From the sequence record MH571750.1: a DNA stretch of 64,000 bases. The stretch is one strand, 5' to 3'. The stretch is from Escherichia phage vB_EcoM-Ro111lw. A program made the position numbers and the translations under genes. Under the pieces are notes generated by a model that saw only the letters and a list, made by a program, of their open reading frames with translations, was not told the DNA's origin and did no database searches. How positions within the stretch are numbered: position 1 is the first letter of the stretch; every line of letters starts with the position of its first letter. This document shows, in pieces, positions 1 through 64,000 of the stretch.

Positions 1-16
1 GCCCCCTTAACATTTT

Positions 17-1110
17 CTTAACAATTTCTTAACAAACCCTACATAGTTATGCTTTTAAGGCACTTGTTAGAGACTTGTTAGCCCCTTGTTAAATCTCTGT
101 TAAGACCACGTAAAAGCCTTGTAAGAGTCTTTGGCATAGCCTTTAAAGCTCCTATAAAGCCCTATAAAGAGGTGTCTGTATAGTTGGGGTGTAGATACTA
201 GGAAGAGGTTTAAAAGAGCTTACAAGGAGCTATAGAGAGCTTTTAAGAGGTATGTTTAAGAGTTCACTAAGAAAGGAAAGGGAACGATAAGGAAGAGATA
301 GTGACCATGTTAATAGCTTGTTAAAAAGATTAAACACTTGTTAGAAACTTGTTAATTATCTAATTGGTATTGTTACCAATCCCTAACAAAATAACTCTTT
401 AAAATTAACTTGTTAGCTCTTGTTAGTCATCTGTTAAGCCTCTGTAAAGACTATTCAGCACTTGTTAGAAAACTGTTAAGCCCTTGTTAGTTCTGTTAAG
501 AAACTGTTAAGACCTTTGAAGAGTTGTTAAGAAGATGTGAGAACTGTTAAGAGATTGTTAAGGATATTTTAAAATTTTGCAAAGTACTTGTAAGGGAGCT
601 GTTAAGGGCTACCAAGCAGATATACATCTTCTACAGATATTTTTCAGTCCCTTCAAAGACCCTAAAAAATGACTTGATAGCCCTATTTTATAAAAATTTT
701 AAAATTCTGAATAATTACCTATACAGTCTTTTAAAAATACAGGTAGAAACAGGCTTATAAGATACCTTGTTAGTACCGTGTTAGACCTTGTGAGATAAGG
801 TCTGTAAAGATATTCCTGTTAAGTTTGTTAAAACAGTCTATATAGAGGCTTAGTATTACCTAGTGAACCCTATAGAGGGTAACATAGCTAACCTAGAGAT
901 TAAGAGGTGTATAGAGGTTTCTAAGAGCGTATAGAGAGGTGGTTAAGGTGATTGTATAGGTTGTTAAGAAGGCTTGTTAGAAGAGTGTTTAGAGGGCTAT
1001 TTAGAAGGGTTATACAGAGGGGCTATTAAGACCACTAGATAGTTACTAAGATACTATATAGTACTATATAACTATATAGAGAGTAAGATTAAGAAGGTTG
1101 TTAAGAAGGA
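17..1110. repeat. Dense array of about 30 short degenerate repeats (consensus YTTGTTAR / CTGTTAAG, some inverted as CTTAACA) interleaved with GTATAGAGRG and CCTATAAAG motifs; iteron-like non-coding region
   Basis: Read directly: e.g. acttgttag at 62-70 and 73-81, tctgttaag 97-105, cttgttag/ctgttaag run 408-563, ccttgttag 765, gttgttaag 959 and 1098; tatagag motifs at 867, 909, 930, 1073. No ORF of 60 aa or more in 1-1214. Confidence 0.6.
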
Positions 1111-1170
1111 TAGATATTTTATTCACATATGATGGTGACCCAGAGGTTGGGACAACCGATAAAATTTTAT

Positions 1171-1202
1171 AAAAAATTAAAAAGCCCCCAATTAAGGAGG
1201 CT
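1171..1202 (-). terminator. Rho-independent terminator-like hairpin (AGCCTCC / GGGGGCT stem followed by a T-run on the minus strand)
   Basis: Reverse complement reads agagcctccttaattgggggctttttt; lies just downstream of the minus-strand gene ending at 1215. Confidence 0.5.
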
Positions 1203-1214
1203 CTTAAGATATTT

Positions 1215-1838
1215 TTAAATCAGTGTTTCCAGAACTGTTTTTAGTGATGACTTGGTTGTCTGATAAAAATGAGTAAAGCCGTTGTTGTTATCAAATACCT
1301 GCATCATGATATCATCTCCCTTGATTGGGTACACTCGGATATCATAGTGAAAACCATTAAAGACACAAGAACCACTACAGAATGCTCTAAAGTCATCTAC
1401 TGAGATATACTCTTCATGACCTGTGATTTTTATACAAACACCTTTACTCGGTCTCTTAGGGTTGATATCTTCCATCACAGACATACTCTGTCCACCAAGA
1501 GATACCATAGTGACCACTTTACGGTTCTTCTGTTTAAAGTACATCTTAACTTTCTGCAAAGTGTCTTCATAGAATGGATAAGACCTTTCTACAAAGATTC
1601 CTTCAAGTGGCTCTTTACCATTTTCAACTTCTCGGTTATGCCGTACTGCAAAGATAATTTGTTCGAACCAGTCAAGATTTTCTTCGGAGAGTGCTTCCCG
1701 AACATCCTTCCAGTCAAGTACTAAGTAGTTACCTTCAACTTCTTTTAAGTTATCTTTTTCCATATCTATCACACCATTATCGTAAAACTTGATATTCTGG
1801 TACTGCGAATTTATTACTATTGTTCTTGATGAGGTCAT
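1215..1838 (-). CDS. Hypothetical protein (207 aa; true start may be the internal Met giving 1215..1763)
   Basis: ORF track; first ATG overlaps the upstream gene by 62 nt, an internal Met would remove the overlap. Confidence 0.5.
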   Translation of the reverse strand: MTSSRTIVINSQYQNIKFYDNGVIDMEKDNLKEVEGNYLVLDWKDVREALSEENLDWFEQIIFAVRHNREVENGKEPLEGIFVERSYPFYEDTLQKVKMYFKQKNRKVVTMVSLGGQSMSVMEDINPKRPSKGVCIKITGHEEYISVDDFRAFCSGSCVFNGFHYDIRVYPIKGDDIMMQVFDNNNGFTHFYQTTKSSLKTVLETLI

Positions 1839-2241
1839 CCTCTGAAACTAAAAATGTAATCCCACATAAGTGTCTGTAACGACTATCATACTCGAATATC
1901 TTAAACAGATATTTACCATCATGATAAACCTGTTGCACTTCACCTTCTGCAACAGTCTCGCCTGTAATAAAATTTTTTAGTTTATACACATTACCAACTT
2001 TAGGTACTGTTTTCATCTCAGGCTCTTTTAGTGCTACACCTATTTTTGCATCACCGAGTAAATGAGAACTCTCAAAAGCTACGTGTTTCATATAAGCTTC
2101 TGAGCATTCCCAAATAAAACAATGTACAAGAACCTTAGCAGCATGTCTTGAGCAGTTCAACTTATCACAAATTTCTGTGTACATCTCATCTTTAGTAGAA
2201 TTGTCAAGCATTGCTCTTTGCACTACTTCTTTAATTTTCAT
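1777..2241 (-). CDS. Hypothetical protein (154 aa)
   Basis: ORF track; member of a co-directional, tightly packed minus-strand gene series. Confidence 0.5.
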   Translation of the reverse strand: MKIKEVVQRAMLDNSTKDEMYTEICDKLNCSRHAAKVLVHCFIWECSEAYMKHVAFESSHLLGDAKIGVALKEPEMKTVPKVGNVYKLKNFITGETVAEGEVQQVYHDGKYLFKIFEYDSRYRHLCGITFLVSEDDLIKNNSNKFAVPEYQVLR

Positions 2242-2659
2242 AAGCTCTCCGAATAACCCTATTAAGCATCTCTAAAGTCAGCTTTCCAGACTCTAAATGT
2301 GGCATAACAAGCTTTAAAGCTTTTTCAACATCATGCACAACATCTATTATACCTTCTTCATAGGCTTCTACAAGGATATCTTTTACGTTTTGTTGGTTAT
2401 CTTTTTGTGGTATTGCTAGACGCATATCAAACTCATTTGCTTGAGGGTGGTCACTACCATGCCAGTAACCATCTTTGTTAAAGCTGATGTAGTCACCGTG
2501 GTAAAAGTGTACACCATTAGCTTTAAACTTCTCCAGCACAAGGCATTGAATTGGGTATTCAGTATTCCACTCCCTGACTCCTATAACCTTCACTGTTGCG
2601 ATGTACTCCTGTGTTTTTGCATCTATGATGTCAAGTTCTTGACCAGCTATGATTTGCAT
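2231..2659 (-). CDS. Hypothetical protein (142 aa)
   Basis: ORF track; start overlaps stop of upstream gene (translational coupling). Confidence 0.55.
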   Translation of the reverse strand: MQIIAGQELDIIDAKTQEYIATVKVIGVREWNTEYPIQCLVLEKFKANGVHFYHGDYISFNKDGYWHGSDHPQANEFDMRLAIPQKDNQQNVKDILVEAYEEGIIDVVHDVEKALKLVMPHLESGKLTLEMLNRVIRRAYEN

Positions 2660-2713
2660 ATTCGCTACCTTCTAAGTTTCTACAAAGGGGCTATCAAGTA
2701 ACCCCTCAAGTTA

Positions 2714-2938
2714 TTACTCAGACTTTTCAGTCTTCTTGTCGGATTTCTTACTAGTCTTCTTCTCAGCTTTCTGCTCAGGCTCCTTCTCAGAAGTTGCCTT
2801 AATAACCATATCAAGAAGCTCTGATAAGTCACTCTTCAGTAAAGTAACAGGCTGCTCATTGTAGAAGTTTTTGTCAAGATAGACTTTGAACTCTTCAATA
2901 GAAGGAAATCCAAAAATTGGTACAGGTGTCTTAATCAT
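2714..2938 (-). CDS. Hypothetical protein with Lys-rich C-terminus (74 aa)
   Basis: ORF track; C-terminal KKTSKKSDKKTEKSE tail. Confidence 0.45.
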   Translation of the reverse strand: MIKTPVPIFGFPSIEEFKVYLDKNFYNEQPVTLLKSDLSELLDMVIKATSEKEPEQKAEKKTSKKSDKKTEKSE

Positions 2939-3014
2939 TACTTAGTTTCTCCATAAGCATCTTTCAAGATTGCCTTGTTAATCATTTCAGCGATTGCAAA
3001 ACGAACACATACAG

Positions 3015-3548
3015 CTATAATTGTAGGTTGCACTCTTTACTTACCTCTTCAAGTTTAACCTCAGAGTCCTTAAGTCGTTTCTTATGAACTCTGAATCTCA
3101 TTAGTGAGATGATGATACCAACTAAAGGTACAGCATACAAGTACCAAACATCATATACCTTTGCAGTAATCTGTGTAATGGTCAAATCTTGAGCTATGGA
3201 ACTGATTGCTGATACTGCCAGTAATGTTGCTAAGAAAAATGCCAGTACCATTACTGTACTCAAACAACCTCTGGCATGGTGTTCATGCTTAATGCACTTA
3301 TTCTTTTCGTCAACAACCCTGTTGTAGTCGTTTGTAAAGTCTCTGTAGAAAGCTTTCAAGTATTCTTTATTGTAACCTTCAAAGCAACCTGTACCGTACC
3401 AATAATCACCACCAAAATGTGCTATGATACCAGTATCCCCGTTTGGTTTGGTTACTCTTAAAGAAGTATGATGGCGAGTATCCTGATAATCTATCTTATA
3501 TCTCTCTTCAAAAATCATTTTCCAACCCCTCTCAATCGTTTGTTCCAT
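3015..3548 (-). CDS. Hypothetical membrane protein (177 aa, two predicted C-terminal TM helices)
   Basis: Hydrophobic stretches LSTVMVLAFFLATLLAVSAISSIA and YLYAVPLVGIIISLM in the translation. Confidence 0.5.
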   Translation of the reverse strand: MEQTIERGWKMIFEERYKIDYQDTRHHTSLRVTKPNGDTGIIAHFGGDYWYGTGCFEGYNKEYLKAFYRDFTNDYNRVVDEKNKCIKHEHHARGCLSTVMVLAFFLATLLAVSAISSIAQDLTITQITAKVYDVWYLYAVPLVGIIISLMRFRVHKKRLKDSEVKLEEVSKECNLQL

Positions 3549-3733
3549 TCAAGGTCAACAAATCTTTGCAGGACTTTCCCTCTAGGTGTTACACCTTTTA
3601 AATCTGCATCGTAACAATGGTAAAAGTCACCTTCAGCATGTTTACCATAGCATTTTCTGATATTCTGGCTTCTGCGATACTGTTCTAACAAGGACAGTTT
3701 GTAGTAATCTTCAACTGTAGTTAGTTTTTTCAT
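3515..3733 (-). CDS. Hypothetical protein (72 aa)
   Basis: ORF track; co-directional with neighbours. Confidence 0.4.
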   Translation of the reverse strand: MKKLTTVEDYYKLSLLEQYRRSQNIRKCYGKHAEGDFYHCYDADLKGVTPRGKVLQRFVDLEWNKRLRGVGK

Positions 3734-3816
3734 TCTTTCACCGTAGTGTTTCTCTAGAAACTAAAAAGGGAACTACCTCTCGATAGCTCCCATCATAGTT
3801 AATATTGTATATTCGG

Positions 3817-4398
3817 TCAAGAGTATTTTTTAGGCAGTAATGCGCTACGCTTGTTACTCTCTTCACTCAATAGTGCGATAAATTCATCACCTTTCCCTTT
3901 CCACGGACTGAATGTAGGGATGTGCTCTCTGATAGCCTCAATCACTGTTTTCAGGGCATTGTTCTTTAACCACCAATCAGATACTGCTGAGGCTACAATA
4001 TAATAAGCACCATCATCTGTGAAAATTGGCTCAGAGATACATGGTGAAATCATAGTGGTGATGATAGAGCCGTTATTCATGTAGTATGTTCTTTTTTCAA
4101 CCTTATCAAGAAGCTTATGTAGGTCTGCAAAGAGACTCACAACCTCTTTATGGTCAATGTCTTTTTCAAGATTTGCTCTATATTTCAGCAGTGCAGCATC
4201 AACCTCTTTATCATTGAATTTGAAGTATTGAACTTCTTCATTCACACATACACTGATGTTGTTGGTGTTTATCGTCAACTTGCACAGTTTGACTGGAGAA
4301 TTGATGTTAGTCTGAAAAAGTGCTACACAGCCTTCTACATTTCCGAAATGCTTGACTAATGTAACTTCTGGTTGAATGTGCTCATTCTCTTCTGACAT
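3817..4398 (-). CDS. Hypothetical protein (193 aa)
   Basis: ORF track. Confidence 0.55.
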   Translation of the reverse strand: MSEENEHIQPEVTLVKHFGNVEGCVALFQTNINSPVKLCKLTINTNNISVCVNEEVQYFKFNDKEVDAALLKYRANLEKDIDHKEVVSLFADLHKLLDKVEKRTYYMNNGSIITTMISPCISEPIFTDDGAYYIVASAVSDWWLKNNALKTVIEAIREHIPTFSPWKGKGDEFIALLSEESNKRSALLPKKYS

Positions 4399-4745
4399 TA
4401 CAGTTTCCTCATTAAATACTTTTTAAGTTGTGTGTTAGGTTTCTCAAAAACTTCTATAGAAGATATCTTGACAGACTCACCACGCATACCTGTATGCTTA
4501 AATATGTAATACTCTAACATCCCTATGTACTTTGCTGGTAAGTCATGTTTGACATACACTGTTACAGAATCTTCAAATTCAACAACCTTTGTACCATCCT
4601 TGTAGTTGAACTCTTTAGGATGGTTGTAGTTGTCAATGTCATACATTAAAAAGAGTCTTTTCCGTTGCATATCAAGCTTATTGGTTAAAGACTCTTTGAT
4701 ATCTGAGAAGTTTTTGTACACTGTGACATGGAGCTTACTCATCAT
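4398..4745 (-). CDS. Hypothetical protein (115 aa)
   Basis: ORF track; stop/start overlap with flanking genes. Confidence 0.5.
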   Translation of the reverse strand: MMSKLHVTVYKNFSDIKESLTNKLDMQRKRLFLMYDIDNYNHPKEFNYKDGTKVVEFEDSVTVYVKHDLPAKYIGMLEYYIFKHTGMRGESVKISSIEVFEKPNTQLKKYLMRKL

Positions 4746-5028
4746 TAAACTCTCTGACGAAGAAATAGTTGACTTTATTATTGCCTACCATAAGGTCAAA
4801 GCAAGTATTTTCAAAAGGCTTGTTGTAGGCATCATATGAAGTGTACGTATCAGCTACTTGTTTAGTATTGAGCTTTTTACTTGATGGGTTTAAGAGGCCA
4901 CCATACAGTTTCTTGATAGCCTCTTCTACAACAGACCAGATAATTTCGTCAGTAATTTCTTCGTACAGGTCAAGTTCACGCTCTAGTGAGAAGTCACAAA
5001 TAGGGAAAACAACCTGTACTTTACTCAT
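4735..5028 (-). CDS. Hypothetical protein (97 aa)
   Basis: ORF track. Confidence 0.5.
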   Translation of the reverse strand: MSKVQVVFPICDFSLERELDLYEEITDEIIWSVVEEAIKKLYGGLLNPSSKKLNTKQVADTYTSYDAYNKPFENTCFDLMVGNNKVNYFFVREFNDE

Positions 5029-5417
5029 TAACGAACAACCTGTGAGACTTGAATTGCTTCAGTTACAGACAAATCACCAACTTTCTCTTCTTTGATAAAA
5101 GTGAAGGTGAGTTCAACAGGCTCTTGCTCTTCTTGCTCAACTGGAATGCCATTAAGCTCATCGCGGATTGATTGAGTTGTCCAGTCTTCTCCACCATCTG
5201 GATAATGGATGGCGTAAAGAGGAAACTCCATGTCATACCAGCCAAATACAGGGCAACCATCTGCATCATCTCGCATTCTGCGAAGGGTGCTACCTGAGCC
5301 TGTAAAGCGAAGACTAATATTCCCATTACACTCAAAAATCACTGCTTCAGCAAGTCCAGCATCTTCTCGACCATCATGGCCAAAGGTGTCAACTTTTACT
5401 TGAATCTCTTTATTCAT
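5028..5417 (-). CDS. Hypothetical acidic protein (129 aa)
   Basis: ORF track; Asp/Glu-rich (EQEEQEPVE). Confidence 0.5.
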   Translation of the reverse strand: MNKEIQVKVDTFGHDGREDAGLAEAVIFECNGNISLRFTGSGSTLRRMRDDADGCPVFGWYDMEFPLYAIHYPDGGEDWTTQSIRDELNGIPVEQEEQEPVELTFTFIKEEKVGDLSVTEAIQVSQVVR

Positions 5418-5808
5418 AAAAACCTCTCTCTGCTTGTTCTATTTTTGCTCTTAAAGCTTCGCAATGTTGTAAATGATAGTTAGCTTCTTGTTCATGTGTT
5501 GCTAACTGCCTTTCCAGAACAGTTTTATAATAACTTGCGAGTTGCTCTTTTGTCAATGGGTGCTCTGAAATAATATCAAGTCCACTTTCGCCAAGAGGGT
5601 TGAATTGTCCATGTTCGTTGACATTGTAAGTCTCAAACTTGAACAGGCCATTGTTCACAGACTCAATAGGTGACAGTTCAACAAGCTCTACAGTAAACCG
5701 TGTATATACTTTGTCACCTCTTGAAACCACATTGTTCCCGACAATGCGTACAAGCGAGCCATTACGAGTGTACTTAAAAGTTCCAAAGTCACTAGCCCAA
5801 AGTTTCAT
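5410..5808 (-). CDS. Hypothetical protein (132 aa)
   Basis: ORF track. Confidence 0.5.
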   Translation of the reverse strand: MKLWASDFGTFKYTRNGSLVRIVGNNVVSRGDKVYTRFTVELVELSPIESVNNGLFKFETYNVNEHGQFNPLGESGLDIISEHPLTKEQLASYYKTVLERQLATHEQEANYHLQHCEALRAKIEQAERGFYE

Positions 5809-5821
5809 AATTTTCTCCTTA

Positions 5822-5850
5822 GAAAATAAAAAAGGCTCCAGAAGGAGCCT
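5822..5850 (-). terminator. Rho-independent terminator (GGCTCC/GGAGCC hairpin plus T-run on the minus strand)
   Basis: Plus strand reads aaaataaaaaaggctccagaaggagcct immediately 3' of the lysozyme gene on the minus strand. Confidence 0.6.
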
Positions 5851-5859
5851 ATGAAGATA

Positions 5860-6324
5860 TTACTTTGGATATACACTGTCAAGATAAATGTCAGCTTCCA
5901 TTCTACGTCTGTTTTTCAGGCCGTTTGAAGTGACCTTCTTACCTTTGACTGTAACCTTGTTCCACCACTGCATAGCTTCTGCACAACCGACCTTATTACC
6001 AGCATTGTGGCGCTTGATAAATGTAGAATCCTGCATAGCTGTGATACCGATGTTGTATGTTTCACTTACAAGTGCATCGAACTCGTTCTGAGAAGTTGGA
6101 ACCTTGATAGCTTTATTCACTGCTGCAACGAACTTCTCAACATCTGCAAGAAGATACTGTTCAGCTTGTTCAGCAGTAATTTTCATACCCATCTTAACAG
6201 GTTTTCCGTCAATACGGATTGTCCCATACCCGATTGTTGGGATTCCGGCAGAGTCTTCGTAAGCCTCTAACTTCAGACCTTCAAAGAACTTAATAGCCTC
6301 TAAACCTTTTCTTGAGAGTTGCAT
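5860..6324 (-). CDS. Endolysin, T4/lambda-type lysozyme (glycoside hydrolase family 24)
   Basis: Translation begins MQLSRKGLEAIKFFEGLKLEAYEDSAGIPTIGYGT..., matching the conserved N-terminal catalytic region of GH24 phage lysozymes (Glu in EGL..AY, Asp, IGYG). Confidence 0.8.
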   Translation of the reverse strand: MQLSRKGLEAIKFFEGLKLEAYEDSAGIPTIGYGTIRIDGKPVKMGMKITAEQAEQYLLADVEKFVAAVNKAIKVPTSQNEFDALVSETYNIGITAMQDSTFIKRHNAGNKVGCAEAMQWWNKVTVKGKKVTSNGLKNRRRMEADIYLDSVYPK

Positions 6325-7208
6325 TATGCCTCCCCTGCTGGGTTAACTGTAACTGTTGCTGCATTAGATGTTACAGAGCCACCTGCACCAGTAACTACAC
6401 AGGTGTAGCTTCCTGAATCAGCAGCGGTTGCACCTTCTTTAGTGTAAGTTGCAGCGGTTGCATCAAGGATATCTTCCTCACCTTTCTTCCACTGGTAACC
6501 TGTTGCACCTGTTGCAGTAACTGCTAAGTTGATGTTTCCACCTTCATTAATAGTCTGGTTAGAAGGTTGCTTGGTAATCACAGGTAGTGCGTTCACAGTC
6601 ACTGTTGCTGCATCTGAGGTAACACTTGTTCCACCTTCTCCAGATACAACACAAGTGTATGAACCAGCGTCAGAAGGTGCTACTGACTGTTTTGTGTAAG
6701 TTGCAGAATTGGCACTAGGGATGTCCTCACCATCCTTTTTCCACTGATATCCAGTGGCGTTAGTTGCTAGAATGGTTAGAGTAAGTGTGCCACCCTCATT
6801 AACTGTTTGACCTGTTGGCTGCTGAGTAATTGCTGGTGGCTTGATAGCATCCTTCAACTTAGCATTCAACATTGAGAATGGTTTAACCCTTGCCAGCCAT
6901 TCACAATAAACTGTATCAACATCTTTACCATTGATAATTGCATATTGTAAGTCCATGAAGAAGTCAGAAGTTCTCATTTGAGCACCAACGCTGTAAAGCA
7001 ACTCATCACTAAATGGGACTTTGTAGTCTGGTTTGTAGTCAAACTTCTCAACTTCTGCAATATCAGCTTCAGGCCAATATGAACTATAGGTAAGTGGTAA
7101 AATAGCCTCTTGATATGTTCTAAAATCATATCTCTTACCAGCCTTTACGTTTGCAATGAAGCCCTTCACAAACTCTTTGAAGTCTGGGTAAGTCTTTGCT
7201 TTAATCAT
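6324..7208 (-). CDS. Protein with N-terminal domain of unknown function and two C-terminal Ig-like (I-set/Big-type) repeats
   Basis: Two tandem about 90-aa repeats each containing ...GYQWKK.GEDI...Y....A..D.GSYTCVV.G.GG..TS.AATVTVN; N-terminal 120 aa paralogous to the product of 7205..7576. Confidence 0.65.
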   Translation of the reverse strand: MIKAKTYPDFKEFVKGFIANVKAGKRYDFRTYQEAILPLTYSSYWPEADIAEVEKFDYKPDYKVPFSDELLYSVGAQMRTSDFFMDLQYAIINGKDVDTVYCEWLARVKPFSMLNAKLKDAIKPPAITQQPTGQTVNEGGTLTLTILATNATGYQWKKDGEDIPSANSATYTKQSVAPSDAGSYTCVVSGEGGTSVTSDAATVTVNALPVITKQPSNQTINEGGNINLAVTATGATGYQWKKGEEDILDATAATYTKEGATAADSGSYTCVVTGAGGSVTSNAATVTVNPAGEA

Positions 7209-7576
7209 TTCTTTTCAGCCTCTAAATGTGCGTTTAGTCTAAAATAACCTTTGTGATTCGGAGATACATCACCAACGACAATACCTTTAACCTTATAACC
7301 TTTACCAATTACATACTGGATATCCATAAGGAATCTTCCAAGACCAACAATATGGAACATTGGGTATAATAGATTCTCAGAGTCTGGAATATTAATTTCA
7401 GGTTTGTAGGTACGCTGTTCGATTGTTGGTGTAATATCTTCTTCAGGCCATTTACTGAGTCTCCATGTCAAAGGTGTTGGGATAACATCATTAAGGTTGT
7501 ACCTTTCACCATTTTGCACGGAATTGATATAGGATTGTAGGAAGCAATAAAAGTCTTTTGCACTCTTAGCTTTCAT
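7205..7576 (-). CDS. Hypothetical protein, paralogue of the N-terminal domain of the Ig-like protein
   Basis: MKAKSAKDFYCFLQSYINSVQNGERY... aligns with MIKAKTYPDFKEFVKGFIANVKAGKRY... and shares the MDIQY motif. Confidence 0.55.
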   Translation of the reverse strand: MKAKSAKDFYCFLQSYINSVQNGERYNLNDVIPTPLTWRLSKWPEEDITPTIEQRTYKPEINIPDSENLLYPMFHIVGLGRFLMDIQYVIGKGYKVKGIVVGDVSPNHKGYFRLNAHLEAEKK

Positions 7577-7595
7577 TAAATATCCTTATAAATAG

Positions 7596-7614
7596 TTAAA
7601 GGGGCATAAGCCCC
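7596..7614 (-). terminator. Hairpin (GGGGC/GCCCC) downstream of minus-strand gene; weak terminator
   Basis: aggggcataagcccct read directly; the flanking T-run is poor. Confidence 0.35.
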
Positions 7615-7623
7615 TATTCACAC

Positions 7624-8214
7624 TTAAGCTTTGGTCTTAAGTAGGTTCTTAAGTTTTTTAAGATTCATACTCTCATCAAACTTAAAACCAAATCCATTGA
7701 CATAATCAATGAGCTCGGATTTCTTACTGAGTGACAATGCGTAACTCATATCAAAGTTCTTACTTGTTTCTGCATCTGGACTAGAGTTCACATCAAATGA
7801 AATTTCCGTAGGCTCTTGCTTACTTTTTCTCATATTATCAACCAACAAACATGTATAGTTTGCTGGATAGAAATTTACACTACCATCAACGTAGCTGTAC
7901 TTATTATTATGGATAAGGTTGGAAAATACCTTAAGGAATGTTTCTGAGTCGTGGCAAACAAGTTTGAATTGGCTGCTCTCTCCAAGCGCAACTAATGAAT
8001 ACGGACTTTCACTATCAAAGTCATAATTTGGATTAGATGCCGTCACTGTTACACGCATCAAGTTATTAGCAATAGTCTTCTGTTTAAAAGAATTTTGAAC
8101 ATAGTGAAGACCTCTATCACACTGATTGACTAGCTCTTTAAGAAGGTCATTTGCATATGGTGAATTAATTGATACAGAGCCATCACTATTGTAATTAAAA
8201 CTTACTGTTAACAT
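7624..8214 (-). CDS. Hypothetical protein (196 aa)
   Basis: ORF track. Confidence 0.5.
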   Translation of the reverse strand: MLTVSFNYNSDGSVSINSPYANDLLKELVNQCDRGLHYVQNSFKQKTIANNLMRVTVTASNPNYDFDSESPYSLVALGESSQFKLVCHDSETFLKVFSNLIHNNKYSYVDGSVNFYPANYTCLLVDNMRKSKQEPTEISFDVNSSPDAETSKNFDMSYALSLSKKSELIDYVNGFGFKFDESMNLKKLKNLLKTKA

Positions 8215-8441
8215 TTTTCAGTTCTCCTGCGATTTATAATTTTGCTGCAATAGAGAAACGAAGTAAACTCACTGGAAGAAACCATTAAGTGTTGTTCACT
8301 AGATTGAGCCATTGCCCTGAAATACATTCCAGTCAAAGCATCATAGTGACTATTCTTTCCAATTGAGGTTATATAGCCATGACTCTTTGCAGTTTGATAT
8401 AAATCTATAATATCTGCGATTTCTAATTGGGAACTACACAT
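8208..8441 (-). CDS. Hypothetical protein (77 aa)
   Basis: ORF track. Confidence 0.4.
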   Translation of the reverse strand: MCSSQLEIADIIDLYQTAKSHGYITSIGKNSHYDALTGMYFRAMAQSSEQHLMVSSSEFTSFLYCSKIINRRRTEKC

Positions 8442-8605
8442 AGATAATCCTCTTGTCTTCTGTAATTTTGAAAGAACAGGTACAGACCAATTTCAGAGGA
8501 TGAATAGTAGATTAACTCTACCCTTTTTGATTCCTTACAGTGATTGGTATTCTTACCTTTCTTCGGTTTATTTGATTTTCTCATTAAGTCTCCTTTGTAG
8601 AACAA
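8423..8605 (-). CDS. Hypothetical small basic protein (60 aa), first gene of the minus-strand operon
   Basis: ORF track; weakly supported. Confidence 0.3.
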   Translation of the reverse strand: MFYKGDLMRKSNKPKKGKNTNHCKESKRVELIYYSSSEIGLYLFFQNYRRQEDYLCVVPN

Positions 8606-8682
8606 GGCAGACCTACAGCTTAACTAAGATGGTACAGTAATCCATACAACAAGTCAAGAACTATTGCAAGTTAAAAAAGTTG

Positions 8683-8707
8683 TTGACAAAGTACTTGACA
8701 AGGTGTA
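8683..8707 (+). promoter_or_regulatory. Conserved 25-nt motif with tandem TTGACAA half-sites 12 bp apart (GTTGACAAAGTACTTGACAAGGTGT) in a divergent intergenic region; second copy at 50107
   Basis: Identical except one base to the sequence at 50107-50131; both lie between divergently transcribed gene blocks. Confidence 0.5.
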
Positions 8708-8832
8708 GGCTTATAAATACTTAGAAGATAACTTAAAAGGTTCCTCTAAAAAGGCTATTTAAACAGATATCTTTCTGGATATCTATCTTTTATCTTAAAA
8801 GCCTTTTAAGAGGTCTTATAAGAGGCATACCA

Positions 8833-14377: not shown

Positions 14378-14620
14378 ATGCAAACATTAACAGTAGTTGA
14401 ACATGAAAACTGTGAGAGTATTGAGTTTGTCAGGGTCATTGGTGTTGAACACCACATTTTCTTAAAAGTGGGATACTTATGTGACCCCGCTAGAGTAGAA
14501 AGATTTATACGTGATTGTTTTGGTGGTAGACATCTGAAGAGTGTTATTTTTGAGACAGTTTTACCAGAAGGTTTAGAAACGAATAATAACATTTACCTCC
14601 TTACGAGGATTAGACAATGA
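14378..14620 (+). CDS. Hypothetical protein (80 aa) embedded in the tRNA array
   Basis: ORF track; AAGGTG Shine-Dalgarno 8 nt upstream of ATG; stop overlaps the next start (ATGA). Confidence 0.5.
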   Translation: MQTLTVVEHENCESIEFVRVIGVEHHIFLKVGYLCDPARVERFIRDCFGGRHLKSVIFETVLPEGLETNNNIYLLTRIRQ

Positions 14621-15174
14621 GATACTTAAAGTATGCTTCATGGATTTTCTTAGCTTTGTTAGAGCCATTTGCAGCAATCTTAGCAGTTATCTTAGCACCT
14701 TTTGTAGTTCCATTCTACAGTGAGAAGAAAGGACACTTACCTTTCGGGTTCAGATGGATGGAGACATATGACAACCCAATTGATGGTGATGAAGGTCACG
14801 TTAAAAGATGGGCTAATATTAGATGGATTGGTAAACTAGGCGTCTACATGCAAAGAGTTGGATGGCTCTGGAGAAACAAAGCTTATAACTTCTCTTACCA
14901 TGTATTAGGAAGAGATGTAAAAGATGTTACTAAGTGGAAAGGTAATATCAACGTAAGTTCTAACCCTGAAGATAATCAGACTGGTTATCTCCTAATGTGG
15001 AACAGTAATGCTTGGGGATTATTCGCTTTTATCCCATCAATTAAAGTCTTCGGTAAACAGTTTTACTGGAGAATTTATGTTGGATGGAAACTTAAAAGTG
15101 TTGTCCCAGAAGAAAGAGCATTCTCAAGGGAAAGAGTTATGTTGGCATTCTTTATTCATCCACTGAGAAAGTAA
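14617..15174 (+). CDS. Hypothetical protein (185 aa) with N-terminal transmembrane helix, embedded in the tRNA array
   Basis: ORF track; N-terminal WIFLALLEPFAAILAVILAPFVV hydrophobic segment; Trp-rich. Confidence 0.5.
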   Translation: MRYLKYASWIFLALLEPFAAILAVILAPFVVPFYSEKKGHLPFGFRWMETYDNPIDGDEGHVKRWANIRWIGKLGVYMQRVGWLWRNKAYNFSYHVLGRDVKDVTKWKGNINVSSNPEDNQTGYLLMWNSNAWGLFAFIPSIKVFGKQFYWRIYVGWKLKSVVPEERAFSRERVMLAFFIHPLRK

Positions 15175-15182
15175 AGATTTAA

Positions 15183-15258
15183 AGGGGATTAGTTTACAAG
15201 GTTAAAACCTCGGTCTTTGAAATCGAAGAAGTTGGTTCAATTCCAACATCCCCCGCCA
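15183..15258 (+). tRNA. tRNA-Gln (anticodon UUG)
   Basis: Acceptor AGGGGAT/ATCCCCC (1-72 mismatch), D-stem GTTT/AAAC, anticodon stem TCGGT/ATCGA loop CTTTGAA, T-arm GTTGG-TTCAATT-CCAAC, CCA. Confidence 0.75.
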
Positions 15259-15260
15259 AT

Positions 15261-15339
15261 GCTCCATTACTCCAATTGGCAGAGAGGCCAGACTTAAAAT
15301 CTGTGTTATGTATCGGTTCGAATCCGATATGGAGTACCA
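15261..15339 (+). tRNA. tRNA with Leu anticodon UAA and short variable loop; tRNA-Leu(UAA), atypical class I-like
   Basis: Acceptor GCTCCAT/ATGGAGT, anticodon stem CAGA/TCTG loop CTTAAAA, T-arm ATCGG-TTCGAAT-CCGAT, A73, CCA; 79 nt. Confidence 0.55.
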
Positions 15340-15344
15340 AATTT

Positions 15345-15420
15345 AGCGGTATAGCATAACTGGCAATGCAGCAGTCTCTGAAGCTGTCCTATTAAGGTTC
15401 AAATCCTTATGCCGCTGCCA
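15345..15420 (+). tRNA. tRNA-Gln (anticodon CUG)
   Basis: Acceptor AGCGGTA/TGCCGCT, anticodon stem GCAGT/GCTGT loop CTCTGAA, T-loop TTCAAAT, CCA. Confidence 0.7.
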
Positions 15421-15450
15421 CTTCTAAGGATTCTTACGAGAGTCCTTAAA
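15421..15450 (+). promoter_or_regulatory. Hairpin carrying the conserved 10-mer TTCTTACGAG (copy 2)
   Basis: cttctaaggattcttacgagagtccttaaa; same 10-mer as at 11560. Confidence 0.35.
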
Positions 15451-15451
15451 T

Positions 15452-15527
15452 GTGGCCTTATCATAAATGGTAATGACCCATGCTGTGAACATGGTCTATA
15501 CGGGTTCAAATCCCGTAGGTCACCCCA
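15452..15527 (+). tRNA. tRNA-His (anticodon GUG)
   Basis: Acceptor GTGGCCT/AGGTCAC, anticodon stem CCATG/CATGG loop CTGTGAA, T-arm ACGGG-TTCAAAT-CCCGT, C73, CCA. Confidence 0.8.
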
Positions 15528-15532
15528 ATTTA

Positions 15533-15609
15533 TAGTCCAAGTAGCTTATATGGTTAAAGCGCGTGTCTGAAAAACATGAGAAGAGGGTTCAAATCCCACT
15601 GGACTACCA
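15533..15609 (+). tRNA. tRNA-Phe (anticodon GAA); 3' end ambiguous (CCA directly follows the acceptor stem)
   Basis: Acceptor TAGTCCA/TGGACTA, anticodon stem CGTGT/ACATG loop CTGAAAA, T-loop TTCAAAT. Confidence 0.7.
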
Positions 15610-15625
15610 ATTTCAAAGGTGCTTA

Positions 15626-16360
15626 ATGAAAGAGATGACAGAACAAGGTAAGGAGATTTTCAATCTCTTAAAAACCGGTAAAGGGTTTTCTAACCCCCTT
15701 ATTACTGGTGCAGCAGTTCTCGGTGGAACCGTAGCTGCCTCTACATCACTTGTAAGCTCTATTAGCTCTGTATCAGACCCTACAGTAAAGGATAAGCTTG
15801 TTGCTGCTGGACTTACAACAGTTCTGCTTAACAGCTTTACCACGAGTCTGACAAGCACTACATCAACTACCAAAACACTAACAGATTACGGTCAAAAGTC
15901 CATTGATGAGTTTTCATCACGTATGCAGGTAGCAAAAGGTTACTCTAATGTTATGGGTGCAGCAGGTGAACAAGTTGGCTGTACACCATTTAGTGGTATT
16001 ATGGGTGTTGCTACAGAGTATGGTCAAAAAGCTATTGATACGATTAACAGTGCACTAGATAGTGTTAATGGTGTGTTAAGTGACTTACAAGATGCTATTG
16101 ACAAAGGTCTTGATACTATTTCTGATTTAGCTGAGCAAGCTGTTAGTAAGATTAATGAAGGTATTTCAAAAATTACAGCTTATGCAGATGAAGTTGTGCA
16201 GATGATTGAAGAAGAAGCTGCTCTTATTGCAGAGTACCTTAAAACGAATATCAATGGGTTCTTAGCAGGTATCTTACCAGACTGGTTTGATGATGCTTGT
16301 AAAACTGGTGTAATTGACACTATTGCAACACCAGAAATGAAGAACGCATTACAGAAATAA
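15626..16360 (+). CDS. Hypothetical Ser/Thr-rich protein (244 aa) embedded in the tRNA array; start trimmed from ORF-track 15563
   Basis: ORF-track start at 15563 lies inside tRNA-Phe; internal ATG at 15626 is preceded by AAAGGTG. Confidence 0.5.
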   Translation: MKEMTEQGKEIFNLLKTGKGFSNPLITGAAVLGGTVAASTSLVSSISSVSDPTVKDKLVAAGLTTVLLNSFTTSLTSTTSTTKTLTDYGQKSIDEFSSRMQVAKGYSNVMGAAGEQVGCTPFSGIMGVATEYGQKAIDTINSALDSVNGVLSDLQDAIDKGLDTISDLAEQAVSKINEGISKITAYADEVVQMIEEEAALIAEYLKTNINGFLAGILPDWFDDACKTGVIDTIATPEMKNALQK

Positions 16361-16362
16361 AT

Positions 16363-16455
16363 GGAAGATTAACCCTAAAAGGTAAGGGAGCAGTTTGCTA
16401 AACTGCCAGTAGCTGAGAAATCGGTGTACCAGTTCAAGTCTGGTATCTTCCTCCA
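16363..16455 (+). tRNA. tRNA-Ser (anticodon GCU), long variable arm
   Basis: Perfect acceptor GGAAGAT/ATCTTCC, anticodon stem GCAGT/ACTGC loop TTGCTAA, long variable arm, T-arm ACCAG-TTCAAGT-CTGGT, CCA. Confidence 0.8.
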
Positions 16456-16459
16456 ATTT

Positions 16460-16535
16460 GAATCCGTGACAGAAATGGCTATGTGCCTGTCTGCAAAACA
16501 GGTTTATAAGGGTTCGAGTCCCTTCGGATTCTCCA
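16460..16535 (+). tRNA. tRNA-Cys (anticodon GCA)
   Basis: Perfect acceptor GAATCCG/CGGATTC, anticodon stem CCTGT/ACAGG loop CTGCAAA, T-arm AAGGG-TTCGAGT-CCCTT, CCA. Confidence 0.8.
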
Positions 16536-16572
16536 AGTTATTTTACTCTCTCTCAATTAAAATAATAATAAT

Positions 16573-16632
16573 GCCCTGCTATAAGTATTCTTCATTTCGC
16601 TACCGAAGAGTATTTTTAGACAGGGCTTTTTT
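16573..16632 (+). terminator. Rho-independent terminator ending the tRNA operon (GCCCTG ... CAGGGC + TTTTTT)
   Basis: gccctgctataagtattcttcatttcgctaccgaagagtatttttagacagggctttttt read directly. Confidence 0.65.
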
Positions 16633-16697
16633 ACAGAGTTATACTTTATAGGAAGACTTATATAGTATGTCTCTGACGTACATTGTGGTTTCTCCTT

Positions 16698-16722
16698 GAC
16701 GGTCTCTGTGCCGTCTTTTTTA
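16698..16722 (+). terminator. Second terminator hairpin (GACGG/CCGTC + T-run)
   Basis: gacggtctctgtgccgtctttttt. Confidence 0.55.
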
Positions 16723-16757
16723 AGGGGAAACATGGTTAACTATTTGGAGAAAACATA

Positions 16758-16958
16758 ATGAGCGAGACCGTTTATAAAGAACTTTATGAAGCTAATAAGA
16801 AGCTAGAATTTATGCAGAATACTATCATGGCAATTGCAGACAGATTATCTGTAGCAACAGGTATTGATATTAAAGAAGCATCTATGGATGCACTTCTTGA
16901 TGCTGTTGATGCAAAGTTCGAAGTTAAGAAAGAAGAGACTGCTACAGACTCTGAATAA
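16758..16958 (+). CDS. Hypothetical small protein (66 aa) immediately upstream of terminase
   Basis: ORF track; 6-nt gap to the terminase gene. Confidence 0.45.
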   Translation: MSETVYKELYEANKKLEFMQNTIMAIADRLSVATGIDIKEASMDALLDAVDAKFEVKKEETATDSE

Positions 16959-16964
16959 TTCTAT

Positions 16965-18581
16965 TTGCGGAGGCGCTTAATGGACTTAAATGCTGTTAAG
17001 CAGAAGCGAGTGGAAGATGTTAGGAAAGTCCTAGCTGGAGAGTTGGGGCTTTCTGATGAAGTAAAAGAAATTATCAAATCATTCGGTAAAGACCCCTCTA
17101 AATTCCTTCCAACTCAAATTCTGACTTTATTAAGATACACACCAGACCAAGTTAGACTTATCTTCAAATTGATGACTGATAAGAATTATGTAGCCCCTCA
17201 GCCGGGTTCTCAAGAGGTCTTTTTAAATACTAATGCTGACTTGGTTCTCTATGGTGGTGCTGCTGGTGCTGGTAAGACTGCTGCATTGTTAATGGACTCT
17301 TTAAGATTTATCGAAGACCCTAACTATAACGCTGTATATTTCCGTCGAAATACAACACAGCTACAAGGTGGTTTATGGCCTGCTGCAAAGAAACTATTTG
17401 GTAAGTTTGGTGGGATTCCTCACGAGCAGAAAATGACTATCACATTCCCTTCTGGGGCAACTATCAAGTTTACCTACCTAGAACTTGAAAAGCACGCTGA
17501 AGGTCATCAGGGTATTGAGTATTCAGCTATTTACTTTGACGAAGGTACTCACTTCTCTGCTTCACAGATTTCATACCTACAGACTCGTCTACGTTCTGGG
17601 GCTGAAGGTGATTCATACATGAAGATTTCTATGAACCCAGACAGAGACCACTTTATTTACGATTGGGTAGAACCATTCTTAGATGAAGAAGGTTACCCAG
17701 ACCCTGAAAAGTGTGGTCGTATTCGTTGGTATGTAATGAATGATGGTGTTATGGTTTCTGATTGGGAGAGAGACAAGATTCTTGAAATGTTTCCTCTTGA
17801 GATTCCTCAAACATATACATTCATCTCTGGTACGATTGATGATAACCCAATTCTTGACTTCTTAGAACCTAAATATCGTGGTAAGTTGGAAAACAACACC
17901 CCTGTAAACGTTGCAAGACTTCGTTTCGGTAACTGGAAGGCTCGTGCAGAAGGTTCAAACTATTGGCAAAGACAATGGTGTGAAATTGTTGATTCACTCC
18001 CAGAAGATGTATTCGATGTCAGAGCATGGGACTTAGCAGCAACTTTACCATCTGAGATTAACCCTAACCCAGACTGGACAGCAGGTGTTAAGATGGGTAA
18101 ATCTAAAAAAGACGGTTGCTATTATATCATTGATGTAGTAAGATTTAGAGATAGACCCTCTGGAGTCGAAACACAAATTAATTTGACTGCTGAAAGTGAC
18201 GGTAAGCGAACTGGTATTTTTATCCCTCAAGACCCAGGCGCTGCTGGTAAATCCTACGCAACATCCCTCATCAGGAAACTTGCCGAGAAAGGTTATCGAG
18301 CAAGAGCTAAACCAACAAATAAAGACAAAGTTACCCGATTTGCGGGGTTTTCTGCTGCTTCTGAAGCTGGACTTGTAAAAGTCTTGAGAGGTAGTTGGAA
18401 CGAAGCTTACTTTCAAGAACTTGAAGGCTTTTGTGGTGATGGTAAAACTAAAGATGACCAAGTGGATGCTACCAGTGATGCTTTCAACAGTCTTAACGAA
18501 GTTAAATTATTCAAGCCACCATCAATGGGTGCTCACACAGACTTAGTGAGAGGAAACCCATATGAGGGGCTTAGACGTTGA
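16965..18581 (+). CDS. Terminase large subunit
   Basis: Walker A ATPase motif LYGGAAGAGKTAA near the N-terminus; Walker B-like AIYFDEG; size 538 aa; position at the head of the structural module. Confidence 0.9.
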   Translation: MRRRLMDLNAVKQKRVEDVRKVLAGELGLSDEVKEIIKSFGKDPSKFLPTQILTLLRYTPDQVRLIFKLMTDKNYVAPQPGSQEVFLNTNADLVLYGGAAGAGKTAALLMDSLRFIEDPNYNAVYFRRNTTQLQGGLWPAAKKLFGKFGGIPHEQKMTITFPSGATIKFTYLELEKHAEGHQGIEYSAIYFDEGTHFSASQISYLQTRLRSGAEGDSYMKISMNPDRDHFIYDWVEPFLDEEGYPDPEKCGRIRWYVMNDGVMVSDWERDKILEMFPLEIPQTYTFISGTIDDNPILDFLEPKYRGKLENNTPVNVARLRFGNWKARAEGSNYWQRQWCEIVDSLPEDVFDVRAWDLAATLPSEINPNPDWTAGVKMGKSKKDGCYYIIDVVRFRDRPSGVETQINLTAESDGKRTGIFIPQDPGAAGKSYATSLIRKLAEKGYRARAKPTNKDKVTRFAGFSAASEAGLVKVLRGSWNEAYFQELEGFCGDGKTKDDQVDATSDAFNSLNEVKLFKPPSMGAHTDLVRGNPYEGLRR

Positions 18582-18588
18582 TAGCTAG

Positions 18589-20064
18589 GTGAGAAGAATG
18601 GCAGATATTACAGAAACACAAGAAAGCTTACCACCATTTAGAATGGGTGAAGTAGGTTCTTTGGGTCTGAAGGTTAAGAATGGAAGAATCTATGAAGAAC
18701 CTCGTCAGGCACTAAGGTTCCCTGAAAGTATTAAAACTTTCCAATTAATGATGCGTGACCCTGCTGTAGCAGCATCTGTAAATATTATTAAGATGTTTGT
18801 CAGAAAAGTCAACTGGAGATTCGTACCTCCAAAGGGAAAAGAGCAAGACCCTAAAATGCTTGAAAGAGCAGACTTCTTTAATTCTTTAATGGATGACATG
18901 GAGCATGATTGGGCAGATTTTATTAACTCTGTAATGTCATTCTGCACTTATGGGTTCTGTGTTAACGAAAAGGTTTATAAGAAACGTCAGGGTAAAAAAG
19001 GAAAGTACCAGTCAAAATTTGATGATGGTCTAATTGGGTGGGCTAAATTACCAATCAGAAACCAGTCAACGCTTGATAAGTGGTATTTTGACGAAGACTT
19101 TAGAAAAGTTACTGGTGTTAGACAGAATCTGAGAAATGTTTCACATATTGCTGGAGCAATCAATCTCGGAGAAAGACCACTAACAAGAAAACTTCCACGA
19201 GCTAAATTCATGCTGTTTAAGTATGACGATGAATATGGAAATCCAGAAGGTCGTTCACCATTACTTAATGCTTATGTACCGTGGAAATATAAAGTACAGA
19301 TTGAAGAGTATGAAGCTGTTGGTGTTTCAAGAGACTTAGTAGGTATGCCAAAGATTGGTTTACCACCAGACTATCTGGATGAAAATGCAGAACCTGAAAA
19401 GAAAGCTTTCGTACAATACTGCAAAACTGTTGTTAATGATATGATTGCTAACGATAGAGCAGGTTTAATCTGGCCTAGATATATCGACCCAGATACTAAA
19501 GAGGATATCTTTGAGTTCTCATTAGTTTCTAGACAGGGTGCTAAAGCATACGATACAGGTTCTATTATTGATAGATATTCCAAGCAGATTATGATGGCAT
19601 TCATGTCAGATGTTCTTGCTATGGGTCAGTCAAAATATGGTTCATTCTCTCTTGCAGATTCTAAGACAAGCCTATTAGCAATGTCAGTAGATATTCTGCT
19701 GAAGCAAATTAAGAACGTAATTAACCGTGATTTAGTTGCACAGACTTATGCTCTTAATATGTGGGATGATGAAGAACACGTACAAATCACGTATGATGAT
19801 ATCGAAACTCCAGACCTTGAAGCAATTGGTTCTTATATTCAGAAGACTGTTGCAGTAGGTGCTTTGGAAGTTGACAAAGAGCTATCTAACAAACTTAGAG
19901 AGCATATTGGTCTTCCTCCTGCTGATGAGTCTCAGCCAGTATCTGAAAAGCTTTCTCCAAATAGCCAAAGCCGTTCAGGAGATGGTTATAAGACCGCTGG
20001 AGAAGGTACTGCAAAGACACCTTCAGCGAAAGACCCAAGCACAGCAAATAAGGCAAATAAATAA
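18589..20064 (+). CDS. Portal protein (putative)
   Basis: 491-aa protein directly after the terminase; position and size; no motif verified. Confidence 0.65.
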   Translation: MRRMADITETQESLPPFRMGEVGSLGLKVKNGRIYEEPRQALRFPESIKTFQLMMRDPAVAASVNIIKMFVRKVNWRFVPPKGKEQDPKMLERADFFNSLMDDMEHDWADFINSVMSFCTYGFCVNEKVYKKRQGKKGKYQSKFDDGLIGWAKLPIRNQSTLDKWYFDEDFRKVTGVRQNLRNVSHIAGAINLGERPLTRKLPRAKFMLFKYDDEYGNPEGRSPLLNAYVPWKYKVQIEEYEAVGVSRDLVGMPKIGLPPDYLDENAEPEKKAFVQYCKTVVNDMIANDRAGLIWPRYIDPDTKEDIFEFSLVSRQGAKAYDTGSIIDRYSKQIMMAFMSDVLAMGQSKYGSFSLADSKTSLLAMSVDILLKQIKNVINRDLVAQTYALNMWDDEEHVQITYDDIETPDLEAIGSYIQKTVAVGALEVDKELSNKLREHIGLPPADESQPVSEKLSPNSQSRSGDGYKTAGEGTAKTPSAKDPSTANKANK

Positions 20065-20564
20065 TGGCTGAAGTTATCTCTATTTCAAATGCTACACGAG
20101 TGCATTCGTATAGGGGTGTCCTTATCATTACTGATAAGTTATCTGTAGAGGCTGGCTCAAGGGTCAGCCTTTCAGGTTATGTTAGTGATGGTGGAGTCTC
20201 TGACGTTTTCACTATTTGCAGGTTACTTGATGCACCAATGAGTGGTAAACCGTTTATTTCAGGAAATTGTAGTGAAATTGTTAAAATTCCATTTGACAGT
20301 TCATGCCTTTTGGGTGTAAAGTTATATAACTGCGAGAATAAACGTATCAATGTTAATAGCATTGAAGCCGCTTTCATTACCCTCGACACTGCATTTCAAT
20401 CCCCAATGACAGTTAACAAAGAAACAAACAGACTTGAATACATTTTTTCACAAAATGATTACAAAGTACTTGTCAAAGGTAAAGTATATGATATGATTGT
20501 AAATGTGGTAGATGAATCTGGTAACCATTCAACAGTCCTTAAACAAAAAGTAAGGTTTAATTAA
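20064..20564 (+). CDS. Hypothetical head-module protein (166 aa)
   Basis: ORF track; start overlaps portal stop. Confidence 0.5.
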   Translation: MAEVISISNATRVHSYRGVLIITDKLSVEAGSRVSLSGYVSDGGVSDVFTICRLLDAPMSGKPFISGNCSEIVKIPFDSSCLLGVKLYNCENKRINVNSIEAAFITLDTAFQSPMTVNKETNRLEYIFSQNDYKVLVKGKVYDMIVNVVDESGNHSTVLKQKVRFN

Positions 20565-20896
20565 TGGGAACATTAACTATTGATGGTAAGAATAAAATCC
20601 TCGCCACGCTAACCCCAACGACTATTATTTTACACAATGTAGACCCAACGGCAGACCCTACAGCAAATAAGGTTACTCAGCCAGTGGCTATTTATTTTTC
20701 TGAACCGGATAATGGCTTAATTGCCTCAGAAGATACAGTTAATATTACTGTTCCAGCTTCTGCAACGGTCTCACACTATAGCTTGTGGGATGCTAACGAT
20801 AAATGCGTGGCAACTGGTGCTCTTAGCAAACCTCAATTCTTTGCTGAAGAAGGTATCTATGTTATCTCTTCAGTCTCTGTAGATTTAAACAAATAG
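20564..20896 (+). CDS. Hypothetical head-module protein (110 aa)
   Basis: ORF track. Confidence 0.5.
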   Translation: MGTLTIDGKNKILATLTPTTIILHNVDPTADPTANKVTQPVAIYFSEPDNGLIASEDTVNITVPASATVSHYSLWDANDKCVATGALSKPQFFAEEGIYVISSVSVDLNK

Positions 20897-20907
20897 GGTG
20901 AGTAAAA

Positions 20908-22254
20908 ATGAGTTCGAATATCTTCAGACTTGCTGATAGATTATTCAACCAACCTTTACTAGCCACTGAATCATTAGCTCACTCAGCAGCAACTTATGTG
21001 AATAACAGATTGCTGGGTGATGTCCAAGCAGCAGTAAACTTTGATAAACCTAAAGGTGAAGCAAGAAGTCTTTTAAAAGTAAAAGATGATATTGCTATTA
21101 TCCCTATTATGGGTGGCTTAACCCATCGTATGACATTCATTGATGCAATGTGTACAGGCGGTTTAAGCTCTTATGAAGGTTTACGCAGAGGCTTTGACGA
21201 AGCTTTAGCAGATGAGTCAATTAAGACTATTGTTCTGCACATTGATTCTGGTGGTGGTGAAGCTTCAGGTTGCTTTGAATTAGCACGTCACATTATGGCT
21301 TCAAGAGGCCAAAAGAAAATTATTGCTTATGTAGATGAGTTCGCTTGTTCCGCTGCATATGCTCTTGCATCTTCTGCTGAAGAAATTATTGCATCACCAG
21401 ATGCAGATGTTGGTTCTATCGGTGTAATCATGGTTCATCAGGAATTAACTAAGGCATTTGAAAAGAATGGCGTAACAATTAACGTCATCAAAGCTGGTGA
21501 GTTTAAAGGTATGGGTTCACCATTCCAAGCACTTTCAGAAGAAAGCAAAGAAAGACTTCAAAAGAGAATTAATGATACCTACGCAACCTTTACAGGTTTT
21601 GTAGCCGAATCTCGTAATCTCTCTGAAGAAGCTGTAAAGAATACTGAGGCGAATGTTTATTCTGCTCAGGAAGCTCTTGAACTTGGTTTAATTAACTCAA
21701 TCATGTCTCAAGATGATTTCTTAAATTACTTACAAGGTTCTGAAGAGGCTCCTGTAAGTTTAAACGTTAACAATTCAGGTGAAGAAATGACTGAACAAGA
21801 AAAGCAAGAACTAGAAGCTTTGCGTCTTCAGGTTGCTCAAATGAAAGCTAAAGAACAGGAAGCTGCTTTGTCAGATTTGACTAATAAGATTTCTGCTTCT
21901 GCTGAAGCTTTTGGATTTGATGCAAAAGAAGCTGCAACGACTATTTTAGGTGCTGGTCTTGACAACCCTCTGAGTGTTCTGTTTATGAATGCTATGGAAG
22001 GTGCTAACCAGAAACTTAATGAAACTATCGCGTCCCATGCTTCTGCAATGGAAGAAAAAGAATCAGAAATTACCAAGCTGAAAGAAACTGCTGGTGCTGT
22101 TCTTGAACATTCCAACGCTATGGAAGAAGTGGGTAATGACGGCGAAGCTGATTTAGTTGAAGAAGAAAAAGAACCAGCTAAGAATGCTTCCGAAGACACC
22201 GCTGAACAACGCAAACTGGCTCTCCAGAATGCTCTAAAATCTCTTATCAAATAA
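20908..22254 (+). CDS. Prohead protease (S49/ClpP-like) fused to a coiled-coil scaffolding domain
   Basis: N-terminal half has the peptidase pattern ...HIDSGGGEA...YVDEFACSAAYALAS...VGSIGV; C-terminal half is Glu/Ala/Lys-rich heptad-like (EQEKQELEALRLQVAQMKAKEQEAA). Confidence 0.7.
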   Translation: MSSNIFRLADRLFNQPLLATESLAHSAATYVNNRLLGDVQAAVNFDKPKGEARSLLKVKDDIAIIPIMGGLTHRMTFIDAMCTGGLSSYEGLRRGFDEALADESIKTIVLHIDSGGGEASGCFELARHIMASRGQKKIIAYVDEFACSAAYALASSAEEIIASPDADVGSIGVIMVHQELTKAFEKNGVTINVIKAGEFKGMGSPFQALSEESKERLQKRINDTYATFTGFVAESRNLSEEAVKNTEANVYSAQEALELGLINSIMSQDDFLNYLQGSEEAPVSLNVNNSGEEMTEQEKQELEALRLQVAQMKAKEQEAALSDLTNKISASAEAFGFDAKEAATTILGAGLDNPLSVLFMNAMEGANQKLNETIASHASAMEEKESEITKLKETAGAVLEHSNAMEEVGNDGEADLVEEEKEPAKNASEDTAEQRKLALQNALKSLIK

Positions 22255-22265
22255 GGAACACAATA

Positions 22266-22643
22266 ATGGCATATCAAGGTTTTACTAAGTTAGGTAAAAG
22301 AGAACCTCTGAATGATATCATTCTTTGGGAACAGGTTACCCCAACAGGCCACTCTCGTAAAGAGTACACCCCACAGGCATCTACAGAATATCGTGTAGGT
22401 GAAGTTCTGAAAGCAGATGGTACTAAAGTTGCAGCAGGGGAAGAAGCTCAGGCTGATTCTGTATGTATCGTTAACTTTTATGCAGACCTGCAACTGTCTT
22501 ACCACGGTCAGTTGAAAGTTGTTGGTATTTACCGTGACGCAGAACTGAAAGACATGCTGACTCTTGAGTCTGGTGTTAATGCCGAGAGCGTCAAGACAGC
22601 TCTGGCTGCTAAAGGTATTGATTTCGTACCAACTGGCCTGTAA
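22266..22643 (+). CDS. Putative head decoration protein (125 aa)
   Basis: Small gene between protease/scaffold and major capsid (lambda D position); positional inference only. Confidence 0.4.
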   Translation: MAYQGFTKLGKREPLNDIILWEQVTPTGHSRKEYTPQASTEYRVGEVLKADGTKVAAGEEAQADSVCIVNFYADLQLSYHGQLKVVGIYRDAELKDMLTLESGVNAESVKTALAAKGIDFVPTGL

Positions 22644-22676
22644 TAACAATAATAAGACATTCTGGAGAATTTTACA

Positions 22677-23783
22677 ATGTTGACTAATTCTGAAAAAAGC
22701 AGATTTTTCCTTGCTGACCTGACTGGTGAAGTCCAGTCTATCCCAAATACTTATGGGTATATTTCCAACTTAGGTCTGTTCCGTTCAGCACCAATCACCC
22801 AAACTACTTTCCTTATGGACTTGACTGATTGGGATGTTAGCTTGCTTGATGCGGTAGACCGTGATAGCCGTAAAGCAGAGACTAGCGCACCTGAGCGTGT
22901 TCGTCAAATCAGCTTCCCAATGATGTACTTCAAAGAAGTTGAAAGCATTACTCCTGATGAAATTCAGGGTGTACGTCAGCCAGGCACTGCAAACGAACTG
23001 ACTACTGAAGCTGTAGTACGTGCTAAGAAGCTGATGAAGATTCGTACCAAGTTCGATATTACTCGTGAGTTCCTGTTTATGCAAGCTCTGAAGGGTAAAG
23101 TTGTTGATGCTCGTGGTACTCTGTATGCTGACCTGTACAAGCAGTTCGATGTTGAGAAGAAGACTGTTTACTTCGACCTTGACAACCCTAATGCGGATAT
23201 CGACGCTTCTATTGAAGAACTGCGTATGCACATGGAAGACGAAGCTAAGACTGGCACTGTAATCAACGGTGAAGAAATTCACGTAGTTGTTGACCGTGTG
23301 TTCTTCAGCAAGCTGACTAAACACCCTAAGATTCGTGATGCCTATCTTGCACAGCAGACCCCACTGGCTTGGCAACAGATTACTGGTTCTCTAAGAACTG
23401 GTGGTACTGACGGCGTTCAGGCTCACATGAACACCTTCTACTACGGTGGTGTTAAGTTTGTCCAGTACAACGGTAAGTTCAAAGACAAGCGTGGTAAGGT
23501 TCATACTCTGGTGAGCATTGATGGTGCTGGTGCAGAGGTTGGTGTAGGACACGCTTTCCCTAACGTTTCTATGCTTGGTGAAGCAAACAACATCTTCGAA
23601 GTGGCTTATGGCCCATGTCCTAAGATGGGTTACGCAAATACACTTGGTCAGGAACTGTATGTATTCGAATACGAAAAAGACCGTGACGAAGGTATTGACT
23701 TTGAAGCTCACTCTTACATGCTGCCATACTGTACTCGTCCTCAGTTGCTGGTAGATGTTCGTGCTGACGCTAAAGACGAATAA
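22677..23783 (+). CDS. Major capsid protein (lambda gpE-like family, inferred)
   Basis: 368 aa, follows protease-scaffold and decoration genes as in lambda-type head modules; highly biased codon usage typical of abundant virion proteins. Confidence 0.7.
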   Translation: MLTNSEKSRFFLADLTGEVQSIPNTYGYISNLGLFRSAPITQTTFLMDLTDWDVSLLDAVDRDSRKAETSAPERVRQISFPMMYFKEVESITPDEIQGVRQPGTANELTTEAVVRAKKLMKIRTKFDITREFLFMQALKGKVVDARGTLYADLYKQFDVEKKTVYFDLDNPNADIDASIEELRMHMEDEAKTGTVINGEEIHVVVDRVFFSKLTKHPKIRDAYLAQQTPLAWQQITGSLRTGGTDGVQAHMNTFYYGGVKFVQYNGKFKDKRGKVHTLVSIDGAGAEVGVGHAFPNVSMLGEANNIFEVAYGPCPKMGYANTLGQELYVFEYEKDRDEGIDFEAHSYMLPYCTRPQLLVDVRADAKDE

Positions 23784-23804
23784 TATTCTTAAGGAGGGTT
23801 ATGA

Positions 23805-24254
23805 ATGTGTTATACAGGCGACCCAGCCAATAACCCTCTTGATAGAGTAAGAATCCTCTGCACAGACACCAATAATGATGAAATTCTTATTGAACAGTCT
23901 GTGCTAGAGTGGTTCTATCTAGAATCTGGAAAGGATGAAAAGAAAGCAGCCATCAAAGCTCTTAAATATTTACTCTTTCAAGTAGCCAAGATGGGAGATG
24001 AGAAGGTTGGTGGTGTTTATTTACGTAACTCTTCCAGATTCAAATCTCTGAAAGCTGTTTATGATGACCTTGTTAAAAGCTCTGTTTCAGGACTACCCTA
24101 TGCAGGTGGTATTAATCAGTGTGATATTGACATGCGTCGTCAGAATCCTTGCTCTGTCAAGAAATACACAGAATATGGTGATGCTGCCAGATACGAAGGC
24201 AGAGATTACTGCAACCGTGTTAATGGCGTATTTATTATCGAGCGAGATGAATAA
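23805..24254 (+). CDS. Hypothetical head-tail joining protein (149 aa)
   Basis: ORF track; position between capsid and tail genes. Confidence 0.45.
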   Translation: MCYTGDPANNPLDRVRILCTDTNNDEILIEQSVLEWFYLESGKDEKKAAIKALKYLLFQVAKMGDEKVGGVYLRNSSRFKSLKAVYDDLVKSSVSGLPYAGGINQCDIDMRRQNPCSVKKYTEYGDAARYEGRDYCNRVNGVFIIERDE

Positions 24255-24736
24255 TGGTTAAAAGGGTTATTCACCCCGCTAGAGCAAAATTAGTCGGGGC
24301 TATGAAGAACTTGCAAACGGCTAATGCTCAAGTTGGGTATTTTCAAGAACAAGGTCAACATAGCTCTGGTTTTTCTTATCCTGCTTTAATGTATTTGCAA
24401 GAAGTTATTGGGGTTCCCTCAGCTTCTGGTAAAGTATATCGTAGGTTGTTTGAAATCACTATGATGCTAAACAGACAGACCTTGTTAGAGCAGACTAAGA
24501 AGAATCTATATAAGCAACTTAGCAGTCTCAACACAGACCCTTCAAGTACCCTAGAAGCATTTGCAAAGAATGCTCAAAAGGCAATTAAAAGAGGTTTTGG
24601 TAATTCTGCTATCCTCCCTCCTAACGCACCTTCCACAGTCAAGAAAAAAGGCTTTAATGCACCTCTTGTTGAGACAGGTGACTTAAGGGATAACCTTGCT
24701 TATAAAATTTCTACTAAGAAGGGTATTAAAAAATGA
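24254..24736 (+). CDS. Hypothetical head completion/neck protein (160 aa)
   Basis: ORF track; positional. Confidence 0.45.
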   Translation: MVKRVIHPARAKLVGAMKNLQTANAQVGYFQEQGQHSSGFSYPALMYLQEVIGVPSASGKVYRRLFEITMMLNRQTLLEQTKKNLYKQLSSLNTDPSSTLEAFAKNAQKAIKRGFGNSAILPPNAPSTVKKKGFNAPLVETGDLRDNLAYKISTKKGIKK

Positions 24737-25134
24737 GACTCTTAAACAGACACAGCTTTGTAGTAAAGCGCAAAGCCTCTGAAGATGGTTATTACAATGA
24801 TGATGGTGATTGGGTAGCTTCACAAGATATTGTAGAGGTTAACTGTAAAGGTAATATCCAGCCATATATCAAAGGTTCTGTAAAGAATGGTACACAGATT
24901 GCTTTACCGGAAGGTATCAGACTTACCGATACAAGAATCCTGTATACTACATATAAACTTAGAACTTCAGATGATGTAGAGTGGAATGAGTCTGACATTG
25001 TTATGATTGATGGTCATGAGTATGAAGTATTTATGACTATGGATTGGTCACAGCAATTAGCCCATACGTCCCATTATGAATATATCATTATTAGAAGGGA
25101 TAAAATGAATGCAGTTAGAAACAGCAGAACTTGA
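24733..25134 (+). CDS. Hypothetical neck/tail completion protein (133 aa)
   Basis: ORF track; overlapping stop-start. Confidence 0.45.
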   Translation: MRLLNRHSFVVKRKASEDGYYNDDGDWVASQDIVEVNCKGNIQPYIKGSVKNGTQIALPEGIRLTDTRILYTTYKLRTSDDVEWNESDIVMIDGHEYEVFMTMDWSQQLAHTSHYEYIIIRRDKMNAVRNSRT

Positions 25135-25708
25135 AAAAGGTCTAGTTAGAACCTTAGTGGGTGTTATTGGTCACAGACTAGCTCGTGATAAAAATAATAG
25201 ACCAAATGTAATTAGAGCTTACCCTTCTGATAACTCAAATGACAAAGGTTTAAAACCTGACCAGCCATTTATTACCGTATATTGTCAAGACGCTGCAACA
25301 CCTTATGGTTGGGTTCTTGATAAGTTTGTTGAGGATGATGTAGTTTGCTACAGAATTGCTTTTCAGATTCCAGTATTAATTACGGTAAATGGTAAAGGTG
25401 CTCACAGTATTATGCTTGAGCTTAAACAACGATTAGAGATGAGTTCAGTCAGAGATTTAATTCTTGAAGAGACAGGAGCTACAGTTTTAGACACTGGAGC
25501 TATCCCAAATGACTACACTTATCTTAATACAGATTTCGAAAATTCTGCACCTCTTGTTGTAACTCTTGTAAAAAATTCAGTCCTGAAAGATGAACGTGGA
25601 AGTATTATTGAGCGTGTCATTGTTGATGGTGAATTAGTTTACGAAGAAGGACAAGAGCCACCAGAATATACTATCCATCTAGATGTAGACTCCAAAGGGG
25701 TAAAATAA
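25109..25708 (+). CDS. Hypothetical tail completion protein (199 aa)
   Basis: ORF track; positional. Confidence 0.45.
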   Translation: MQLETAELEKGLVRTLVGVIGHRLARDKNNRPNVIRAYPSDNSNDKGLKPDQPFITVYCQDAATPYGWVLDKFVEDDVVCYRIAFQIPVLITVNGKGAHSIMLELKQRLEMSSVRDLILEETGATVLDTGAIPNDYTYLNTDFENSAPLVVTLVKNSVLKDERGSIIERVIVDGELVYEEGQEPPEYTIHLDVDSKGVK

Positions 25709-27061
25709 ATGTGGAATCCAATTGTTAATGTAGATATTACATTGAACACCGCAGGAACTACAAGAGAAGGTTTTGGGCTGCCACTATTTTTAGCTTCAAC
25801 AGATAACTTTGAAGAAAGAGTCCGTGGTTACACTTCCTTAACTGAAGTTGCTGAAGATTTCGATGAAAATTCTGCTGCATATAAGGCTGCTAAACAACTT
25901 TGGAGTCAGACTCCTAAAGTAACTCAGCTTTATATTGGTAGACGTGCTATGCAGTACACTGTATCAATTCCTGATGAGGTTACTGAGAGCACCGACTATT
26001 CTTTAACTGTAGCTGTGAGCGGTGGAGTTTCTCAGCCATTCCAGTACACTTCACAGTCAGAAGATACTGCTGAGAAGGTGCTACAGCAGCTTAAAACTCA
26101 GATTGAAGCAGAACCTTCTGTAAAAGACCTTGTTACTGTCAATGTAACTGGTGCTGGCGGTTCAGCAACAATGGTAATCACCAAAGCTGGTGTCAACGAC
26201 TTCGTGAAGGTTACTACTACAGCACAAACAGTGTCAATTGCAAGCACAACTGCTGACACAGCATCGACTGCTCTGGCAGCTATTGAAGCGTATTCAACTG
26301 ACTGGTATTTCATTGCAGCAGAAGACAGAACTCAACAGTTTGTCTTAGCAATGGCTTCTGAGATTCAAGCTCGTAAGAAGATTTTCTTTACAGCTAACTC
26401 CGATGTAGCAGCACTGCAAGGTACAGAATTAGCGAGTGCAAATGATGTTCCAGCACAGCTTGCTAAGAATCAGTACACTCGTACAGTTTGCTTGTGGCAT
26501 CACACAGCAGCAGAAGACTATCCAGAAATGGCTTATATTGCTTATGGTGCTCCGTATGATGCAGGTTCAATTGCTTGGGGTAACGCACAGCTAACTGGCG
26601 TAGCTGCTTCTCTACAGCCATCTAATCAGAGACCTCTGACAAGTATTCAGAAGTCAGCTTTAGATGCACGTCACTGTAACTTTATTGACCTTGATGGTGG
26701 TGTTCCAGTGGTTCGTAGAGGGATTACTTCTGGTGGGGAATGGATTGATATCATCCGTGGTGTTGACTGGTTAGAATCAGACCTGAAAACTTCTCTGAGA
26801 GACTTGCTAATTAACCAGAAGGGTGGTAAGATTACTTATGATGATACTGGTATTACCCGTATTCGTCAAGTCATTGAAACCTCTCTGCAAAGAGCAGTCA
26901 ACAGAAACTTCCTGTCATCTTACACAGTTAATGTTCCTAAAGCCTCTCAAGTTGCTTTGGCAGACAAGAAAGCTCGTATCCTGAAAGATGTTACCTTCGC
27001 AGGTATCTTGGCAGGGGCTATCTTGGATGTTGACTTGAAAGGTACAGTGGCTTACGAATAA
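25709..27061 (+). CDS. Putative tail sheath protein (450 aa)
   Basis: Large protein immediately followed by a 148-aa tube-sized protein, two chaperone-sized genes and the tape measure (P2/Mu-type order); positional inference. Confidence 0.5.
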   Translation: MWNPIVNVDITLNTAGTTREGFGLPLFLASTDNFEERVRGYTSLTEVAEDFDENSAAYKAAKQLWSQTPKVTQLYIGRRAMQYTVSIPDEVTESTDYSLTVAVSGGVSQPFQYTSQSEDTAEKVLQQLKTQIEAEPSVKDLVTVNVTGAGGSATMVITKAGVNDFVKVTTTAQTVSIASTTADTASTALAAIEAYSTDWYFIAAEDRTQQFVLAMASEIQARKKIFFTANSDVAALQGTELASANDVPAQLAKNQYTRTVCLWHHTAAEDYPEMAYIAYGAPYDAGSIAWGNAQLTGVAASLQPSNQRPLTSIQKSALDARHCNFIDLDGGVPVVRRGITSGGEWIDIIRGVDWLESDLKTSLRDLLINQKGGKITYDDTGITRIRQVIETSLQRAVNRNFLSSYTVNVPKASQVALADKKARILKDVTFAGILAGAILDVDLKGTVAYE

Positions 27062-27076
27062 TAGAGGTAAATTGGA

Positions 27077-27523
27077 ATGGCTATGTATCAGCAATATTCC
27101 CCTAAAGACGTTGTGTGTAGCTGGAATGGTATTGCCATTGAAGGCTTTGCCCCAGACTCATTCTTACGTCTACAGAGAACATCACCACTTGTGACACCAG
27201 TTGTAGGTGCGGGTGGTCAGGTTGCTCTGACAAGAAATGCAGACAAGACAGGTACTATTGAGATTGAGTTAATGCAGACTTCTCTCTCTAATCAGATGCT
27301 TTCTGCAATTCAAGCTAAACAAGACAATATGGAACTTGAAGAAGATATCTCTTCTAACTTCGTAATCTACGACCCATCAGGCTCTGTTCTGGCAACTGGT
27401 ATTAATGCTTGGTTGCAGGAATTACCACAGATTGAACTTGGTCGTGACCAGAACTCTAAAACTTGGATTTTTGGTTGTGAGAAGCTAGACTACACTTCTA
27501 CAATTCCAGCGTCAAGTGTTTAA
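27077..27523 (+). CDS. Putative tail tube protein (148 aa)
   Basis: Size and position; followed by a strong terminator hairpin. Confidence 0.5.
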   Translation: MAMYQQYSPKDVVCSWNGIAIEGFAPDSFLRLQRTSPLVTPVVGAGGQVALTRNADKTGTIEIELMQTSLSNQMLSAIQAKQDNMELEEDISSNFVIYDPSGSVLATGINAWLQELPQIELGRDQNSKTWIFGCEKLDYTSTIPASSV

Positions 27524-27535
27524 TAAATCCTATAA

Positions 27536-27568
27536 GGGGGAGACTTTAAAAGGTCTTCCCCTTTTTTG
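27536..27568 (+). terminator. Rho-independent terminator (GGGGGAGAC / GTCTTCCCC + TTTTTT)
   Basis: gggggagactttaaaaggtcttccccttttttg read directly. Confidence 0.7.
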
Positions 27569-27596
27569 TTTCTTTTAAAAGTATTAAGGAATCACA

Positions 27597-27995
27597 ATGA
27601 AAACAGAATCTAGAGTAATTAATGGTAAGAAAGTAAATATTGTTCTGCTTGGGGCAAGAGATGGTATTAAGATGTCTATGAAGTTGGGTAAAATTGTTGT
27701 TCCAACCTTTGCACAGATGCTGTCAAGTCTGACTGATAAAGACAAGAAAGAAGCTCCAATGGTTCCATTTAAAGAACTTGTTGAAGCTTGTTTTGACAGA
27801 ATTGAAGAAATTAACCTTGAAGAAATGGCTACCCTGCTGTTTCAAGGGGCAACTGTCGATGACTTCCCACTCAATATTGATACGTACTTCCAAGCAAACT
27901 ACGGTGAGTTTATTGATTACTTAGCATTTGCGCTGGAGGCAAACTTCGGAAGTTTTTTCGAAGCAAGCATTTTCAAAAGCCTAACTTCTCAGTAA
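27597..27995 (+). CDS. Putative tail assembly chaperone (132 aa)
   Basis: Position immediately upstream of tape measure; acidic protein. Confidence 0.45.
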   Translation: MKTESRVINGKKVNIVLLGARDGIKMSMKLGKIVVPTFAQMLSSLTDKDKKEAPMVPFKELVEACFDRIEEINLEEMATLLFQGATVDDFPLNIDTYFQANYGEFIDYLAFALEANFGSFFEASIFKSLTSQ

Positions 27996-27997
27996 AC

Positions 27998-28236
27998 ATG
28001 GGTAACACTCTACAGACACCACTGACTGATGCTGCTGTAGAGGCAACCTATGAAGAAGCAGACGAGATGAAATTTGTGCTTGCTATTTATGGTATGGAAG
28101 GGTGTAAAGAAACACTTGACCAACTCTTTGCTATGACATTCTCTGATTTATTATCATTGAGACAATTTCTTGAGATTCAGAGGTCGTATAAAGAGGAAAT
28201 TGCTTACAACGAACTTAGAAGAGCAGGAAAAATGTA

Positions 28237-28237
<1 letters not shown>
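27998..28237 (+). CDS. Putative tail assembly chaperone, second ORF (79 aa); possible frameshift partner
   Basis: Begins 3 nt after the preceding stop and ends at the tape-measure start. Confidence 0.4.
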
Positions 28238-33621
<5,384 letters not shown>

Positions 33622-33622
<1 letters not shown>

Positions 33623-35091
33623 TGGCAGGATTAACTACAACAGGATTACAAACTCTAAGATATCAGGAAATTTTTGATAATATCAAATCAAGACTTCTTA
33701 GAGATATTTCACCAAACCTTGACGTTTCTGAAGATAGCCAATTAGGTCTCTTCCTAGCTTCAATTGCAAGGTCTTTAGCAGATACACATGAGATTCTATC
33801 AGAAATCTATGACGGCGGGACAATTGACAAGGCTGAAGGATTTAACCTTGATGATATTACAGCTTTGAATGCTGTATACAGATATGTTGCTCAGGCAACA
33901 AGGGGTCAGGTTGAGTTCACTGGAACAACTGGTGCTACCATCTCTTCAACAACAAGATTGAGAAGTACTGCTGGAAATATCTTTTATCCAGTTAACAATA
34001 TTACCCTTACCCCATCATATTGTGTTGAAGCTGTTCTTGAAGTTAACTCTTTACGAACTGATGCAGATTATGTTATTATTATTGATAACGTTATTTTCTC
34101 ATATAAACCAACCTCATCAGACACAATTACCACACTACTAACTAAATTAGCAGAGACTATTAATGGTGGTATTGTAGCAAAAGCAGAAGTTATCAATGAT
34201 GGAGCCTCATTAAGAATCTATAAAGATGAGGGTGATATCATTGCAAGAACAAACCCTATGGTTGTTACTGCGACAACGTTTCTGACATTTACAAAGATTA
34301 CAACTATCTCAGATGTAGTAGCTGAAGAGGTTGGTGCTATTCCTGCTTTAGCTGGGACTCTTATTGAGATTGAAACCACTGTTGATGGCCTTGACAGCAT
34401 CTATAACAGGTATGACTTAACAACTGGTAGAAACGAAGAAACTGACACAGAACTTAGACAGAGGTATTTAGAATCCTTAGCAGTTACTGGTGTAGGGACT
34501 TTGGATGCAATTGTAGCTGCTGTTAAAAGGGTTCAAGGTGTCTCAGATGCTTCAGGTGTTGAAAATGATACTGAAGAGACGAACTCAGAAGGTCTTCCAC
34601 CAAAATCTTTTAAGATTGTCGTAGTCGGTGGTCAAAATGATAATGTTGCTCAAGCAATCTGGGATACAAAACCTGCTGGTATTAGAGCTTACGGCTCGAT
34701 TTTTGGCACAGCCTATGATTTAGGTGGTTTAGCACATAATATTTACTTTAGCAGACCAACACCAAAATACGCATTTGTTAAAGTCTCTTACTCTTTATAT
34801 GACGAAGAGAGCTTGACAATCCCTGAAGAGGATATCAGAGACAGTATTGTACAAGGTATTAATGCCTACGGAAGAACTCTTAAGGTTGGTAATGACGTTA
34901 TCCCTAACAGAATCTACGGATATATCTATGATGTAATTAAAGGTATTGAGATTAACGAGGTTAAAGTAGCCTTATCAAACAGCCAATCAGTTCCACCTAG
35001 TGACGGACAATATACTACAGCAAGAATTACTGTCGACGGTGACCAATATACTGTTTGGGAAAGCAGCCAGTATACCATCACTAAGGAGTAA
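33622..35091 (+). CDS. Putative baseplate J-like protein (489 aa)
   Basis: Positional; size. Confidence 0.5.
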
Positions 35092-35093
35092 CA

Positions 35094-35948
35094 ATGTTTG
35101 AAAAGATTGATAGTGTTTATTATAAAACACTTGATGAAAGAACTGTAACACAGTTTAAAGATAAGTTTATCTATACAAGCATCTTGAAAGCAATCACTGA
35201 TGAGTTACAAACCTTAGAAGATGTTTGCTGGCAAATGCACACAGAGAGGAATATTAGGACGTCAGTAGGCCAACAACTTGATAATATTGGCTCACTGATT
35301 AAAGTTCCTAGACCTTTAGGTGCTGATGATGAAACATATAGAGCTATGCTTTATATCCAAATCTTCCTAAGACGTTCTGACACTACTCCAACATTCTTGC
35401 AAAAAGCAATTATGACATTGTATGGTGCAACTTTCTCTCAGATTTTTGAGCATATTACCCCTAAGACTGGTGGTATCGTTATCCGTGTTAACACCAGAAA
35501 AAGCGTTCTTGATGCTGCATATACACTGTCAAAGATTTCTGCAACAACCACTGGTTCCGCTGTTATCTTAAGAGATGTTACTTTAAATGGGACTGCTTGG
35601 ACACCTGTAGAGGTTGCTGATTCATCACTTGCTATTGTTGATGATAAAGAGAACTGGTTTGTAACTGATGCTAACAGAGGTCTGGTCACAAATAACACTG
35701 GCGGCTCTCTGGAGTCCAACCTAGTAGGGAGTCTTGCAGATGCTGGTGTTATTGATGGTTACTTTAAGGTTGACAGAACAGCAAACCCACAGAGCAATGA
35801 TTATATGACTGTAGATAGGTCTAATAATAGCGGCTATTTCATTGCTGGTAGAGAAGCTATTGCAGGTGGTGCATATGGAATCATGGCTGAGGTTGCACAA
35901 ATTGTCAAAGGCAGAAAAGATAAATCACAACAAGAAGGAAATTCTTAA
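35094..35948 (+). CDS. Putative baseplate/tail fibre attachment protein (284 aa)
   Basis: Positional. Confidence 0.45.
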
Positions 35949-36250
35949 TGGCAGTTTTAAATTGGTCTACAAATGAAGTAGATACTGATGGTAATCAGTT
36001 AAAAGTTTTACCACCACCGGAAGTTCAAGAGACAGGTCTTTTAAAGGGTGAGCCTATGGGTAGACAGTGGTTCAACTATATTATCAACTACCTGCTGAAT
36101 AAAGTAAATGGCACTGTTGGTGAAGTTCGTTCATATGCAACTGAGCAACCAGATTTAGTGGCTAATGGCTGGAACCTCATTAAGTCTGAGACAGGGACTG
36201 CATCAACAAGTACAAGAAACCTTTACACATATGAATATGTAGGAGCTTAA
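35948..36250 (+). CDS. Hypothetical tail protein (100 aa)
   Basis: ORF track. Confidence 0.45.
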
Positions 36251-36252
36251 TA

Positions 36253-37428
36253 ATGGCAGTAGGTGAAATTCAAATTAGTGCCTTGCCACAAGCGGCCTTA
36301 CCAATTGATTTGAGTGATATCTTCCATCTTAAGCAAGGTGTTGAGGATAAAAGATGTACGCTTGAACAGTTGTTAGCACCTCACGCATCTTTGAGGAATA
36401 ACCCTCATGGTGTAACGAAATCGCAAGTAGGTCTTGATAATGTTATTAACTCTCTTCAATTAGTTGCAGCTAATAACTTGTCAGACATTGTAAATGTTGC
36501 TGAGGCAAGAGCAAATCTACAAATTATGTCGTCAGAGGAAGTGAATAGCTTAATTCAGCAACATATTGACGATAAAAGCAACCCACACAACACAACGAAA
36601 GCACAGGTTGGTTTAAGTAATGTTCAGAACTGGACAACATCCAATCTGTACAATGAAGATGCTGATAAGTATGCTACAGCTAGAGCAGTGAATAATCTAT
36701 ATAAAGCTATCCAAGCATCATATCCAGTGGGTACTATTCATCTATCTGTTAACTCTGCTAACCCATCCACTTACTTGCTTTGTGGAGGTACTTGGGAGTT
36801 AGTTTCTAAAGGTAGAGCACTAGTTGGTTATGATACAGATTCTAGACCTGTTGGTTCAACGTTTGGTTCTCAGACTGTAGCATTAACAAATAATAATTTA
36901 CCAGCGCATACTCACTCTATCTATCTAACAGGTGGTGGTCATACACACTCTGCAAGTGTATCTATCTCTAGTTTTGATTATGGTTCAAAAAGTACATCAA
37001 CTTTTGATTACGGTACAAAAACGACTAATAGTGCTGGTGCTCACACTCACACGTTTAGTGGCACAACAAGCAATGCTGGTAACCACAACCATAGAGTCCC
37101 TATGAGGGGTAATGATAGGGGTGGCACAAACGCTATTACTGCATCTGCTGATGCTGGTGTTGGTAATGCTATGTATACTGATTTAGCTGGTGCTCACACC
37201 CATAGCTTCTCAGGTACAACTGCATCATCTGGTGCTCATAGCCATACTGTCGCAATTGGTGCTCACAGCCACACTGTTAATATTGGTTCGCACAGTCATA
37301 CAGGCACTGTTACTGTTTCTAGCTCTGAGCATACACACTCAGGGACATCTGGTTCTGTTGGTGGTGGTCAAGCTTTCAGTGTTGAGCAGCCATCTTTTGT
37401 AGTGTATGTGTGGCAGAGAACAGCTTAA
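36253..37428 (+). CDS. Tail fibre protein with His-rich HxH repeat C-terminal domain (tail-collar-type)
   Basis: C-terminal half carries repeated NLPAHTHS, GAHTHTFSG, GNHNHR, GAHSHTV, GSHSHTG, SEHTHSG motifs; C-terminus homologous to that of 37475..39835. Confidence 0.7.
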   Translation: MAVGEIQISALPQAALPIDLSDIFHLKQGVEDKRCTLEQLLAPHASLRNNPHGVTKSQVGLDNVINSLQLVAANNLSDIVNVAEARANLQIMSSEEVNSLIQQHIDDKSNPHNTTKAQVGLSNVQNWTTSNLYNEDADKYATARAVNNLYKAIQASYPVGTIHLSVNSANPSTYLLCGGTWELVSKGRALVGYDTDSRPVGSTFGSQTVALTNNNLPAHTHSIYLTGGGHTHSASVSISSFDYGSKSTSTFDYGTKTTNSAGAHTHTFSGTTSNAGNHNHRVPMRGNDRGGTNAITASADAGVGNAMYTDLAGAHTHSFSGTTASSGAHSHTVAIGAHSHTVNIGSHSHTGTVTVSSSEHTHSGTSGSVGGGQAFSVEQPSFVVYVWQRTA

Positions 37429-37438
37429 TTTCTTTACA

Positions 37439-37458
37439 GGGGCTTTGTAGCCCCTTTT
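37439..37458 (+). terminator. Terminator hairpin (AGGGGCT / AGCCCC + TTTT)
   Basis: aggggctttgtagccccttttaa. Confidence 0.55.
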
Positions 37459-37474
37459 AAGAGGAAAACTTATA

Positions 37475-39835
37475 ATGGCAGATTACAAATTGAGTCAATT
37501 AAACTCAATCGACACAATTAGTTCAGAAGACCTATTGCACATCAGAGTTAAGAAAAGACCTGAAATGTTGGGTGACGAAGACCGTAGAATGACCTATCAA
37601 GACTTCTTAGCTTCCTTCAAACTAGAAAGGTTTGTTCAGATTGCTGGGAGCAATATGACGGGGGATTTAGGTATTGTCAAGTTACTTTACGGTGGCAAGG
37701 CTGTATTTGACCCTACAGGTTCTTCTGAAATTACTATTGGGGATGTTTTAAAGACTTTTAAACTTAACGCAAATGGTCTTAAACTAACTATTGCAGATGC
37801 TTCAAGGTCAGCAACTGTTTATCATACTCTGAATAAGCCAAGTCCTAATGAACTTGGGATGAGAACTAATGAAGAAAATGATGCAAGATATGCAAGACTT
37901 GCTGTTACAAATAACTTCAGTATTAGGCAAGCAATTGTAACTGATGGTGAGCAGTTAACTCTTAAGAAGGCAACCAATGCAGGTGCTTCATATATTCAAG
38001 GTAGAGATGCTAATAACCAGCAAACTTGGTATGTTGGACAGGGGACTTCAAACAGTACCAATGTTTATTTGTACAATCATGCTACTGGCTCAATGTTAAC
38101 CCTTGATGCAACAGCAGCATTTAATAAGTCACTTAGAATCTCCGGACAGATTCAACCTTCAGATTTCTCTAACTTAGATGCTAGATACTTCACTCAGACA
38201 GTTGCTAATCAGAGATTTGCACAGTTAGCTGGCAATAATACTTTTACAGGTGCTAACACTTTCACTAACCTTGTTGCTAAGAAGAATGCTAATGCTATTA
38301 CTTTACAGAATACTGATGCAAGTACAGCACTTTACATTCTCGGTAAGAAGTCTGATGGAACAAATAAATGGTATGTTGGTACAGATTCTGACGAGACACG
38401 TCTAAACATTTATAACTACCTTACAGGTTCACAGATTTCACTAGGTACTACTATTGGTATCAATAAGACTGTGCAAATCACTGGACAAGTCCAACCTTCA
38501 GATTGGGCTAATATTGACTCTAGATATATTCCGGCAGCAACATTAAGTACGATTGCAAGAACTAATGCTGCTAATACATTCTCTGCACAACAGGTTATCA
38601 ACTCTGATGGCGAAGCTCTTGCGTTACAAGCAAAAACTGTAACGTCATTGTTTATCAGAGGTAAATCTGCTGATGGAACTAGCAAGTGGTATGTTGGGAA
38701 TGGTGATGCCAGCGACATCTTAAACCTGTATAACTACAAGACAGGTAAAGGGCTTAACATTGGTTCATCATTCGAAATGAATGCAACTTTAACAATCACT
38801 GGGCAAGTTCAACCTTCAGATTTCTCTAACTTAGATGCTAGATATTACACGCAATCTACCGCAAACTCTAGGTATATGCTTGCTTATTCTTCTGGCACTG
38901 GTACAGAGGTAGGTGATAGTGATGGAATTGCTTGGAATGCTAAAACTGGTCTGTATAATGTTATAACGAAATCTGGTGGTTCAACACAACTGGTCTACCA
39001 TATGTATCAGGGTAGCAGTTCTACACCAGCAGCTCAGTTAAAATTTAACTACAACAATGGCGGTTTTTGGTATAGGTCAGCAAGAGACGGTTATGGTTTT
39101 GAGAGTGCTTGGTCTAAAATCTATACAGACAAAGATAAACCAACCCCTTCAGACATCGGTGCATACACTAAAGCTGAAACTGACCAGAAGATTGCAGATG
39201 CAATTAGTGACTCTACAGACCTGAATAAAATCTATCCAGTAGGGATTGTGACGTGGTTTAACAGTAATGTCAACCCTAACACAGCACTTCCTGGGTTAAC
39301 TTGGACGTACCTGAACAATGGTGTTGGCAGAACTATTAGAATTGCAGCAGCAAATGGTTCAGATGTTGCTACAACTGGTGGTTCAGACTCTGTAACATTA
39401 GCTGTTGGTAACTTGCCTTCACACACGCATAGTTTCTCTGCTACCACTTCATCATTTGATTATGGTACTAAGACTTCTAGCACAACTGGTAACCATAACC
39501 ACAACAGAGGGACTATGGAGATTACTGGTACAGTGGGTTACTTTAGAAGTGACTCTAGCAGCTTCTACACAGCAAGTGGTGCATTCACACTTGGTAGCTC
39601 AACTGCTTCTAAGGGTTTTACTGGCTCTAACTTCACTAATGGTATCCCTGCTAACTTTAATGCGTCAAGAACTTGGTCTGGTGTAACGAATACGACAGGT
39701 AACCACAGCCACACTGTTGGTATTGGTGCTCACAGCCACACAGTTAGTGGTAACACAGGTGGTACTGGTTCTGGTTCAGCATTTAGTGTTACTAACCAGT
39801 TCTATAAGTTAATGGCTTGGGTGAGAACTGCTTAG
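37475..39835 (+). CDS. Long tail fibre protein (786 aa) with internal repeats and His-rich HxH C-terminal domain
   Basis: Repeated about 90-aa units (…QPSDFSNLDARY… occurs twice, QPSDWANIDSRY once); C-terminus GNLPSHTHSF…GNHSHTVGIGAHSHTV…AFSV… parallels the 391-aa fibre. Confidence 0.75.
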   Translation: MADYKLSQLNSIDTISSEDLLHIRVKKRPEMLGDEDRRMTYQDFLASFKLERFVQIAGSNMTGDLGIVKLLYGGKAVFDPTGSSEITIGDVLKTFKLNANGLKLTIADASRSATVYHTLNKPSPNELGMRTNEENDARYARLAVTNNFSIRQAIVTDGEQLTLKKATNAGASYIQGRDANNQQTWYVGQGTSNSTNVYLYNHATGSMLTLDATAAFNKSLRISGQIQPSDFSNLDARYFTQTVANQRFAQLAGNNTFTGANTFTNLVAKKNANAITLQNTDASTALYILGKKSDGTNKWYVGTDSDETRLNIYNYLTGSQISLGTTIGINKTVQITGQVQPSDWANIDSRYIPAATLSTIARTNAANTFSAQQVINSDGEALALQAKTVTSLFIRGKSADGTSKWYVGNGDASDILNLYNYKTGKGLNIGSSFEMNATLTITGQVQPSDFSNLDARYYTQSTANSRYMLAYSSGTGTEVGDSDGIAWNAKTGLYNVITKSGGSTQLVYHMYQGSSSTPAAQLKFNYNNGGFWYRSARDGYGFESAWSKIYTDKDKPTPSDIGAYTKAETDQKIADAISDSTDLNKIYPVGIVTWFNSNVNPNTALPGLTWTYLNNGVGRTIRIAAANGSDVATTGGSDSVTLAVGNLPSHTHSFSATTSSFDYGTKTSSTTGNHNHNRGTMEITGTVGYFRSDSSSFYTASGAFTLGSSTASKGFTGSNFTNGIPANFNASRTWSGVTNTTGNHSHTVGIGAHSHTVSGNTGGTGSGSAFSVTNQFYKLMAWVRTA

Positions 39836-39914
39836 TCCCTTATTGACTGATTGTTAAGATGGTGCTAATATTCTTTATGGGTATTCTCACCATCTTGGCT
39901 GATGAGGTGATTAA

Positions 39915-40112
39915 ATGCCTACAATCCTAGCAATTCTTCTAAAAAATCTAGGTAGCTTCTTCTGGAAACTCATTTTATCCCTTCTAAGTGAATACATGAT
40001 TGAGAAAGTGTTCTTTAAGCTTGCAAGATACCTTGCGAGTAAGACAGACACACCTATTGATGATGAGTTCGTAGATAACTTAGAAAAAGCTTTTAAGGGG
40101 GAGAATAAATGA
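39915..40112 (+). CDS. Hypothetical small protein (65 aa)
   Basis: ORF track. Confidence 0.4.
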   Translation: MPTILAILLKNLGSFFWKLILSLLSEYMIEKVFFKLARYLASKTDTPIDDEFVDNLEKAFKGENK

Positions 40113-40480
40113 AGTGGCTAGAGGATGCTTTTAAAAATAATATTGGTGCAATTGTAGTTGGTATTTTTAGTGTTATTGGGATGTATACCACGATGCAGGT
40201 TTCAAGTGGTAAACAAGAAGTGTCTGTCACAACAAAGTTACAACAGCTAGATAATTATTCCAAAAGTAACTATTCAGCTATTCGTGATTTACAGTCTGAC
40301 ATGAGACTGATTCAGCTAGGGATGGAGAACCAGAAAGTCCAGTTAGAGAATGTTAAGGGTGAAAACGCAAAACTTACCAAAACCCTTGATAAATTCTCTG
40401 ACAGTGTGAACAATCTGGCTCAATCAGTATCAGCCTTGCAAGCTATTACTGAAAAGAACACAAAGAATACTGAAAAATAA
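40109..40480 (+). CDS. Hypothetical protein with N-terminal TM helix and coiled-coil (123 aa)
   Basis: N-terminal IGAIVVGIFSVIGMYTTMQV; remainder helical/Gln-Leu rich. Confidence 0.45.
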   Translation: MKWLEDAFKNNIGAIVVGIFSVIGMYTTMQVSSGKQEVSVTTKLQQLDNYSKSNYSAIRDLQSDMRLIQLGMENQKVQLENVKGENAKLTKTLDKFSDSVNNLAQSVSALQAITEKNTKNTEK

Positions 40481-40487
40481 AATTTAA

Positions 40488-40517
40488 GGCTCCTTTTTAC
40501 GGGAGCCTTTTTGTTTT
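40488..40517. terminator. Bidirectional rho-independent terminator between convergent gene blocks (GGCTCC / GGAGCC flanked by T-runs)
   Basis: aaggctcctttttacgggagcctttttgttttt read directly. Confidence 0.7.
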
Positions 40518-41416
40518 TACTTGCCTACTGACAGAGGTGCTTCAATCTTTCCTGCATGTTGGTAGTTGTTAATGCCACCAATAAAATCACTTGCAGTAAG
40601 ATGTTTCAGGTCACTTAAAGTATTAAGTGGTAGACCAATCTCAAAAGTTGGTGCATGGAACTCTTCATTGTTCATCAGTTCATAAACCTGTTTCATATGG
40701 TTCTGATAAATCTGAGTATCTCCAAAGACACCTATCAAGTACCGTGGAGTGTATCCAGTCATCTTACAAAGAACTTCTAAGATGAAACCATAAGACGCAA
40801 TGTTAAATGGAAGTCCTAAAAAGGTGTCTACAGAACGCTGATACCATTGCAAATCCACTTCACCTTCATTAGTGATATAAATCTGAAACAGAACATGACA
40901 AGGTGCTAAAGCCATTGAGTTTGCTGCAATATCTGCTGCATTCCAAGCATTAACAAGCATGTAACGGTCTGTGATATCACCCTTCATCTTCGTTACTAAG
41001 GTCTCTAGTTGGTCTACAACACAACCATTATGACCTTCAAAGTTTCTCCACTGAACCCCATAGATTCTCCCACCTGCATCATCTAACCAATCTTGTTCAG
41101 AAGAATAATTAGAGCTTAACCAGCGTTTAAAATCATCTGACCAGATAGTCCAGCGTTCCCCGTCATTTTCATCCCAAGTACGGTAACGAAGTTCACCCAG
41201 CTTATTCTCACCATTCAGGAACCATAAAGCCTCCCCAATAACTTGCCGTGTAAACACCTGTTTAGATGTTAAGAGCGGGAAACCAGTCCTCATATCAAAA
41301 CGAAACTGAGGTGGAGCAAAAGCAGAGATAACATCTCCAGTTCTTGTAGTACGCAGTTCACCAACGGATAAAACATGGTTCAGGATATTTTTGTAACTTG
41401 TATCTGCTTGTGACAT
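40517..41416 (-). CDS. thyA: Thymidylate synthase (ThyA/Td type)
   Basis: Contains the active-site region ...ALAPCHVLFQIY... and the overall conserved ThyA sequence pattern (RTGTGT..., DLQWYQRSVD, GLPFNIASY). Confidence 0.9.
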   Translation of the reverse strand: MSQADTSYKNILNHVLSVGELRTTRTGDVISAFAPPQFRFDMRTGFPLLTSKQVFTRQVIGEALWFLNGENKLGELRYRTWDENDGERWTIWSDDFKRWLSSNYSSEQDWLDDAGGRIYGVQWRNFEGHNGCVVDQLETLVTKMKGDITDRYMLVNAWNAADIAANSMALAPCHVLFQIYITNEGEVDLQWYQRSVDTFLGLPFNIASYGFILEVLCKMTGYTPRYLIGVFGDTQIYQNHMKQVYELMNNEEFHAPTFEIGLPLNTLSDLKHLTASDFIGGINNYQHAGKIEAPLSVGK

Positions 41417-41417
41417 A

Positions 41418-41963
41418 TCAAAAGTGTCCTTTTACTTGTGGAACATAAATTTCAAAAGTTGCTTTACCATCCTCTGATGGTTTTGACTGTACCTTTGTAA
41501 ACACACGGTTATCATACAGCTTCTCAAAGAAGTTTTCAAAAGGTAAATGCACAGTGGCCTCTTCAGTAACTTTATGGAAAACAGTATGGAACACCACACT
41601 AGCATACGGTAAAGCATTGACAAGGATACCTGCACCACCAATTACAAAGACATCTTCATCAATAGAGCTATCAAGATACTTCAAAAATGCTCCAAATGAC
41701 TCTTTACTGGCTTTAGCATACATTATCTCATCTTTGCCAAAATCTATGCCTAAGTATGGTACAGAATTTGTTAAGATTAGGTTTGCACGTTCTGGTAAAG
41801 GTTTACTCCCCAGAGTCTTGAAAGTCTCGTTACCCATCACTACTAAGTTGTTTTTAGTGAGTCTCTTAAACTCTTGCATGTCCTGTTTATGTCGAGGCCA
41901 CGGCATACCAGTTGGAGTACCAAACTCACCATTTTCACCACTTGCAAAGATTAATTTAATCAT
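41418..41963 (-). CDS. frd: Dihydrofolate reductase
   Basis: N-terminus MIKLIFASGENGEFG...GMPW...VVMGNETFKTLG matches the DHFR fold signature; adjacent to thyA as in T4-type phages. Confidence 0.85.
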   Translation of the reverse strand: MIKLIFASGENGEFGTPTGMPWPRHKQDMQEFKRLTKNNLVVMGNETFKTLGSKPLPERANLILTNSVPYLGIDFGKDEIMYAKASKESFGAFLKYLDSSIDEDVFVIGGAGILVNALPYASVVFHTVFHKVTEEATVHLPFENFFEKLYDNRVFTKVQSKPSEDGKATFEIYVPQVKGHF

Positions 41964-42220
41964 TTTGTAAATCCTTTCTTAATGAACCAGTTGATAACAT
42001 TCTTCACCGCTTTATTGCTATGATAGATTAAGTGTGGTGCAGGTTGGTATGAACCATAAGCCCAGAAAGCAATAATTTCACTACACCCTGTACACCTTGT
42101 ACTCTCTTCAGCAATATGACCGTTGACTATTTCACTTACCTCACCTTGTAAGTCTGTGCATCCACAATGTGGACAACGGATAGGTGCTCCGTCAGACTCA
42201 TAGCAGTGTTCAATTTTCAT
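41960..42220 (-). CDS. Hypothetical Cys4 zinc-ribbon protein (86 aa)
   Basis: CPHCGC ... CTGCSE pairs. Confidence 0.5.
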   Translation of the reverse strand: MKIEHCYESDGAPIRCPHCGCTDLQGEVSEIVNGHIAEESTRCTGCSEIIAFWAYGSYQPAPHLIYHSNKAVKNVINWFIKKGFTK

Positions 42221-42736
42221 TTATTTAACCTCAAAAACTGGTTCAAGAACCAATATAAAATCTACACAGTCATCTTCTTCATCCAGAATACCATCAAAGT
42301 TCTTAGGAACGAAGTCGAAGAGGCTCATCACAAAGCAGTCAGAAGTAACCCTGATAGTTCCTCCAATGTTCTCTACAGTTAACACTGTACGACTTTCTTT
42401 TACCTCTCGCAAAAGATTACTCACAAAGTCATCTAAGAAGTACTTCATCAGTGATTTAAAGCCTTTAGGGTAATCTGTACCAGAGTATGTTTCAATCTGA
42501 GGTACAAGCTTAACATTTATACTAGTCTTTGTTAAGAATGTGTTAGAGAACATACTATCAGGTAACTTACAAACAATCTTTCCAGTACCTTCATGTTCAA
42601 TCTCAACAAAACCAGCTTCATCGCCACATGTAACTATTTTAAAAGATGCTTCATTCTCACACTGTGAAGCCATAAACTTTTTAAGCATCACTTTAAGGAA
42701 ATCTGCATGAGCATCTTGTAAGTAGACATCAATCAT
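42221..42736 (-). CDS. Hypothetical protein (171 aa)
   Basis: ORF track. Confidence 0.5.
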   Translation of the reverse strand: MIDVYLQDAHADFLKVMLKKFMASQCENEASFKIVTCGDEAGFVEIEHEGTGKIVCKLPDSMFSNTFLTKTSINVKLVPQIETYSGTDYPKGFKSLMKYFLDDFVSNLLREVKESRTVLTVENIGGTIRVTSDCFVMSLFDFVPKNFDGILDEEDDCVDFILVLEPVFEVK

Positions 42737-42749
42737 AGTTAATCACCTA

Positions 42750-43109
42750 TTATGGGAACAGACACTTAATGTCATCATTTTTGAAAACGAAGCTTGTGTA
42801 ATTGTGACCATCAACATCCAGCCAAACAGCCTGAACATCTACACCATCAAGATTGTGGTAAAGCTCTTTGATGAAGTGGTCTTTTACAATCTGGCTACTA
42901 GTTGTTTCCAGCTTAATGTTTGAGATTGCTGAACCTACAGCCATATAACCCATGACACGTTTCTTCTCAGTATGCTTAATCTTACCATCTTTATAAGCCA
43001 TAATGAGATTGGAAAGAATCTTCACACCATAATACTTTTCAAGGTGAGTAGGTACACCATAAAAGCCTAATGCGAAGTTTTCAGAGTGGATAATGTTTTC
43101 ACGTTTCAT
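42750..43109 (-). CDS. Hypothetical protein (119 aa)
   Basis: ORF track. Confidence 0.5.
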   Translation of the reverse strand: MKRENIIHSENFALGFYGVPTHLEKYYGVKILSNLIMAYKDGKIKHTEKKRVMGYMAVGSAISNIKLETTSSQIVKDHFIKELYHNLDGVDVQAVWLDVDGHNYTSFVFKNDDIKCLFP

Positions 43110-43110
43110 A

Positions 43111-43440
43111 TTAATCTGCCAGCCTTAAATTAAAATTAACACCAAATTTTTCGCATACTTCCAACATATACTCAAGGGAGACATTACCAGTGAGGTGGAT
43201 TATGTTGGATACGCGAGCCTGAGAGATACCACAAATTTTAGCAACTTGCTCTTGAGAAAGACCTCTGGATTTAATCTCTCTCTTAAAACGATGTGCAACG
43301 AAGTCTCTCATTTCGTCTACATCCATTGGACAAATATAACTCTCCATTTCAGCCTCTCTGTCAGCCTCCCAATCATCTTGTGGAGCATAAGGGTCAAAAG
43401 TCTCATTCATCTTTCTTCTTCCGTTTGCGTGAAGTGTCAA
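43111..43440 (-). CDS. Helix-turn-helix (XRE-like) DNA-binding protein (109 aa)
   Basis: GLSQEQVAKICGISQARVSNIIH is a classic HTH recognition pattern. Confidence 0.6.
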   Translation of the reverse strand: MTLHANGRRKMNETFDPYAPQDDWEADREAEMESYICPMDVDEMRDFVAHRFKREIKSRGLSQEQVAKICGISQARVSNIIHLTGNVSLEYMLEVCEKFGVNFNLRLAD

Positions 43441-43615
43441 TCAATGAATCTATGTTTGTAGCCCTAACCTTTTCACGTTCATCGTTAAGATAATCATCAA
43501 GAGCCTTTTCAATCTGTGAATCATCTTGACAGATAACTGTAAAGACTGTAAAGCCGTCTGTATCATCAATTATCTTACCATAACCACTTCTAGGATGTAA
43601 CTTTTTAAGAGCCAT
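43403..43615 (-). CDS. Hypothetical protein (70 aa)
   Basis: ORF track. Confidence 0.4.
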   Translation of the reverse strand: MALKKLHPRSGYGKIIDDTDGFTVFTVICQDDSQIEKALDDYLNDEREKVRATNIDSLIDTSRKRKKKDE

Positions 43616-43616
43616 A

Positions 43617-44000
43617 TCAAATACCTGTGCAGCTTCTGTTTTCTAAGAAATACTCAACACCATACATAGCTTTTTGCATCAAATCTTCTTTAAACTGAAT
43701 ACGATGATTGAGCATAGTCTGTACATCAATATCATCAGGGTGCTTCTCTTTAATATTTGCAGATTGCAGGAAATACTCTGCAAGAACACGATACTGATAG
43801 TCAGTTACCTTATCAGTCATCTCTGTTAAAGACTCTTCAGAGATTGGTTTAAGTAACTCACCATTAGTCAAAGCAACACCTTTAACAATCTGACAAGTGT
43901 CTTCTGGAACACCTGATAAGTCCACATTTGGGAGTTCTGTTGCATTGACTGGTAAATTCATTGACATAACCATTGCAGCAGCTAATAAAATCTTTTTCAT
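43617..44000 (-). CDS. Predicted secreted/periplasmic protein (127 aa, N-terminal signal peptide)
   Basis: MKKILLAAAMVMSMNLPVNATE signal-peptide-like N-terminus. Confidence 0.5.
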   Translation of the reverse strand: MKKILLAAAMVMSMNLPVNATELPNVDLSGVPEDTCQIVKGVALTNGELLKPISEESLTEMTDKVTDYQYRVLAEYFLQSANIKEKHPDDIDVQTMLNHRIQFKEDLMQKAMYGVEYFLENRSCTGI

Positions 44001-44431
44001 AATGACCTCAAAGTTATATTAAATTTTGTATTACATTGAGCATAAAAATAAGCTATAACACCTGACTTGTCAACAGATTTTATAGCTTATTTGGCAGATT
44101 TTTTATAAGGCTACTGCCATCCTTCCATACCAGACCACACCATGCAAAACCAGACTTCACATCGCCTTGCCGTGCAATACATTACTTAAAAACCCTCTTA
44201 GAAGACTCTTAAGTGATGCTGGTGAGTACCTGTTGGTTTATGCTGCTCAGTATACTCACCAAATTTTCTATGTCAACAACTTTATATAAAAGTCCTGATA
44301 GCTATATGTGTTACAAAACAGAAGATTGTGAACAAGACACCCATTGCAAAGGATGTGTTCAAAAGTTTACTTGTTATGTAAGACAATACAAAGACAACTA
44401 ATGCAAACAGAATGATTGTGCTTAACATAGT

Positions 44432-45535
44432 TTACTCATAATCCCTAATAACTAGCCCAACAGGAAACTGTAAAGAACCCTTACGAGTCATCTTCTGGAA
44501 CTGAACCGTTAAAGGCTTCCCAATAAACTCTTCAGGATGCTCAGCAAGATACTGTTTCTTCTCATGAGTAGTCTTCCATGAGACATCTACAAAGACGTTA
44601 GGAAGAGTCTCTACAACGAACTTGCCATGACCACGCTTATCAGTCTTTACACCAGTCACTTTAAACTCTTCAGTGTGCATCTTCTTGTGCTTAATCAAGA
44701 AGTATGAACGGTGACAGCACTCATAGAAGGAGTCTTCAGAGATTGAACGGTACATTGCACCTTCAAACTTAGCTTCAACCCACTTATCATGAGCTTCATC
44801 AAACTCTTCCCAAGAATTTACACGACGAGACTTAACAGGAACAACTTTACAGCCGTCTCTAAAGTCATTCAATGGTGAAGTCTCAATAATATCTCTACGC
44901 TCAGGCCACGTCTTAGTACTGTCACAGATATCATACCAGTAAAACTTAAGTAGATGACGGTCAGGATTGTCTTCATTTTTAATCATAGAGACAATATCTT
45001 CTAAGTCCCACCCATGAGCATAAATCTCACCATCAAATTCATCAACATCTTTGTGGAGCCTTAACATTGCCATAATGTCAGGTATTAGCTCAGTGGGGAT
45101 TTTATAAACAGTATTCTCACGAGAGTATGCTGTAAATACACTACCAATGCTTAAGTGTCTTGAAATTCTACAACGGACACCATCAAGTTTTGGTTGAGCG
45201 TCAGCAGGGAACTTCAGATACTTTGCATGACTAACCTTTGCAGCATCATGAGCAAGCTGTACACCTACCTTCTCAGTATTCTGTGCAGACTCTTTTGTGT
45301 AAGCATAACCTTTGCGGTCAACTTGTTTTTTATACTTAGCAGCAACTTCAAAGAGAGCTTGTTGTTCAGCGTTACGCTCATTCTTTTTACCGATGTTTTT
45401 AGGTTCTGCTGTATACTCTTCAAACATCATCTTGCCATTTTCTTTGCCATACGTGGTAACAACTTTGTCACCTACAGCGACACATGACCAGACGTTAAAA
45501 GAGCCATCTTTATTTTGTTTGTATAGAATTGTCAT
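44432..45535 (-). CDS. ATP-dependent DNA ligase
   Basis: Adenylation motif I KLDGVRC (KxDG) in ...AQPKLDGVRCRIS...; size 367 aa consistent with T7-type ligases. Confidence 0.85.
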   Translation of the reverse strand: MTILYKQNKDGSFNVWSCVAVGDKVVTTYGKENGKMMFEEYTAEPKNIGKKNERNAEQQALFEVAAKYKKQVDRKGYAYTKESAQNTEKVGVQLAHDAAKVSHAKYLKFPADAQPKLDGVRCRISRHLSIGSVFTAYSRENTVYKIPTELIPDIMAMLRLHKDVDEFDGEIYAHGWDLEDIVSMIKNEDNPDRHLLKFYWYDICDSTKTWPERRDIIETSPLNDFRDGCKVVPVKSRRVNSWEEFDEAHDKWVEAKFEGAMYRSISEDSFYECCHRSYFLIKHKKMHTEEFKVTGVKTDKRGHGKFVVETLPNVFVDVSWKTTHEKKQYLAEHPEEFIGKPLTVQFQKMTRKGSLQFPVGLVIRDYE

Positions 45536-45540
45536 TCAAA

Positions 45541-46089
45541 TTACCTTAGCATGTGTGATTTTACTGGAATAAAGATACCAAATTGTGAGACTGCTAAATC
45601 AGATAGTGACATACACTGTTCAGGTAAGTACACAAAAACCCCTGTGTAGAAGTCTATAAAAGAACCATCATCTTGTTTGCAGGCTAGTTTTCCATAACCA
45701 TAGTTGTACAACTTTAATGAACCATCATCATACTTTAAGTAGTTCTTGAACTGAACATTAAAAGCATATTCAGAGAACCTTGTGTACAGGTCATAAAGCA
45801 ACCCAATACTGTCGTCGACTATTGCTACACCAAACTTTTTACAAATATCTACATAGTTTTTGTATAATTTATTATGATTTTCAGGTGTTGCAAAGTTTGT
45901 ATACCAATGTTCTAAGATAGATAACTTAATTGGCTGATTTTTAGAATATTCTAATACCTTCATGTCATACCAAGATTTCCTAAGTCTGACATCATCTAGC
46001 CTTAAATTTTGAGACACTTCACGGAAGTTTTTGATGATTATATTTCTGCGCCTATTGTCAATCATAATCAGCCCTCTGAGTGATACCAA
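45541..46089 (-). CDS. Hypothetical protein (182 aa)
   Basis: ORF track. Confidence 0.5.
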   Translation of the reverse strand: MVSLRGLIMIDNRRRNIIIKNFREVSQNLRLDDVRLRKSWYDMKVLEYSKNQPIKLSILEHWYTNFATPENHNKLYKNYVDICKKFGVAIVDDSIGLLYDLYTRFSEYAFNVQFKNYLKYDDGSLKLYNYGYGKLACKQDDGSFIDFYTGVFVYLPEQCMSLSDLAVSQFGIFIPVKSHMLR

Positions 46090-46259
46090 GTATTACAAGC
46101 ATTACATGCGTAAAGCTCTAAGTCATTTTTATCTGGTTTATGAAAACAGTTTGCTCCGCAGTGGCAACGAAACGGCTTTCCACCAACTGTCAGGATGAAG
46201 GATTGAACCTTTCCATCTGGAGTTCGTACAGCATTTTTATGCTTATCTTCTTTGTTCAT
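46068..46259 (-). CDS. Hypothetical zinc-finger-like small protein (63 aa)
   Basis: CHCGANCFH ... CNACN. Confidence 0.4.
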   Translation of the reverse strand: MNKEDKHKNAVRTPDGKVQSFILTVGGKPFRCHCGANCFHKPDKNDLELYACNACNTWYHSEG

Positions 46260-46462
46260 TTTCTCTTACCACCAATCTCTACGTCAATAACTTGAACATC
46301 ACCAGCAACATCAAACTTATGAATGATGCTTTCCACAGTGTAAGTCCAACCCTCGATTCGAACCAACTCACCTTCTCGTGGGACGATTGGGTTACGTTGA
46401 GCTACGGTTGTAGTGGAGTGAACAACATCATAACAGTAGATATAGTTTACTAGGACTTCCAT
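46256..46462 (-). CDS. Hypothetical protein (68 aa)
   Basis: ORF track. Confidence 0.4.
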   Translation of the reverse strand: MEVLVNYIYCYDVVHSTTTVAQRNPIVPREGELVRIEGWTYTVESIIHKFDVAGDVQVIDVEIGGKRK

Positions 46463-46472
46463 CGTAAAAACC

Positions 46473-46730
46473 TCACTCTATAACAGTAGTGTGTGATTGA
46501 CCATTTTTGCCATAGCTATAAGATGTTGTTGTTTGAGAGTTTGGACATCTGACAACAACAATATCTCTGCTTATTGCATCCCCATTTAACTTATAGACTT
46601 TGCAATCTTGCATCTCTGGTGGGAGACTATAAGAAGCATTTTTGTCCTCATAAGAGGGGTTGCAGCCAGATAGAAAAAGTACTCCAAGTGCAACCATTGC
46701 TTTCACACAACTCTTAACCTTATTGTTCAC
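46473..46730 (-). CDS. Predicted lipoprotein (85 aa; signal peptide plus lipobox LSGC)
   Basis: MNNKVKSCVKAMVALGVLFLSGCNPS...; candidate superinfection-exclusion type lipoprotein (inference). Confidence 0.55.
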   Translation of the reverse strand: MNNKVKSCVKAMVALGVLFLSGCNPSYEDKNASYSLPPEMQDCKVYKLNGDAISRDIVVVRCPNSQTTTSYSYGKNGQSHTTVIE

Positions 46731-46862
46731 GATAGTCTACCTCTCTGTATGTTTTTAAATAGTGAGTGATGAGTTCTGGTAATTCACTACGTTTAACGTT
46801 TGAACGAAGAAGTGTCCAGTCAAAACCTTTACCAACCCTTCCCCAGAGACTGTACATTTTCT

Positions 46863-47096
46863 TCATAGCAACTCCAGAATATCAATACGTTCACCTTTAA
46901 GTACTCCAGTACGGTCTTTTGCAATCTTACCGTCAACGATAAGGATGTGTGTAGACCTTAAAGCGTCGTTGTTAAAGGTTTTTACGAACTTGCTAGGCAT
47001 GACTACAATGGACATCTCCTGAATTAACTCTGGAGTGTAGCAGTTATCATGAAGTTGCTGAATAACGTCTGCAAGTGTCATTTTTGATGTCTCCAA
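46863..47096 (-). CDS. Hypothetical protein (77 aa)
   Basis: ORF track. Confidence 0.4.
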   Translation of the reverse strand: METSKMTLADVIQQLHDNCYTPELIQEMSIVVMPSKFVKTFNNDALRSTHILIVDGKIAKDRTGVLKGERIDILELL

Positions 47097-47287
47097 TATT
47101 CAATATCTACAAGTTCTTGTGCAATACTTTTCAGATTACCTTTCAAGAAAACCTTCTCAGAACCTGAAAGAGATGAATTGTCAATTAACCTGTTCATTCT
47201 CTCAAACAACTTCTGCTTACGATTTTTGATAGTCTCCTTTGAAGCACCTTTCATCATCGCTGCATGGGTTCTTCCACGATGGCTCAT
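47078..47287 (-). CDS. Hypothetical basic protein (69 aa)
   Basis: ORF track. Confidence 0.4.
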   Translation of the reverse strand: MSHRGRTHAAMMKGASKETIKNRKQKLFERMNRLIDNSSLSGSEKVFLKGNLKSIAQELVDIEYWRHQK

Positions 47288-47348
47288 AAGCCCTCCTATA
47301 TAAGATATAGTATAAGGTACTCTTCCATGAGCACCTTGTCAATACTAA

Positions 47349-50048
47349 TTAGTGTACTTCAAGCCAGCTTTTACCAACCTTACCAGTACCTGTTACAAGT
47401 GTTTCTTTCTTAAGACCTAAGTTCTTAGAAGCTTGTCCATAATACCAGTCAGTAACTGCTTTCACTTCTGCCGTCATACTTTCTGGACATTCCCAGCTTG
47501 TTTCATCGTGATATGCGCAGAGCAAACGAGCACCAATAGCTGGTTTACGACCATTTAACTTCATCAAACCTTCGTCAATCATACGACGACAAGCAAGGTT
47601 AATTGCCTCATTTTGAATCTGACTTTCCGAACCCATAAGCAAATAATTCAATAACTTATGTGGAGATTTACACCACAACCAAGCTCCAGCAACCTTTACG
47701 AAGCCCCCTTTAGAGATTGCAGCAGTCTTACCAAACACCTCTTCAAGTGCCTTTTTAGTCGCTTTGTAGTCAGCTTCCAAGTCATCCAGCAGCTTCTTAA
47801 TTTTAGGCAAACGAATAAAGTAAGTCTGTTTGGTCAGTGCACCTTCCTGAGTAGTTGCAGCTTTAATCGTCTTAGCAAACTTCTCATCACCTGCACCGAA
47901 CAGCAGTGCATAGATACCATTCTTAGCTTTCTTACGACCCTTGCTAATCTCATGGAGAAGGTTCTCATCCTGAGTAGCTCGACAAGTCAAGATATCCTGC
48001 TCATCATTCAAGCTAAAGTAAATACTGTTCAGTGTGTGTGCATCAGTCCCTGAATAGACAACGTACAGGTCATTCTCAGAGTCATAGCGAAGGTACTTAT
48101 CAATCTCTGGGTTGAGGTACTCATCAAAGTGTTTGCAGTAATAGCGTCCATCCTCTTGACGAATAAACTCAATCTCTTCTTTACCTTGCGTTACCGCTTT
48201 GGTGAAGTCTTTGTCACCCATAAAGTTACAAAGGAGAACTAGCTGGGCTGAGTTCATGTCTACAGAGACAACGTTAGTACCTTCCTCACAAATCCACACT
48301 GCCCTCATTGGTTCCCCATAGACAGCAGCACCAGACGGTACGTTTACAATACCATATTGTGTCATACGTCCAGTTGAAGTACCAAATACCATTGCACCAG
48401 CACTAAGGCGACCATCAGGACGAATCTGGTTTAGCCAACCTTTTTCATCATCCTTTGAGTTCTCAATGGTTCTGCGTCGGTGCATCAAAGTATAGTACTT
48501 AGCAATCTTCTGTCCAAGCTCACCTTCAATCGTATCATAAGAAGATTCAGTAAGTTTTGGTGAAGTACGGATTAAACAAGGCTCAAGCAAATCTGTGTAC
48601 TTCTTAACAGACCAGTTATGCTCAATGTACTGGACACCTTCATGTTCAACATAACTCAAGCCACACCGTTCAACCATCTCCTGCCACTTAGGATGCTTGG
48701 TAATCATCTTTTTGTTGTCTTTGAAACGACAAACCTTAACAGGACGACCATCTGAGTCTTTCTTGTAGTTCCAGTCATCTGGAATCCAACCAACTGATTT
48801 CAAGTAATCTTTAACAACTGCTACCTGAGTCATACGAGAAACTTCGAACTCAATTGGTGTATATGGTGCATCAATCAAACCTGTGTAGCGACTTGACTCA
48901 AGTCCAAAGTGGTTAACAACATGGCTGTTATAGTACTTCACAGTCTTAACTGTTTTTACTGGCTTCCAGTCTTTGCATTTCTTACCAATCTTTGCATTCA
49001 ACTCATTGCAAATTGCACGAGCATCCTTCATTGCTACAAAACCTTCCTTGTACTCTTCACCAGTTACAGAGTTGGTTGGCGTATAGCAATTTCTCTTTTC
49101 AATGTTAAAAATCTTTGTAGTTGGCTTACCAAATGGTTTGATTTCATAAGTCTGCATCTCACCATTACGTACCTGCTGACGATACTTTGTCTTAGGGTAC
49201 TTGGTAATCCTCTTCAGTCCATCTGCATGACCAAATGTTTCAACATACTCATTCCAAGCCTTTGCAAACTCTTCACCAGTTACTTTACCTTTGGTCTTAA
49301 TAGTTGGTGGTAGATGTGGTTCAACCTCTGAAGCAAGCTCATTAGTCAACTTGTCAAGTTCCTTTACATGGAACTCCATAAGTTCTTTATCAGCTTTCCA
49401 ACCATTGATAGCTTGCTGGCTCATCCAGAAAGATGTCTCTTTAGCTCGCATGTAGGTTTCATAAGTGTCTATGCCACACTTCTTAAGCTTGAGATACTCG
49501 TTATCAAGTGCCCGTTTAGTTTTGGCGTTAATACGGATATCTTCTACAACACGAGTGAAGATTTCTGCATTCCACACACCCCAATGTTCAATCTCTGGCT
49601 TACGAACACCAACACGAGCACCCCATGCAGCCAAACCATGAGCACCTTTATAACCCTTTGGAGTTGGTCTATCCATCCACTGAACACGAGACTGGATAAG
49701 AGAATCCTGAAAGAAATTACTCCACGGCTTACATTTTGGATTATCAAAGTTCCATAAATCCGGTGCAATGTGATTGAAGACCCACCAGTCATAACCGAGG
49801 CCGTTATGGATACAAAGTCGTTTTGCCTTTAACGCAAACTCAACACCTTCACGTAAACCACCCTTAATGTACTTAGTGTACTTGTGACCGAGGATAGGCT
49901 CATCTGTAAAGACCCATACAGGTGGCTCTTCATCGTCAGATTTATAGTCTGCAAAGGCCATTACGTGAACTTTAGTGAACTCAAGGAGTAAACCATCAGT
50001 TTCTGTATCACCAACCAAATGTAAGTTTTTAAAATCTACGTTTTCCAT
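47349..50048 (-). CDS. DNA polymerase, family A (T7 gp5-like), with 3'-5' exonuclease domain; start placed at the internal Met preceded by an RBS
   Basis: Exo motif VGDTETDGL near N-terminus; polymerase motif C region ...LLCAYHDETSWECPE...; ORF track gives 47349..50078 but GGGAGT sits 6 nt upstream of the ATG at 50048. Confidence 0.9.
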   Translation of the reverse strand: MENVDFKNLHLVGDTETDGLLLEFTKVHVMAFADYKSDDEEPPVWVFTDEPILGHKYTKYIKGGLREGVEFALKAKRLCIHNGLGYDWWVFNHIAPDLWNFDNPKCKPWSNFFQDSLIQSRVQWMDRPTPKGYKGAHGLAAWGARVGVRKPEIEHWGVWNAEIFTRVVEDIRINAKTKRALDNEYLKLKKCGIDTYETYMRAKETSFWMSQQAINGWKADKELMEFHVKELDKLTNELASEVEPHLPPTIKTKGKVTGEEFAKAWNEYVETFGHADGLKRITKYPKTKYRQQVRNGEMQTYEIKPFGKPTTKIFNIEKRNCYTPTNSVTGEEYKEGFVAMKDARAICNELNAKIGKKCKDWKPVKTVKTVKYYNSHVVNHFGLESSRYTGLIDAPYTPIEFEVSRMTQVAVVKDYLKSVGWIPDDWNYKKDSDGRPVKVCRFKDNKKMITKHPKWQEMVERCGLSYVEHEGVQYIEHNWSVKKYTDLLEPCLIRTSPKLTESSYDTIEGELGQKIAKYYTLMHRRRTIENSKDDEKGWLNQIRPDGRLSAGAMVFGTSTGRMTQYGIVNVPSGAAVYGEPMRAVWICEEGTNVVSVDMNSAQLVLLCNFMGDKDFTKAVTQGKEEIEFIRQEDGRYYCKHFDEYLNPEIDKYLRYDSENDLYVVYSGTDAHTLNSIYFSLNDEQDILTCRATQDENLLHEISKGRKKAKNGIYALLFGAGDEKFAKTIKAATTQEGALTKQTYFIRLPKIKKLLDDLEADYKATKKALEEVFGKTAAISKGGFVKVAGAWLWCKSPHKLLNYLLMGSESQIQNEAINLACRRMIDEGLMKLNGRKPAIGARLLCAYHDETSWECPESMTAEVKAVTDWYYGQASKNLGLKKETLVTGTGKVGKSWLEVH

Positions 50049-50106
50049 TTTTACTCCCTCTAAAATCATTAACCTCATACATTACTGCAAAAAATTATAA
50101 AAAGCA

Positions 50107-50131
50107 AGTTGACAATGTACTTGACAAGGTG
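50107..50131 (+). promoter_or_regulatory. Second copy of the tandem-TTGACAA 25-nt motif (GTTGACAATGTACTTGACAAGGTGT) in a divergent intergenic region
   Basis: 24/25 identical to 8683-8707. Confidence 0.5.
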
Positions 50132-50305
50132 TTAATCTTTGCGAAGTGGGTTTTTACTTAAAAGGTTACTTAACAGTTTAACTATACAGATACTTTAAAA
50201 CTCTTAAAAGATTATTTAATAGCTTTTAAAAAGCTTTAAAGTATAACGTATAGAATACGTTAAGATAAAAGATTAAAACTTAATAGTTACTTAAAAGAGG
50301 CTTAC

Positions 50306-50728
50306 ATGCAGAAAATGTTTGTTCACCCAGACATAGCTGACTTTGTTAGAGCTTTGCAGAAGTTGGAAGAACTTGACATTGCTGCTCAACGGGAATATGC
50401 TCACCATCACAGGAGAATGGTTGATATACAACATGAAATAGAGTTGTCTGAAAACTATGAAGATGACTTAAAATGCTCTGTATTTGAGCATATGAAAGAT
50501 GTTGCTACAGCGAGACGTAAAGCTAAAGACACAGTTGCTTTACTAGATTCTCTTAAAAAGAGGTTGCAAAGTGGTACAGACCTGTGTAATCTAGCGTCAC
50601 TGATTAACGATGTTGAAACTTCTTGGGATAGGCACTATTATCCACGTTCTGAAAAGACACTTGACTTTTCTTCATCTGAAAACTTAAAATGTTCTAGAAA
50701 GAAACTTAACCAACTGAGAGAGAAATAA
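50306..50728 (+). CDS. Hypothetical protein (140 aa)
   Basis: ORF track. Confidence 0.5.
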   Translation: MQKMFVHPDIADFVRALQKLEELDIAAQREYAHHHRRMVDIQHEIELSENYEDDLKCSVFEHMKDVATARRKAKDTVALLDSLKKRLQSGTDLCNLASLINDVETSWDRHYYPRSEKTLDFSSSENLKCSRKKLNQLREK

Positions 50729-50729
50729 T

Positions 50730-51542
50730 ATGAATACTACTGTAGACCAGATGCTTGAAGAGAAAGGTGTTGATGAAGCATTCTTAATCAATGCCGTAGA
50801 AAGCATGGCTATGATTCTTCGTGGTAATAACTACACAGAACAGTTTATGCCTGCAAGCTATAACTTGCCTGAAGACAAGTCTGATAACAGTGCTTTTGCA
50901 GAACAGGTCAACATGATGCTTTGCGACAAAACACTTGCTCTGGCATCTATTGCGGTTGGTGTTGATGCTCTTGCAGAGTTTATTTTTTATGAGATGCAGA
51001 GAAATGACTATATCAGGATGTCAGACGAAGATAAGGAACTGTTGCTGACTAAGGACACTGATTTCATTATTGATACGCTTATCTCATCAACGAGTGCTGT
51101 TATGGCTGTTCTTGAGAAGCGCATGGAAGAGAAACTTTCACGATATGAAAAACTTGATTGGGGCGTAGAAGAACTAAACCCACGAATCAAGGAGATTATC
51201 CAGCAAACTAAAGAGTCTTTGGAAGAAGCTGTTGAGAATGACTCTGTAGCTGATGTAGAACCACTACAGGTGAAGGTTGCTCTGATGATTCCAGCTATTT
51301 CTACAATGATGAATATCGTTGCACTAATCCAACTTTCTCAGATGTTGGGTGTAACCATTGAGTTCGTTGAGGAGATGACTGGTGGTGTCAGTATGCAAGC
51401 AATCAATGATGTTTTGGTAAACATTGGTGCTTCAATCATTGAAGAGAAGCTACGTATCAACTTCGGTGATGATTTTGTGAAGCAAATCTCAGCTATGGCT
51501 GAAAAAGAGCACTCACAAATTACCAGTGACCAACTGCACTAA
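50730..51542 (+). CDS. Hypothetical protein (270 aa)
   Basis: ORF track. Confidence 0.5.
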   Translation: MNTTVDQMLEEKGVDEAFLINAVESMAMILRGNNYTEQFMPASYNLPEDKSDNSAFAEQVNMMLCDKTLALASIAVGVDALAEFIFYEMQRNDYIRMSDEDKELLLTKDTDFIIDTLISSTSAVMAVLEKRMEEKLSRYEKLDWGVEELNPRIKEIIQQTKESLEEAVENDSVADVEPLQVKVALMIPAISTMMNIVALIQLSQMLGVTIEFVEEMTGGVSMQAINDVLVNIGASIIEEKLRINFGDDFVKQISAMAEKEHSQITSDQLH

Positions 51543-51560
51543 GTCTTTATAAATCTTACA

Positions 51561-51585
51561 AGCCTCCTTAGTTGGGGGCTTTTTA
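51561..51585 (+). terminator. Rho-independent terminator (AGCCTCC / GGGGGCT + TTTTT)
   Basis: agcctccttagttgggggcttttt; near-identical to the minus-strand hairpin at 1171-1202. Confidence 0.6.
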
Positions 51586-51603
51586 GTAATTAAGGGAGAC
51601 AAA

Positions 51604-52347
51604 ATGAGTAATATTATTGCATTTACTGGAAAGGCACGTTCTGGAAAAGACACCTCATGTTCTATTGTTAAGAATATCTTAGAAGATGAGTATGGTTACA
51701 ATGTTGCAGTAATGGCCTATGCAGACAATCTTAAGCTATCTGCGTCAAAGATATTTGACTTGACATGGAATGACCTGTACGGTGAAACTAAAGAGACTCC
51801 ACAGGTTTTTGATTTATCATACTCTGAACTGATGTCCAAAGTTACAGAAGCTATGGAGTTCACCTTCAGAGATGAACGTTACCATATGGACTTTAAGCTT
51901 ATGTCGGAGTTAACCGGACGATTAATTATGGAGCTTAAGAAGGTTGCTAAACCAACTCTATTGACACGTCTGGGATTTAGCAAGAAGTATAAATTCTCAT
52001 CAAGACAAATTCAACAGATTTGGGGTACTGAAGTTATCCGTAAAGTTATGGGTGACAAGTTCTGGTCTAAAGACCTTGAAAAAAGAATGGTAAACTTCTT
52101 TGATGTTTGCTCACTTAGGAATCAAGAAGGTGTTGTTTTAATCAGTGACTTAAGGTTTGACTCTGAAGCTGAGTGGTTGAGCAGATTTGCACACCAAACT
52201 ATTGAAGTAAAAAGAGACAATGTGGACAAGGTTTCATCACATGTTTCAGAAAATGGAATTTCTACCAAATATGCGCGTGACATTATCCATAATAATGGTA
52301 CTCTTGAAGACCTTGAAAGCAAGCTAAGAGCTATCCTGAAAATTTAA
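51604..52347 (+). CDS. Deoxynucleoside monophosphate kinase (T4 gp1-like)
   Basis: N-terminal P-loop IIAFTGKARSGKDT closely parallels the T4 gene 1 dNMP kinase P-loop (FLSGVKRSGKDT, recalled from memory); 247 aa. Confidence 0.7.
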   Translation: MSNIIAFTGKARSGKDTSCSIVKNILEDEYGYNVAVMAYADNLKLSASKIFDLTWNDLYGETKETPQVFDLSYSELMSKVTEAMEFTFRDERYHMDFKLMSELTGRLIMELKKVAKPTLLTRLGFSKKYKFSSRQIQQIWGTEVIRKVMGDKFWSKDLEKRMVNFFDVCSLRNQEGVVLISDLRFDSEAEWLSRFAHQTIEVKRDNVDKVSSHVSENGISTKYARDIIHNNGTLEDLESKLRAILKI

Positions 52348-52355
52348 AAGAGAGA

Positions 52356-52556
52356 ATGAAGATGAGAGTAAAAGATAATTTTAAAGTTATTGACCATCGT
52401 TTAGTGGAACTCTCATCTCTTTCCAATGAGGTAATGATTGAACGTCTTAAGAGAGTTGAATCACGAAGGAAAGAGATTGCAGATGAAATTCATGAACTGG
52501 ACAAGATTGAAAACGGATTGAAGGCAGAACTACAACGAAGAGGTGCTAATGTCTAA
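52356..52556 (+). CDS. Hypothetical coiled-coil protein (66 aa)
   Basis: ORF track. Confidence 0.4.
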   Translation: MKMRVKDNFKVIDHRLVELSSLSNEVMIERLKRVESRRKEIADEIHELDKIENGLKAELQRRGANV

Positions 52557-54534
52557 AGGTCGTAAATTGAAAGAGGCTGGTCAGTTTATTGGTCATTGTG
52601 CATGTCCACGTTGTGGCTCATCAGATGCTGGTTCAATCTACCATCATGACGATGATTCTTATTCGATGACTTGCTTTAGCTGTAACAAAGGTTTCCCAGA
52701 GTGGGATTTTGATAAAGGACAAATCGTGAGCACTTATTCTACTGGTTCAGATAATAAAAACCGTACTTTCCGTGGAATGGATTTAGACGATGTAAAAGAA
52801 AACCTAGAAGCAATGGACTTGAAAGACAGGAAGATTCCTGCAAAAGTCCTCGAACGCTTAGGTATCAAGGTTGACATTGATAGTGACGGTGAAATTGATG
52901 CACATTTCTATCCAACTTACAAACGTAATGAAGATGGCAAGCTAGAACATGTTGGTTATCGTGTTCGTCACCGTTACCCAGAAGACCATCCAAAAGAACA
53001 CCTACGTGGCAAGCTAAAAGACTTCTCAGGTGGTGTTGGAGACATTAAAGGTGAACTGGCAATGTTCGGTTCATGGATTGCTCCAGAAGGTGGTAACCGT
53101 CTATTCATCTGGGAAGGTGAGATGGAATGTGCGACAGCTATCTACATGACTTCTCTGGCAATTAAAGATAAGTCTCGTCGTAAGAATTACTGTCACGTAT
53201 CTGTTCCATCAGGTGCAAACATTAAGTCTATCAAAGACAACTATCAGTACATCACATCATTTGATGAGATTTACTTGTGCTTTGATAACGATGAAGCAGG
53301 TGCTAAAGCTACCAAAGAGGCTGCTGGTATCCTACCTATTGAGAAGGTTCGTTTATTCCAGTACCCAGAAGGCGTAAAAGACCTTAACGAATGGTGGACA
53401 AAGTTCTATAAAGAGAAAGACACAGTTCTGGAAGGATTTAAACAGCGTATCTACAATGCACCTCGTTACTGCCCTGCTGGTATCAAGAACTTTGCAGATG
53501 GTTTTGAGGCAATGAAGAATCGTGGTCAGATTCCATTGATTCCTTTCCCAGAATCTTTCGGGGATTTGAACAGACTGACTTACGGTGGTTATGGTTTGGG
53601 TGAGATTACGACTATTGCAGCACCATCTTCAGTAGGTAAGTCAGCTTACACTCGTGAGATGATTTACACTGCTTGGAAGGAAACTGATTATAATATCGGT
53701 GTAATTCCTGTAGAAGATACCTATGAAGAGTTGATGGAAATGCTCTGTGCAATCCACCTGAGCAAGCAGATTTCTGAGATTCCTTATGACGAACGTGATT
53801 GGGATGAATTAAAGGAAGCACACGCAGAACTATCTAAAGGTCGTCGTATCCACATCGTAGACCATCAAGGGGCGATTGACCAAGACAACCTGCTGGAATT
53901 TGTTGACTATCTTGTTAACAGTTTAGACTGTAAGATTATTATTCTTGACCCTATTACGTTGGCTCTGTCACGTTCAGATACGGATGAAGAGGAAGTTTTG
54001 TCTGAGCTATTGCGTCGTTGCAAACGCTACCAGTATGCGCAGGTAAACGTATGTCACGTTCGTAAGAGTGCAGGTGGTCAGAAAGCTAACTCTGAAGGTG
54101 GGGATATCTCTGAAGAGGATATCAAGGGTTCTGGTGCGTATTTCCAGATTTCCATGAATAATATTTTGTTAATGCGTAACAAGGTTGACCCAGACCCTGT
54201 TAAGAAAAACTTAACAAAAATCAAGTTAACTAAGTGTCGTCGTCACGGTAAGTCAACAGGTATTGCTGGTCATACTTGGTACAATCCAGATACAGGACGC
54301 CTCATCAAAGCATCTGGTTGTGGGGTTGACATTGATGGTGCAGCAGAAAATATTCGCCAACAGTTTGGTATTGGTGAAGCTGAAGACCATTACGATGACT
54401 CTTTACCGCATTATGAGGATGAAGTGTTTGACCGTGAGACTGGTGAAGTCTATACTGAAGAACAGCGTCAAAGCTCAACGATTCCACCTGTATTAAGTGA
54501 GGATGCAGATGACTGCCCGTTTGAAACTGAGTGA
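52543..54534 (+). CDS. Bifunctional DNA primase-helicase (T7 gp4-like)
   Basis: N-terminal zinc ribbon CACPRCGSSDAG...CFSCNKGF, central TOPRIM-like region, helicase Walker A ITTIAAPSSVGKSAY and Walker B IIILDPIT. Confidence 0.9.
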   Translation: MLMSKGRKLKEAGQFIGHCACPRCGSSDAGSIYHHDDDSYSMTCFSCNKGFPEWDFDKGQIVSTYSTGSDNKNRTFRGMDLDDVKENLEAMDLKDRKIPAKVLERLGIKVDIDSDGEIDAHFYPTYKRNEDGKLEHVGYRVRHRYPEDHPKEHLRGKLKDFSGGVGDIKGELAMFGSWIAPEGGNRLFIWEGEMECATAIYMTSLAIKDKSRRKNYCHVSVPSGANIKSIKDNYQYITSFDEIYLCFDNDEAGAKATKEAAGILPIEKVRLFQYPEGVKDLNEWWTKFYKEKDTVLEGFKQRIYNAPRYCPAGIKNFADGFEAMKNRGQIPLIPFPESFGDLNRLTYGGYGLGEITTIAAPSSVGKSAYTREMIYTAWKETDYNIGVIPVEDTYEELMEMLCAIHLSKQISEIPYDERDWDELKEAHAELSKGRRIHIVDHQGAIDQDNLLEFVDYLVNSLDCKIIILDPITLALSRSDTDEEEVLSELLRRCKRYQYAQVNVCHVRKSAGGQKANSEGGDISEEDIKGSGAYFQISMNNILLMRNKVDPDPVKKNLTKIKLTKCRRHGKSTGIAGHTWYNPDTGRLIKASGCGVDIDGAAENIRQQFGIGEAEDHYDDSLPHYEDEVFDRETGEVYTEEQRQSSTIPPVLSEDADDCPFETE

Positions 54535-54790
54535 TAGTTATAAAAGAGAGGGGTTCATACCCTTCTTTGAAGAAAAAAGTTTAAATAAATTTCAGGAAGA
54601 GTGTTTGACAAAGATTGATAGGTTCTATAGAATGCTCCTCATGAAATGCAACGGGGAAGTTGAGATAAAAGAAGATTTCCACCAAAGCATGATTACAGTC
54701 ATCATTTCGCTGCCTCAGCATAATATTAGTTGGCTGTTTATAATTAAAGAAAATGTGTTTGAATATCAAGTATATCGGAGAATATCATGA
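54497..54790 (+). CDS. Hypothetical protein (97 aa); overlaps the primase-helicase 3' end, doubtful
   Basis: ORF track only. Confidence 0.3.
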   Translation: MRMQMTARLKLSDSYKREGFIPFFEEKSLNKFQEECLTKIDRFYRMLLMKCNGEVEIKEDFHQSMITVIISLPQHNISWLFIIKENVFEYQVYRRIS

Positions 54791-54936
54791 AACACTCTAA
54801 AGCATTTGAAAAAGTTTTTGGGGATTCCTTAAAAGCCACTGCTGGAAAACCAGCAAAATACTATGAAGAAAAACGTGTAAGAACTGGAAAAACTGCACGT
54901 AAAGCAGCTTCTAAAGATAAGCACAACTTCCAGTAA
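54787..54936 (+). CDS. Small basic protein (49 aa), not in the ORF track
   Basis: ATG at 54787 preceded by GGAGAA; reads MKHSKAFEKVFGDSLKATAGKPAKYYEEKRVRTGKTARKAASKDKHNFQ; stop at 54934-54936. Confidence 0.35.
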   Translation: MKHSKAFEKVFGDSLKATAGKPAKYYEEKRVRTGKTARKAASKDKHNFQ

Positions 54937-54943
54937 TTAATGT

Positions 54944-54972
54944 TTGACAATAGAGTATCAACAAATTAGAAT
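54944..54972 (+). promoter_or_regulatory. Sigma70-type promoter (TTGACA-17-TAGAAT) upstream of the SSB gene
   Basis: tttgacaatagagtatcaacaaattagaat read directly. Confidence 0.55.
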
Positions 54973-55008
54973 TGGTACTCTTCATAAATTGAGATAGAGG
55001 TTTAAATA

Positions 55009-55866
55009 ATGTCTAAAGTTGTTAAAATGAAAGCTCCGGTAGAGAAGTACAATGGTACTGAACGTCAAACTCTGCGTTACCTTCTGAAAGATGTTTGGTT
55101 TTATTACCTGAACACTTCACCACGTCCGGGGAAAGGTAAATCCATTGATAAGAAATTCCCAGGCAAAGACTGTAACTACAGTGTTTCAATTCTGGCAGAA
55201 GATGGTAACAAACTGTTTAAAGAGTTTACTAAGTCTAAGAAAAACCCAGAAGGTTGGGATAAAGTTACTACTGAAGCAGTTGATGCAGATGACTTCGAAG
55301 AGAAGTTTGGTTGCAAACCACCATTTGAAGCAGACACTTACTACATCTTGAAAGTAAGTCGTGCAGCAGCTTATAAAGATGGTGCTGTATGGACAGCTAA
55401 ACAGTCATTCCCTGTTATGCTTATTGAAGAAGTAAATGGTAAGCGTGTAGCTGTTAAGCAGCCGATGAAGAAAATCAAAGCTCAAGCATCTGATAAACAT
55501 GAAGATGACAAGAACTATGATGTAATCCATCCAGATATTGCAGTTGGTAACGGTTCTTTTGGTAGTGTGATTCTTTCTACTCATTTCTACACTTTTGAGA
55601 ACAATGTTCTGACAAAACCTATTCAGGAACAGTTTATCATTGATACTCTTGTGCCTTACACTGGTGGTAATGGTGCTAATGGCGAACCTGAACTGGATGA
55701 AGACGAACTGGCTATGCTTGGTCTTGATGGTGTTGAAGATAACGGTGAAATCACTGAAGAAGACGCAACAGACCACAAACCTTCGAATGATTCTGATGAT
55801 GGCGACGATGAAGACTTGCCAGACCCAGATGATGAAGAAGATGAAGACTTCGATACAGAAGACTAA
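55009..55866 (+). CDS. Single-stranded DNA-binding protein (T7 gp2.5-like, acidic C-terminal tail)
   Basis: Highly acidic C-terminus ...DDGDDEDLPDPDDEEDEDFDTED with a penultimate aromatic, as in T7-type SSBs; located between primase-helicase and exonuclease. Confidence 0.6.
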   Translation: MSKVVKMKAPVEKYNGTERQTLRYLLKDVWFYYLNTSPRPGKGKSIDKKFPGKDCNYSVSILAEDGNKLFKEFTKSKKNPEGWDKVTTEAVDADDFEEKFGCKPPFEADTYYILKVSRAAAYKDGAVWTAKQSFPVMLIEEVNGKRVAVKQPMKKIKAQASDKHEDDKNYDVIHPDIAVGNGSFGSVILSTHFYTFENNVLTKPIQEQFIIDTLVPYTGGNGANGEPELDEDELAMLGLDGVEDNGEITEEDATDHKPSNDSDDGDDEDLPDPDDEEDEDFDTED

Positions 55867-55884
55867 TCTCTAAAAGTTACTTTA

Positions 55885-55912
55885 AAGCCCTGTACTTAGT
55901 ATGGGGCTTTTT
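55885..55912 (+). terminator. Terminator-like hairpin (AAGCCC ... GGGCTT + TTTT)
   Basis: aaagccctgtacttagtatggggcttttt. Confidence 0.45.
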
Positions 55913-55928
55913 CATATGGAGAGTCACA

Positions 55929-56969
55929 ATGGAGAAGTATACGCTAACAAAACTTCCCGATTCAGTTACACATGTCTTTATTGACTCTGATAGCATTGCC
56001 TATAAAGGTGCTTGTGTAGTTGAGAAAGCAAAATATAAATATGTCAATAAACTCACAGCAGAAGAATCTGAACCATTTGATAATGCAAAAGATGCTGCAA
56101 GATGGTTAGCAGACCAGAGAATCCTTGTAGAAGAGCTTGGCCTGACATTTGATGAAGATGAATGGGAAAGACAGACTTGGAAAGAAGCTAAGAGCGAAAA
56201 AGAAGCTATCATGGCTACTCAGCAGGTTCTTCAGGAATGGCTTAAGGTTGTTGGTAAAGAAAGAACTTGGGTAGGTTACTTAACAGAGAAAGGTGTACAT
56301 AAACATAAAGACATTAAAGGTCTTGAGCACCAATATCAAGGTAACCGTAAAGATGCTGTCACACCAACACACTTAGTCGCTTGTCGTGAATATCTTCTGT
56401 CAAGACCAGAGTTCAAGCTCTTAAAGGGAGGCTTCGAAGCCGATTCCATCGTAATTGCTAAAGCTGAAAAGATGGGTAAGAAAGCTGCTCTTATGAGTAT
56501 TGACAAAGACCTTCGACAAGCTGAAGGAACTTATTGTATTGATATGACTTATGAAAAATCACCACTCATCTTTATTGCTGACAATAATGTTGGTGATATC
56601 TGGGATTGTCCTATCAAATCAAAACCAAAAGCTGCAAAAACAGTTGGTGTAGGTTTTAAATTTTTGTGTTATCAGGCTGTTGCTGGAGATAATGCAGACA
56701 ACTACTTCGGCCTTAAAGGTGCTGGAAAAGTAGCTGTGATGAATGCTTTAGAGGGTAAAGAGACCTATAAAGAGTGTCTTGATGCTATCTATGAACTCTA
56801 TGCTAAAAAAGAGTCTTACACCTATGTGTCATGGGATGGACAGACTGTTACCAAAACACCATTAGAGTTAATGGAACAACATTTCTGGATAGCATATCAA
56901 GAGAGAAATCCAAAAGATAATTTCTCTTTTAAGAAATATAATTGGGAGCCGTGTATGAATGAAGATTAA
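55929..56969 (+). CDS. 5'-3' exonuclease (T7 gp6-like / FEN-family)
   Basis: Segments MSIDKDLRQ and AGDNADNYFGLKGAGKVA parallel the T7 gene 6 exonuclease regions ISCDKDFKT and GDITDGYSGIAGWG (recalled from memory). Confidence 0.65.
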   Translation: MEKYTLTKLPDSVTHVFIDSDSIAYKGACVVEKAKYKYVNKLTAEESEPFDNAKDAARWLADQRILVEELGLTFDEDEWERQTWKEAKSEKEAIMATQQVLQEWLKVVGKERTWVGYLTEKGVHKHKDIKGLEHQYQGNRKDAVTPTHLVACREYLLSRPEFKLLKGGFEADSIVIAKAEKMGKKAALMSIDKDLRQAEGTYCIDMTYEKSPLIFIADNNVGDIWDCPIKSKPKAAKTVGVGFKFLCYQAVAGDNADNYFGLKGAGKVAVMNALEGKETYKECLDAIYELYAKKESYTYVSWDGQTVTKTPLELMEQHFWIAYQERNPKDNFSFKKYNWEPCMNED

Positions 56970-57456
56970 AGGATTTGGCAATTGTCCCACCTATGGTCAT
57001 TGGGTATCTTTGTGTGGGGAAGTTGACCCCACTAAACATTTTGGTTTTGTCTATTTAGTATACTGTAAGAAAACCGGACAATACTATATCGGAAAGAAAC
57101 AACTTAATAGTGTGACCAAAAGAAAAGTTGCTGGCAAGACTCGGAAGAAGGTAGTCACTAAGGAAAGTGATTGGATGACTTATGAGACTTCTTCTGAGTA
57201 TATTAAAAAAGATATTGAGAGCTTTGGAAAAGAATTTTTTGACTTTTACATTATTCAAACCTACCACACAAAAGGTGGTCTAGTTTATGGTGAAGCAAAC
57301 CTTCAACATAAATTCGATGTAATGACAAAAAGGATTGACTCTAAGCTCAGACTCTTCTACAATGCCAACATTGCAGCAATTAAGTTTATCACTAAAGAAA
57401 CTTATGAAGATGCTGAAAAAAGAATCCATAAGGTAATGAAAGCAAACTGTGCTTGA
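56959..57456 (+). CDS. GIY-YIG domain protein (putative homing endonuclease)
   Basis: FGFVYLVYCKKTGQYYIGKK matches the GIY...YIG signature; downstream conserved Arg-rich stretch. Confidence 0.6.
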   Translation: MKIKGFGNCPTYGHWVSLCGEVDPTKHFGFVYLVYCKKTGQYYIGKKQLNSVTKRKVAGKTRKKVVTKESDWMTYETSSEYIKKDIESFGKEFFDFYIIQTYHTKGGLVYGEANLQHKFDVMTKRIDSKLRLFYNANIAAIKFITKETYEDAEKRIHKVMKANCA

Positions 57457-57462
57457 TAACTA

Positions 57463-64000: not shown

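Follow-up and report, generated by a model that had tools for sequence, protein, structure and literature searches.

What does the 1.1-kb non-coding stretch near the start of sequence record MH571750.1 do, and what would read the short repeats that fill it? The window analysed here is a stretch of 64,000 nucleotides of Escherichia phage vB_EcoM-Ro111lw, with positions counted from its first letter. An earlier note, made from the sequence alone, had called the repeats iteron-like and had offered replication origins, partition or packaging sites and terminal repeat regions as possible identities.

The left genome end and its terminal repeat

Related sequences place the start of the window at the physical left end of a Felixounavirus (Felix O1-like myovirus) genome; 255 phage records match the region, nearly all of them Felixounavirus. 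Positions 1–613 are predicted to be the left copy of a short direct terminal repeat (DTR), which for MH571750.1 is taken from its relatives because the 64-kb window holds the left end only. Positions 614–1214 are conserved non-coding DNA, reaching from the DTR to the terminator of the leftward genes. Window positions 1–1250 are 93% identical to 1–1248 of vB_EcoM-Pr103Blw, whose first 581 bp are annotated as terminal repeat; a DTR annotation is also present in MW481326. In three deposited relatives, the two genome ends bear identical copies of the repeat (Pr103Blw, 581 bp; ZX4221, 591 bp; NBEco005, 651 bp; 0 mismatches in each), which begins with GCCCCCTTAACATTTTC and finishes with GTTAAGGGCTACC. 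The DTR of M7 is 444 bp long, again with 0 mismatches between its two ends.

The left flank (..GTAAATGCTA/GCCCCC.., the slash marking the boundary) and the right flank (..GGGCTACC/AAGCAG..) are the same in the Felix O1-like loci for which both boundaries are available and in Moogle (Mooglevirus). The boundaries are invariant across 19 relatives and can be written as the rule GCTA/GCCCCCTTAACA ... GTTAAGGGCTACC/AAGCAG; position 1 of the window coincides exactly with the consensus left terminus. In Kolesnikvirus the right flank AAGCAGATATAC is retained and the homologous boundaries lie within 3 nt; three records besides M7 begin at most 3 nt from the homologous left boundary. As the deposited Kolesnikvirus termini lie 2–3 nt apart between laboratories, the exact cut geometry is uncertain. 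Read directly from the boundary sequences, the two 3′ ends in the virion would both therefore end in ...TGTTAAGGG(GGC or CTACC). A scan of IMG/VR with the 17-mer GCCCCCTTAACATTTTC gave 32 loci, about half of them unrelated contigs with the word inside a coding region; these were removed by also demanding the right-boundary sequence.

A terminal repeat and packaging region at this place is already known for the genus. The published Felix O1-like DTRs of UAB_Phi87 and Pr103Blw have the same locus and the same boundaries as the window: PhageTerm gave a 581-bp terminal repeat for Pr103Blw, and a 608-bp DTR was mapped in UAB_Phi87 by Bal31 and run-off sequencing, for which the boundary rule predicts 614 bp. 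The terminal repeat or packaging option of the earlier note thus holds for 17–613, with which the published PhageTerm and Bal31/run-off results concur; the origin option does not, as set out below.

The region is close to empty of genes. Only two open reading frames of at least 30 amino acids (35 and 31) occur in 1–1214, there is no tRNA in this interval, and an Rfam search on a 93% identical relative found no family. Genes converge on the region and terminators lie on both flanks, the counterpart of the window's terminator across the junction being located at 2592–2610 on the + strand of sequence L002. Across the window, GC skew tracks the orientation of the genes, with nothing specific at the region. 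Chi sites were tested as a reading of the region and dropped.

Phasing and orientation of the TGTTA units

The repeat unit is 8 bp long, CTTGTTAG or CTGTTAAG, with the core TGTTA, and about 24 units lie within the DTR. The features of 1–1214 are listed below; scores in bits refer to the ArcA matrix described in the next section.

1–613, no strand: left copy of the DTR, predicted from the relatives' end repeats and the conserved flanks
7–35, − strand: three inverted cores TTAACA at 7, 18 and 29 (11-bp phase), the first one 6 bp from the left terminus
63–104, + strand: array A, CTTGTTAG twice, CTTGTTAA and CTGTTAAG, at exact 11-bp spacing; ArcA-type boxes of 11.8, 10.6 and 17.9 bits
140–169, + strand: second repeat family, CCTTTAAAG and CCTATAAAG twice, period 10
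307–356, + strand: array B, TGTTA at 308, 319, 339 and 350; boxes of 17.7 and 17.2 bits
362–383, + strand: 22-bp palindromic insert AATTGGTATTGTTACCAATCCC, interrupting the conserved head-to-head pair TTGTTAATTATC and TTAACAA
408–438, + strand: array C, TGTTA at 411, 421 and 432; one box of 14.1 bits
461–562, + strand: array D, about 100 bp with eight TGTTA at 463, 474, 485, 494, 505, 525, 545 and 556, in which CTTGTTAG and CTGTTAAG alternate with a 22-bp super-period; boxes of 17.2, 15.2, 11.6, 14.8 and 15.3 bits
588–613, + strand: last two units, TTGTAAG and CTGTTAAG, and the right DTR boundary ...TGTTAAGGGCTACC/
614–760, no strand: A+T-rich unique segment right of the DTR, with the invariant AAGCAGATATAC
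766–832, + strand: array E, weaker TGTTA at 768, 779, 817 and 826, outside the DTR; boxes of at most 9.7 bits
836–1090, + strand: third repeat family, units of TATAGAG(G) and ACTATATAG
1180–1205, − strand: intrinsic terminator of the leftward gene cluster (10-bp stem, then a run of T), the end of the non-coding region

The units are concentrated here to a degree that composition does not account for. In 1–1200, YTTGTTAR occurs 13 times on the + strand and twice on the − strand against 23 times in the other 62.8 kb (34 times denser), CTGTTAAG eight times on the + strand and never on the − strand against 14 (30 times denser), and YTGTTAR 25 and 3 times against 77 (19 times denser). The 28 copies of YTGTTAR compare with 1.72 ± 1.30 (maximum 6) in 1000 dinucleotide-preserving shuffles of the region. 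The densest 300-bp stretch in the region holds 16 YTGTTAR as compared to 4 in the best stretch elsewhere in the window; there is no second cluster elsewhere in the 64 kb, and none in the remaining 28 kb of a relative except its second DTR copy. The earlier note's central observation, dense short repeats in a stretch without an ORF, is therefore borne out, no reading frame being longer than 35 amino acids, and its proviso that the motif might be equally frequent elsewhere has been checked and does not apply. TATAGAG is 63 times denser in the region (at 841, 871, 910, 930, 1075 and 231) than in the other 62.8 kb (5 copies). The longer form GTATAGAGRG, proposed before as a repeat, is present only once (929), TATAGAG being the true unit; CCTATAAAG is found in two copies (151 and 161), as claimed.

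The spacing is regular. Twelve of the 26 spacings are 10–11 bp and the remainder are mostly about 20 (three of exactly 20 bp), 31 or 44 bp; runs of three to five consecutive units occur, and the strongest spectral peak lies at a period of 10.5–11.5 bp in both halves. The description of the units as irregularly spaced was wrong; that they are not CRISPR-like was correct, since they are degenerate 8-bp units in an 11-bp frame with no unique spacers, whereas a CRISPR array has nearly identical repeats of 23–50 bp and unique spacers of about that length. Orientation is equally ordered. In 1–1214, 27 copies of the core TGTTA(A/G) lie on the + strand and four on the − strand; of these four, three are at the extreme left, at 7–34. 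Both strands are used, as had been stated, but to speak of both orientations is misleading. With the three leftmost units inverted, the arrays at each virion end face the terminus, and they end 6–8 bp before each cut site.

This arrangement is conserved. Motif columns in the DTR are 0.95 conserved against 0.85 for the other DTR columns (circular-shift p ~0.005), and conservation over 19 distinct genomes is 0.94 in columns 614–1180 but 0.84 in the coding sequence next to them. Relatives have DTRs of between 569 and 658 bp, differing mostly by steps of about 10 bp, and indels comprise whole 11- or 22-bp units; the inverted cores at the left end number three to five among relatives, through 11-bp insertions. 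The palindromic element at 362–383, single copy within the window, is missing from fifteen aligned sequences, and it or a 48–49-bp version is found at another DTR position or in another orientation in L007, L021, L033, L039 and L040. Nucleotide similarity to the Erwinia phages can be detected in array D alone (query 502–584). Erwinia phage phiEa21-4 is alignable over only about 80 bp, and even there AAGCAGATATAC is retained. In Felix O1, Moogle and phiEa21-4, TGTTAAG ranks first or close to first in abundance among the 7-mers of the homologous region, and the plan of core, phase and orientation persists in genera without alignable sequence.

The 11-bp phasing, the orientation towards both cuts with the arrays ending 6–8 bp short of them, and the subfamily-wide retention, Erwinia phages included, seem to be undescribed. 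The reports on UAB_Phi87 and Pr103Blw give the repeat length only, and the phased units and their mirroring are described here. Phased TGTTA units, mirroring at the borders and a binding factor are absent from the reports on Pr103Blw, UAB_Phi87, Felix O1, wV8 and VpaE1; the last three pass over the region without comment.

Possible readers of the arrays

The reading that we prefer, to which we would give an even chance, is that the units are phased protein-binding sites that organise the formation of the genome ends, with either a phage protein or the phosphorylated host regulator ArcA (ArcA-P) as the binder. In concatemers, the stretch would be joined to some 450 bp of non-coding DNA belonging to the right end, the two making up a junction of about 1.6 kb with terminators on both sides. 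The terminase would cut at ...GCTA/GCCCCC... and at ...GGGCTACC/AAGCAG..., and each virion would receive the 613 bp between the cuts at its two DNA ends, in the manner of T7-type packaging. Most likely, the units would serve as cooperative sites for a protein of the winged-helix type, which would line the DTR along one face and assemble a complex that marks the positions of the two cuts. The same complex may also pair or protect the ends. Both the binding of a protein to the units and its part in cutting are inferred.

The authors of the Felix O1 genome found a large terminase and no small one. Pfam and PHROGs searches of nine ORFs near the large terminase gene (16965–18581) and ten ORFs flanking the junction gave families of unknown function, one HNH endonuclease, the large terminase and the portal. 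No small-terminase or DNA-binding family was found in the seven ORFs upstream of the large terminase gene, and the ten at the junction matched unknown-function families only, with no DNA-binding, small-terminase or initiator family among them. Bas63 has no small terminase annotation. The missing match makes a classical pac site less likely; it does not weaken a pac-like mode of working. Two small reading frames were considered as binders and rejected. The 66-amino-acid ORF beside and upstream of the large terminase gene is predicted to be a helical hairpin (pLDDT 83) without a fold match in the PDB (best E = 5), and has near-identical homologues only; the 75-amino-acid ORF at 16424–16651 overlaps two tRNA genes.

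The number of sites, about 24, far exceeds the need of a cut-site signal, and weaker units run on for 500 bp past the DTR; both observations count against a role in end formation. A near-perfect match to the ArcA box would likewise be unexpected if only a phage protein read the units. T7 tolerates the majority of insertions made at its genome ends, so single arrays may be dispensable here as well. The main text of the PhageMaP study of Bas63 gives no insertion fitness for the intergenic region.

A second possibility, which we regard as tentative, is that the arrays are sites for ArcA-P, active at low oxygen such as in the gut, and are not read by phage packaging proteins at all. ArcA-P would polymerise along each DTR, and its role would be conditional and non-essential in aerobic laboratory culture. 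It might cap or pair the ends after injection, displace H-NS from A+T-rich DNA, or be soaked up as phage copies accumulate. The two possibilities are compatible if ArcA-P is an accessory factor in end formation.

Published ArcA sites consist of two to five direct repeats with the core TGTTA, 11 bp from centre to centre, any additional repeats lying 11 or 22 bp away; affinity for ArcA rises with the number of repeats. The region has TGTTA direct repeats, 11-bp spacing and scores at or above the native range. With a matrix for the 18-bp box built from 115 ChIP-derived ArcA boxes, native boxes score 9–21.5 bits (mean about 15.7). Eight boxes of at least 15 bits occur in 1–1214, as compared to three in the other 62.8 kb and a mean of 0.10 in shuffles of the region; the remaining 28 kb of a relative has none outside its DTR copy. 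The inverted cores at 7–35 form two overlapping boxes of 22.7 and 22.5 bits, both above the native maximum of 21.5, and every TGTTA-containing box of at least 12 bits sits within the DTR. High scores are kept despite divergence (23.4 and 22.5 bits in Moogle; 20.3, 19.7, 20.4, 18.0, 20.4 and 19.2 in phiEa21-4 and M7). At the left end, TGTTAAGAAAATGTTAA matches the site TGTTAAGTAAATGTTAA of plasmid R1, footprinted with ArcA-P, at 16 of 17 positions; near the PY promoter of R1, ArcA and TraJ jointly could displace H-NS from its sites in vitro. All recorded hosts are Enterobacterales. An ArcA-like protein encoded by the phages themselves was considered and rejected, as tblastn against all phage records gave no hit in Ounavirinae for an ArcA/OmpR-family homologue and the best local match had E = 1.6.

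Several points weigh against ArcA-P. The resemblance is a post hoc observation. Direct repeats set about 11 bp apart serve many winged-helix proteins, and a phage protein could therefore have this core in common with ArcA. In the internal units, a C and a G are retained at the flanks (CTTGTTAG, CTGTTAAG), neither of which the ArcA matrix demands. ArcA sites usually overlap promoters, and none is evident here (at most 9 of 12 matches, in numbers near the shuffle expectation). Felix O1-type phages grow well in air, and a paper on a genome-wide screen in Salmonella that included Felix O1 never mentions arcA. The literature searched holds no ArcA-like reading of this region and no link between ArcA and a lytic phage genome. 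Pseudomonas phage PaP1 was set aside as a comparison, its terminal 1.4 kb being coding and without TGTTA, a layout too different to discriminate; to our knowledge, its host lacks ArcA. When IMG/VR was scanned for four TGTTA in 11-bp phase, the matches comprised over 120 contigs of great diversity, giant-virus bins among them; tandem 11-bp repeats are evidently common, and the scan is therefore uninformative on the use of a host factor. On balance, it is possible, although we hold it with less than even confidence, that the Ounavirinae DTR is filled with some two dozen consensus-grade sites for host ArcA-P, the strongest three lying 6 bp from the end of the DNA.

A replication origin, in which the repeats would be iterons for an initiator and the A+T-rich DNA at 660–740 the unwinding element, is unlikely. 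Repeat arrays flank the A+T-rich, highly conserved core on both sides, the 22-bp super-period of array D has the size typical of iterons, and the region is non-coding and insulated from transcription. Some phage origins also use 8-bp repeats, the length of the present unit, for example P4 ori. Iteron-type origins have iterons of about 17–22 bp, as against a core of only 8 bp here. An origin does not predict that the strongest phased pairs end at the DTR borders and are mirrored at the two cuts. Host-factor boxes amount to a single DnaA box with one mismatch, with no DnaA cluster and no IHF consensus; none of the ten flanking ORFs is initiator-like, and the GC skew shows nothing particular at this place. 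The term iteron-like, and the origin it implied, thus found nothing specific in their favour.

We consider it very improbable that the repeats are functionless products of replication slippage and unequal recombination in a tolerated non-coding spacer. Copy number does shift by whole 11- or 22-bp units in close relatives, with the accompanying range in DTR length, but core positions are better conserved than the spacers between them, the non-coding DNA is better conserved than the neighbouring gene, and the plan survives in genera that do not align. Least probable of all is a transcription element, either a promoter cluster or a non-coding RNA with repeated motifs: TTAACA agrees with the −35 hexamer TTGACA at five of six positions and the + strand is purine-rich (0.53–0.57) with positive GC skew, but the eight promoter-like sites (4.6 ± 2.1 in shuffles) are all 9 of 12 matches only, terminators insulate both sides, no Rfam family matches, and the flanking genes point into the region and none out of it.

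Likeness to known systems and implications

T7 offers a precedent for the layout. Its genome (checked on NC_001604) has an exact 160-bp end repeat, and 7-bp CCTAAAG units are found inside this repeat near its left end, in a dense same-strand array directly right of it, and also left of the right-end copy. One copy of the repeat is present in the concatemer and is duplicated at packaging. T7 differs in its core sequence, in having no ArcA-type box and in units that are not mirrored at the repeat borders. It has a known small terminase, and its early promoters at the left end read inwards, whereas here the genes converge on the junction. The flanking series of short repeats in T7 were reportedly named SRL and SRR by Dunn and Studier in 1983.

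In P1 pac and lambda cosB, the small terminase subunit binds a series of short elements, and host IHF is an accessory factor. They resemble the present region in having multiple short elements beside a terminase cut and, in lambda, in the use of a host DNA-bending protein. They differ in having fewer copies (seven hexamers in P1, three R sites in lambda), other sequences and a known small terminase; in P1, Dam methylation of GATC inside the elements is regulatory, and this has no counterpart here. The ArcA box and the R1 PY promoter share with the region the TGTTA(A) core, 11-bp direct repeats, 22-bp options and arrays of many repeats. Native ArcA sites, however, have two to five repeats and lie at promoters, whereas the sites predicted here are about 24 repeats in a promoterless 613-bp DTR of a lytic phage.

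Most of the approximately 250 Felix O1-like genomes on record were deposited in circularly permuted form and lack the repeat; the boundary rule allows the true ends and the repeat to be annotated in them. In phages without a recognisable small terminase, mirrored arrays of phased TGTTA units that persist across genera are obvious cis-acting candidates for end recognition. The match to the ArcA box provides a cheap and specific hypothesis that can be tested. If it is true, a host regulator would polymerise, in the low-oxygen gut, at the two ends of a genome that enters the cell and at each concatemer junction, and ArcA-P could act as an end cap or pairing scaffold, displace H-NS, assist a terminase that has no small subunit, or be drained from its host targets. 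Binding of ArcA-P would mean that a lytic phage has, unusually, built the oxygen sensor of its host into its chromosome ends; it would also matter for the behaviour of therapeutic Felix O1-type phages in the anaerobic gut as compared to aerobic laboratory culture.

Terminal repeat and non-coding junction

Window 1-1250 matches 255 phage records with identity up to ~93%, almost all from Felixounavirus (Felix O1, wV8, Bas63 and others), and query coverage is at least 80% in 232 of them. The first base of the window aligns to the first base of MW481326 (vB_EcoM-Pr103Blw), in which 1-581 is annotated, from PhageTerm, as a short direct terminal repeat (DTR). The ends of UAB_Phi87 have been mapped by experiment (Bal31 and run-off sequencing), giving a repeat of 608 bp. 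In three deposited genomes the repeat is present, free of mismatches, at the left and the right end (581, 591 and 651 bp); in all three it starts with GCCCCCTTAACATTTTC and ends with GTTAAGGGCTACC. The flanks ...GTAAATGCTA/GCCCCC... and ...GGGCTACC/AAGCAGATATAC... (slash at the boundary) occur in every Felix O1-like locus with both boundaries and also in Mooglevirus, and these two flanks were taken as the boundary rule. It predicts a repeat of 614 bp in UAB_Phi87, as compared to the published 608 bp, and gives 1-613 in the window. The right flank AAGCAGATATAC is kept in the Erwinia phages (Kolesnikvirus), of which M7 has a repeat of 444 bp, and the records of Roscha1, Hena2 and Prophecy begin no more than 3 nt from the homologous left boundary. 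From the boundary rule and the repeats of the relatives, the locus is, as predicted from sequence, the left terminal repeat (1-613) followed by ~600 bp of unique non-coding DNA, and the terminal repeat named among the possibilities in the earlier note thus holds for the first part only. The terminal repeat is already known and annotated for Felixounavirus. The 17-mer GCCCCCTTAACATTTTC also occurs in unrelated IMG/VR contigs (L009-L011, L013, L017, L018, L020, L026, L027, L029, L031, L032, L034, L035, L037 and L038), where the match is fortuitous and its frequency is raised by a single family of related contigs; in L010, the one locus inspected, it sits in an apparent long coding region.

In circularly permuted records, the rightward genes stop ~450 bp left of window position 1 and the leftward genes stop at window 1215; thus, two gene clusters converge on a non-coding junction of ~1.6 kb. 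Window 1-1214 contains no tRNA gene, its longest ORF is 35 aa and a 93% identical relative of it matched no Rfam family. The unique segment 614-1180 has a conservation of 0.94 compared with 0.84 for the adjoining coding DNA (19 distinct genomes). The first leftward gene (window 1215-1838) encodes 207 aa here as compared to 182 aa in most relatives (Pr103Blw 1213-1761), and its conservation (0.84) is below that of the non-coding DNA beside it. Further into the window, 26 tRNA genes form a single cluster (10867-16535) upstream of the large terminase gene, with an HNH endonuclease ORF (137 aa, 13538-13951) inserted between tRNA-Gly and tRNA-Thr. An apparent 75-aa ORF (16424-16651) is unlikely to be a gene, since it overlaps the genes for tRNA-Ser and tRNA-Cys.

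Features of the junction (window coordinates unless stated)
tootiki (L002) 2592-2610, + strand: intrinsic terminator, one side of the junction
7-34, inverted: three units
63-104, forward: unit array
140-169: CCTATAAAG-type units
231 and 836-1090: TATAGAG(G) and ACTATATAG family, 6 TATAGAG copies
307-356, forward: unit array
383, inverted: one unit (with 7-34, the only inverted units)
408-438, forward: unit array
461-562, forward: unit array D, eight phased sites in ~100 bp
599-606: last unit of the DTR
766-832, 961-981 and 1097-1105: weaker units
1180-1205, - strand: intrinsic terminator, other side of the junction

Phased TGTTA units

The earlier note described 17-1110 as a non-coding region saturated with iteron-like repeats, and the saturation is real: YTGTTAR occurs 28 times in the region, as compared to 1.72 ± 1.30 (maximum 6) in 1000 dinucleotide-preserving shuffles of it, and no ORF exceeds 35 aa. 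Nor is the motif equally frequent elsewhere, being 19 times denser here than in the other 62.8 kb (77 copies); a comparable cluster is absent from the rest of the window and, the second terminal-repeat copy excepted, from the final 28 kb of a related genome. The units had been described as irregularly spaced and in both orientations, and this has to be revised. Nearly all lie on the same strand (27 TGTTA(A/G) cores on the + strand and 4 on the - strand in 1-1214), 12 of the 26 spacings are 10-11 bp with most others close to multiples, and each half of the region has its strongest spectral peak at a period of 10.5-11.5 bp. The GTATAGAGRG motif of the same note is present, but as a single copy; the real second family is TATAGAG. 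At 836-1090 this TATAGAG(G)/ACTATATAG family is outside the DTR, and its density is 63 times that of the remaining window.

The repeat unit is CTTGTTAG or CTGTTAAG with an invariant TGTTA core, and the DTR holds ~24 units. In array D the two forms alternate, giving a 22-bp super-period. Because three copies are inverted at the left edge and the rest, save that at 383, are forward, the 3' ends of virion DNA read ...TGTTAAGGG(GGC) and ...TGTTAAGGG(CTACC); the arrays aim at each terminus and end 6-8 bp short of it. The core columns are conserved at 0.95 compared with 0.85 for the remaining DTR columns (circular-shift p ~0.005). Where relatives differ in length, they have gained or lost complete units of 11 or 22 bp: the left-edge triplet has grown to 4 copies (L012) or 5 copies (L015), and predicted DTR length (window 1-613 and 18 relatives) runs from 569 to 658 bp in steps of mostly ~10 bp. 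In Felix O1, Moogle and phiEa21-4, TGTTAAG ranks first or nearly first among the 7-mers of the homologous intergenic region. Although phiEa21-4 aligns with the window over only ~80 bp, all three share one plan, in which the repeat opens with inverted units on its left and closes with a forward array on its right. Outside its repeat, on the left, phiEa21-4 has ~16 CTTCTAA(A/G) units ~11 bp apart (L042 2250-2555), an array that the Escherichia and Salmonella phages lack.

At the right genome end of the relative tootiki (L002 2934-2999), three 22-bp tandem repeats (GCTWWAAAGTTAYTTTGAAGTA) adjoin the left cut from outside the repeat, and in the concatemer they adjoin window position 1 on its left. 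The 450-bp left flank in tootiki contains CTATAAAG- and CTCTATAG-type units and no TGTTA units. A 22-bp palindromic insert, AATTGGTATTGTTACCAATCCC, is located at 362-383 within a conserved head-to-head unit pair (TTGTTAATTATC/TTAACAA) and is missing at this position in 15 aligned sequences. It, or a 48-49-bp version, is found at other DTR positions or in the opposite orientation in L007, L021, L033, L039 and L040, and it resembles a very small mobile hairpin element. A 24-bp insert, ATGAGGTAGATTCTACCGAATCAA, right of the repeat (window 628 site) in L023, L033, L040 and Moogle may be a second such element; in Moogle, where similar sequence recurs beside the terminator, the positions are L041 3086-3110 and 3680-3700.

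Proposed role at the packaging cuts

Whereas 1-613 is the terminal repeat, the function of its units is suggested by their arrangement. The phasing at one helical turn, the direct orientation, the cooperative-looking runs, the mirrored layout at the cut sites and the purifying selection on the core fit protein binding sites. The TGTTA units would be putative sites for a winged-helix-type protein that coats one face of the repeat and may mark the positions of the terminase's two cuts; the segment between them would then be duplicated, as in T7-type packaging. Eight phased sites per ~100 bp, as in array D, would roughly correspond to one turn of DNA round a ring-shaped oligomer of the kind seen in small-terminase structures. 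No recognisable small terminase is present in these phages, and the genes flanking the junction contain no known domains; the small ORF adjoining the large terminase gene is modelled as an acidic helical hairpin without a fold match. Like this phage, T7 has short units in and beside its repeat: CCTAAAG is found inside the repeat (160 bp), densely arrayed immediately right of it and also left of the right-end copy.

ArcA and other readings of the arrays

The phosphorylated host regulator ArcA (ArcA-P) may be the biologically relevant binder of the TGTTA arrays, possibly in a conditional or accessory role; we propose this tentatively, from the resemblance of the sites. In the ArcA-P sites described in the literature, 2-5 direct repeats share a TGTTA core and a centre-to-centre distance of 11 bp, optional repeats lie at 22 bp, and affinity rises with added consensus repeats. 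With an 18-bp matrix built from 115 ChIP-derived boxes (Table S3 of the published ArcA paper), 8 boxes in 1-1214 reach 15 bits or more, compared with 3 in the remaining 62.8 kb and a mean of 0.10 in shuffles. Two left-end boxes (22.7 and 22.5 bits) exceed all native boxes (maximum 21.5, mean 15.7), all TGTTA-containing boxes of at least 12 bits are inside 1-613, and in the remaining 28 kb of a relative's genome no box of at least 15 bits lies outside its repeat. The diverged genera keep high scores, with up to 23.4 bits in Moogle and 18-20.4 bits in phiEa21-4 and M7. The left-end box TGTTAAGAAAATGTTAA differs by one base from TGTTAAGTAAATGTTAA, the ArcA-P-footprinted site of the plasmid R1 PY promoter, and these phages encode no ArcA-family protein. 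However, the resemblance was spotted post hoc, the 11-bp direct-repeat plan is common to related regulators and the region lacks a promoter. Felix O1-type phages grow aerobically, and arcA is unmentioned in the paper on a Salmonella genome-wide screen that covers Felix O1; therefore, ArcA cannot be essential. Beyond the terminal region, only three boxes reach 15 bits, at 42529-42546 (16.6 bits), 20267-20284 (16.6 bits) and 20447-20464 (15.3 bits).

A replication origin would be consistent with the conserved A+T-rich core between the arrays, but it leaves unexplained that the strong pairs end, in mirrored layout, where the repeat ends. The region has a single DnaA box, with one mismatch, and no IHF consensus, none of the ten ORFs flanking the junction resembles an initiator gene, and we consider an origin unlikely. 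Neutral slippage accounts for the variation in copy number but does not explain why core, phase and plan are kept from genus to genus, and is very improbable. Least credible is a promoter or RNA element, for which no support was found; promoter-like sites in the region are all weak and not above shuffle frequency.

No description of phased, mirrored TGTTA arrays or of their equivalence to ArcA boxes was found in the literature searched. With its TGTTA units as putative protein binding sites, the locus belongs with the short-repeat arrays in and around phage terminal repeats, and the ArcA hypothesis is specific, cheaply testable and potentially surprising.

Follow-up and report, generated by a model that had tools for sequence, protein, structure and literature searches.

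Gene content of the block

The minus-strand block of small genes at 1215-8605 raises two questions: whether it is transcribed as a single operon, and whether its products serve host takeover and anti-defence. The window analysed here, the whole 64,000-nt stretch, is a Felixounavirus genome with DNA 93-96% identical to more than 200 deposited Felixounavirus records. Gene-for-gene correspondence was made with AYO145A, fjerdesal, Bas63 and Felix O1, and the block is orthologous to Felix O1 ORFs 24-40 and to Bas63 genes 112-128. It is the known and conserved leftward small-gene array of Felix O1-like phages, catalogued before; it contains a cell-wall lysin, one capsid decoration protein and about fifteen ORFan-type proteins, probably in three short operons (Table 1).

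All 18 ORFs are under purifying selection (dN/dS 0.00-0.47 against seven relatives), and we therefore conclude that the 17 ORFs recognised in an initial annotation are genes rather than chance ORFs. These 17 are consecutive and lie where they had been placed; however, an eighteenth gene, g4b, had been overlooked and three starts were off. The annotations of Bas63, Mordin, Sf13 and EcSzw-2 include g4b, and its dN/dS is 0.08-0.21. The start of g17 is most likely the ATG at 8584, preceded by an AAGGAG Shine-Dalgarno sequence, instead of the TTG at 8605. That of g1 is most likely 1763, because cross-genus conservation begins at the Met encoded there, and that of g5 is probably 3518. The tight packing reported initially holds: with 18 genes counted, stop and start overlap by 1-19 nt at 12 of 17 junctions, and gene lengths add up to 7209 nt (overlaps counted twice) within a 7370-nt span.

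Table 1. Genes and predicted regulatory features of the block and its control region, in order of transcription
Feature	Coordinates	Strand	Description
Divergent control region	8585..8832	.	Tandem sigma70-like promoters; palindrome AGATATC-N6-GATATCT
Control-region promoters	8629-8657; 8660-8689		TTGACT-N17-TACCAT; TTGTCA-N18-AATAGT
g17	8423..8584	-	53 aa, basic; first gene of unit A; phrog_8138 covers residues 8-60
g16	8208..8441	-	77 aa; 99-100% identity within genus, 91-92% across genera
g15	7624..8214	-	196 aa; conserved across Ounavirinae; alpha/beta N-domain, disordered linker, small helical C-terminus
Weak hairpin after g15	7601..7614	-	GGGGC-TTAT-GCCCC, poor T-run; Felix O1 t38
g14	7205..7576	-	123 aa; paralogue of Hex-Dec capsid-binding domain, without Ig domains
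g13	6324..7208	-	Hex-Dec (Hoc-like) capsid decoration protein; N-terminal capsid-binding domain, two Ig-like domains
g12	5860..6324	-	GH24 endolysin, 154 aa; Felix O1 gp35, Bas63_0123; PF00959, E 6.6e-41
Promoter P3, unit B	5854..5882	-	TTGACA-N17-TATCTT; overlaps endolysin gene 3' end
Strong intrinsic terminator, end of unit A	5823..5850	-	GGCTCC-TTCT-GGAGCC plus TTTTTTATTTT; Felix O1 t35
g11	5410..5808	-	132 aa ORFan; Felix O1 ORF34; first gene of unit B
g10	5028..5417	-	129 aa ORFan, very acidic (net charge -15)
g9	4735..5028	-	97 aa acidic ORFan; Felix O1 ORF32
g8	4398..4745	-	115 aa basic ORFan; Felix O1 ORF31
g7	3817..4398	-	193 aa ORFan; ORF30, Bas63_0118; 27%-identical relative in Hafnia phage Zyzzx
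Promoter P4, unit C	3792..3820	-	TTGACC-N17-TATGAT; adjoins terminator stem
Strong intrinsic terminator, end of unit B	3758..3791	-	GGGAGCTATC-GAGA-GGTAGTTCCC plus TTTTTAGTTT; Felix O1 t29
g6	3515..3733	-	72 aa, basic, C-x3-H-x7-H-C motif; ORF28, Bas63_0117; first gene of unit C
g5	3015..3518	-	167 aa membrane protein, TM segments 82-100 and 121-139; ORF27, Bas63_0116
g4b	2938..3033	-	31-aa hydrophobic mini-protein, GTG start; Bas63_0115
g4	2714..2938	-	74 aa, Lys-rich tail; ORF26, Bas63_0114
Weak hairpin after g4	2685..2707	-	Without real T-run; marks variable cassette slot holding g3
g3	2231..2659	-	142 aa; the block's only variable gene
g2	1777..2241	-	154 aa ORFan; ORF25, Bas63_0113; phrog_4713, phrog_9565
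g1	1215..1763	-	182 aa ORFan; Felix O1 ORF24, Bas63_0112; phrog_4330; ORF extends to 1838
Terminal intrinsic terminator, unit C	1170..1205	-	AAGAGCCTCC-TTAATT-GGGGGCTTTT plus T-run

The Felix O1 counterpart, the 'transcripton' of genes 40-24 (Whichard et al. 2010, PMC3185647), matches the block gene for gene with 72-100% protein identity among shared genes. Terminators t29, t35 and t38, to which internal hairpins of the block correspond, the lysin gp35 and the 'tail protein' gp36 are common to both phages, whereas g3 is absent from Felix O1 and ORF29 of Felix O1 is absent here. Bas63 (JohannRWettstein; bas63_0112 to 0128), for which PhageMaP knockout data and a cryo-EM virion are available, shares the layout of 17 genes, the 31-aa one among them; it lacks g3, and its orthologues of g10, g2 and g11 are just 69-83% identical. 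The gene set is stable across three genera and does not behave as a variable accessory island.

The block contains at least three predicted transcription units

The single operon proposed initially is probably wrong, given conserved strong internal terminators with adjoining sigma70-like promoters. Four of the internal intergenic gaps exceed 40 nt, and each of these contains a hairpin, strong in two cases and weak in the other two. Both strong terminators (hairpins at 5833-5850 and 3768-3791) are kept in three genera, and stems are retained with changes in the loop or in both arms: the hairpin after g15 has an invariant stem and a variable loop, and both arms of the unit B terminator have changed. 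The strong hairpin reported at the end of the block (1171-1202) was confirmed as a GC hairpin at 1180-1205 followed by a T-run as far as about 1170; it is retained in Mordin and Sf13 with an altered stem sequence.

In the whole window, P3 and P4 are the only high-scoring promoter-like sites that adjoin strong GC-rich, scan-passing hairpins. Two further promoter-plus-hairpin sites flagged by the script have weak 5-bp AT-rich stems and were judged to be chance matches. The hexamers of P4 are kept in eight genomes of three genera (TATGAT invariant; -35 TTGAC followed by C or A), whereas variation is seen in the spacer sequence (N17/18) and in the g7 stop codon, which overlaps the promoter. P3 is annotated in AYO145A, other genera retain its -35 and -10 positions, and its TTGAC, which lies within the 3' end of g12, stays unchanged while nearby wobble positions change. 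The divergent control region upstream of g17 is about 85-96% identical across three genera. No promoter was found before g14 or g3. Overall, neither promoter-like sites (33 versus 26.2 expected in shuffled sequence) nor terminator-like sites (6 versus 5.6) are in excess; the argument for the sites predicted here is made from their position and cross-genus conservation.

In total, these observations suggest that the block is probably divided into at least three units, g17-g12 (unit A), g11-g7 (unit B) and g6-g1 (unit C), which would be read by the host RNA polymerase (sigma70-type). Unit A would extend from the ultra-conserved divergent control region to a strong terminator. In units B and C, the promoter is set directly against the preceding terminator; their transcripts would begin within a hairpin arm and in this way may escape termination. 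The Felix O1 study treated the region as having one transcription direction and gave no answer as to how transcription gets past the terminators; the terminator-adjoining promoters are not described there (PMC3185647). The end-point RT-PCR classes of Felix O1 are mixed inside units A and B and fit neither one operon nor clean units, and we found no RNA-seq study of any Felix O1-like phage in the literature.

Unit A encodes an endolysin and a Hoc-like decoration protein

The initial annotation recognised a motif in the lysozyme only. This enzyme, g12, has the motif E15-x8-D24-x5-T30, read from the sequence, and no TM segment; however, g13 also matches known domains (Ig_3 and I-set, E 1e-22 to 1e-15), and its capsid-binding domain has a paralogue in g14 (37% identity, E 2e-16). 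The g14 stop and the g13 start overlap by 4 nt. The N-terminal domain of g13 matches virion chains PDB 9ncf_S (E 1e-76) and 9c2d_S (E 5e-67), and virion structures of Hex-Dec have been solved (9ncf, 9c2d). Bas63 Hex-Dec has a capsid-binding domain near-identical to that of g13, and the Bas63 protein has four predicted Ig-like domains as opposed to two in g13.

Like Hoc, g13 is monomeric, sits at hexamer centres through its capsid-binding domain and carries an outward string of Ig-like domains, and a similar function is proposed for both. Unlike in Hoc, the domain order is reversed, with the capsid-binding domain N-terminal; this pseudo-twofold domain exceeds that of Hoc in size and differs from it in topology, not all hexamers are bound, and sequence similarity is minimal. 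Therefore, g13 is Hoc-like in its working and lies outside the Hoc family.

Unit A is the ancestral part, common to distant Ounavirinae. Only g12, g13 and g15, together with g7 in Zyzzx, extend to Hafnia and Erwinia Ounavirinae. In Erwinia phage phiEa21-4 (Kolesnikvirus), gp41 to gp33 form a syntenic backbone that comprises small ORFs, a homologue of g15, a decoration protein with Ig domains and the endolysin, divergent, as here, from a DUF5681 gene and tRNA cluster. That phage lacks a separate g14, and its terminator-flanked endolysin gene is followed by annotated holin genes in place of g11 to g1.

Units B and C encode ORFans of one clade

Units B and C are restricted to the Felixounavirus, Suspvirus and Mooglevirus clade. 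Searches of Pfam, NCBIfam, PADLOC and PDB sequences gave no hit for most block products, and all except g12, g13 and g14 are ORFans limited to Ounavirinae; the N-terminal domain of about 58 aa in g2 also occurs in Klebsiella podophages. Within the genus, g10 is fast-diverging (69-98% identity), and its label 'D-Ala-D-Ala carboxypeptidase' in some records is a mislabel. g3, absent from Felix O1, Bas63 and Sf13, has the highest dN/dS of the block (0.29-0.47). Units B and C would encode ORFan accessory proteins, including a putative membrane-associated group of g5, g4b and g4.

Expression timing, fitness and alternative explanations

That the block is a single 17-gene early operon for host takeover and defence blocking, we regard as unlikely. 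The ORFans are small, densely packed and without family assignment, and an unmodified host polymerase could use the sigma70-type promoters; however, the conserved internal terminators with their adjoining promoters divide the array, which also includes the genes for endolysin and Hex-Dec. The strong acidity of g9 and g10 and the fastest evolution, that of g3 and g10, would fit the proposed role; the gene content, however, is common to three genera. By published RT-PCR, the g8 orthologue (Felix O1 ORF31) peaks at 5 min; it is the only one to do so, and the other 14 of the 15 orthologues tested have their maximum at 25 or 60 min, mostly middle or late. In the Bas63 knockout screen, orthologues of g4, g5 and g13 were more essential on E. 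coli host S17-1, and the conditional essentiality of the first two would fit an early operon; the Bas63 paper describes essentiality across the corresponding genome part as 'varying'. None of the Bas63 genes validated as counter-defence genes against 12 defence systems (g77, g79, g80, g84, g85 and g130) lies within the block. The nearest gene of this kind here, 99% identical to Bas63 gp130, is just outside it on the opposite strand. The Bas63 screen also showed that the endolysin orthologue triggers retron Ec67.

Given the functions of endolysin and Hex-Dec, the middle or late peaks, the stable content and the lack of a validated gene in the block, we conclude that anti-defence or host takeover is excluded as the main role of at least two genes (endolysin and Hex-Dec) and unproven for about 15. 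The idea of a reservoir of such functions holds up in part: the mostly small ORFans, the sigma70-type promoters and the S17-1 results for the g4, g5 and g13 orthologues speak for it, and the late functions of endolysin and Hex-Dec, among others of the above, against it.

The virulent phages T4 and T7 carry clusters of small non-essential early genes, which are dense ORFan arrays with host-type promoters, some of them conditionally useful. By contrast, the present block includes late structural and lysis genes, its peaks are mostly middle or late, and its gene content is stable across genera.

It is improbable that the whole block is late, with the ORFans acting as decoration or assembly factors or as lysis regulators alongside Hex-Dec and endolysin. 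The virion protein g13 and its paralogue g14 would suit this explanation, as would the 60-min RT-PCR peaks of the g7, g13 and g14 orthologues; however, gp36 (the g13 orthologue) is the only protein from the block in the Felix O1 virion proteome, Hex-Dec chains alone match block proteins among PDB chains of Felix O1-like virions, and neither Foldseek nor profile comparison confirmed a similarity for g15. The membrane proteins g5 and g4b lie near a lysin, and the holin genes of phiEa21-4 occupy the same place, but the Mordin record, detailed on terminators and ribosome sites, lists the g5 homologue as merely hypothetical, the Moogle genome note describes lysis genes as scattered, and the Bas63 paper puts holins elsewhere, at about 46-66 kb.

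Finally, AT-rich phage DNA could contain many such small ORFs by chance, as the shortness of several (31-77 aa) and the omission of g17 and g4b from some annotations might suggest. This explanation is effectively refuted by dN/dS far below 1 for each, g4b and g17 included, by a PHROG family for every ORF scanned (g4b was outside the scan) and by gene order and length kept in three genera despite dS >1.

Altogether, we consider it fairly likely that the block is a conserved Felix O1-like array of 18 genes in at least three sigma70-type units. Most products of units B and C are probably dispensable accessories, the value of which would depend on the host, as was seen in the Bas63 screen for the orthologues of g4, g5 and g13, the last being Hex-Dec of unit A. 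The unit B and C genes would not be a dedicated early host-takeover cassette.

Gene content and relatives of the block

The block of minus-strand genes (window ~1215-8605) lies in a region that is already known, with publications going back to 2010 and annotations in hundreds of genomes. By megablast, window 1000-9000 matched 253 phage records, 201 of which cover at least 80% of the query; identity was mostly 90-96%, and nearly all of these records are Felixounavirus phages of Escherichia, Salmonella, Shigella and Citrobacter. Gene for gene, the block is collinear with AYO145A gp029-044, fjerdesal genes 32-18, Bas63 bas63_0112 to 0128 and Felix O1 ORF24 to ORF40. In the Felix O1 genome paper (2010, PMC3185647), the region is one of four "transcriptons", i.e. 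"genes 40-24", and includes the lysin gp35 and the "tail protein" gp36.

We number the genes g1 to g17 against the direction of transcription, with g17 first and g1 last. The 17 minus-strand ORFs of the initial annotation were found as described, as was their tight packing with stop-start overlaps: 12 of the 17 junctions overlap by 1-19 nt, and the only gaps at the others measure 47, 51, 83, 54 and 13 nt. Because dN/dS was 0-0.47 for each ORF compared with seven relatives from three genera, often at a synonymous divergence above 1, we conclude that all ORFs of the block are real genes. The count of seventeen was, however, short by one, as an eighteenth gene, g4b, had been overlooked; it encodes a 31-aa hydrophobic peptide, is under purifying selection and is annotated in four other genomes. 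Moreover, the start of g17 was revised to ATG 8584, which is preceded by an AAGGAG site, and the start of g1 to 1763, since similarity to the Mordin homologue begins at that Met. The start of g5 is probably 3518.

A variable accessory content between close relatives was not borne out, with 17 of the 18 block genes shared by Felixounavirus, Suspvirus and Mooglevirus. Variation is confined to two slots. The g3 slot directly follows a weak hairpin, and g3 is missing in Felix O1, Bas63 and Sf13; the second slot lies just after P4, the predicted promoter of g6-g1, and is empty here but occupied by ORF29 in Felix O1. Thus, gene gain and loss in the block occur right after hairpin junctions. In Felix O1 (ORF29), Mordin, Sf13 and EcSzw-2, the P4 slot is filled by one additional gene, 181-249 aa long.

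Predicted transcription units

The hairpin terminating the block is real and is followed by a T-run. Inside the block, four gaps between genes exceed 40 nt, and each of them also has a GC-rich hairpin on the coding strand. Three of these four internal hairpins are the listed Felix O1 terminators t35, t29 and t38, and the AYO145A and Mordin records annotate terminators at the same places. The stems are conserved between Felixounavirus, Suspvirus and Mooglevirus, whereas the loops vary; in the EcSzw-2 homologue of t29, each arm is shorter by one base.

Each strong terminator has a sigma70-like promoter immediately 5' of it. In eight genomes from three genera, the promoter at the terminator after g7 has an identical -10 and a -35 of TTGAC(C/A), and its spacer varies in sequence and is 17 or 18 nt long. 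The stop codon of g7 also varies at this site, being either a TGA inside the -35 or a TAA before it. Conserved hexamers next to a variable spacer and a variable g7 stop represent the phylogenetic footprint of a promoter and not coding constraint. At the promoter overlapping the end of g12, CTT-GAC is invariant and the adjoining wobble positions change. In total, the region has no more promoter-like or terminator-like matches than shuffled sequence; the argument is made from position and conservation only. A transcript with its start ~7 nt past either -10 would include only part of the hairpin's 5' arm, so that the hairpin could not form; each terminator would thus stop the upstream unit yet spare the next one.

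Upstream of g17 lies a divergent control region with tandem promoter-like boxes. No other DNA in the block is as well conserved as this region plus g16 and g17 (85-96% identity between genera versus 40-80% elsewhere). The divergent region also contains the palindrome AGATATC-N6-GATATCT, and synonymous divergence of g16 and g17 is abnormally low (0.1-0.9 versus 1-2). These features suggest recent recombination or nucleotide-level selection, with an operator or RNA element as its target.

The block had been described as a single operon. Its genes do lie on the same strand with short or overlapping junctions; against a single unit stand the internal strong terminators with their adjoining conserved sigma70-like promoters, all of them predicted. 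On the basis of the hairpins, the terminator-adjoining promoters and the control region upstream of g17, we propose that the block comprises at least three predicted units: A (g17-g12), B (g11-g7) and C (g6-g1). Under this model, transcription would initiate a few nt past 8629, 5854 and 3792 and stop near 5825, 3760 and 1172; the -10 hexamers TATGAT and TATCTT occupy 3792-3797 and 5854-5859. The two weak hairpins may act as attenuators; no promoter was found in front of g14 or in front of g3.

Coordinates of features in and around the block
Feature	Window coordinates	Strand	Position
ORF-free stretch with short repeats	1-1170		Directly downstream of block
Terminal hairpin with T-run	1180-1205		End of block
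g2 residues 1-58	2068-2241	minus	
Weak hairpin	2685-2707		After g4
g4b	2938-3033	minus	Adjoins g5
Variable slot	3734-3816		Just after promoter P4
Strong hairpin, long T-run	3768-3791		After g7
Sigma70-like promoter TTGACC-N17-TATGAT	3820-3792	minus	Abuts stem of 3768-3791 terminator
Strong hairpin, long T-run	5833-5850		After endolysin gene g12
Sigma70-like promoter TTGACA-N17-TATCTT	5882-5854	minus	Overlaps end of g12
Ig region of g13	6324-6840	minus	
Weak hairpin	7601-7614		After g15
Best-conserved block DNA	8150-8900		Control region, g16 and g17
Divergent control region	8585-8832		Upstream of g17
Homologue of Bas63 gp130	9286-10701	plus	Just outside block
tRNA cluster	10867-16535	plus	

Adjacent to the block, the ~1.2-kb ORF-free stretch is densely filled with short plus-strand repeats of the CTTGTTA(A/G) type, often at a spacing of 11 nt, i.e. 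one helical turn. This stretch looks like an iteron-type protein-binding array and is possibly a replication origin. Its Felix O1 counterpart is a gene-free 1.6-kb gap between ORF23 and ORF24, which the Felix O1 paper (PMC3185647) does not discuss. The tRNA cluster contains 26 genes by ARAGORN, 24 of which were confirmed by Rfam.

g13 is the predicted capsid decoration protein and has a paralogue

Residues 1-124 of g13 match the PDB chains 9ncf_S (E 1.1e-76) and 9c2d_S (E 5.3e-67); 9c3a, which is named with 9c2d, is the Sf14 capsid, and 9ncf, a 460-aa "immunoglobulin-like domain protein", we take to be from the Bas63 virion. Arg79 and Arg107, which contact the MCP in Sf14 gp20, are both present in the g13 translation, and two Ig_3/I-set stretches span residues 124-205 and 209-283. 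From its sequence, we conclude that g13 is Hex-Dec, the Hoc-like capsid decoration protein of Ounavirinae, and not a tail protein. According to the cryo-EM papers, Hex-Dec (Sf14 gp20) is a Hoc-like monomer: in a subset of capsid hexamers, its N-terminal domain plugs the centre and its Ig-like domains project outward; the location at hexamer centres derives from cryo-EM and mass spectrometry of orthologues. Hex-Dec is 294 aa long here, 377 aa in AYO145A, 460 aa in Bas63 and 210 aa in EcSzw-2, and this difference in Ig-repeat number between close relatives agrees with the published range of one to four Ig-like domains within the genus.

g14, the stop of which overlaps the start of g13 by 4 nt, consists of the capsid-binding domain only and is a paralogue of g13 (37% identity over 101 aa, E 2e-16; phmmer E 1e-14). 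A search for further paralogues within the window returned none, making g13/g14 the only such pair. Arg79 is not aligned in g14, and capsid binding by g14 is thus not implied. A two-sequence g13/g14 profile searched against 1.84 billion representative proteins gave only 13 clusters, three of them of domain-only length. Searching the two Hex-Dec structural papers by term, we found no mention of the g14 product.

Alongside g12 and g13, g15 is the only gene lacking an assigned function that reaches distant Ounavirinae (29% identity in both Hafnia phage Zyzzx and Erwinia phage phiEa21-4). Its AlphaFold2 model (19 sequences; mean pLDDT 80) predicts an alpha/beta N-domain of two lobes that is joined by a disordered linker to a small helical end. 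A search of PDB sequences with the g15 family profile gave nothing below E 0.29, and we keep the N-domain as a Hex-Dec capsid-binding domain solely as a lead. A HeH/SAP-like motif at the C terminus was dropped, as Pfam gave no support even when isolated fragments were included; similarly, PF26097, a precomputed tag on two distant g15 relatives (P0098 and P0099), was not reproduced by direct Pfam hmmscan.

g12 is the predicted endolysin

The GH24 catalytic motif is Glu-x8-Asp/Cys-x5-Thr, and the g12 translation carries E15-x8-D24-x5-T30. Moreover, residues 13-143 match PF00959 (Phage_lysozyme) over its full length (E 6.6e-41; cut-off 22.3 bits), the PHROG assignment is "endolysin" (E 4e-58), and the product is 99% identical to Felix O1 gp35. 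In total, g12 is a GH24 phage lysozyme/endolysin with predicted muralytic activity. It has no membrane segment and would thus depend on a holin encoded elsewhere. In the published Bas63 knockout library, gene 123 behaved as a trigger of retron Ec67; by locus tag, a mapping made here, this gene is the endolysin.

The remaining ORFs belong to clade-restricted families

Scans of g1-g11, g16 and g17 assigned them to no family of Pfam, NCBIfam or PADLOC and gave no match among PDB sequences, and their PHROG families are all of "unknown function"; scans of g4b covered PADLOC and NCBIfam only. The PDB sequence search was run on 16 concatenated products, leaving out g12, the Ig part of g13 and g4b, and Hex-Dec chains were its sole matches. 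Thus, the claim that no motif is recognizable apart from the lysozyme holds in Pfam, NCBIfam and PADLOC for the rest of the ORFs, but not for g13 with its Ig domains. By tblastn, the ORFan families are restricted to Ounavirinae, except for the N terminus of g2 (residues 1-58), which shares ~33% identity with hypothetical proteins from Klebsiella podophages of ~40 kb and also matches phrog_9565.

g5 has two membrane segments and adjoins the hydrophobic mini-protein g4b; g9 and g10 encode very acidic products (net charge of g10, -15) and g6, g8 and g17 basic ones, and g10 and g3 are the fastest-evolving genes of the block. Lysis roles were considered for g5 and g4b. A holin assignment for g5, which has an 80-aa cytoplasmic N-domain, is unsupported, as is an o-spanin assignment for g4b, which has no canonical lipobox and would give a mature peptide of 22 aa; detailed annotations do not label either as a lysis gene, and the Bas63 paper puts holins at ~46-66 kb. 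The label "D-alanyl-D-alanine carboxypeptidase" on g10 homologues has no family support.

Timing, fitness and anti-defence functions

Co-expression of the block genes is covered only by published end-point RT-PCR on Felix O1, and we found no RNA-seq study of Felix O1-like phages in the literature. By this crude method, the peak depends on the gene: ORF31 (g8) alone was maximal at 5 min, ORFs 24, 25, 26, 28, 29, 32, 33, 34, 35 and 38 peaked at 25 min, and ORFs 30, 36 and 37 at 60 min. With 14 of the 15 tested orthologues peaking at 25 or 60 min, these data contradict an early takeover cluster.

On S17-1, a strain with integrated RP4/Mu/Tn7 DNA, the Bas63 knockout library showed genes 114, 116 and 124, which by locus tag are g4, g5 and g13, to be more essential than on three other hosts. 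The counters validated in Bas63 against a defence panel are g77, g79, g80, g84, g85 and g130, none of which is within the block, and the DRT7 trigger, Bas63-035, is also outside it. No homology to known anti-defence or host-shutoff proteins was found in Pfam, PHROGs, NCBIfam, PADLOC or PDB sequences, and the HIDEN-SEQ and transposon essentiality preprints include no Felixounavirus. Bas63 gp130, experimentally shown to counter the ppl defence system, has a 99% identical homologue just outside the block, the product of a plus-strand ORF with vWA/DUF2828/DUF7788 (Ro60-like) domains; the nearest validated anti-defence gene thus lies outside the block and on the other strand.

In total, four points contradict the picture of an early operon devoted to takeover and anti-defence: the operon itself, at least two of the genes, the timing and the stability of gene content. 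For individual ORFans, such a role is conceivable, the most plausible candidates being the g4/g4b/g5 group, g10 or g3.

Organization of the block and its implications

In the best-supported reading, the block is a two-part array. The first part, g17-g12, would be ancestral, with an ultra-conserved control region coupled to capsid decoration and lysin; the second, g11-g1, would be clade-specific and consist of ORFan accessory genes in two units, each bounded by a promoter and a terminator. In Erwinia phage phiEa21-4, by contrast, holin genes follow the endolysin where g11-g1 stand here.

Two more specific readings, taken jointly, appear unlikely to us. In one, the basic g6, the two-TM g5, the 31-aa hydrophobic g4b and g4 at the head of unit C would form a membrane-located module countering a host-specific function, the target of which could be an exclusion or defence function of S17-1, the host on which the orthologues of g4 and g5 gain in essentiality; if true, this would be a new kind of counter-defence lacking known relatives. 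In the other, g15, g14 and g13 would be a three-member family on the Hex-Dec capsid-binding fold, in which case docking on capsid hexamers, or competition for them, would extend to g14 and g15.

The literature already covers the region, and our analysis opens no long-standing question. The additions are incremental: an eighteenth gene and corrected starts, terminator-abutting promoters with cross-genus footprints, the split into ancestral and clade-specific parts, and the paralogy of g13 and g14, to which g15 may belong as a third member. Felix O1-like phages find wide use in Salmonella and E. coli typing, biocontrol and therapy, and the block accounts for ~1/8 of their genes, the majority without an assigned function. 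The priority candidates are g4, g4b and g5 on S17-1, the fast-evolving acidic g10, the variable g3, and g14 and g15. The practical value is a corrected map with 18 genes, revised starts and at least three predicted units whose terminator-promoter junctions are compact; the map also separates the ancestral half (g17-g12) from the clade-specific half (g11-g1).

Follow-up and report, generated by a model that had tools for sequence, protein, structure and literature searches.

The described systems closest to the element treated here are the canonical sigma-70 promoter of E. coli, a promoter predicted in Salmonella phage Felix O1, the lambdoid late promoters, and the sites read by lambda CII and P22 C1. 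The spacer sequence of a promoter is usually not conserved. Lambda CII and P22 C1 are small HTH proteins that bind direct repeats at the -35 region. In the lambda complex engaged by Q, region 4 of sigma is bound to a -35-like element during early elongation, and classical sigma-dependent pausing requires a -10-like pause element downstream. As PMC3326312 summarises it, region 4 on a -35-like element gives a pause at +14/+15 at the late promoter PR' of phage 82, and an RNA longer than ~15 nt displaces region 4.

In Felix O1, the place that we call site 1 was predicted by Whichard et al. 2010 to hold P41, a promoter of the host type that uses the same first TTGACA as we do below (PMC3185647). 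The same paper reports no other homologous sequence in the 40-41 or 96-97 gene regions and no promoter-like sequence at our site 2, and it leaves temporal regulation and terminator read-through unexplained (PMC3185647). Discussion of the 25-mer elements was not found in the wV8 paper or in later genome notes, nor was a mapped transcription start for any Felix O1-like phage found in the searchable literature. Site 1 was thus recognised in part before, while site 2, the doubled -35 and the conservation of that doubling count as new within the literature searched.

The window analysed here, by which we mean the whole stretch of 64,000 nucleotides taken from Escherichia phage vB_EcoM-Ro111lw (MH571750.1), covers, by sequence comparison, the greater part of the genome of a myovirus of the Felix O1 type (genus Felixounavirus). 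Its gene order is that of wV8 and Felix O1, and the stretches around both copies of the element share 96-97% identity with phages such as KhF2, typing phage 1 and SeKF_63. Four transcription blocks can be recognised from the ORF map and the GC skew, and they meet head to head at two divergent regions, ~8605-8833 and ~50049-50306. In Felix O1 numbering, the first (site 1) is the gene 40/41 region, with divergent gene borders at 8605 and 8833, and the second (site 2) is the region between gene 96, encoding DNA polymerase, and gene 97, with divergent borders at the DNA polymerase start (~50049) and at 50306.

Each divergent region holds one copy of a 25-mer. Copy 1, GTTGACAAAGTACTTGACAAGGTGT, is an exact match at 8682..8706 on the + strand and takes in the -35 hexamer and the spacer of the promoter described below as rightward; copy 2, GTTGACAATGTACTTGACAAGGTGT, lies at 50108..50132 on the + strand, in the DNA polymerase/gene 97 region, with one mismatch to copy 1. 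Both are oriented toward the rightward (+) genes, and in each the second TTGACAA heptamer begins 12 bp after the first (8683 and 8695 in copy 1, 50109 and 50121 in copy 2). No further match with three or fewer mismatches occurs in the window, and 100 dinucleotide shuffles of it gave none (0/100). The complete wV8 genome likewise has exactly two copies, in the same two places. The preliminary description had claimed two near-identical tandem TTGACAA copies, one for each divergent region, and had proposed a genome-wide motif scan. The copies are as it described them, with a one-base difference and both on the + strand, and the scan returned only these two in the window and in wV8; its positions need correcting, being shifted by +1 for copy 1 and by -1 for copy 2.

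Alignment of the two sites to each other shows that their likeness extends past the 25-mer, to an A-tract upstream and to a ACTTAAAAGGTT block 24-25 nt downstream. This shared block falls in the predicted leader at each site, at about +13 in site 1 (8731..8742, + strand) and about +12 in site 2 (50156..50167, + strand). The two sites are therefore to be seen as paralogous promoter-leader modules.

At site 1, the TTGACA at 8683..8688 (+) lies 17 nt before a conserved TAnnnT and is invariant in 11 distinct variants; as the -35 hexamer of a rightward promoter, P-right-1, it is paired at N17 with the -10 hexamer TAGGCT (8706..8711, +). At site 2, the -35 hexamer of P-right-2 is the TTGACA at 50109..50114 (+), invariant in 8 distinct variants, and is followed at N18 by an extended -10, TG-t-TAATCT (50130..50138, +, of which the hexamer occupies 50133-50138). 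Agreement with TATAAT is limited to three of the six positions in both -10 hexamers, and a standard consensus scan missed them for this reason; the positions that do match, T-12, A-11 and T-7, are those most important to sigma-70. An A6 tract at 8673..8678 (+), about -45 to -40 of site 1, presumably resembles the proximal subsite of an UP element, and its TTTAAAAAAGTTnTTGACAA context recurs at other strong promoter candidates of the phage. From this layout, transcription would be predicted to start at ~8717-8719 for site 1 and ~50144-50146 for site 2, giving long conserved leaders.

We gathered the corresponding regions of relatives with anchors lying outside the element, which avoids sampling bias, and obtained 11 distinct variants of site 1, from Felixounavirus, Suspvirus, Mooglevirus and unclassified contigs, and 8 of site 2. 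Among the former the -10 reads TAGGCT, TAGCCT, TAAGTT or TAGTGT: T1, A2 and T6 are invariant and positions 3-5 vary (column states 1,1,2,3,3,1). Among the latter it reads TG(T/G)TA(A/G)TCT, with the TG invariant and column states 1,1,2,1,1,1 in the hexamer. Constraint on T1, A2 and T6 with variation confined to positions 3-5 is the signature of a sigma-70 -10 element. More distant Ounavirinae, phages of Erwinia and Pectobacterium, have promoters with a single hexamer in the same places: TTGACA-N17-TAGGCT in Arno162, TTGACA-N17-TACATT in Pistou, TTGACA-N18-TACCCT in Wc4-1 and TTGACA-N16-TAGAAT in phiEa104. In wV8 we counted 35 intergenic promoter candidates of the TTGACA-like/TAnnnT type, some of them sharing an upstream AAAAAAGTT context, and both element-bearing promoters fit this set.

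Because of the comparative -10 data, the single promoters of distant relatives and the wV8 set, we take the first TTGACA to be the -35 of a sigma-70 promoter of the host type, an identification of which we are largely confident. The earlier prediction of P41 at site 1 and the annotation of a promoter there in a GenBank record speak for the same identification. The likeness to the canonical E. coli sigma-70 promoter covers TTGACA itself, a spacer of 17-18 bp, TAnnnT, the TGn at site 2 and the A-tract upstream; the phage sites differ from it in having a weak -10 and a conserved second perfect -35 hexamer within the spacer. With P41 of Felix O1, P-right-1 shares the locus of copy 1, the same first TTGACA and the proposed recognition by host RNA polymerase, whereas the authors took TATAGG at N15 as the partner of that TTGACA (PMC3185647), and TATAGG lacks conservation. 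The preliminary description had held that no -10 element is spaced as a simple sigma70 promoter would need. That is wrong, given TAGGCT at N17, TGtTAATCT at N18 and the pattern of conservation at both. Its suggestion of a phage-specific promoter class finds no support either, with ~35 host-type candidates in the phage family and plain TTGACA-N17-TAnnnT promoters in the distant relatives.

Candidate promoters for the leftward blocks lie just upstream. A consensus scan at site 1 gave TTGACT (8657->8652), N17, TACCAT (8634->8629), together spanning 8629..8657 on the - strand, and this stretch is wholly invariant in five genomes of three genera. At site 2, alignment points to TTGCTT (50107->50102), N17, TAATGT (50084->50079), spanning 50079..50107 on the - strand; the spacing is kept in Felixounavirus, Suspvirus and Mooglevirus, with TAATGT or TAGGGT as the -10. 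We infer that TTGCTT-N17-TAATGT is a candidate for the DNA polymerase promoter. Only 1 bp separates its -35 from the rightward -35, the two standing back to back, and this adjacency accounts for the invariance of the bases immediately before copy 2 as well.

The second TTGACAA is the distinctive part of the element. It lies inside the spacer as a further -35-like sequence, at about -23 to -17 (8695..8701, +, in site 1 and 50121..50127, +, in site 2), and is invariant at both. All 12 columns of the two hexamers are invariant, and variation sits between and after them: at site 1 the second TTGACAA is unchanged in 11/11 variants while 6/6 columns between the hexamers vary, and at site 2 it is unchanged in 8/8 variants while 4/6 of those columns vary. 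Outside the hexamers, 21 of the 36 columns of the stretch sampled at site 1 vary. By our own calculation, which is naive in that it ignores phylogeny, the probability that all six columns of the second hexamer would be invariant at both sites is ~6e-4.

A scan of wV8 found a third doubled promoter at wV8 position 12517, outside the window: TTGACAATACCCATTGACATTGG-TAACTT, in which the period is 13 bp and the -10 follows at N17 (site 3 below). It is conserved across three genera and kept in SP116, Mordin and EcSzw_1; among these relatives the second hexamer is invariant and the first is once TTGACG. The second hexamer is thus conserved at sites 1, 2 and 3, and is therefore under selection in three promoters. 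A -10 partner for it is lacking at 15-18 nt downstream at site 3, and no -10-like hexamer lies 15-18 nt downstream of the second TTGACAA in the sequence or the alignment of site 2. Beyond these genera, phiEa104 carries an intergenic doubled promoter, TTGACATTCTACTTGACAGGGGC-TAAAGT, which as TTGACA-N6-TTGACA-N5-TAAAGT has the same geometry as the 25-mer sites.

To see how general the arrangement is, IMG/VR viral contigs were scanned for consensus promoters (TTGACA ... TATAAT, N17 overall) with a second hexamer at set offsets. A second TTGACA at the 12-bp offset (TTGACA-N6-TTGACA-N5-TATAAT) was found in at least 120 contigs forming at least 47 clusters, against 27 contigs in 16 clusters for the composition-matched scrambled hexamer ATCAGT at the same offset, and 22 contigs in 13 clusters for TTGACA at the 14-bp offset. 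Measured against that single control hexamer, a second TTGACA 12 bp past the -35 is at least 3-4 times commoner. The matches come from many unrelated contigs, are A/T-rich upstream and look like real promoters. Such an excess in unrelated viral contigs points to a general reason at the level of the polymerase and not to a family-specific regulator. Other offsets are enriched as well, at 9 bp (at least 120 contigs, at least 66 clusters) and at 7 bp (95 contigs, 35 clusters), and no one mechanism offers an obvious explanation for all of them.

We regard the 25-mer element as real and functional, and as best described as the core of a sigma-70 promoter with a conserved extra -35 box in its spacer. 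For the element as a whole we lean, by a modest preference, toward a sigma-70 rightward promoter at both sites whose second hexamer is read by sigma region 4, with no dedicated repressor site. Host RNA polymerase carrying sigma-70 would drive the rightward unit from each divergent region via the first TTGACA, and the second TTGACAA would offer an extra docking site for region 4 that helps polymerase capture. Alternatively, region 4 may re-bind the second hexamer once the polymerase has moved ~12 bp, affecting promoter escape, sigma retention or an early pause: a hexamer 12-13 bp past the -35 would be where region 4 lands after a movement of 12-13 bp. Region 4 is the most economical reader because the unit is exactly the -35 consensus of sigma-70 in every lineage. 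That the extra box acts through region 4 is the more tentative part of this reading, and we hold it as a serious possibility somewhat short of favoured. A phage protein that recognises TTGACA repeats would be expected to leave the same conservation footprint.

The comparison with the lambdoid late promoters bears on the proposed re-binding. The layout of the precedent at phage 82 PR' (PMC3326312), a TTGACA-like element downstream of the promoter's own -35 and within the reach of region 4 (RNA shorter than ~15 nt), is also found at the phage sites. Like those promoters, the rightward promoters head long operons with terminators in them. Unlike them, they have no -10-like pause element in the matching register: at 12 bp past the -10, site 1 reads TACTTA (in some genera CACTTA), site 2 AGTGGG and site 3 AGGGGG.

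The alternative of most weight is the direct-repeat operator that the preliminary description had offered as one of its two probable explanations. A phage regulator would bind both TTGACAA repeats, one of them doubling as the -35, and would modulate or shut off both rightward promoters together with the third doubled promoter; the candidate, and the one regulator recognised in the phage, is an XRE-type HTH_3 protein encoded at 43114-43440 on the - strand. Pfam assigns it to HTH_3 and to other generic HTH families akin to it, and reported no match to Phage_CII. Two invariant heptamers with free bases between them are the classic footprint of a pair of half-sites, and the absence of a -10 for the second heptamer at sites 2 and 3 is what an operator would allow. 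The HTH_3 protein is the only DNA binder recognisable by Pfam among the 59 wV8 ORFs without a phiEa104 homologue. Its tblastn matches are confined to Felixounavirus, Suspvirus and Mooglevirus (with a weak one in Zymomonas), which is the clade having doubled hexamers at sites 1 and 2. This co-distribution is a weak argument, because 73 of the 144 ORFs are equally clade-specific, and the phyletic tie is loosened further by phiEa104, which has no HTH_3 regulator and still carries a doubled promoter of the same geometry elsewhere in its genome. ORFs 41 and 97 do share an RT-PCR time class, the single 25-minute class to which Felix O1 ORFs 41, 42, 96 and 97 were all assigned and which is very broad (PMC3185647).

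The geometry and the identity of the repeat also speak against an operator. The period differs between sites, being 12 bp for sites 1 and 2 but 13 bp for site 3; and the unit being an exact sigma-70 consensus, either coincidence or mimicry would be needed. Dimers of XRE-type HTH proteins normally bind inverted repeats, and those here are direct. The sites of lambda CII and P22 C1 (TTGC-N6-TTGC, pRE-type) resemble ours in placing direct repeats at the -35 region with a small phage HTH protein as the putative reader. The lambda repeats, however, flank a poor -35 with a 10-bp period, whereas the phage repeats are themselves consensus -35 hexamers with a period of 12-13 bp, and at none of sites 1, 2 and 3 does a helical (10-11 bp) repeat period flank a weak -35. 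The over-representation of the same architecture in many unrelated viral contigs is a further difficulty for a regulator confined to one family. What stands of the earlier operator proposal is that the second TTGACAA is under selection without a -10 of its own. As an explanation it has been overtaken by the exact -35 consensus of the repeat, the doubled promoter in phiEa104, where the regulator is missing, and the viral-contig excess, and we now consider it doubtful.

A stronger version of the region 4 reading is that the doubled -35 is a dedicated re-docking site, at which polymerase would be held, or sigma kept, ~12-13 nt after initiation. It would serve as a checkpoint for the loading of a putative phage factor, for example a Q-like antiterminator, and the device would be widespread in strong phage promoters, at which the surplus of TTGACA-N6-TTGACA promoters among viral contigs hints. 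Such a checkpoint would be placed at the head of the long, terminator-rich rightward operons. No Q-like antiterminator was found among the subset of proteins scanned, and we think this version unlikely.

Two overlapping tandem promoters, in which each TTGACA would be its own -35 and the starts would lie ~10-12 nt apart, are suggested by site 1 taken by itself. There AATACT or AACACT, conserved as AAnACT, stands 15-16 nt past the second TTGACA, and a GenBank record annotates at site 1 exactly the N15 promoter from the second TTGACA. At site 2, however, no TAnnnT lies 15-18 nt after the second hexamer, and at site 3 there is no partner -10; with no second -10 at these two sites, tandem promoters cannot explain the conservation of the second hexamer generally. 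Nor do the viral contigs favour them: among the matches listed, the second hexamer has a -10 partner in only 8 of 47 clusters, which is no larger a share than in the scrambled control (3 of 16). We judge the tandem arrangement improbable.

An equally improbable reading is that the second hexamer has no function of its own, having arisen by slippage as a 12-bp duplication of the -35 region, spread from one site to the other and not yet decayed. The sites are clearly paralogous past the 25-mer, as such copying would have it, and the intergenic regions are highly conserved overall, at ~90% mean column identity. It is the distribution of the changes given above that this reading fails to account for, since they sit between and after the hexamers and spare all 12 hexamer columns at a site where most of the other sampled columns vary; the low naive probability for the second hexamer counts against it too, as does the same pattern in a third promoter that is not homologous to the other two.

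The weakest of the alternatives invokes a phage-specific apparatus, be it a phage RNA polymerase, a phage sigma factor or a T4-style MotA/AsiA appropriation; an element common to exactly two control regions, in a phage family whose temporal regulation is unexplained, would suit it, but the -35, the spacing and the -10 all match the host consensus, and we disfavour it strongly. A MotA box is centred at -30, replaces the -35 and lies 11-13 bp from the -10, and no such box is present here: the consensus -35 is in place, and the second hexamer is centred at about -20, 4-6 bp from the -10. A T4-late-like TATAAATA at 8712-8719 is not kept in Suspvirus, Mooglevirus or other variants. The Felix O1 authors, for their part, found neither an RNA polymerase of the phage nor polymerase modifiers of the T4 type (PMC3185647).

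Several further candidates for the two regions were tried and set aside: (i) A PhoB box on the reverse strand (TTGTCAA-N5-TTGTCAA) has a period of 12 bp and begins with T, where a PhoB box has an 11-bp period and C as its first base; it also lies upstream of the leftward -35. (ii) By eye, no IHF, CRP or FNR site is consistent at both sites. (iii) Rfam scans of both regions at permissive E-values returned only noise, with no known RNA family. (iv) The Si3 GenBank record starts at about window position 8716, right after copy 1, as a packaging site or genome end might; this start looks arbitrary, because PhageTerm-based reports give Felixounavirus direct terminal repeats and the record starts fit ends in the gene-less left-end region. 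(v) A lambda-like nut site in the site 2 leader (CTCTTAAAAG, then a 5-bp stem with a 5-nt loop) fails in that the CTC of its boxA-like part is not conserved. (vi) A palindrome, CTTGACAAG, around the second hexamer is not kept in Mordin, in L043 or at site 3. (vii) The CTTAACAR array at the left end was considered as a target of the same reader; its 22 or more copies all have A where the promoter hexamers always have G, and the two are therefore distinct recognition classes.

The two rightward promoters give concrete sites to map and to mutate, one of them beside the DNA polymerase gene, where none had been found earlier. Felix O1-like phages are widely used, in biocontrol, in therapy and in the typing of Salmonella. 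In the conserved second -35 box, selection on a promoter spacer can be seen in a small but clean case. Should the box indeed work by way of sigma region 4, a mechanism so far known from lambdoid late promoters only would gain a natural example, perhaps one common among phages, and the box would be of interest for the design of strong or tunable synthetic promoters. If it is an operator instead, the first regulatory circuit of the Felix O1-like phage family would have been identified.

The rightward units at sites 1 and 2, the two divergent regions with a doubled -35 promoter (two TTGACA hexamers, the second inside the spacer), begin with predicted 5' leaders of ~115 nt (8718-8832) and ~160 nt (50144-50305), respectively. 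Across Felixounavirus, Suspvirus and Mooglevirus, both leaders are more conserved than the genes downstream, and compared with shuffled sequence both show better folding (z = -3.45 for site 1, -2.60 for site 2); an Rfam search with the two leaders gave no match. The site-1 leader folds as a single long hairpin, within which lies the palindrome TCTTAAAAGcCTTTTAAGA. Within the site-2 leader is a small hairpin, ACGTAT-AGA-ATACGT (50246-50260), whose Mooglevirus counterpart reads ATGTAT-AAC-ATACAT; two pairs are changed on both sides with pairing preserved. With 18 occurrences in the window, the 8-mer CTTAAAAG exceeds its expected number of ~5.5, and a third of these occurrences (6/18) fall inside the two leaders.

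Repeats of another kind crowd the left end of the window (1-1150), a region devoid of genes that probably adjoins the physical genome end. An 8-mer family (CTTAACAG, CTTAACAA, CTAACAAG) is present there in at least 22 copies, most of them on the minus strand and often following one another at a spacing of 10-12 bp; three plus-strand copies of CTTAACA(A) also lie at 6-35 with an 11-bp period. The copies are one base away from the promoter sequence CTTGACAA, always bearing A where the promoter has G. In the Erwinia and Pectobacterium relatives, the leaders are filled with related repeats, AACAG and TTAACAG. The left-end array probably provides binding sites for a phage protein.

The sole recognisable transcription regulator of the phage is an XRE/HTH_3 protein of ~100-109 aa, encoded on the minus strand at 43114-43440; tblastn found it in Felixounavirus, Suspvirus and Mooglevirus, and did not detect it in Erwinia or Pectobacterium Ounavirinae.

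The first rightward gene of site 1 (8833-9204, plus strand) encodes a DUF5681 protein with a GNPxGRPKG motif at its N-terminus. Its product is a candidate for the small terminase subunit, since none is reportedly recognisable in Felix O1 and since the packaging and morphogenesis unit begins with this gene. At 50047-50078 on the minus strand (site 2), the longest DNA polymerase ORF starts at 50078. However, an ATG near 50049, ~30 nt downstream, is favoured as the start both by GAGGGAG, a ribosome-binding site that is conserved, and by how several relatives are annotated, so that ~256 nt separate the genes at site 2.

Three further strong candidates for host-type promoters, all on the plus strand, lie immediately 5' of the tRNA cluster and of a 471-aa gene: TTGACA-N17-TAATAT at 10707-10760, and TTGACA-N18-TAAAGT at both 10798-10850 and 9200-9245. 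The first two share with the site-1 promoter the upstream context TTTAAAAA(A/G)G. The candidate at 10707-10760 overlaps sequence listed in the Felix O1 paper (Whichard et al. 2010, PMC3185647) as terminator t42.

Doubled -35 promoters also occur outside the window. A third, TTGACAATACCCATTGACATTGG-TAACTT, with a 13-bp period, lies at 12517-12545 in the genome of the relative wV8 (L002), within an early region rich in annotated direct repeats, and is kept in three genera. The distantly related Erwinia phage phiEa104 has TTGACATTCTACTTGACAGGGGC-TAAAGT at 16494. In the IMG/VR viral contig collection, near-identical doubled promoters were found on many small contigs of 4-13 kb (loci L119-L343), for example AAAAAGTTG-TTGACA-AAGGGC-TTGACA-TGTGT-TAAAGT; a CGGTGT(A/T)CCCC sequence comes next and is also conserved. 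These contigs are a large phage family with the same predicted doubled -35 architecture.

Follow-up and report, generated by a model that had tools for sequence, protein, structure and literature searches.

Two protein-coding genes sit between tRNA genes in a 64,000-nucleotide stretch of DNA (the window) from Escherichia phage vB_EcoM-Ro111lw (MH571750.1), and this position raises the question of whether their products serve the tRNAs, counter host defences, exclude competing phages or do something unconnected with the array. With nucleotide identities of 94–98% to Felixounaviruses, the window is, by sequence comparison, DNA of a Felix O1-like myovirus (Felixounavirus). The layout given in the initial annotation proved exact: the ORFs, of 80 and 185 amino acids, both lie on the plus strand and start with ATG, the start ATG of the second and the stop TGA of the first share an ATGA (ACAATGAGAT), and the pair is flanked by tRNA-Arg(acg) and tRNA-Gln(ttg) within an array of 26 tRNAs that ARAGORN places at 10867..16535 (Table 1). 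Packing is tight, with 17 nt between tRNA-Arg and the first ORF and 8 nt between the second stop codon and tRNA-Gln.

Table 1 Features of the window (positions are those of the whole stretch; aa, amino acids; TMD, transmembrane domain)
Feature	Position	Strand	Basis
Endolysin gene	5860..6324	-	tblastn with Mushroom endolysin, 98% identity; ORF
Near-consensus sigma-70 promoter-like site, TTGACA-N17-TATAGT, 11/12	12278..12306	+	Consensus scan
tRNA-Arg(ACG), upstream boundary	14285..14360	+	ARAGORN; Rfam tRNA, 59.5 bits
Leader of 17 nt, Shine-Dalgarno-like AAAGGTGA, before the 80-aa ORF	14361..14377	+	Direct sequence reading
80-aa soluble small protein, phrog_14202	14378..14620	+	ORF; PHROG match
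185-aa DUF7338 membrane protein	14617..15174	+	ORF; PF24027; phrog_2143
Single N-terminal transmembrane helix, about residues 7–33 (invariant W9 and P28; conserved acidic position 16)	14635..14715	+	AF2; alignment A1
Motif T-Y-D-N-P-I-D-G-D (invariant T50, D52, G57), just past the membrane helix	14764..14790	+	Alignment A1
Motif W-L-W-R-N-K-A-Y (invariant W83, W85, R86, N87, Y90), family signature	14863..14886	+	Alignment A1
tRNA-Gln(TTG), downstream boundary	15183..15258	+	ARAGORN; Rfam
Terminator-like GC hairpin and T-run, 3′ of the last tRNA (tRNA-Cys)	16698..16725	+	Consensus scan
65-aa homologue of SUSP1 agp027 (hydrophobic N terminus, charged C terminus), alternative holin candidate	39915..40112	+	ORF
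123-aa homologue of SUSP1 agp028, Sf17 gp55 and Felix O1 gp79 (TMD and coiled coil)	40109..40480	+	ORF

The larger protein had been described as Trp-rich, which it is (11 Trp among 185 residues, counted from the translation), and as having no recognisable motif, which is wrong. It matches the Pfam family DUF7338 (PF24027) over its full length (206.3 bits against a cut-off of 27, E = 3.8e-61; residues 1–184 on profile positions 1–176 of 180) and phrog_2143 at E = 6.6e-80. Identity, length and position mark it as the orthologue of Felix O1 gp48 (ORF48, Felix01p097), SUSP1 agp134 and Mushroom gp87, to which it is 95–96% identical in amino acids (96% to the latter two). The window differs from Felix O1, SUSP1 and Mushroom in its extra 80-aa ORF upstream, the 185-aa gene itself showing no substantive difference; the Mushroom orthologue is flanked by tRNA-Leu and tRNA-Gln, with no tRNA-Arg there. 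A dN/dS of 0.06–0.12 for the 185-aa ORF, like the values for the 80-aa ORF given below, indicates purifying selection, and both ORFs, judged by their conservation, are real genes rather than chance ORFs.

DUF7338 comprises 880 representatives and is conserved across phages of different host groups, from Enterobacteria to Sinorhizobium and Negativicutes, which present different receptors; all identified hosts are diderm bacteria. Thirteen residues are invariant in an alignment of 29 sequences (A1): W9, P28, T50, D52, G57, W83, W85, R86, N87, Y90, G109, G123 and W157. The window protein has all 13. The conserved motifs include TxDN...G and WxWRNxxY, and the latter pattern by itself retrieves 249 viral relatives. 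A literature search found no paper naming DUF7338, and an NCBIfam scan gave no informative match for either protein.

The N-terminal transmembrane helix proposed in the initial annotation is real. AlphaFold2 (AF2) models the 185-aa protein with high confidence (pLDDT 94.3, pTM 0.84) as a helix at residues 2–33 followed by an alpha+beta domain, and one TMD is predicted in 162 of 179 family members. Across the family the N-terminal flank of this helix has a net charge of about +2 and the C-terminal flank is neutral, from which the positive-inside rule predicts an N-in/C-out orientation. The domain of about 150 residues beyond the helix, although confidently modelled, has no fold match in the PDB; a sequence-profile search of the PDB returned nothing below E = 0.4, and Pfam and NCBIfam revealed no nucleic-acid-related domain.

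The 80-aa protein has a different history. It matches phrog_14202 at 1e-37 and has no Pfam match, its homologues occur in 69 phage records, nearly all of Felixounavirus or Mooglevirus type, and it is represented by just 7 clusters among 5.8 billion proteins. The gene is far more diverged than the neighbouring DUF7338 gene (dN/dS 0.22–0.30 and dS 0.66–0.83 between allele groups; dN/dS 0.05 for HP1 against Sf17), and it is missing as a clean indel from Felix O1 and EcoM2. Its AF2 model, built on a shallow alignment of 7 sequences, is poor (pLDDT 63, below 50 in the C-terminal third) and was therefore judged unsuitable for a fold search. By its distribution it is an Ounavirinae-restricted, variably present mosaic insert. 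It would have been inserted with its own ribosome-binding site just 5′ of DUF7338, to which it is probably translationally coupled; such coupling is plausible given the ATGA overlap, which is kept in Citrobacter phage HP1. Phages without the small ORF have another leader (AAAGAGGCTATTTA) immediately 5′ of the DUF7338 ATG.

Transcription of the locus can be sketched from two signals. The promoter-like site upstream is the counterpart of P45, which appears with the same sequence in the Felix O1 promoter list of Whichard et al. 2010 (PMC3185647), and is a candidate promoter for the downstream unit of tRNAs and ORFs; the hairpin beyond tRNA-Cys would probably end that unit. Sigma-70-type promoters would probably drive DUF7338 and the tRNAs as one transcript, from which tRNA processing would release the DUF7338 message. 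We found no Felixounavirus transcriptome in the literature.

That the genes are accessory, as initially supposed, is borne out by the way they vary independently from one close relative to the next. The window, wV8 and HP1 have both; Felix O1, EcoM2, Mushroom and SUSP1 have DUF7338 without the small ORF; and Sf17 has the small ORF without DUF7338. Searches by tblastn and with six-frame profiles did not find DUF7338 in the complete genomes of Sf17 (Mooglevirus) and phiEa21-4 (Kolesnikvirus); the loss from Sf17 is a clean deletion, and the tRNA arrays of both phages appear intact. The gene therefore appears, from these comparisons, to be dispensable within the Ounavirinae. An HNH endonuclease gene is likewise variably present within the same tRNA array. 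DUF7338 probably came to lie in the array because the region exchanges genes readily: tRNA genes may act as homology islands between unrelated co-infecting phages, in an array that also hosts homing-endonuclease genes.

Does the surrounding array reveal what DUF7338 does? The tight packing between tRNAs would suit genes tied to tRNA modification or processing, to protection of tRNAs from host anticodon nucleases, or to anti-defence, and DUF7338 lies within about 1.1 kb of tRNAs in the Ounavirinae, several T4-like genera, an Av-05-like phage and the Otagovirus phage phiPsa397. When we surveyed 86 DUF7338 loci with ARAGORN and grouped them into 14 sequence clusters (phiPsa397 was seen separately), this proximity proved limited to one clade of enterobacterial phages plus phiPsa, with no tRNA closer than about 1 kb in 13 of the 14 clusters. 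Because the product is also a membrane protein, with its domain predicted to be periplasmic and no nucleic-acid-related domain, a tRNA-related role is unlikely, and we rejected it after this survey. A fixed cassette of tRNAs and gene was rejected too: different lineages have different tRNAs around the gene, in a different order, and the DNA common to the window and unrelated carriers consists of DUF7338 and scattered tRNAs only. The apparently intact arrays of phiEa21-4 and Sf17, which lack the gene, point the same way. Anti-defence found no support either: PADLOC gave no family at E ≤ 1 for either protein, although its models cover defence and not anti-defence proteins, and the 80-aa protein has no informative match of any kind. 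Taken as one explanation, a tie to tRNAs or anti-defence is very improbable, and lying within a tRNA array says little about function in this case.

Distant homologues offer a more informative context. Tail-fibre, fibre-assembly and baseplate proteins are over-represented among their upstream neighbours, and endolysins and Rz-like spanins among the downstream ones. Full lysis cassettes could be resolved at loci L085, L092, L065/L066 and L090; they comprise three endolysin families, with SAR or soluble endolysins, and i/o-spanins with lipoboxes, and DUF7338 is the first gene. Such synteny occurs in at least 4, possibly 5, of the 13 distant clusters. In the L085 and L065 cassettes the sole membrane proteins other than spanins and endolysins are DUF7338 and one protein with a TMD and a coiled coil; those of L090 and L092 have additional small, holin-like ORFs with two TMDs. 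Gene t of the T4-like phage JS10 immediately follows the tail-fibre genes, as DUF7338 does in distant phages. On this gene order, the link of DUF7338 to lysis cassettes outside the close relatives of Felix O1 is genuine. JS10 itself was not counted as a further case: its DUF7338 gene is in the interval between the tRNAs and endolysin gene e, yet 7.7 kb and about 18 genes away from e. The TMD/coiled-coil cassette proteins are weakly related among themselves only at L065, L066 and L092, and no homology of Felix-type agp028 to the proteins of this type that adjoin DUF7338 was detected.

Because DUF7338 lies inside lysis cassettes in other phages, we lean, tentatively, towards reading it as a dispensable, holin-like or holin-modulating lysis factor that does not act on tRNA. 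It would be bitopic in the inner membrane, with a short, positively charged cytoplasmic N terminus, one helix and a periplasmic alpha+beta domain of about 150 residues, rich in Trp, whose conserved polar motifs lie close to the membrane surface, and it may affect the timing or efficiency of lysis. In architecture it would resemble the T4 holin T without being homologous to it, and it would not be the sole holin of this phage group. Several observations count against a lysis role. The 13 invariant residues, polar and aromatic, are suggestive of a binding or catalytic site rather than of a typical holin, and both the sigma-70 promoter and co-transcription with the tRNAs point to early expression, unusual for a holin. 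In the window phage the gene has no lysis genes beside it: the endolysin gene lies about 8 kb off, on the minus strand, and DUF7338 is thus outside any lysis cassette. Cassette synteny is found in a minority of distant clusters. T4 RI, an antiholin, has a membrane-tethered periplasmic domain, is accessory and non-essential, and is encoded away from the endolysin gene. DUF7338 is similar to RI and other holin regulators in its predicted membrane-tethered periplasmic domain and in being accessory, distant from the endolysin gene and able to coexist with a primary holin; it is about twice the size of RI and no homology was detected, so that the likeness is one of analogy only. We know of no lysis-inhibition phenotype in Felix O1-like phages.

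A stronger claim, already present in databases, would make DUF7338 the one holin that Felix O1-like phages have, of class III (a single TMD, N-in/C-out), which would build up in the inner membrane until it triggers and lets the soluble endolysin out. Mushroom gp87 is labelled 'holin' in the Texas A&M annotation, and the Mushroom paper describes a class III holin and a T4-like lysis system; the label is based on topology alone and was copied from Mushroom into other records, and we found no experimental work on a DUF7338 protein as a holin in the literature. Felix O1 is without an experimentally identified holin, DUF7338 heads the distant cassettes, and its predicted topology and its size are similar to those of T (PF11031, class III), which has 217–218 residues against 185 and likewise one N-terminal TMD and a large C-terminal domain, predicted for DUF7338 to be periplasmic. 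The resemblance does not extend to sequence or fold, however: the window protein has no Pfam match to Phage_holin_T at E ≤ 1, hhalign gives a probability of 0.5% for the DUF7338 profile against JS10 T, which itself matches PF11031 at 1.4e-66, and the DUF7338 domain is unlike the solved T domain in fold. Sf17 and phiEa21-4 dispense with DUF7338, JS10 has it alongside a bona fide t, and the extra holin-like ORFs of L090 and L092 also speak against a sole holin. The annotation tables of the SUSP1 knockdown paper list no T4 or T5 gene in phrog_2143. A reciprocal distribution of DUF7338 and canonical small holins across the Ounavirinae was also considered; phiEa21-4, which has its own two-TMD candidate and no DUF7338, fits, and Sf17, which has neither, leaves the anticorrelation unsupported as a rule.

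Published knockdown data for SUSP1 count in favour of both the lysis reading and the holin claim, though with reservations. Knockdown of agp134, the 96%-identical orthologue, caused a mild fitness defect scored 'Semi-Fit' (1.24, p = 0.087, three guides), the class into which the T4 holin gene t also falls in that study, whereas agp028, the other 'putative holin', was 'Not Fit'. Of the annotated lysis genes of SUSP1, none scored except rIIA (agp081, Semi-Fit), and the T4 exclusion gene imm was 'Fit' in the same system, so that a fitness effect does not discriminate between readings. The agp134 phenotype is weak, and the guides lie 6 nt from the 3′ end of tRNA-Arg, so that it could be explained by disturbed tRNA processing; agp137, an ORF that overlaps two tRNAs, is also Semi-Fit. 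The agp027/agp028 pair, conserved in all five Ounavirinae genomes tested and with agp027 strongly 'Fit', counts further against DUF7338 as the holin, which we regard as quite unlikely. Given that DUF7338 is dispensable in the Ounavirinae and coexists with T in JS10, the label 'holin' should not be propagated as a settled annotation.

Superinfection exclusion, also suggested initially for genes in such arrays, stays a live though unlikely rival. DUF7338 would then be an early envelope protein, with an inner-membrane anchor and a periplasmic target-binding domain, that excludes superinfecting phages or masks or modifies an envelope component, a role comparable to that of T4 Imm or Sp, T5 Llp or Cor. 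The domain, predicted to be periplasmic and membrane-proximal, with its strongly conserved polar motif, hints that the ligand or target is itself conserved, the gene can be dispensed with and is patchy in distribution, its sigma-70-type promoter context suggests early expression with the tRNAs, and the identified hosts are all diderm. In many distant phages and in phiM9, DUF7338 follows directly on tail-fibre and fibre-assembly genes, where Cor- and Llp-type genes are also found; morons and exclusion genes are known, too, from the point at which tail-fibre genes give way to lysis genes. DUF7338 thus has in common with exclusion and receptor-masking proteins (T5 Llp; Cor of phi80, N15 and T1-likes; T4 Imm and Sp) its place in the envelope, its accessory status and, in distant phages, its position next to tail-fibre genes. 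However, DUF7338 has an ordinary TMD and lacks a lipobox, unlike Llp and Cor, which are lipoproteins or outer-membrane proteins, and exclusion proteins are usually fast-evolving and lineage-specific, whereas DUF7338 is far more conserved across host groups with different receptors. Its repeated placement between tail fibres and endolysin or spanin genes fits a lysis role at least equally well. No direct support for exclusion emerged, and Pfam, PHROGs and NCBIfam gave no homology to characterised exclusion proteins. With T4 imm scored as Fit, the Semi-Fit score of agp134 is compatible with exclusion.

The lysis reading that we favour can be extended, speculatively and on balance doubtfully, to a new family, widespread among phages of diderm bacteria, of holins or holin partners. 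Such proteins would combine a T-like class III topology with an unrelated domain of novel fold, whose TxDN/WxWRNxxY site would sense a periplasmic or membrane-surface signal that sets lysis timing. The gene would have moved into tRNA arrays in Felix O1-like and several T4-like phages, its mRNA being punctuated and released by tRNA processing, and it would supply one component of the missing Felix O1 holin function.

Felix O1, a classic phage for the typing and biocontrol of Salmonella, has been without an identified holin since its genome was published in 2010, as a 2025 genome-wide knockdown study still states, and GenBank carries two conflicting 'holin' labels, one on proteins of the DUF7338/gp48 type and one on those of the gp79/agp028 type. 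The comparisons made here are the first comparative test of the former label. The window also encodes homologues of both members of the agp027/agp028 pair: its 65-aa protein is 91–94% identical to agp027 and conserved in all Ounavirinae tested, and its 123-aa protein is 93% identical to agp028, with homologues annotated as 'putative holin' in other records. The Felix O1 holin question is thereby narrowed to three small candidates, gp48 and the agp027/agp028 pair.

The two protein-coding genes between tRNA-Arg(acg) and tRNA-Gln(ttg) in the array of 26 tRNAs (10867..16535) of this phage are real genes, each matching a PHROG family. The ORF pair follows a leader of 17 nt, the start of the 185-aa ORF overlaps the stop of the 80-aa ORF in ATGA, and the stop codon of the former lies 8 nt from tRNA-Gln. 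The coordinates, overlap and flanking tRNAs reported in the initial annotation were all found in the sequence, and its view that the pair is accessory agrees with our own conclusion. The dN/dS ratio is 0.06–0.12 for the 185-aa ORF; for the 80-aa ORF it is 0.22–0.30 between its two allele groups and 0.05 between Mooglevirus forms. An Rfam scan over 10500..17000 returned tRNAs only, with no match across either ORF. Because the region is 94–98% identical to Felix O1-like phages (for example, SP3_SHan, EcoM2, Felix O1 and wV8) and has the terminase and endolysin genes placed as listed below, the window is a Felixounavirus.

Features of the tRNA array and of the putative lysis loci
Feature	Position	Strand	Remarks
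Endolysin gene	5860..6324	-	
Near-consensus sigma-70 promoter-like site	12278..12306		Counterpart of Felix O1 P45
HNH endonuclease gene	13538..13951		phrog_2255, 4.7e-41; between tRNA-Gly and tRNA-Thr
tRNA-Arg(acg)	14285..14360		Upstream flank of ORF pair
80-aa ORF	14378..14620	+	ATG start
185-aa ORF (DUF7338)	14617..15174	+	ATG start
tRNA-Gln(ttg)	15183..15258		Downstream flank of ORF pair
DUF7217 gene	15563/15626..16360		phrog_2114; between tRNA-Phe and tRNA-Ser; next array protein gene
Terminator-like hairpin	16698		Brackets the unit together with the promoter-like site
Large terminase gene	begins 16965; aligned match 16980..18578		Downstream of array
agp027 homologue, 65 aa	39915..40112		Hydrophobic N-terminus, charged C-terminus
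agp028 homologue, 123 aa	40109..40480		TMD and long coiled coil; 'putative holin' elsewhere

The 185-aa protein, orthologous to Felix O1 ORF48 (Felix01p097), SUSP1 agp134 and Mushroom gp87, had been described as having no recognizable motif; this is contradicted by a full-length match to DUF7338 (PF24027, E = 3.8e-61). At 50% identity the family is represented by 880 sequences, nearly all of them standalone proteins of 160–200 aa. It occurs in 599 phage records, with 249 viral contig matches confirmed, and the genomes of 185,579 species yielded only 6 matches, one of them evidently on a T4-like phage contig; DUF7338 is essentially viral. Its 13 invariant residues comprise TxDN...G and WxWRNxxY motifs, with W9 and P28 in the membrane helix. 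The N-terminal transmembrane helix proposed initially is borne out by a confident AF2 model (pLDDT 94.3, pTM 0.84; helix 2–33 followed by an alpha+beta domain) and by the presence of one transmembrane domain (TMD) in 162 of 179 members. Because the N-terminal flank (about 8 residues) has a net charge of about +2 and the post-TMD flank is neutral, the predicted orientation is preferentially N-in/C-out.

Databases already contain the sequences and the family; this analysis adds a comparative test of the 'holin' label carried by the orthologues in several records and a shortlist of genes that could supply the missing Felix O1 holin. The label goes back to phage Mushroom as annotated at Texas A&M, where it is a topology-based putative call. 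Other annotations place the putative holin in a different gene (Sf17 gp55, SUSP1 agp028 and Felix O1 gp79), and according to the Felix O1 genome paper and to later studies no holin has been identified in that phage. As the reading with most support, we tentatively favour for DUF7338 a dispensable type II membrane protein that is associated with lysis modules and has a holin-like or holin-modulating role.

Clustering of the homologues at 60% identity placed 86 loci in 14 groups. Outside the enterobacterial-phage clade (13 groups), the neighbours upstream of DUF7338 are enriched for proteins of tail fibres, fibre assembly and baseplates, and those downstream for endolysins and Rz-like spanins. 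An endolysin lies within three genes in 4 of these 13 groups (chance probability about 0.003 by our own rough arithmetic). At locus L085, DUF7338 is followed by a 180-aa TMD protein, an endolysin with a signal/SAR-like N-terminus, an i-spanin and an o-spanin with a lipobox; at L092, by a TMD/coiled-coil protein, a soluble endolysin, a 71-aa two-TMD ORF and an i-spanin with an embedded o-spanin. L065 and L066 combine DUF7338 with SAR-type endolysins and separate spanins, and at L090 a 60-aa two-TMD ORF precedes DUF7338, a TMD/coiled-coil protein and an endolysin. These cassettes involve three different endolysin families, which argues that the associations are independent. In the T4-like phage JS10, gene t likewise lies immediately downstream of the tail-fibre genes. 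The small proteins that accompany DUF7338 in distant lysis cassettes at L065:6583-6849, L066:3422-3718 and L092:4048-4416 are weakly related, carry a charged coiled coil after an N-terminal TMD and are distinct from the identified i/o-spanins; they may act together with DUF7338 as its holin or antiholin partners. DUF7338 also occurs beside tail-fibre sequence in P0037 (172 aa, from a 1,161-nt metagenomic contig), in which its N-terminal half continues into the C-terminal domain of a Gp53-like tail fibre (PF21882); this chimaera could be a recombinant or an assembly artefact.

That DUF7338 is itself the Felix O1 holin, as the label would have it, is improbable. Shigella phage Sf17 (Mooglevirus; complete, 90,092 bp) keeps the 80-aa ORF and has DUF7338 cleanly deleted down to tRNA-Gln; tblastn and six-frame profile searches of the complete genome did not find it anywhere, and it is likewise absent from Erwinia phage phiEa21-4 (Kolesnikvirus). 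JS10 has DUF7338 plus a bona fide t gene (Phage_holin_T match, 1.4e-66). DUF7338 and the T4 holin T are unrelated by hhalign (probability 0.5%), and its family phrog_2143 is assigned to no T4 or T5 gene in the annotation tables of a published dCas13d knockdown study. In that study, on the side of a lysis role, SUSP1 agp134 scored 'Semi-Fit' (1.24, KS p = 0.087, 3 guides), as did the T4 holin t; the T5 holin was Fit and both endolysins were missed. The agp134 phenotype is weak and possibly a tRNA-processing artefact, because the 3' end of tRNA-Arg is 6 nt away from its guides and Semi-Fit was also the score of agp137, an ORF that overlaps two tRNAs. In the same screen agp028 was 'Not Fit' and agp027, the small ORF just 5' of it, was 'Fit' (2.27, p = 0.0007). 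All five Ounavirinae genomes tested, phiEa21-4 among them, retain this gene pair, and in this phage group the true holin may be the 65-aa agp027-type protein. In the window, the homologues of the two form an ATGA-overlapping pair that closes the tail-fibre operon.

A second rival reading, an early envelope or exclusion protein, seems doubtful. The tRNA-related and anti-defence functions suggested initially are very unlikely. tRNAs within about 1.1 kb of DUF7338 are confined to Pseudomonas phage phiPsa397 and the enterobacterial-phage clade (at least 55% identity), whose members include Felixounaviruses, T4 relatives of the Slopek-, Dhaka- and Karam-like types and an Av-05-like phage. The identities of the neighbouring tRNAs vary from lineage to lineage, and unrelated carriers have only DUF7338 and scattered tRNAs in common, in changed order. 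We infer that tRNA arrays are hot spots of exchange and that the position of DUF7338 there says little about its function.

The 80-aa ORF is missing from Felix O1 and EcoM2 by a clean indel running from its ribosome-binding site to the DUF7338 ATG; Citrobacter phage HP1 keeps the ATGA overlap. It occurs in 69 phage records, nearly all of Felixounavirus or Mooglevirus types, and forms only 7 clusters in 5.8 billion proteins; Pfam, NCBIfam and PADLOC scans gave no match. There are two allele groups, about 73% identical, and a Mooglevirus form at roughly 40%. Because it is far more diverged than the adjoining DUF7338 gene in the same phage pairs (dS of 0.66–0.83 versus 0.10–0.28), the 80-aa ORF is a mosaic module exchanged on its own. 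AF2 models it poorly (pLDDT 63), and we therefore leave the fold uninterpreted.

Promoter-like site and terminator-like hairpin bracket a unit in which the ORFs are probably co-transcribed with the tRNAs and freed by tRNA processing. The window, Felix O1 and EcoM2 have the HNH endonuclease gene and HP1, Sf17 and Mushroom lack it, a pattern that would fit a mobile homing endonuclease landing in the array. Not all array genes are accessory, since Felix O1 Gp49, the orthologue of the DUF7217 gene, was detected in virions by mass spectrometry. Of the two possible starts of that gene, the GTG at 15563 overlaps with tRNA-Phe, and the ATG that other records use, at 15626, is the more likely.

The tRNA-Thr/tRNA-Val gap holds a 96-nt non-tRNA element (14030..14125; -29.3 kcal/mol, z = -3.8, equalled by none of 200 shuffles), 84% identical to L035:5655-5739, directly after tRNA-Gly in the Av-05-like phage, which is unrelated. 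Between the two copies the core does not vary, and in the closing stem a G-C pair is replaced by U-A in a compensatory change (GAGGUC/GACCUC versus GAUGUC/GACAUC). ARAGORN gave no call and Rfam no match at E ≤ 0.01. The element may be a small stable RNA that is processed along with the tRNAs. Another conserved hairpin element outside the tRNAs (12031..12108, tRNA-Lys/tRNA-Met gap; -21.0 kcal/mol, z = -4.3) is 79% identical to L035:4723-4823, directly upstream of tRNA-Cys in the same phage, with the same predicted hairpin shape. ARAGORN called no tmRNA within the window; a sub-threshold Rfam match to permuted tmRNA at 12204..12388 (29.2 bits versus a gathering score of 47), overlapping tRNA-Ile and the promoter-like site, may lie behind the mention of a 'Felix O1 tmRNA' when phage Mushroom was announced.

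Follow-up and report, generated by a model that had tools for sequence, protein, structure and literature searches.

A short and a long Felixounavirus tail fibre with probable T4 gp37-type, HxH-bearing receptor-binding tips

Two adjacent genes of Escherichia phage vB_EcoM-Ro111lw are very probably those for the two lateral tail fibres, short (STF) and long (LTF), of a Felixounavirus, both ending in a metal-riveted receptor-binding tip of the T4 gp37 type (probability about 0.88). The genes lie in a window of 64,000 nucleotides (sequence record MH571750.1), for which the original prediction, made from the sequence alone, had described two fibres sharing a His-rich C-terminal domain and had proposed metal binding, gene duplication with divergent N-terminal shafts and two receptor specificities. 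The observation is real, was correctly read in outline and is already known from phage vB_EcoM_VpaE1 (2015) and from the cryo-EM of Sf14 and Bas63 (2025); its interpretation is partly supported. The homology, motif register, motif conservation, variability pattern and synteny described below are read directly from the sequence.

The window belongs to the genus Felixounavirus, with 234 Felixounavirus-type records retrieved by megablast, the best being E. coli phage DE17 (~94% DNA identity). Both open reading frames were recovered at the predicted positions, adjacent, on the + strand and 46 nt apart (Table 1). The gene order is the same in Bas63, Sf14, SUSP2, HP1 and UAB_Phi87 and, against Bas63 (JohannRWettstein, same genus), is identical from the wedge proteins to thyA. 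Assignment of both proteins as tail fibres is well founded, as they match PHROG tail-fibre families (STF, phrog_2097, E=2e-139; LTF, phrog_4277, E=0, full length) and are orthologous and syntenic to gp26 (STF) and gp27 (LTF) of Bas63, described by cryo-EM (Sci Adv 2025, PMC12609058). STF is 76.5% identical to Bas63 gp26 and 97.7% to the DE17 protein, LTF 63.7% to Bas63 gp27 and 89.4% to its DE17 counterpart, with the same gene order. The position between the thyA block and the LTF-platform gene, whose product is where the long fibre attaches (PMC12609058), is kept, and the N-terminal domains are conserved. The two genes downstream of the fibres encode small proteins, membrane or coiled-coil, that are not related to Tfa and match PHROGs without known function or coiled-coil models.

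Table 1. Features of the fibre locus (positions are those of the window)
Feature	Coordinates	Strand	Basis
LTF-platform protein, 100 aa	35948..36250	+	87% identical to Bas63 gp25, same position
STF gene, 391 aa	36253..37428	+	ORF; orthologue of Bas63 gp26, Sf14 gp52
STF N-terminal baseplate-binding region and helical repeats, aa 1-150	36253..36702	+	Conservation; function from PMC12609058 (Bas63 cryo-EM)
STF collar domain, gp10/gp37-collar type, aa ~154-215	36712..36897	+	Pfam PF21939 Gp10_C
STF ascending needle strand, HxH at aa 219, 230, 264, 278	36898..37098	+	Motif positions, T4 alignment
STF head, distal, putative receptor-contacting, aa ~283-312	37099..37188	+	Hypervariable; between T4 motifs 929 and 966
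STF descending needle strand, HxH at aa 315, 329, 338, 347, 360	37189..37347	+	Motif positions, T4 alignment
STF C-terminal strand back to collar (...AFSVEQPSFVVYVWQRTA)	37348..37425	+	Kept in at least 70 orthologues
LTF gene, 786 aa	37475..39835	+	ORF; orthologue of Bas63 gp27, Sf14 gp53
LTF N-terminal baseplate-binding region, aa 1-150	37475..37924	+	Conservation; function from PMC12609058
LTF shaft, three ~110-aa repeat domains	37946..38884	+	PF20744 gp37_trimer
LTF Mu-S-like domain, aa 472-581	38888..39217	+	PF12604
LTF collar domain, aa ~584-646	39224..39412	+	PF21939 sub-threshold; alignment with STF and T4 collars
LTF ascending needle, HxH at aa 650, 674	39413..39508	+	Aligned with T4 H883, H915
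LTF His-free head segment, aa ~679-741	39509..39697	+	Alignments; AF2 pLDDT <50
LTF descending needle, HxH at aa 744, 753	39698..39745	+	Aligned with T4 H980, H989
LTF C-terminal strand (...AFSVTNQFYKLMAWVRTA)	39746..39832	+	100% identical to Bas63

The N-terminal parts, which anchor the fibres at different baseplate sites in Bas63 (PMC12609058), are well conserved. That of STF, in which the repeat NPHxxTKxQVGLxNVxN occurs twice (aa 50 and 110), is 90-98% identical to Bas63 gp26 and 81-95% identical across three Ounavirinae genera, and that of LTF is 71-95% identical across seven Ounavirinae. The LTF shaft matches PF20744 in three stretches (E=3.3e-59), is visible as DNA repeats with a period of 318-339 nt (at 38137, 38476 and 38794) and gives a weak match to T7 gp17 (PDB 4A0T). 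It is followed by a Mu-S-like domain, above threshold for PF12604 (E=2.2e-27, 95.5 bits, cut-off 22.5) and similar to Mu tail fibre S (PDB 8JU3, E=6e-26).

The collar of STF is identified by PF21939 Gp10_C at aa 154-276 (E=2.1e-18, 68 bits, cut-off 27) and by its match to gp10 (PDB 2FKK/5HX2, E about 3e-6); Foldseek of the STF AF2 model against the gp10 C-terminal domain 2FKK gave a probability of 0.97 at E=0.055, which is not significant. For LTF, the single sequence remains under the PF21939 cut-off of 27 (24.1 bits, E=7.6e-5), but the domain is precomputed in most of 120 LTF homologues, among the matches listed. The region is 90-100% identical to Bas63, and its YPVG...W motif is matched in an alignment with the collars of STF and T4. 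The putative collar is thus more weakly assigned in LTF than in STF.

Both C-terminal regions are rich in HxH motifs, and all the strings named by the original prediction (AHTHS, GAHSHTV, which occurs twice, GNHNHR and GNHSHTVGIGAHSHTV) are present. STF carries nine motifs (middle residues T, T, T, N, T, S, S, S and T, in order), the descending ones with a nine-residue period seen as a 27-nt DNA repeat, and LTF carries four (T, N, S and S). Nearly every histidine falls inside a motif (18/19 in STF 154-391; 8/8 in LTF 584-786). In composition-preserving shuffles of these regions, the observed count was reached in 0/20000 cases for STF (mean 1.45) and in 1/20000 for LTF (mean 0.27), and no other reading frame of at least 100 aa within the window holds more than two HxH. 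The motifs are also conserved: all eight histidines of the LTF motifs are invariant among 73 homologues, five STF motifs out of nine (219, 278, 315, 338 and 347) keep both histidines in all or in no less than 90% of 51 sequences, and exactly nine HxH, the modal count, occur in 56 of 73 STF orthologues. The predicted likeness of the last strands holds as well, with STF ending in ...QAFSVEQPSFVVYVWQRTA and LTF in ...SAFSVTNQFYKLMAWVRTA (common pattern AFSV...W.RTA). The STF strand aligns with the LTF and T4 gp37 C-termini, its R and final A being invariant, and the KLM[AG]W[YV]R motif of the LTF strand is kept in prophage homologues.

The suggestion that these motifs resemble metal sites of fibre tips is upheld by their homology to, and register with, the iron-coordinating HxH of the T4 gp37 tip (PDB 2XGF). 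The prediction had offered a comparison with tail-collar and gp37-type tip domains as a check, and significant similarity to 2XGF was obtained for both fibres: STF aa 146-362 align with its residues 18-227 (E=1.8e-26), and LTF aa 648-765 match it at E=3e-4 as a single sequence and at E=3.8e-13 as a 73-sequence profile, with PF21939 above cut-off in STF only. All seven T4 motifs (883/915/929/966/980/989/998) are in register with STF 219/264/278/315/329/338/347, the extra STF motifs being 230, inside a 13-aa insertion, and 360. In the same register LTF reads 650/674/-/-/744/753/-, and since it keeps only four of the seven T4 metal sites (883, 915, 980 and 989), its needle geometry is an extrapolation. 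The iron ions of 2XGF are buried in the needle, each HxH, from three chains, coordinating one ion in the trimeric core. Seven iron ions coordinated by HxH pairs are given for T4 gp37, as cited in PMC11705849, and HxH motifs line the needle of the Bas63 fibres (PMC12609058). AF2 monomer models of the two proteins were mediocre (pLDDT 65 and 74, heads <50), showing two long beta segments that flank a low-confidence loop (tip residues 148-164 in STF, within the head); a Foldseek search with them returned no significant PDB match.

Divergence in specificity had been placed in the N-terminal shafts, which is not what is found: the variable part is the head within the tip (STF aa 241-320, LTF aa 681-740). 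The collar, proximal needle and C-terminus share 90-100% of their residues with Bas63, but the head only 20-48% (STF 28-48%, against 90-98% elsewhere; LTF 20%), and DNA similarity breaks at the corresponding places (37019-37230 and 39490-39698). In LTF no histidine occurs in the 67 residues between HxH 674 and 744, where the head sits, and this head type is found in about 60 phage records, mostly of O157:H7 and Shigella phages. A second variable patch (LTF aa 441-560, 42-65% identity to DE17) coincides with the Mu-S-like domain. In the long fibre of a Felixounavirus, published changes linked to host range are at aa 497 and 534 (PMC6669636). They fall in this domain and not in the head, which counts against a head-based explanation. 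Two receptor specificities for the two fibres are plausible and were already proposed in print (PMC11821841).

The trimer geometry, the metal occupancy and identity, and the question of which fibre binds what are approached here by analogy with T4 crystallography and with the cryo-EM of Bas63 and Sf14. Each fibre would be a homotrimer docked on the baseplate by its N-terminal domain; STF would sit on a wedge protein, and LTF on the small platform protein whose gene directly precedes the pair. In the tip, the chain would run from a globular collar along an outward strand of a six-stranded trimeric needle, turn in the distal head and return to the collar. Cryo-EM and AlphaFold work on the Bas63 orthologues described such doubling back, with the C-terminus returning to the collar (PMC12609058), and by alignment the STF head falls between T4 motifs 929 and 966, where the chain reverses (PMC12609058). 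Every HxH would face the needle core, where three chains may offer six imidazoles to one metal ion on the three-fold axis (Fe2+ in T4); the sites may also bind a metal other than Fe, for instance Zn or Ni. By alignment, the STF needle may hold nine ions (the seven of T4 and two at the collar end) and the LTF needle four, a larger His-free head replacing two head-proximal sites that both T4 and Bas63 possess. With the metal sites in the needle core, the ions would act as rivets holding a thin needle and not as receptor contacts. The hypervariable head is expected to give host recognition, LPS-core based in this phage group. It moves from phage to phage as a cassette, set between the collar and proximal needle on one side and the C-terminal strand on the other, all of them conserved.

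That the HxH motifs take part directly in adsorption is disfavoured, the motifs being structural and buried on the three-fold axis by analogy with T4; hence 'no role in adsorption', named there as a refuting outcome, does not match the role expected of them. A rival reading, in which the HxH metals themselves determine adsorption and fibre-bound iron is seen by host siderophore receptors, has been published for HxH-bearing fibres as the 'Trojan horse' hypothesis (PMC11705849), and the alignment-based metal count (about 9x6 + 4x6 ions in the fibres, plus one in the central spike) would suit it. Nevertheless, it is extremely improbable here, as the ions of the T4 homologue lie on the needle axis with six His each, the HxH positions are invariant although host range differs, the variable part is the His-free head, and the Felixounavirus receptors mapped so far are LPS core and not TonB-dependent transporters (PMC8594841; PMC4690856; preprint 10.64898/2026.04.02.716166). 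It is also conceivable, but unlikely, that only one tip binds a receptor and that the other, probably that of STF, which rests between sheath subunits, serves mainly as a latch or position-sensing trigger, in which case the shared tip would not imply two specificities. In retracted Bas63 the STF head does lie between sheath domains D2 and D3 of ring 10 (PMC12609058), the authors of the Sf14 study named a likely partner for one fibre only (PMC11821841), and relatives fall into two groups by the identity of their STF tip (about 34 records at ≥95%, 210 at 60-80%). However, the STF head is as hypervariable as that of LTF, which is the signature of host-driven diversifying selection and not of a conserved contact with an almost invariant sheath, and of the two tips that of STF is more closely related to the T4 adhesin.

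The kinship of the two tips also bears on the claim of a duplication. Recent tandem duplication in the phage lineage followed by shaft divergence would account for two adjacent, co-oriented genes with alignable tips (BLASTP, 34% identity over 194 columns, E=3e-17), a 49-nt stretch 80% identical between them, a short N-terminal motif common to both fibres (D-[IL]-x-H-[LI]...G-x-ED-[KR]-R-x-T) and N-terminal domains reported as structurally similar (PMC12609058). Yet such a recent in-genome event is quite unlikely, as tip identity is just 34% and each tip is nearer to those of other phages, STF to T4 gp37 (39%) and LTF to prophage-borne fibres of the Enterobacterales genera Erwinia, Mixta and Providencia (45-57%); moreover, Felixounavirus, Mooglevirus and Suspvirus, three genera of Ounavirinae, share both genes and their order, and the N-terminal similarity of STF and LTF falls short of significance (hhalign E=0.033, probability 1.5%). 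Low mutual identity and closer outside relatives point to old paralogues or independently exchanged modules. The identity values suggest that the STF and LTF tips may interleave with T-even, lambda and prophage tips, and an ancient duplication of the fibre genes is still conceivable.

The reading of both proteins as fibres with gp37-type tips is in keeping with the known systems. Homology of both Felix O1-like fibres to the gp37 C-terminus was first reported for gp74 and gp75 of VpaE1 (Viruses 2015, PMC4690856), a phage whose receptor is the LPS core and whose domain boundaries (gp74 aa 146-362, gp75 aa 584-780) agree with those of the window. The VpaE1 LTF tip, which is T4-like, is 54% identical to T4 gp37 as against 31% in the window, illustrating tip exchange within the genus. 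For Bas63, both fibres were published as a T4-gp37-like collar, an HxH needle and a head (PMC12609058), which amounts to the observation originally made here; its fibres have seven (STF) and six (LTF) HxH against nine and four in the window, with two further sites in LTF where the window has its His-free stretch. The Shigella phage Sf14 (Mooglevirus, another genus) has gp52 (391 aa) and gp53 (792 aa) in the same gene order and two retracted fibres of 430 and 630 Å (Commun Biol 2025, PMC11821841). Its gp53 head is of the window's LTF head type (63% identity over 81 aa). The same study notes a gp10-C-like collar in gp52 and places the gp37/C24-like region 'in the centre of the fibre', without discussion of HxH metal sites in the fibres.

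T4 and lambda differ more deeply. In T4, gp37 forms the distal quarter of a jointed, four-protein fibre, whereas in the window it is joined onto a fibre made of one protein and bound directly to the baseplate; significant sequence homology spans the collar, the needle and the head, with a conserved C-terminal strand, but metal-site numbers differ. The receptor of T4 is OmpC or LPS, that of Felixounaviruses reportedly the LPS core. T4 requires gp38, encoded directly downstream, and its fibre tip also requires gp57A. In lambda-type Stf and E. coli prophage fibres, 41-57% identical to the STF needle segment over the HxH region, a Tfa/gp38-type assembly gene lies directly downstream, unlike in the window, and every T4/lambda-type tip surveyed has such a chaperone gene (PMC9659904). 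With T4 gp38 and lambda Tfa as queries, tblastn and phmmer gave no hit at E<=0.1 against either the window or the whole Bas63 genome; as a positive control gp38 found Tfa at E=6.5e-18, although remote homologues could escape such a search.

With no gp38/Tfa gene found, fibre assembly may differ from that of T4. It is possible, if doubtful, that the Ounavirinae carry gp37-type metal-riveted tips on two fibres without a chaperone of the gp38/Tfa class, in which case folding would rely on the strongly conserved scaffold that the collar, the proximal needle and the C-terminal strand provide, or else on a factor not yet recognised. If this is true, heads would be freely swappable without a co-evolving chaperone, and such fibres would therefore provide a simpler chassis for the engineering of receptor-binding proteins than the T4 or lambda modules.

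The phage encodes two adjacent tail fibres, a short one (STF, 391 aa) and a long one (LTF, 786 aa), both of which end in a histidine-rich region of H-x-H triplets homologous to the receptor-binding tip of T4 gp37. The two open reading frames of the original prediction are present and fill exactly the interval assigned to them, both on the plus strand. Each matches a PHROG tail-fibre family over its full length, and the two are the orthologues of gp26 (short tail fibre, 76.5% identity) and gp27 (long tail fibre, 63.7% identity) of phage Bas63, whose genome is collinear with nearly the whole length of the window. The 3.6-kb fibre interval matches 234 phage records (best, vB_EcoM_DE17 at 94% identity), and the annotated records among these are Felix O1-like myophages of Escherichia, Salmonella and Shigella.

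Features of the fibre locus and of the surrounding window
Feature	Coordinates	Strand	Description
tRNA array	10867-16535	+	26 tRNA genes, including tRNA-His(GTG)
Central spike (puncturing) protein	32580-33203	+	207 aa; one HxH near the C-terminus (H188-T-H190, then H191)
STF ORF	36253-37428	+	391 aa
NPHxxTKxQVGLxNVxN repeat	36400-36630		STF aa 50-126, N-terminal half; two copies 60 residues apart
LTF ORF	37475-39835	+	786 aa
LTF shaft	38137-38853	+	three tandem repeats of about 110 aa; PF20744, E=3e-59
Second variable patch	38795-39154		LTF aa 441-560, PF12604 region; 42-65% identity to DE17
Two small ORFs after LTF	39915-40480	+	65 aa, hydrophobic; 123 aa, TM segment and coiled coil
Hairpin	40486-40509		GC-rich, T-runs on both strands; bidirectional terminator-like

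The order of the locus (wedge protein, wedge protein, 100-aa protein, 391-aa fibre, 786-aa fibre, 65-aa ORF, 123-aa ORF, followed by thyA and frd on the opposite strand) is the same in DE17, Bas63/JohannRWettstein, Sf14, SUSP2, HP1 and UAB_Phi87. The hairpin separates the plus-strand structural operon from the minus-strand thyA/frd block, and the fibre genes appear to belong to a long late operon that ends there; a promoter scan gave no enrichment over shuffled sequences. The tRNA array, typical of Felixounavirus genomes, lies just upstream of position 16758, which corresponds in the alignment to position 1 of the Bas63 record; the first large gene of that record is the terminase.

The STF carries nine H-x-H triplets and the LTF four, with T, S or N as the middle residue throughout, and these triplets account for 18 of 19 histidines in the C-terminal region of the former and for all eight in that of the latter. 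Composition-preserving shuffles of the C-terminal regions matched the observed count in 0 of 20,000 trials for the STF and 1 of 20,000 for the LTF; together with the invariance of the motif, these statistics rule out a compositional artefact or a low-complexity histidine run. No other frame of at least 100 aa in the 64-kb window holds more than two triplets. An alignment of the C-terminal regions of the two fibres spans 194 columns with 34% identity (E=3e-17), and both regions close with a similar strand (AFSVEQPSFVVYVWQRTA in the STF, AFSVTNQFYKLMAWVRTA in the LTF). The shared HxH-rich region of the original prediction is confirmed.

Both tips can be placed in register with the T4 gp37 tip structure (2XGF), the successive parts of which are a collar, an HxH needle and a head. 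The STF matches it over aa 146-362 (E=1.8e-26), and the LTF at E=3e-4 as a single sequence and at E=3.8e-13 with a 73-sequence profile. A three-way alignment of T4 gp37, STF and LTF, combined with residue mapping, defined the register of the motifs.

Register of the H-x-H motifs (residue number of each motif)
T4 gp37	STF	LTF
883	219	650
none	230 (extra)	none
915	264	674
929	278	absent
966	315	absent
980	329	744
989	338	753
998	347	absent
none	360 (extra)	none

Of the two extra STF motifs, the outgoing and the returning strand each carry one, in both cases towards the collar. The LTF is without the two head-proximal T4 motifs and without the last one, and 67 residues free of histidine separate its motifs at 674 and 744. 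Among 73 homologues, none of the eight LTF histidines varies. Exactly nine HxH motifs occur in 56 of 73 STF orthologues, and in five of the nine (219, 278, 315, 338 and 347) both histidines are invariant or at least 90% conserved.

By homology, the role of these motifs is most likely structural: they would act as axial metal rivets that steady a thin trimeric needle, the STF having nine of them and the LTF four. The coordination in 2XGF is octahedral, with six histidines per ion contributed by three chains. According to two accounts, T4 gp37 holds seven iron ions coordinated by HxH pairs (PMC11705849, PMC12609058), and the Bas63 cryo-EM paper states that in both orthologous fibres the chain reverses at the head to give a six-stranded needle (PMC12609058). 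The structural intuition of the original prediction was right, and the motifs are homologous, in register, to the iron-coordinating motifs of gp37; metal identity and occupancy, along with trimer geometry and receptor assignment, are steps that we infer. AF2 monomer models of the tips, of mediocre confidence (pLDDT 65 for the LTF, 74 for the STF), and their Foldseek comparisons were set aside as evidence because the trimer is interwoven and a single chain cannot reproduce it; Foldseek against the PDB returned no match at E<=0.001 for these models. The collar alone gave a weak alignment to T4 gp10-C, and the hits of the needle were spurious long-hairpin matches to pore-forming toxins. In the central spike protein, the single HxH coincides with the site that has been described as iron-binding in the spikes of Bas63 and Sf14, and it is a third kind of histidine-metal site within the same tail module.

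A highly conserved N-terminal part of about 150 aa in the STF, whose NPHxxTKxQVGLxNVxN copies are probably the counterparts of the 'triple alpha-helix and turn' elements of Bas63, is followed by a collar of the gp10-C type (PF21939, E=2e-18) and then by the C-terminal HxH region. The LTF likewise opens with about 150 conserved residues, and its shaft repeats, each closing with QPSD[FW]xN[LI]DxRY, are recognisable in the DNA (period 318-339 nt, 67-87% identity over 60 nt). Next come a Mu-S-like domain (PF12604, E=2e-27; PDB 8JU3, E=6e-26), a collar that scores 24 bits against PF21939 as a single sequence (cut-off 27) and is detected by that family in most of the 120 LTF homologues listed, and finally the HxH region.

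Variation is concentrated in the heads, where receptor contact would be expected. Relative to Bas63, the collar, the proximal needle and the C-terminal strand are 90-100% identical, whereas identity falls to 28-48% over STF aa 241-320 and to 20% over LTF aa 681-720, and the similarity is interrupted at the DNA level at 37019-37230 and 39490-39698. The LTF head type of the window recurs in about 60 phage records, mostly of phages isolated on O157:H7 or Shigella and including Sf14. The DE17 LTF is 90-100% identical outside the second variable patch, which lies away from the tip, in the PF12604 region, and includes the positions of published substitutions associated with host range in one Felixounavirus long fibre (aa 497 and 534; PMC6669636). 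For this phage group, the receptors described are structures of the LPS core (PMC8594841; PMC4690856), and two receptor-screen preprints of 2026 assign none to a Felixounavirus fibre.

The original prediction ascribed the two fibres to a duplication. The tips are paralogous, but at 34% identity a recent duplication is unlikely, and the presence of both fibre genes in three Ounavirinae genera counts against it. The STF tip resembles T4 gp37 (39%) more than it does the LTF tip, and its needle is 41-57% identical to lambda-type and prophage fibres; the LTF tip, too, is nearer to other fibres, sharing 45-57% with those of Mixta, Erwinia, Providencia and Serratia prophages. In their N-terminal parts the two fibres have no more in common than a brief ED[KR]R-x-T motif; the profile-profile comparison of these parts, built on shallow alignments, was not significant (E=0.033, probability 1.5%); the Bas63 authors describe a similar N-terminal fold in both fibres (PMC12609058). 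Since T4 gp37 is 54% identical to the long-fibre tip of VpaE1 (PMC4690856) and 31% to that of the window, tips have been exchanged within the genus. Between the two fibre genes, 49 nt encoding an HSHTVxIGxHSHT unit (37264-37312 and 39704-39752) are 80% identical; this stretch, though short, is a possible recombination substrate between tips.

Tips of the T4/lambda type are reported always to have an assembly gene of the gp38/Tfa type, encoding a fibre chaperone, directly downstream (PMC9659904). Searches for T4 gp38 and lambda Tfa, whose positive control worked, detected no homologue of either protein in the window or anywhere in the complete genome of Bas63, and Pfam and PHROG scans found no chaperone among the two ORFs downstream of the LTF. 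These small ORFs, of which the 123-aa one is annotated as 'putative holin' in relatives, were rejected as tip-specific chaperones because they are 97-98% identical to those of Bas63 while the fibre heads differ. The Bas63 paper does not address how the fibre tips fold (PMC12609058).

The fibres and their HxH motifs are real and already known. In 2015 both fibres of VpaE1 were described as homologous to T4 gp37 at their C-termini, within boundaries that agree with those given here (PMC4690856). In 2025 two retracted fibres were visualised in Sf14 (PMC11821841), and the Bas63 paper explicitly set out the common architecture of collar, HxH needle and head and counted the motifs (PMC12609058). The window departs from Bas63 in detail only, with nine and four motifs in place of seven and six and with a different head cassette, one that sequenced and imaged relatives already carry. 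The discovery value is little, and only the apparent absence of gp38/Tfa could open up anything new. The phage itself belongs to the O157:H7 and Shigella phages with a distinct LTF head (four putative metal sites and the 67-residue histidine-free stretch), the conserved flanks of which offer clean junctions for head-swap engineering of modest practical value.
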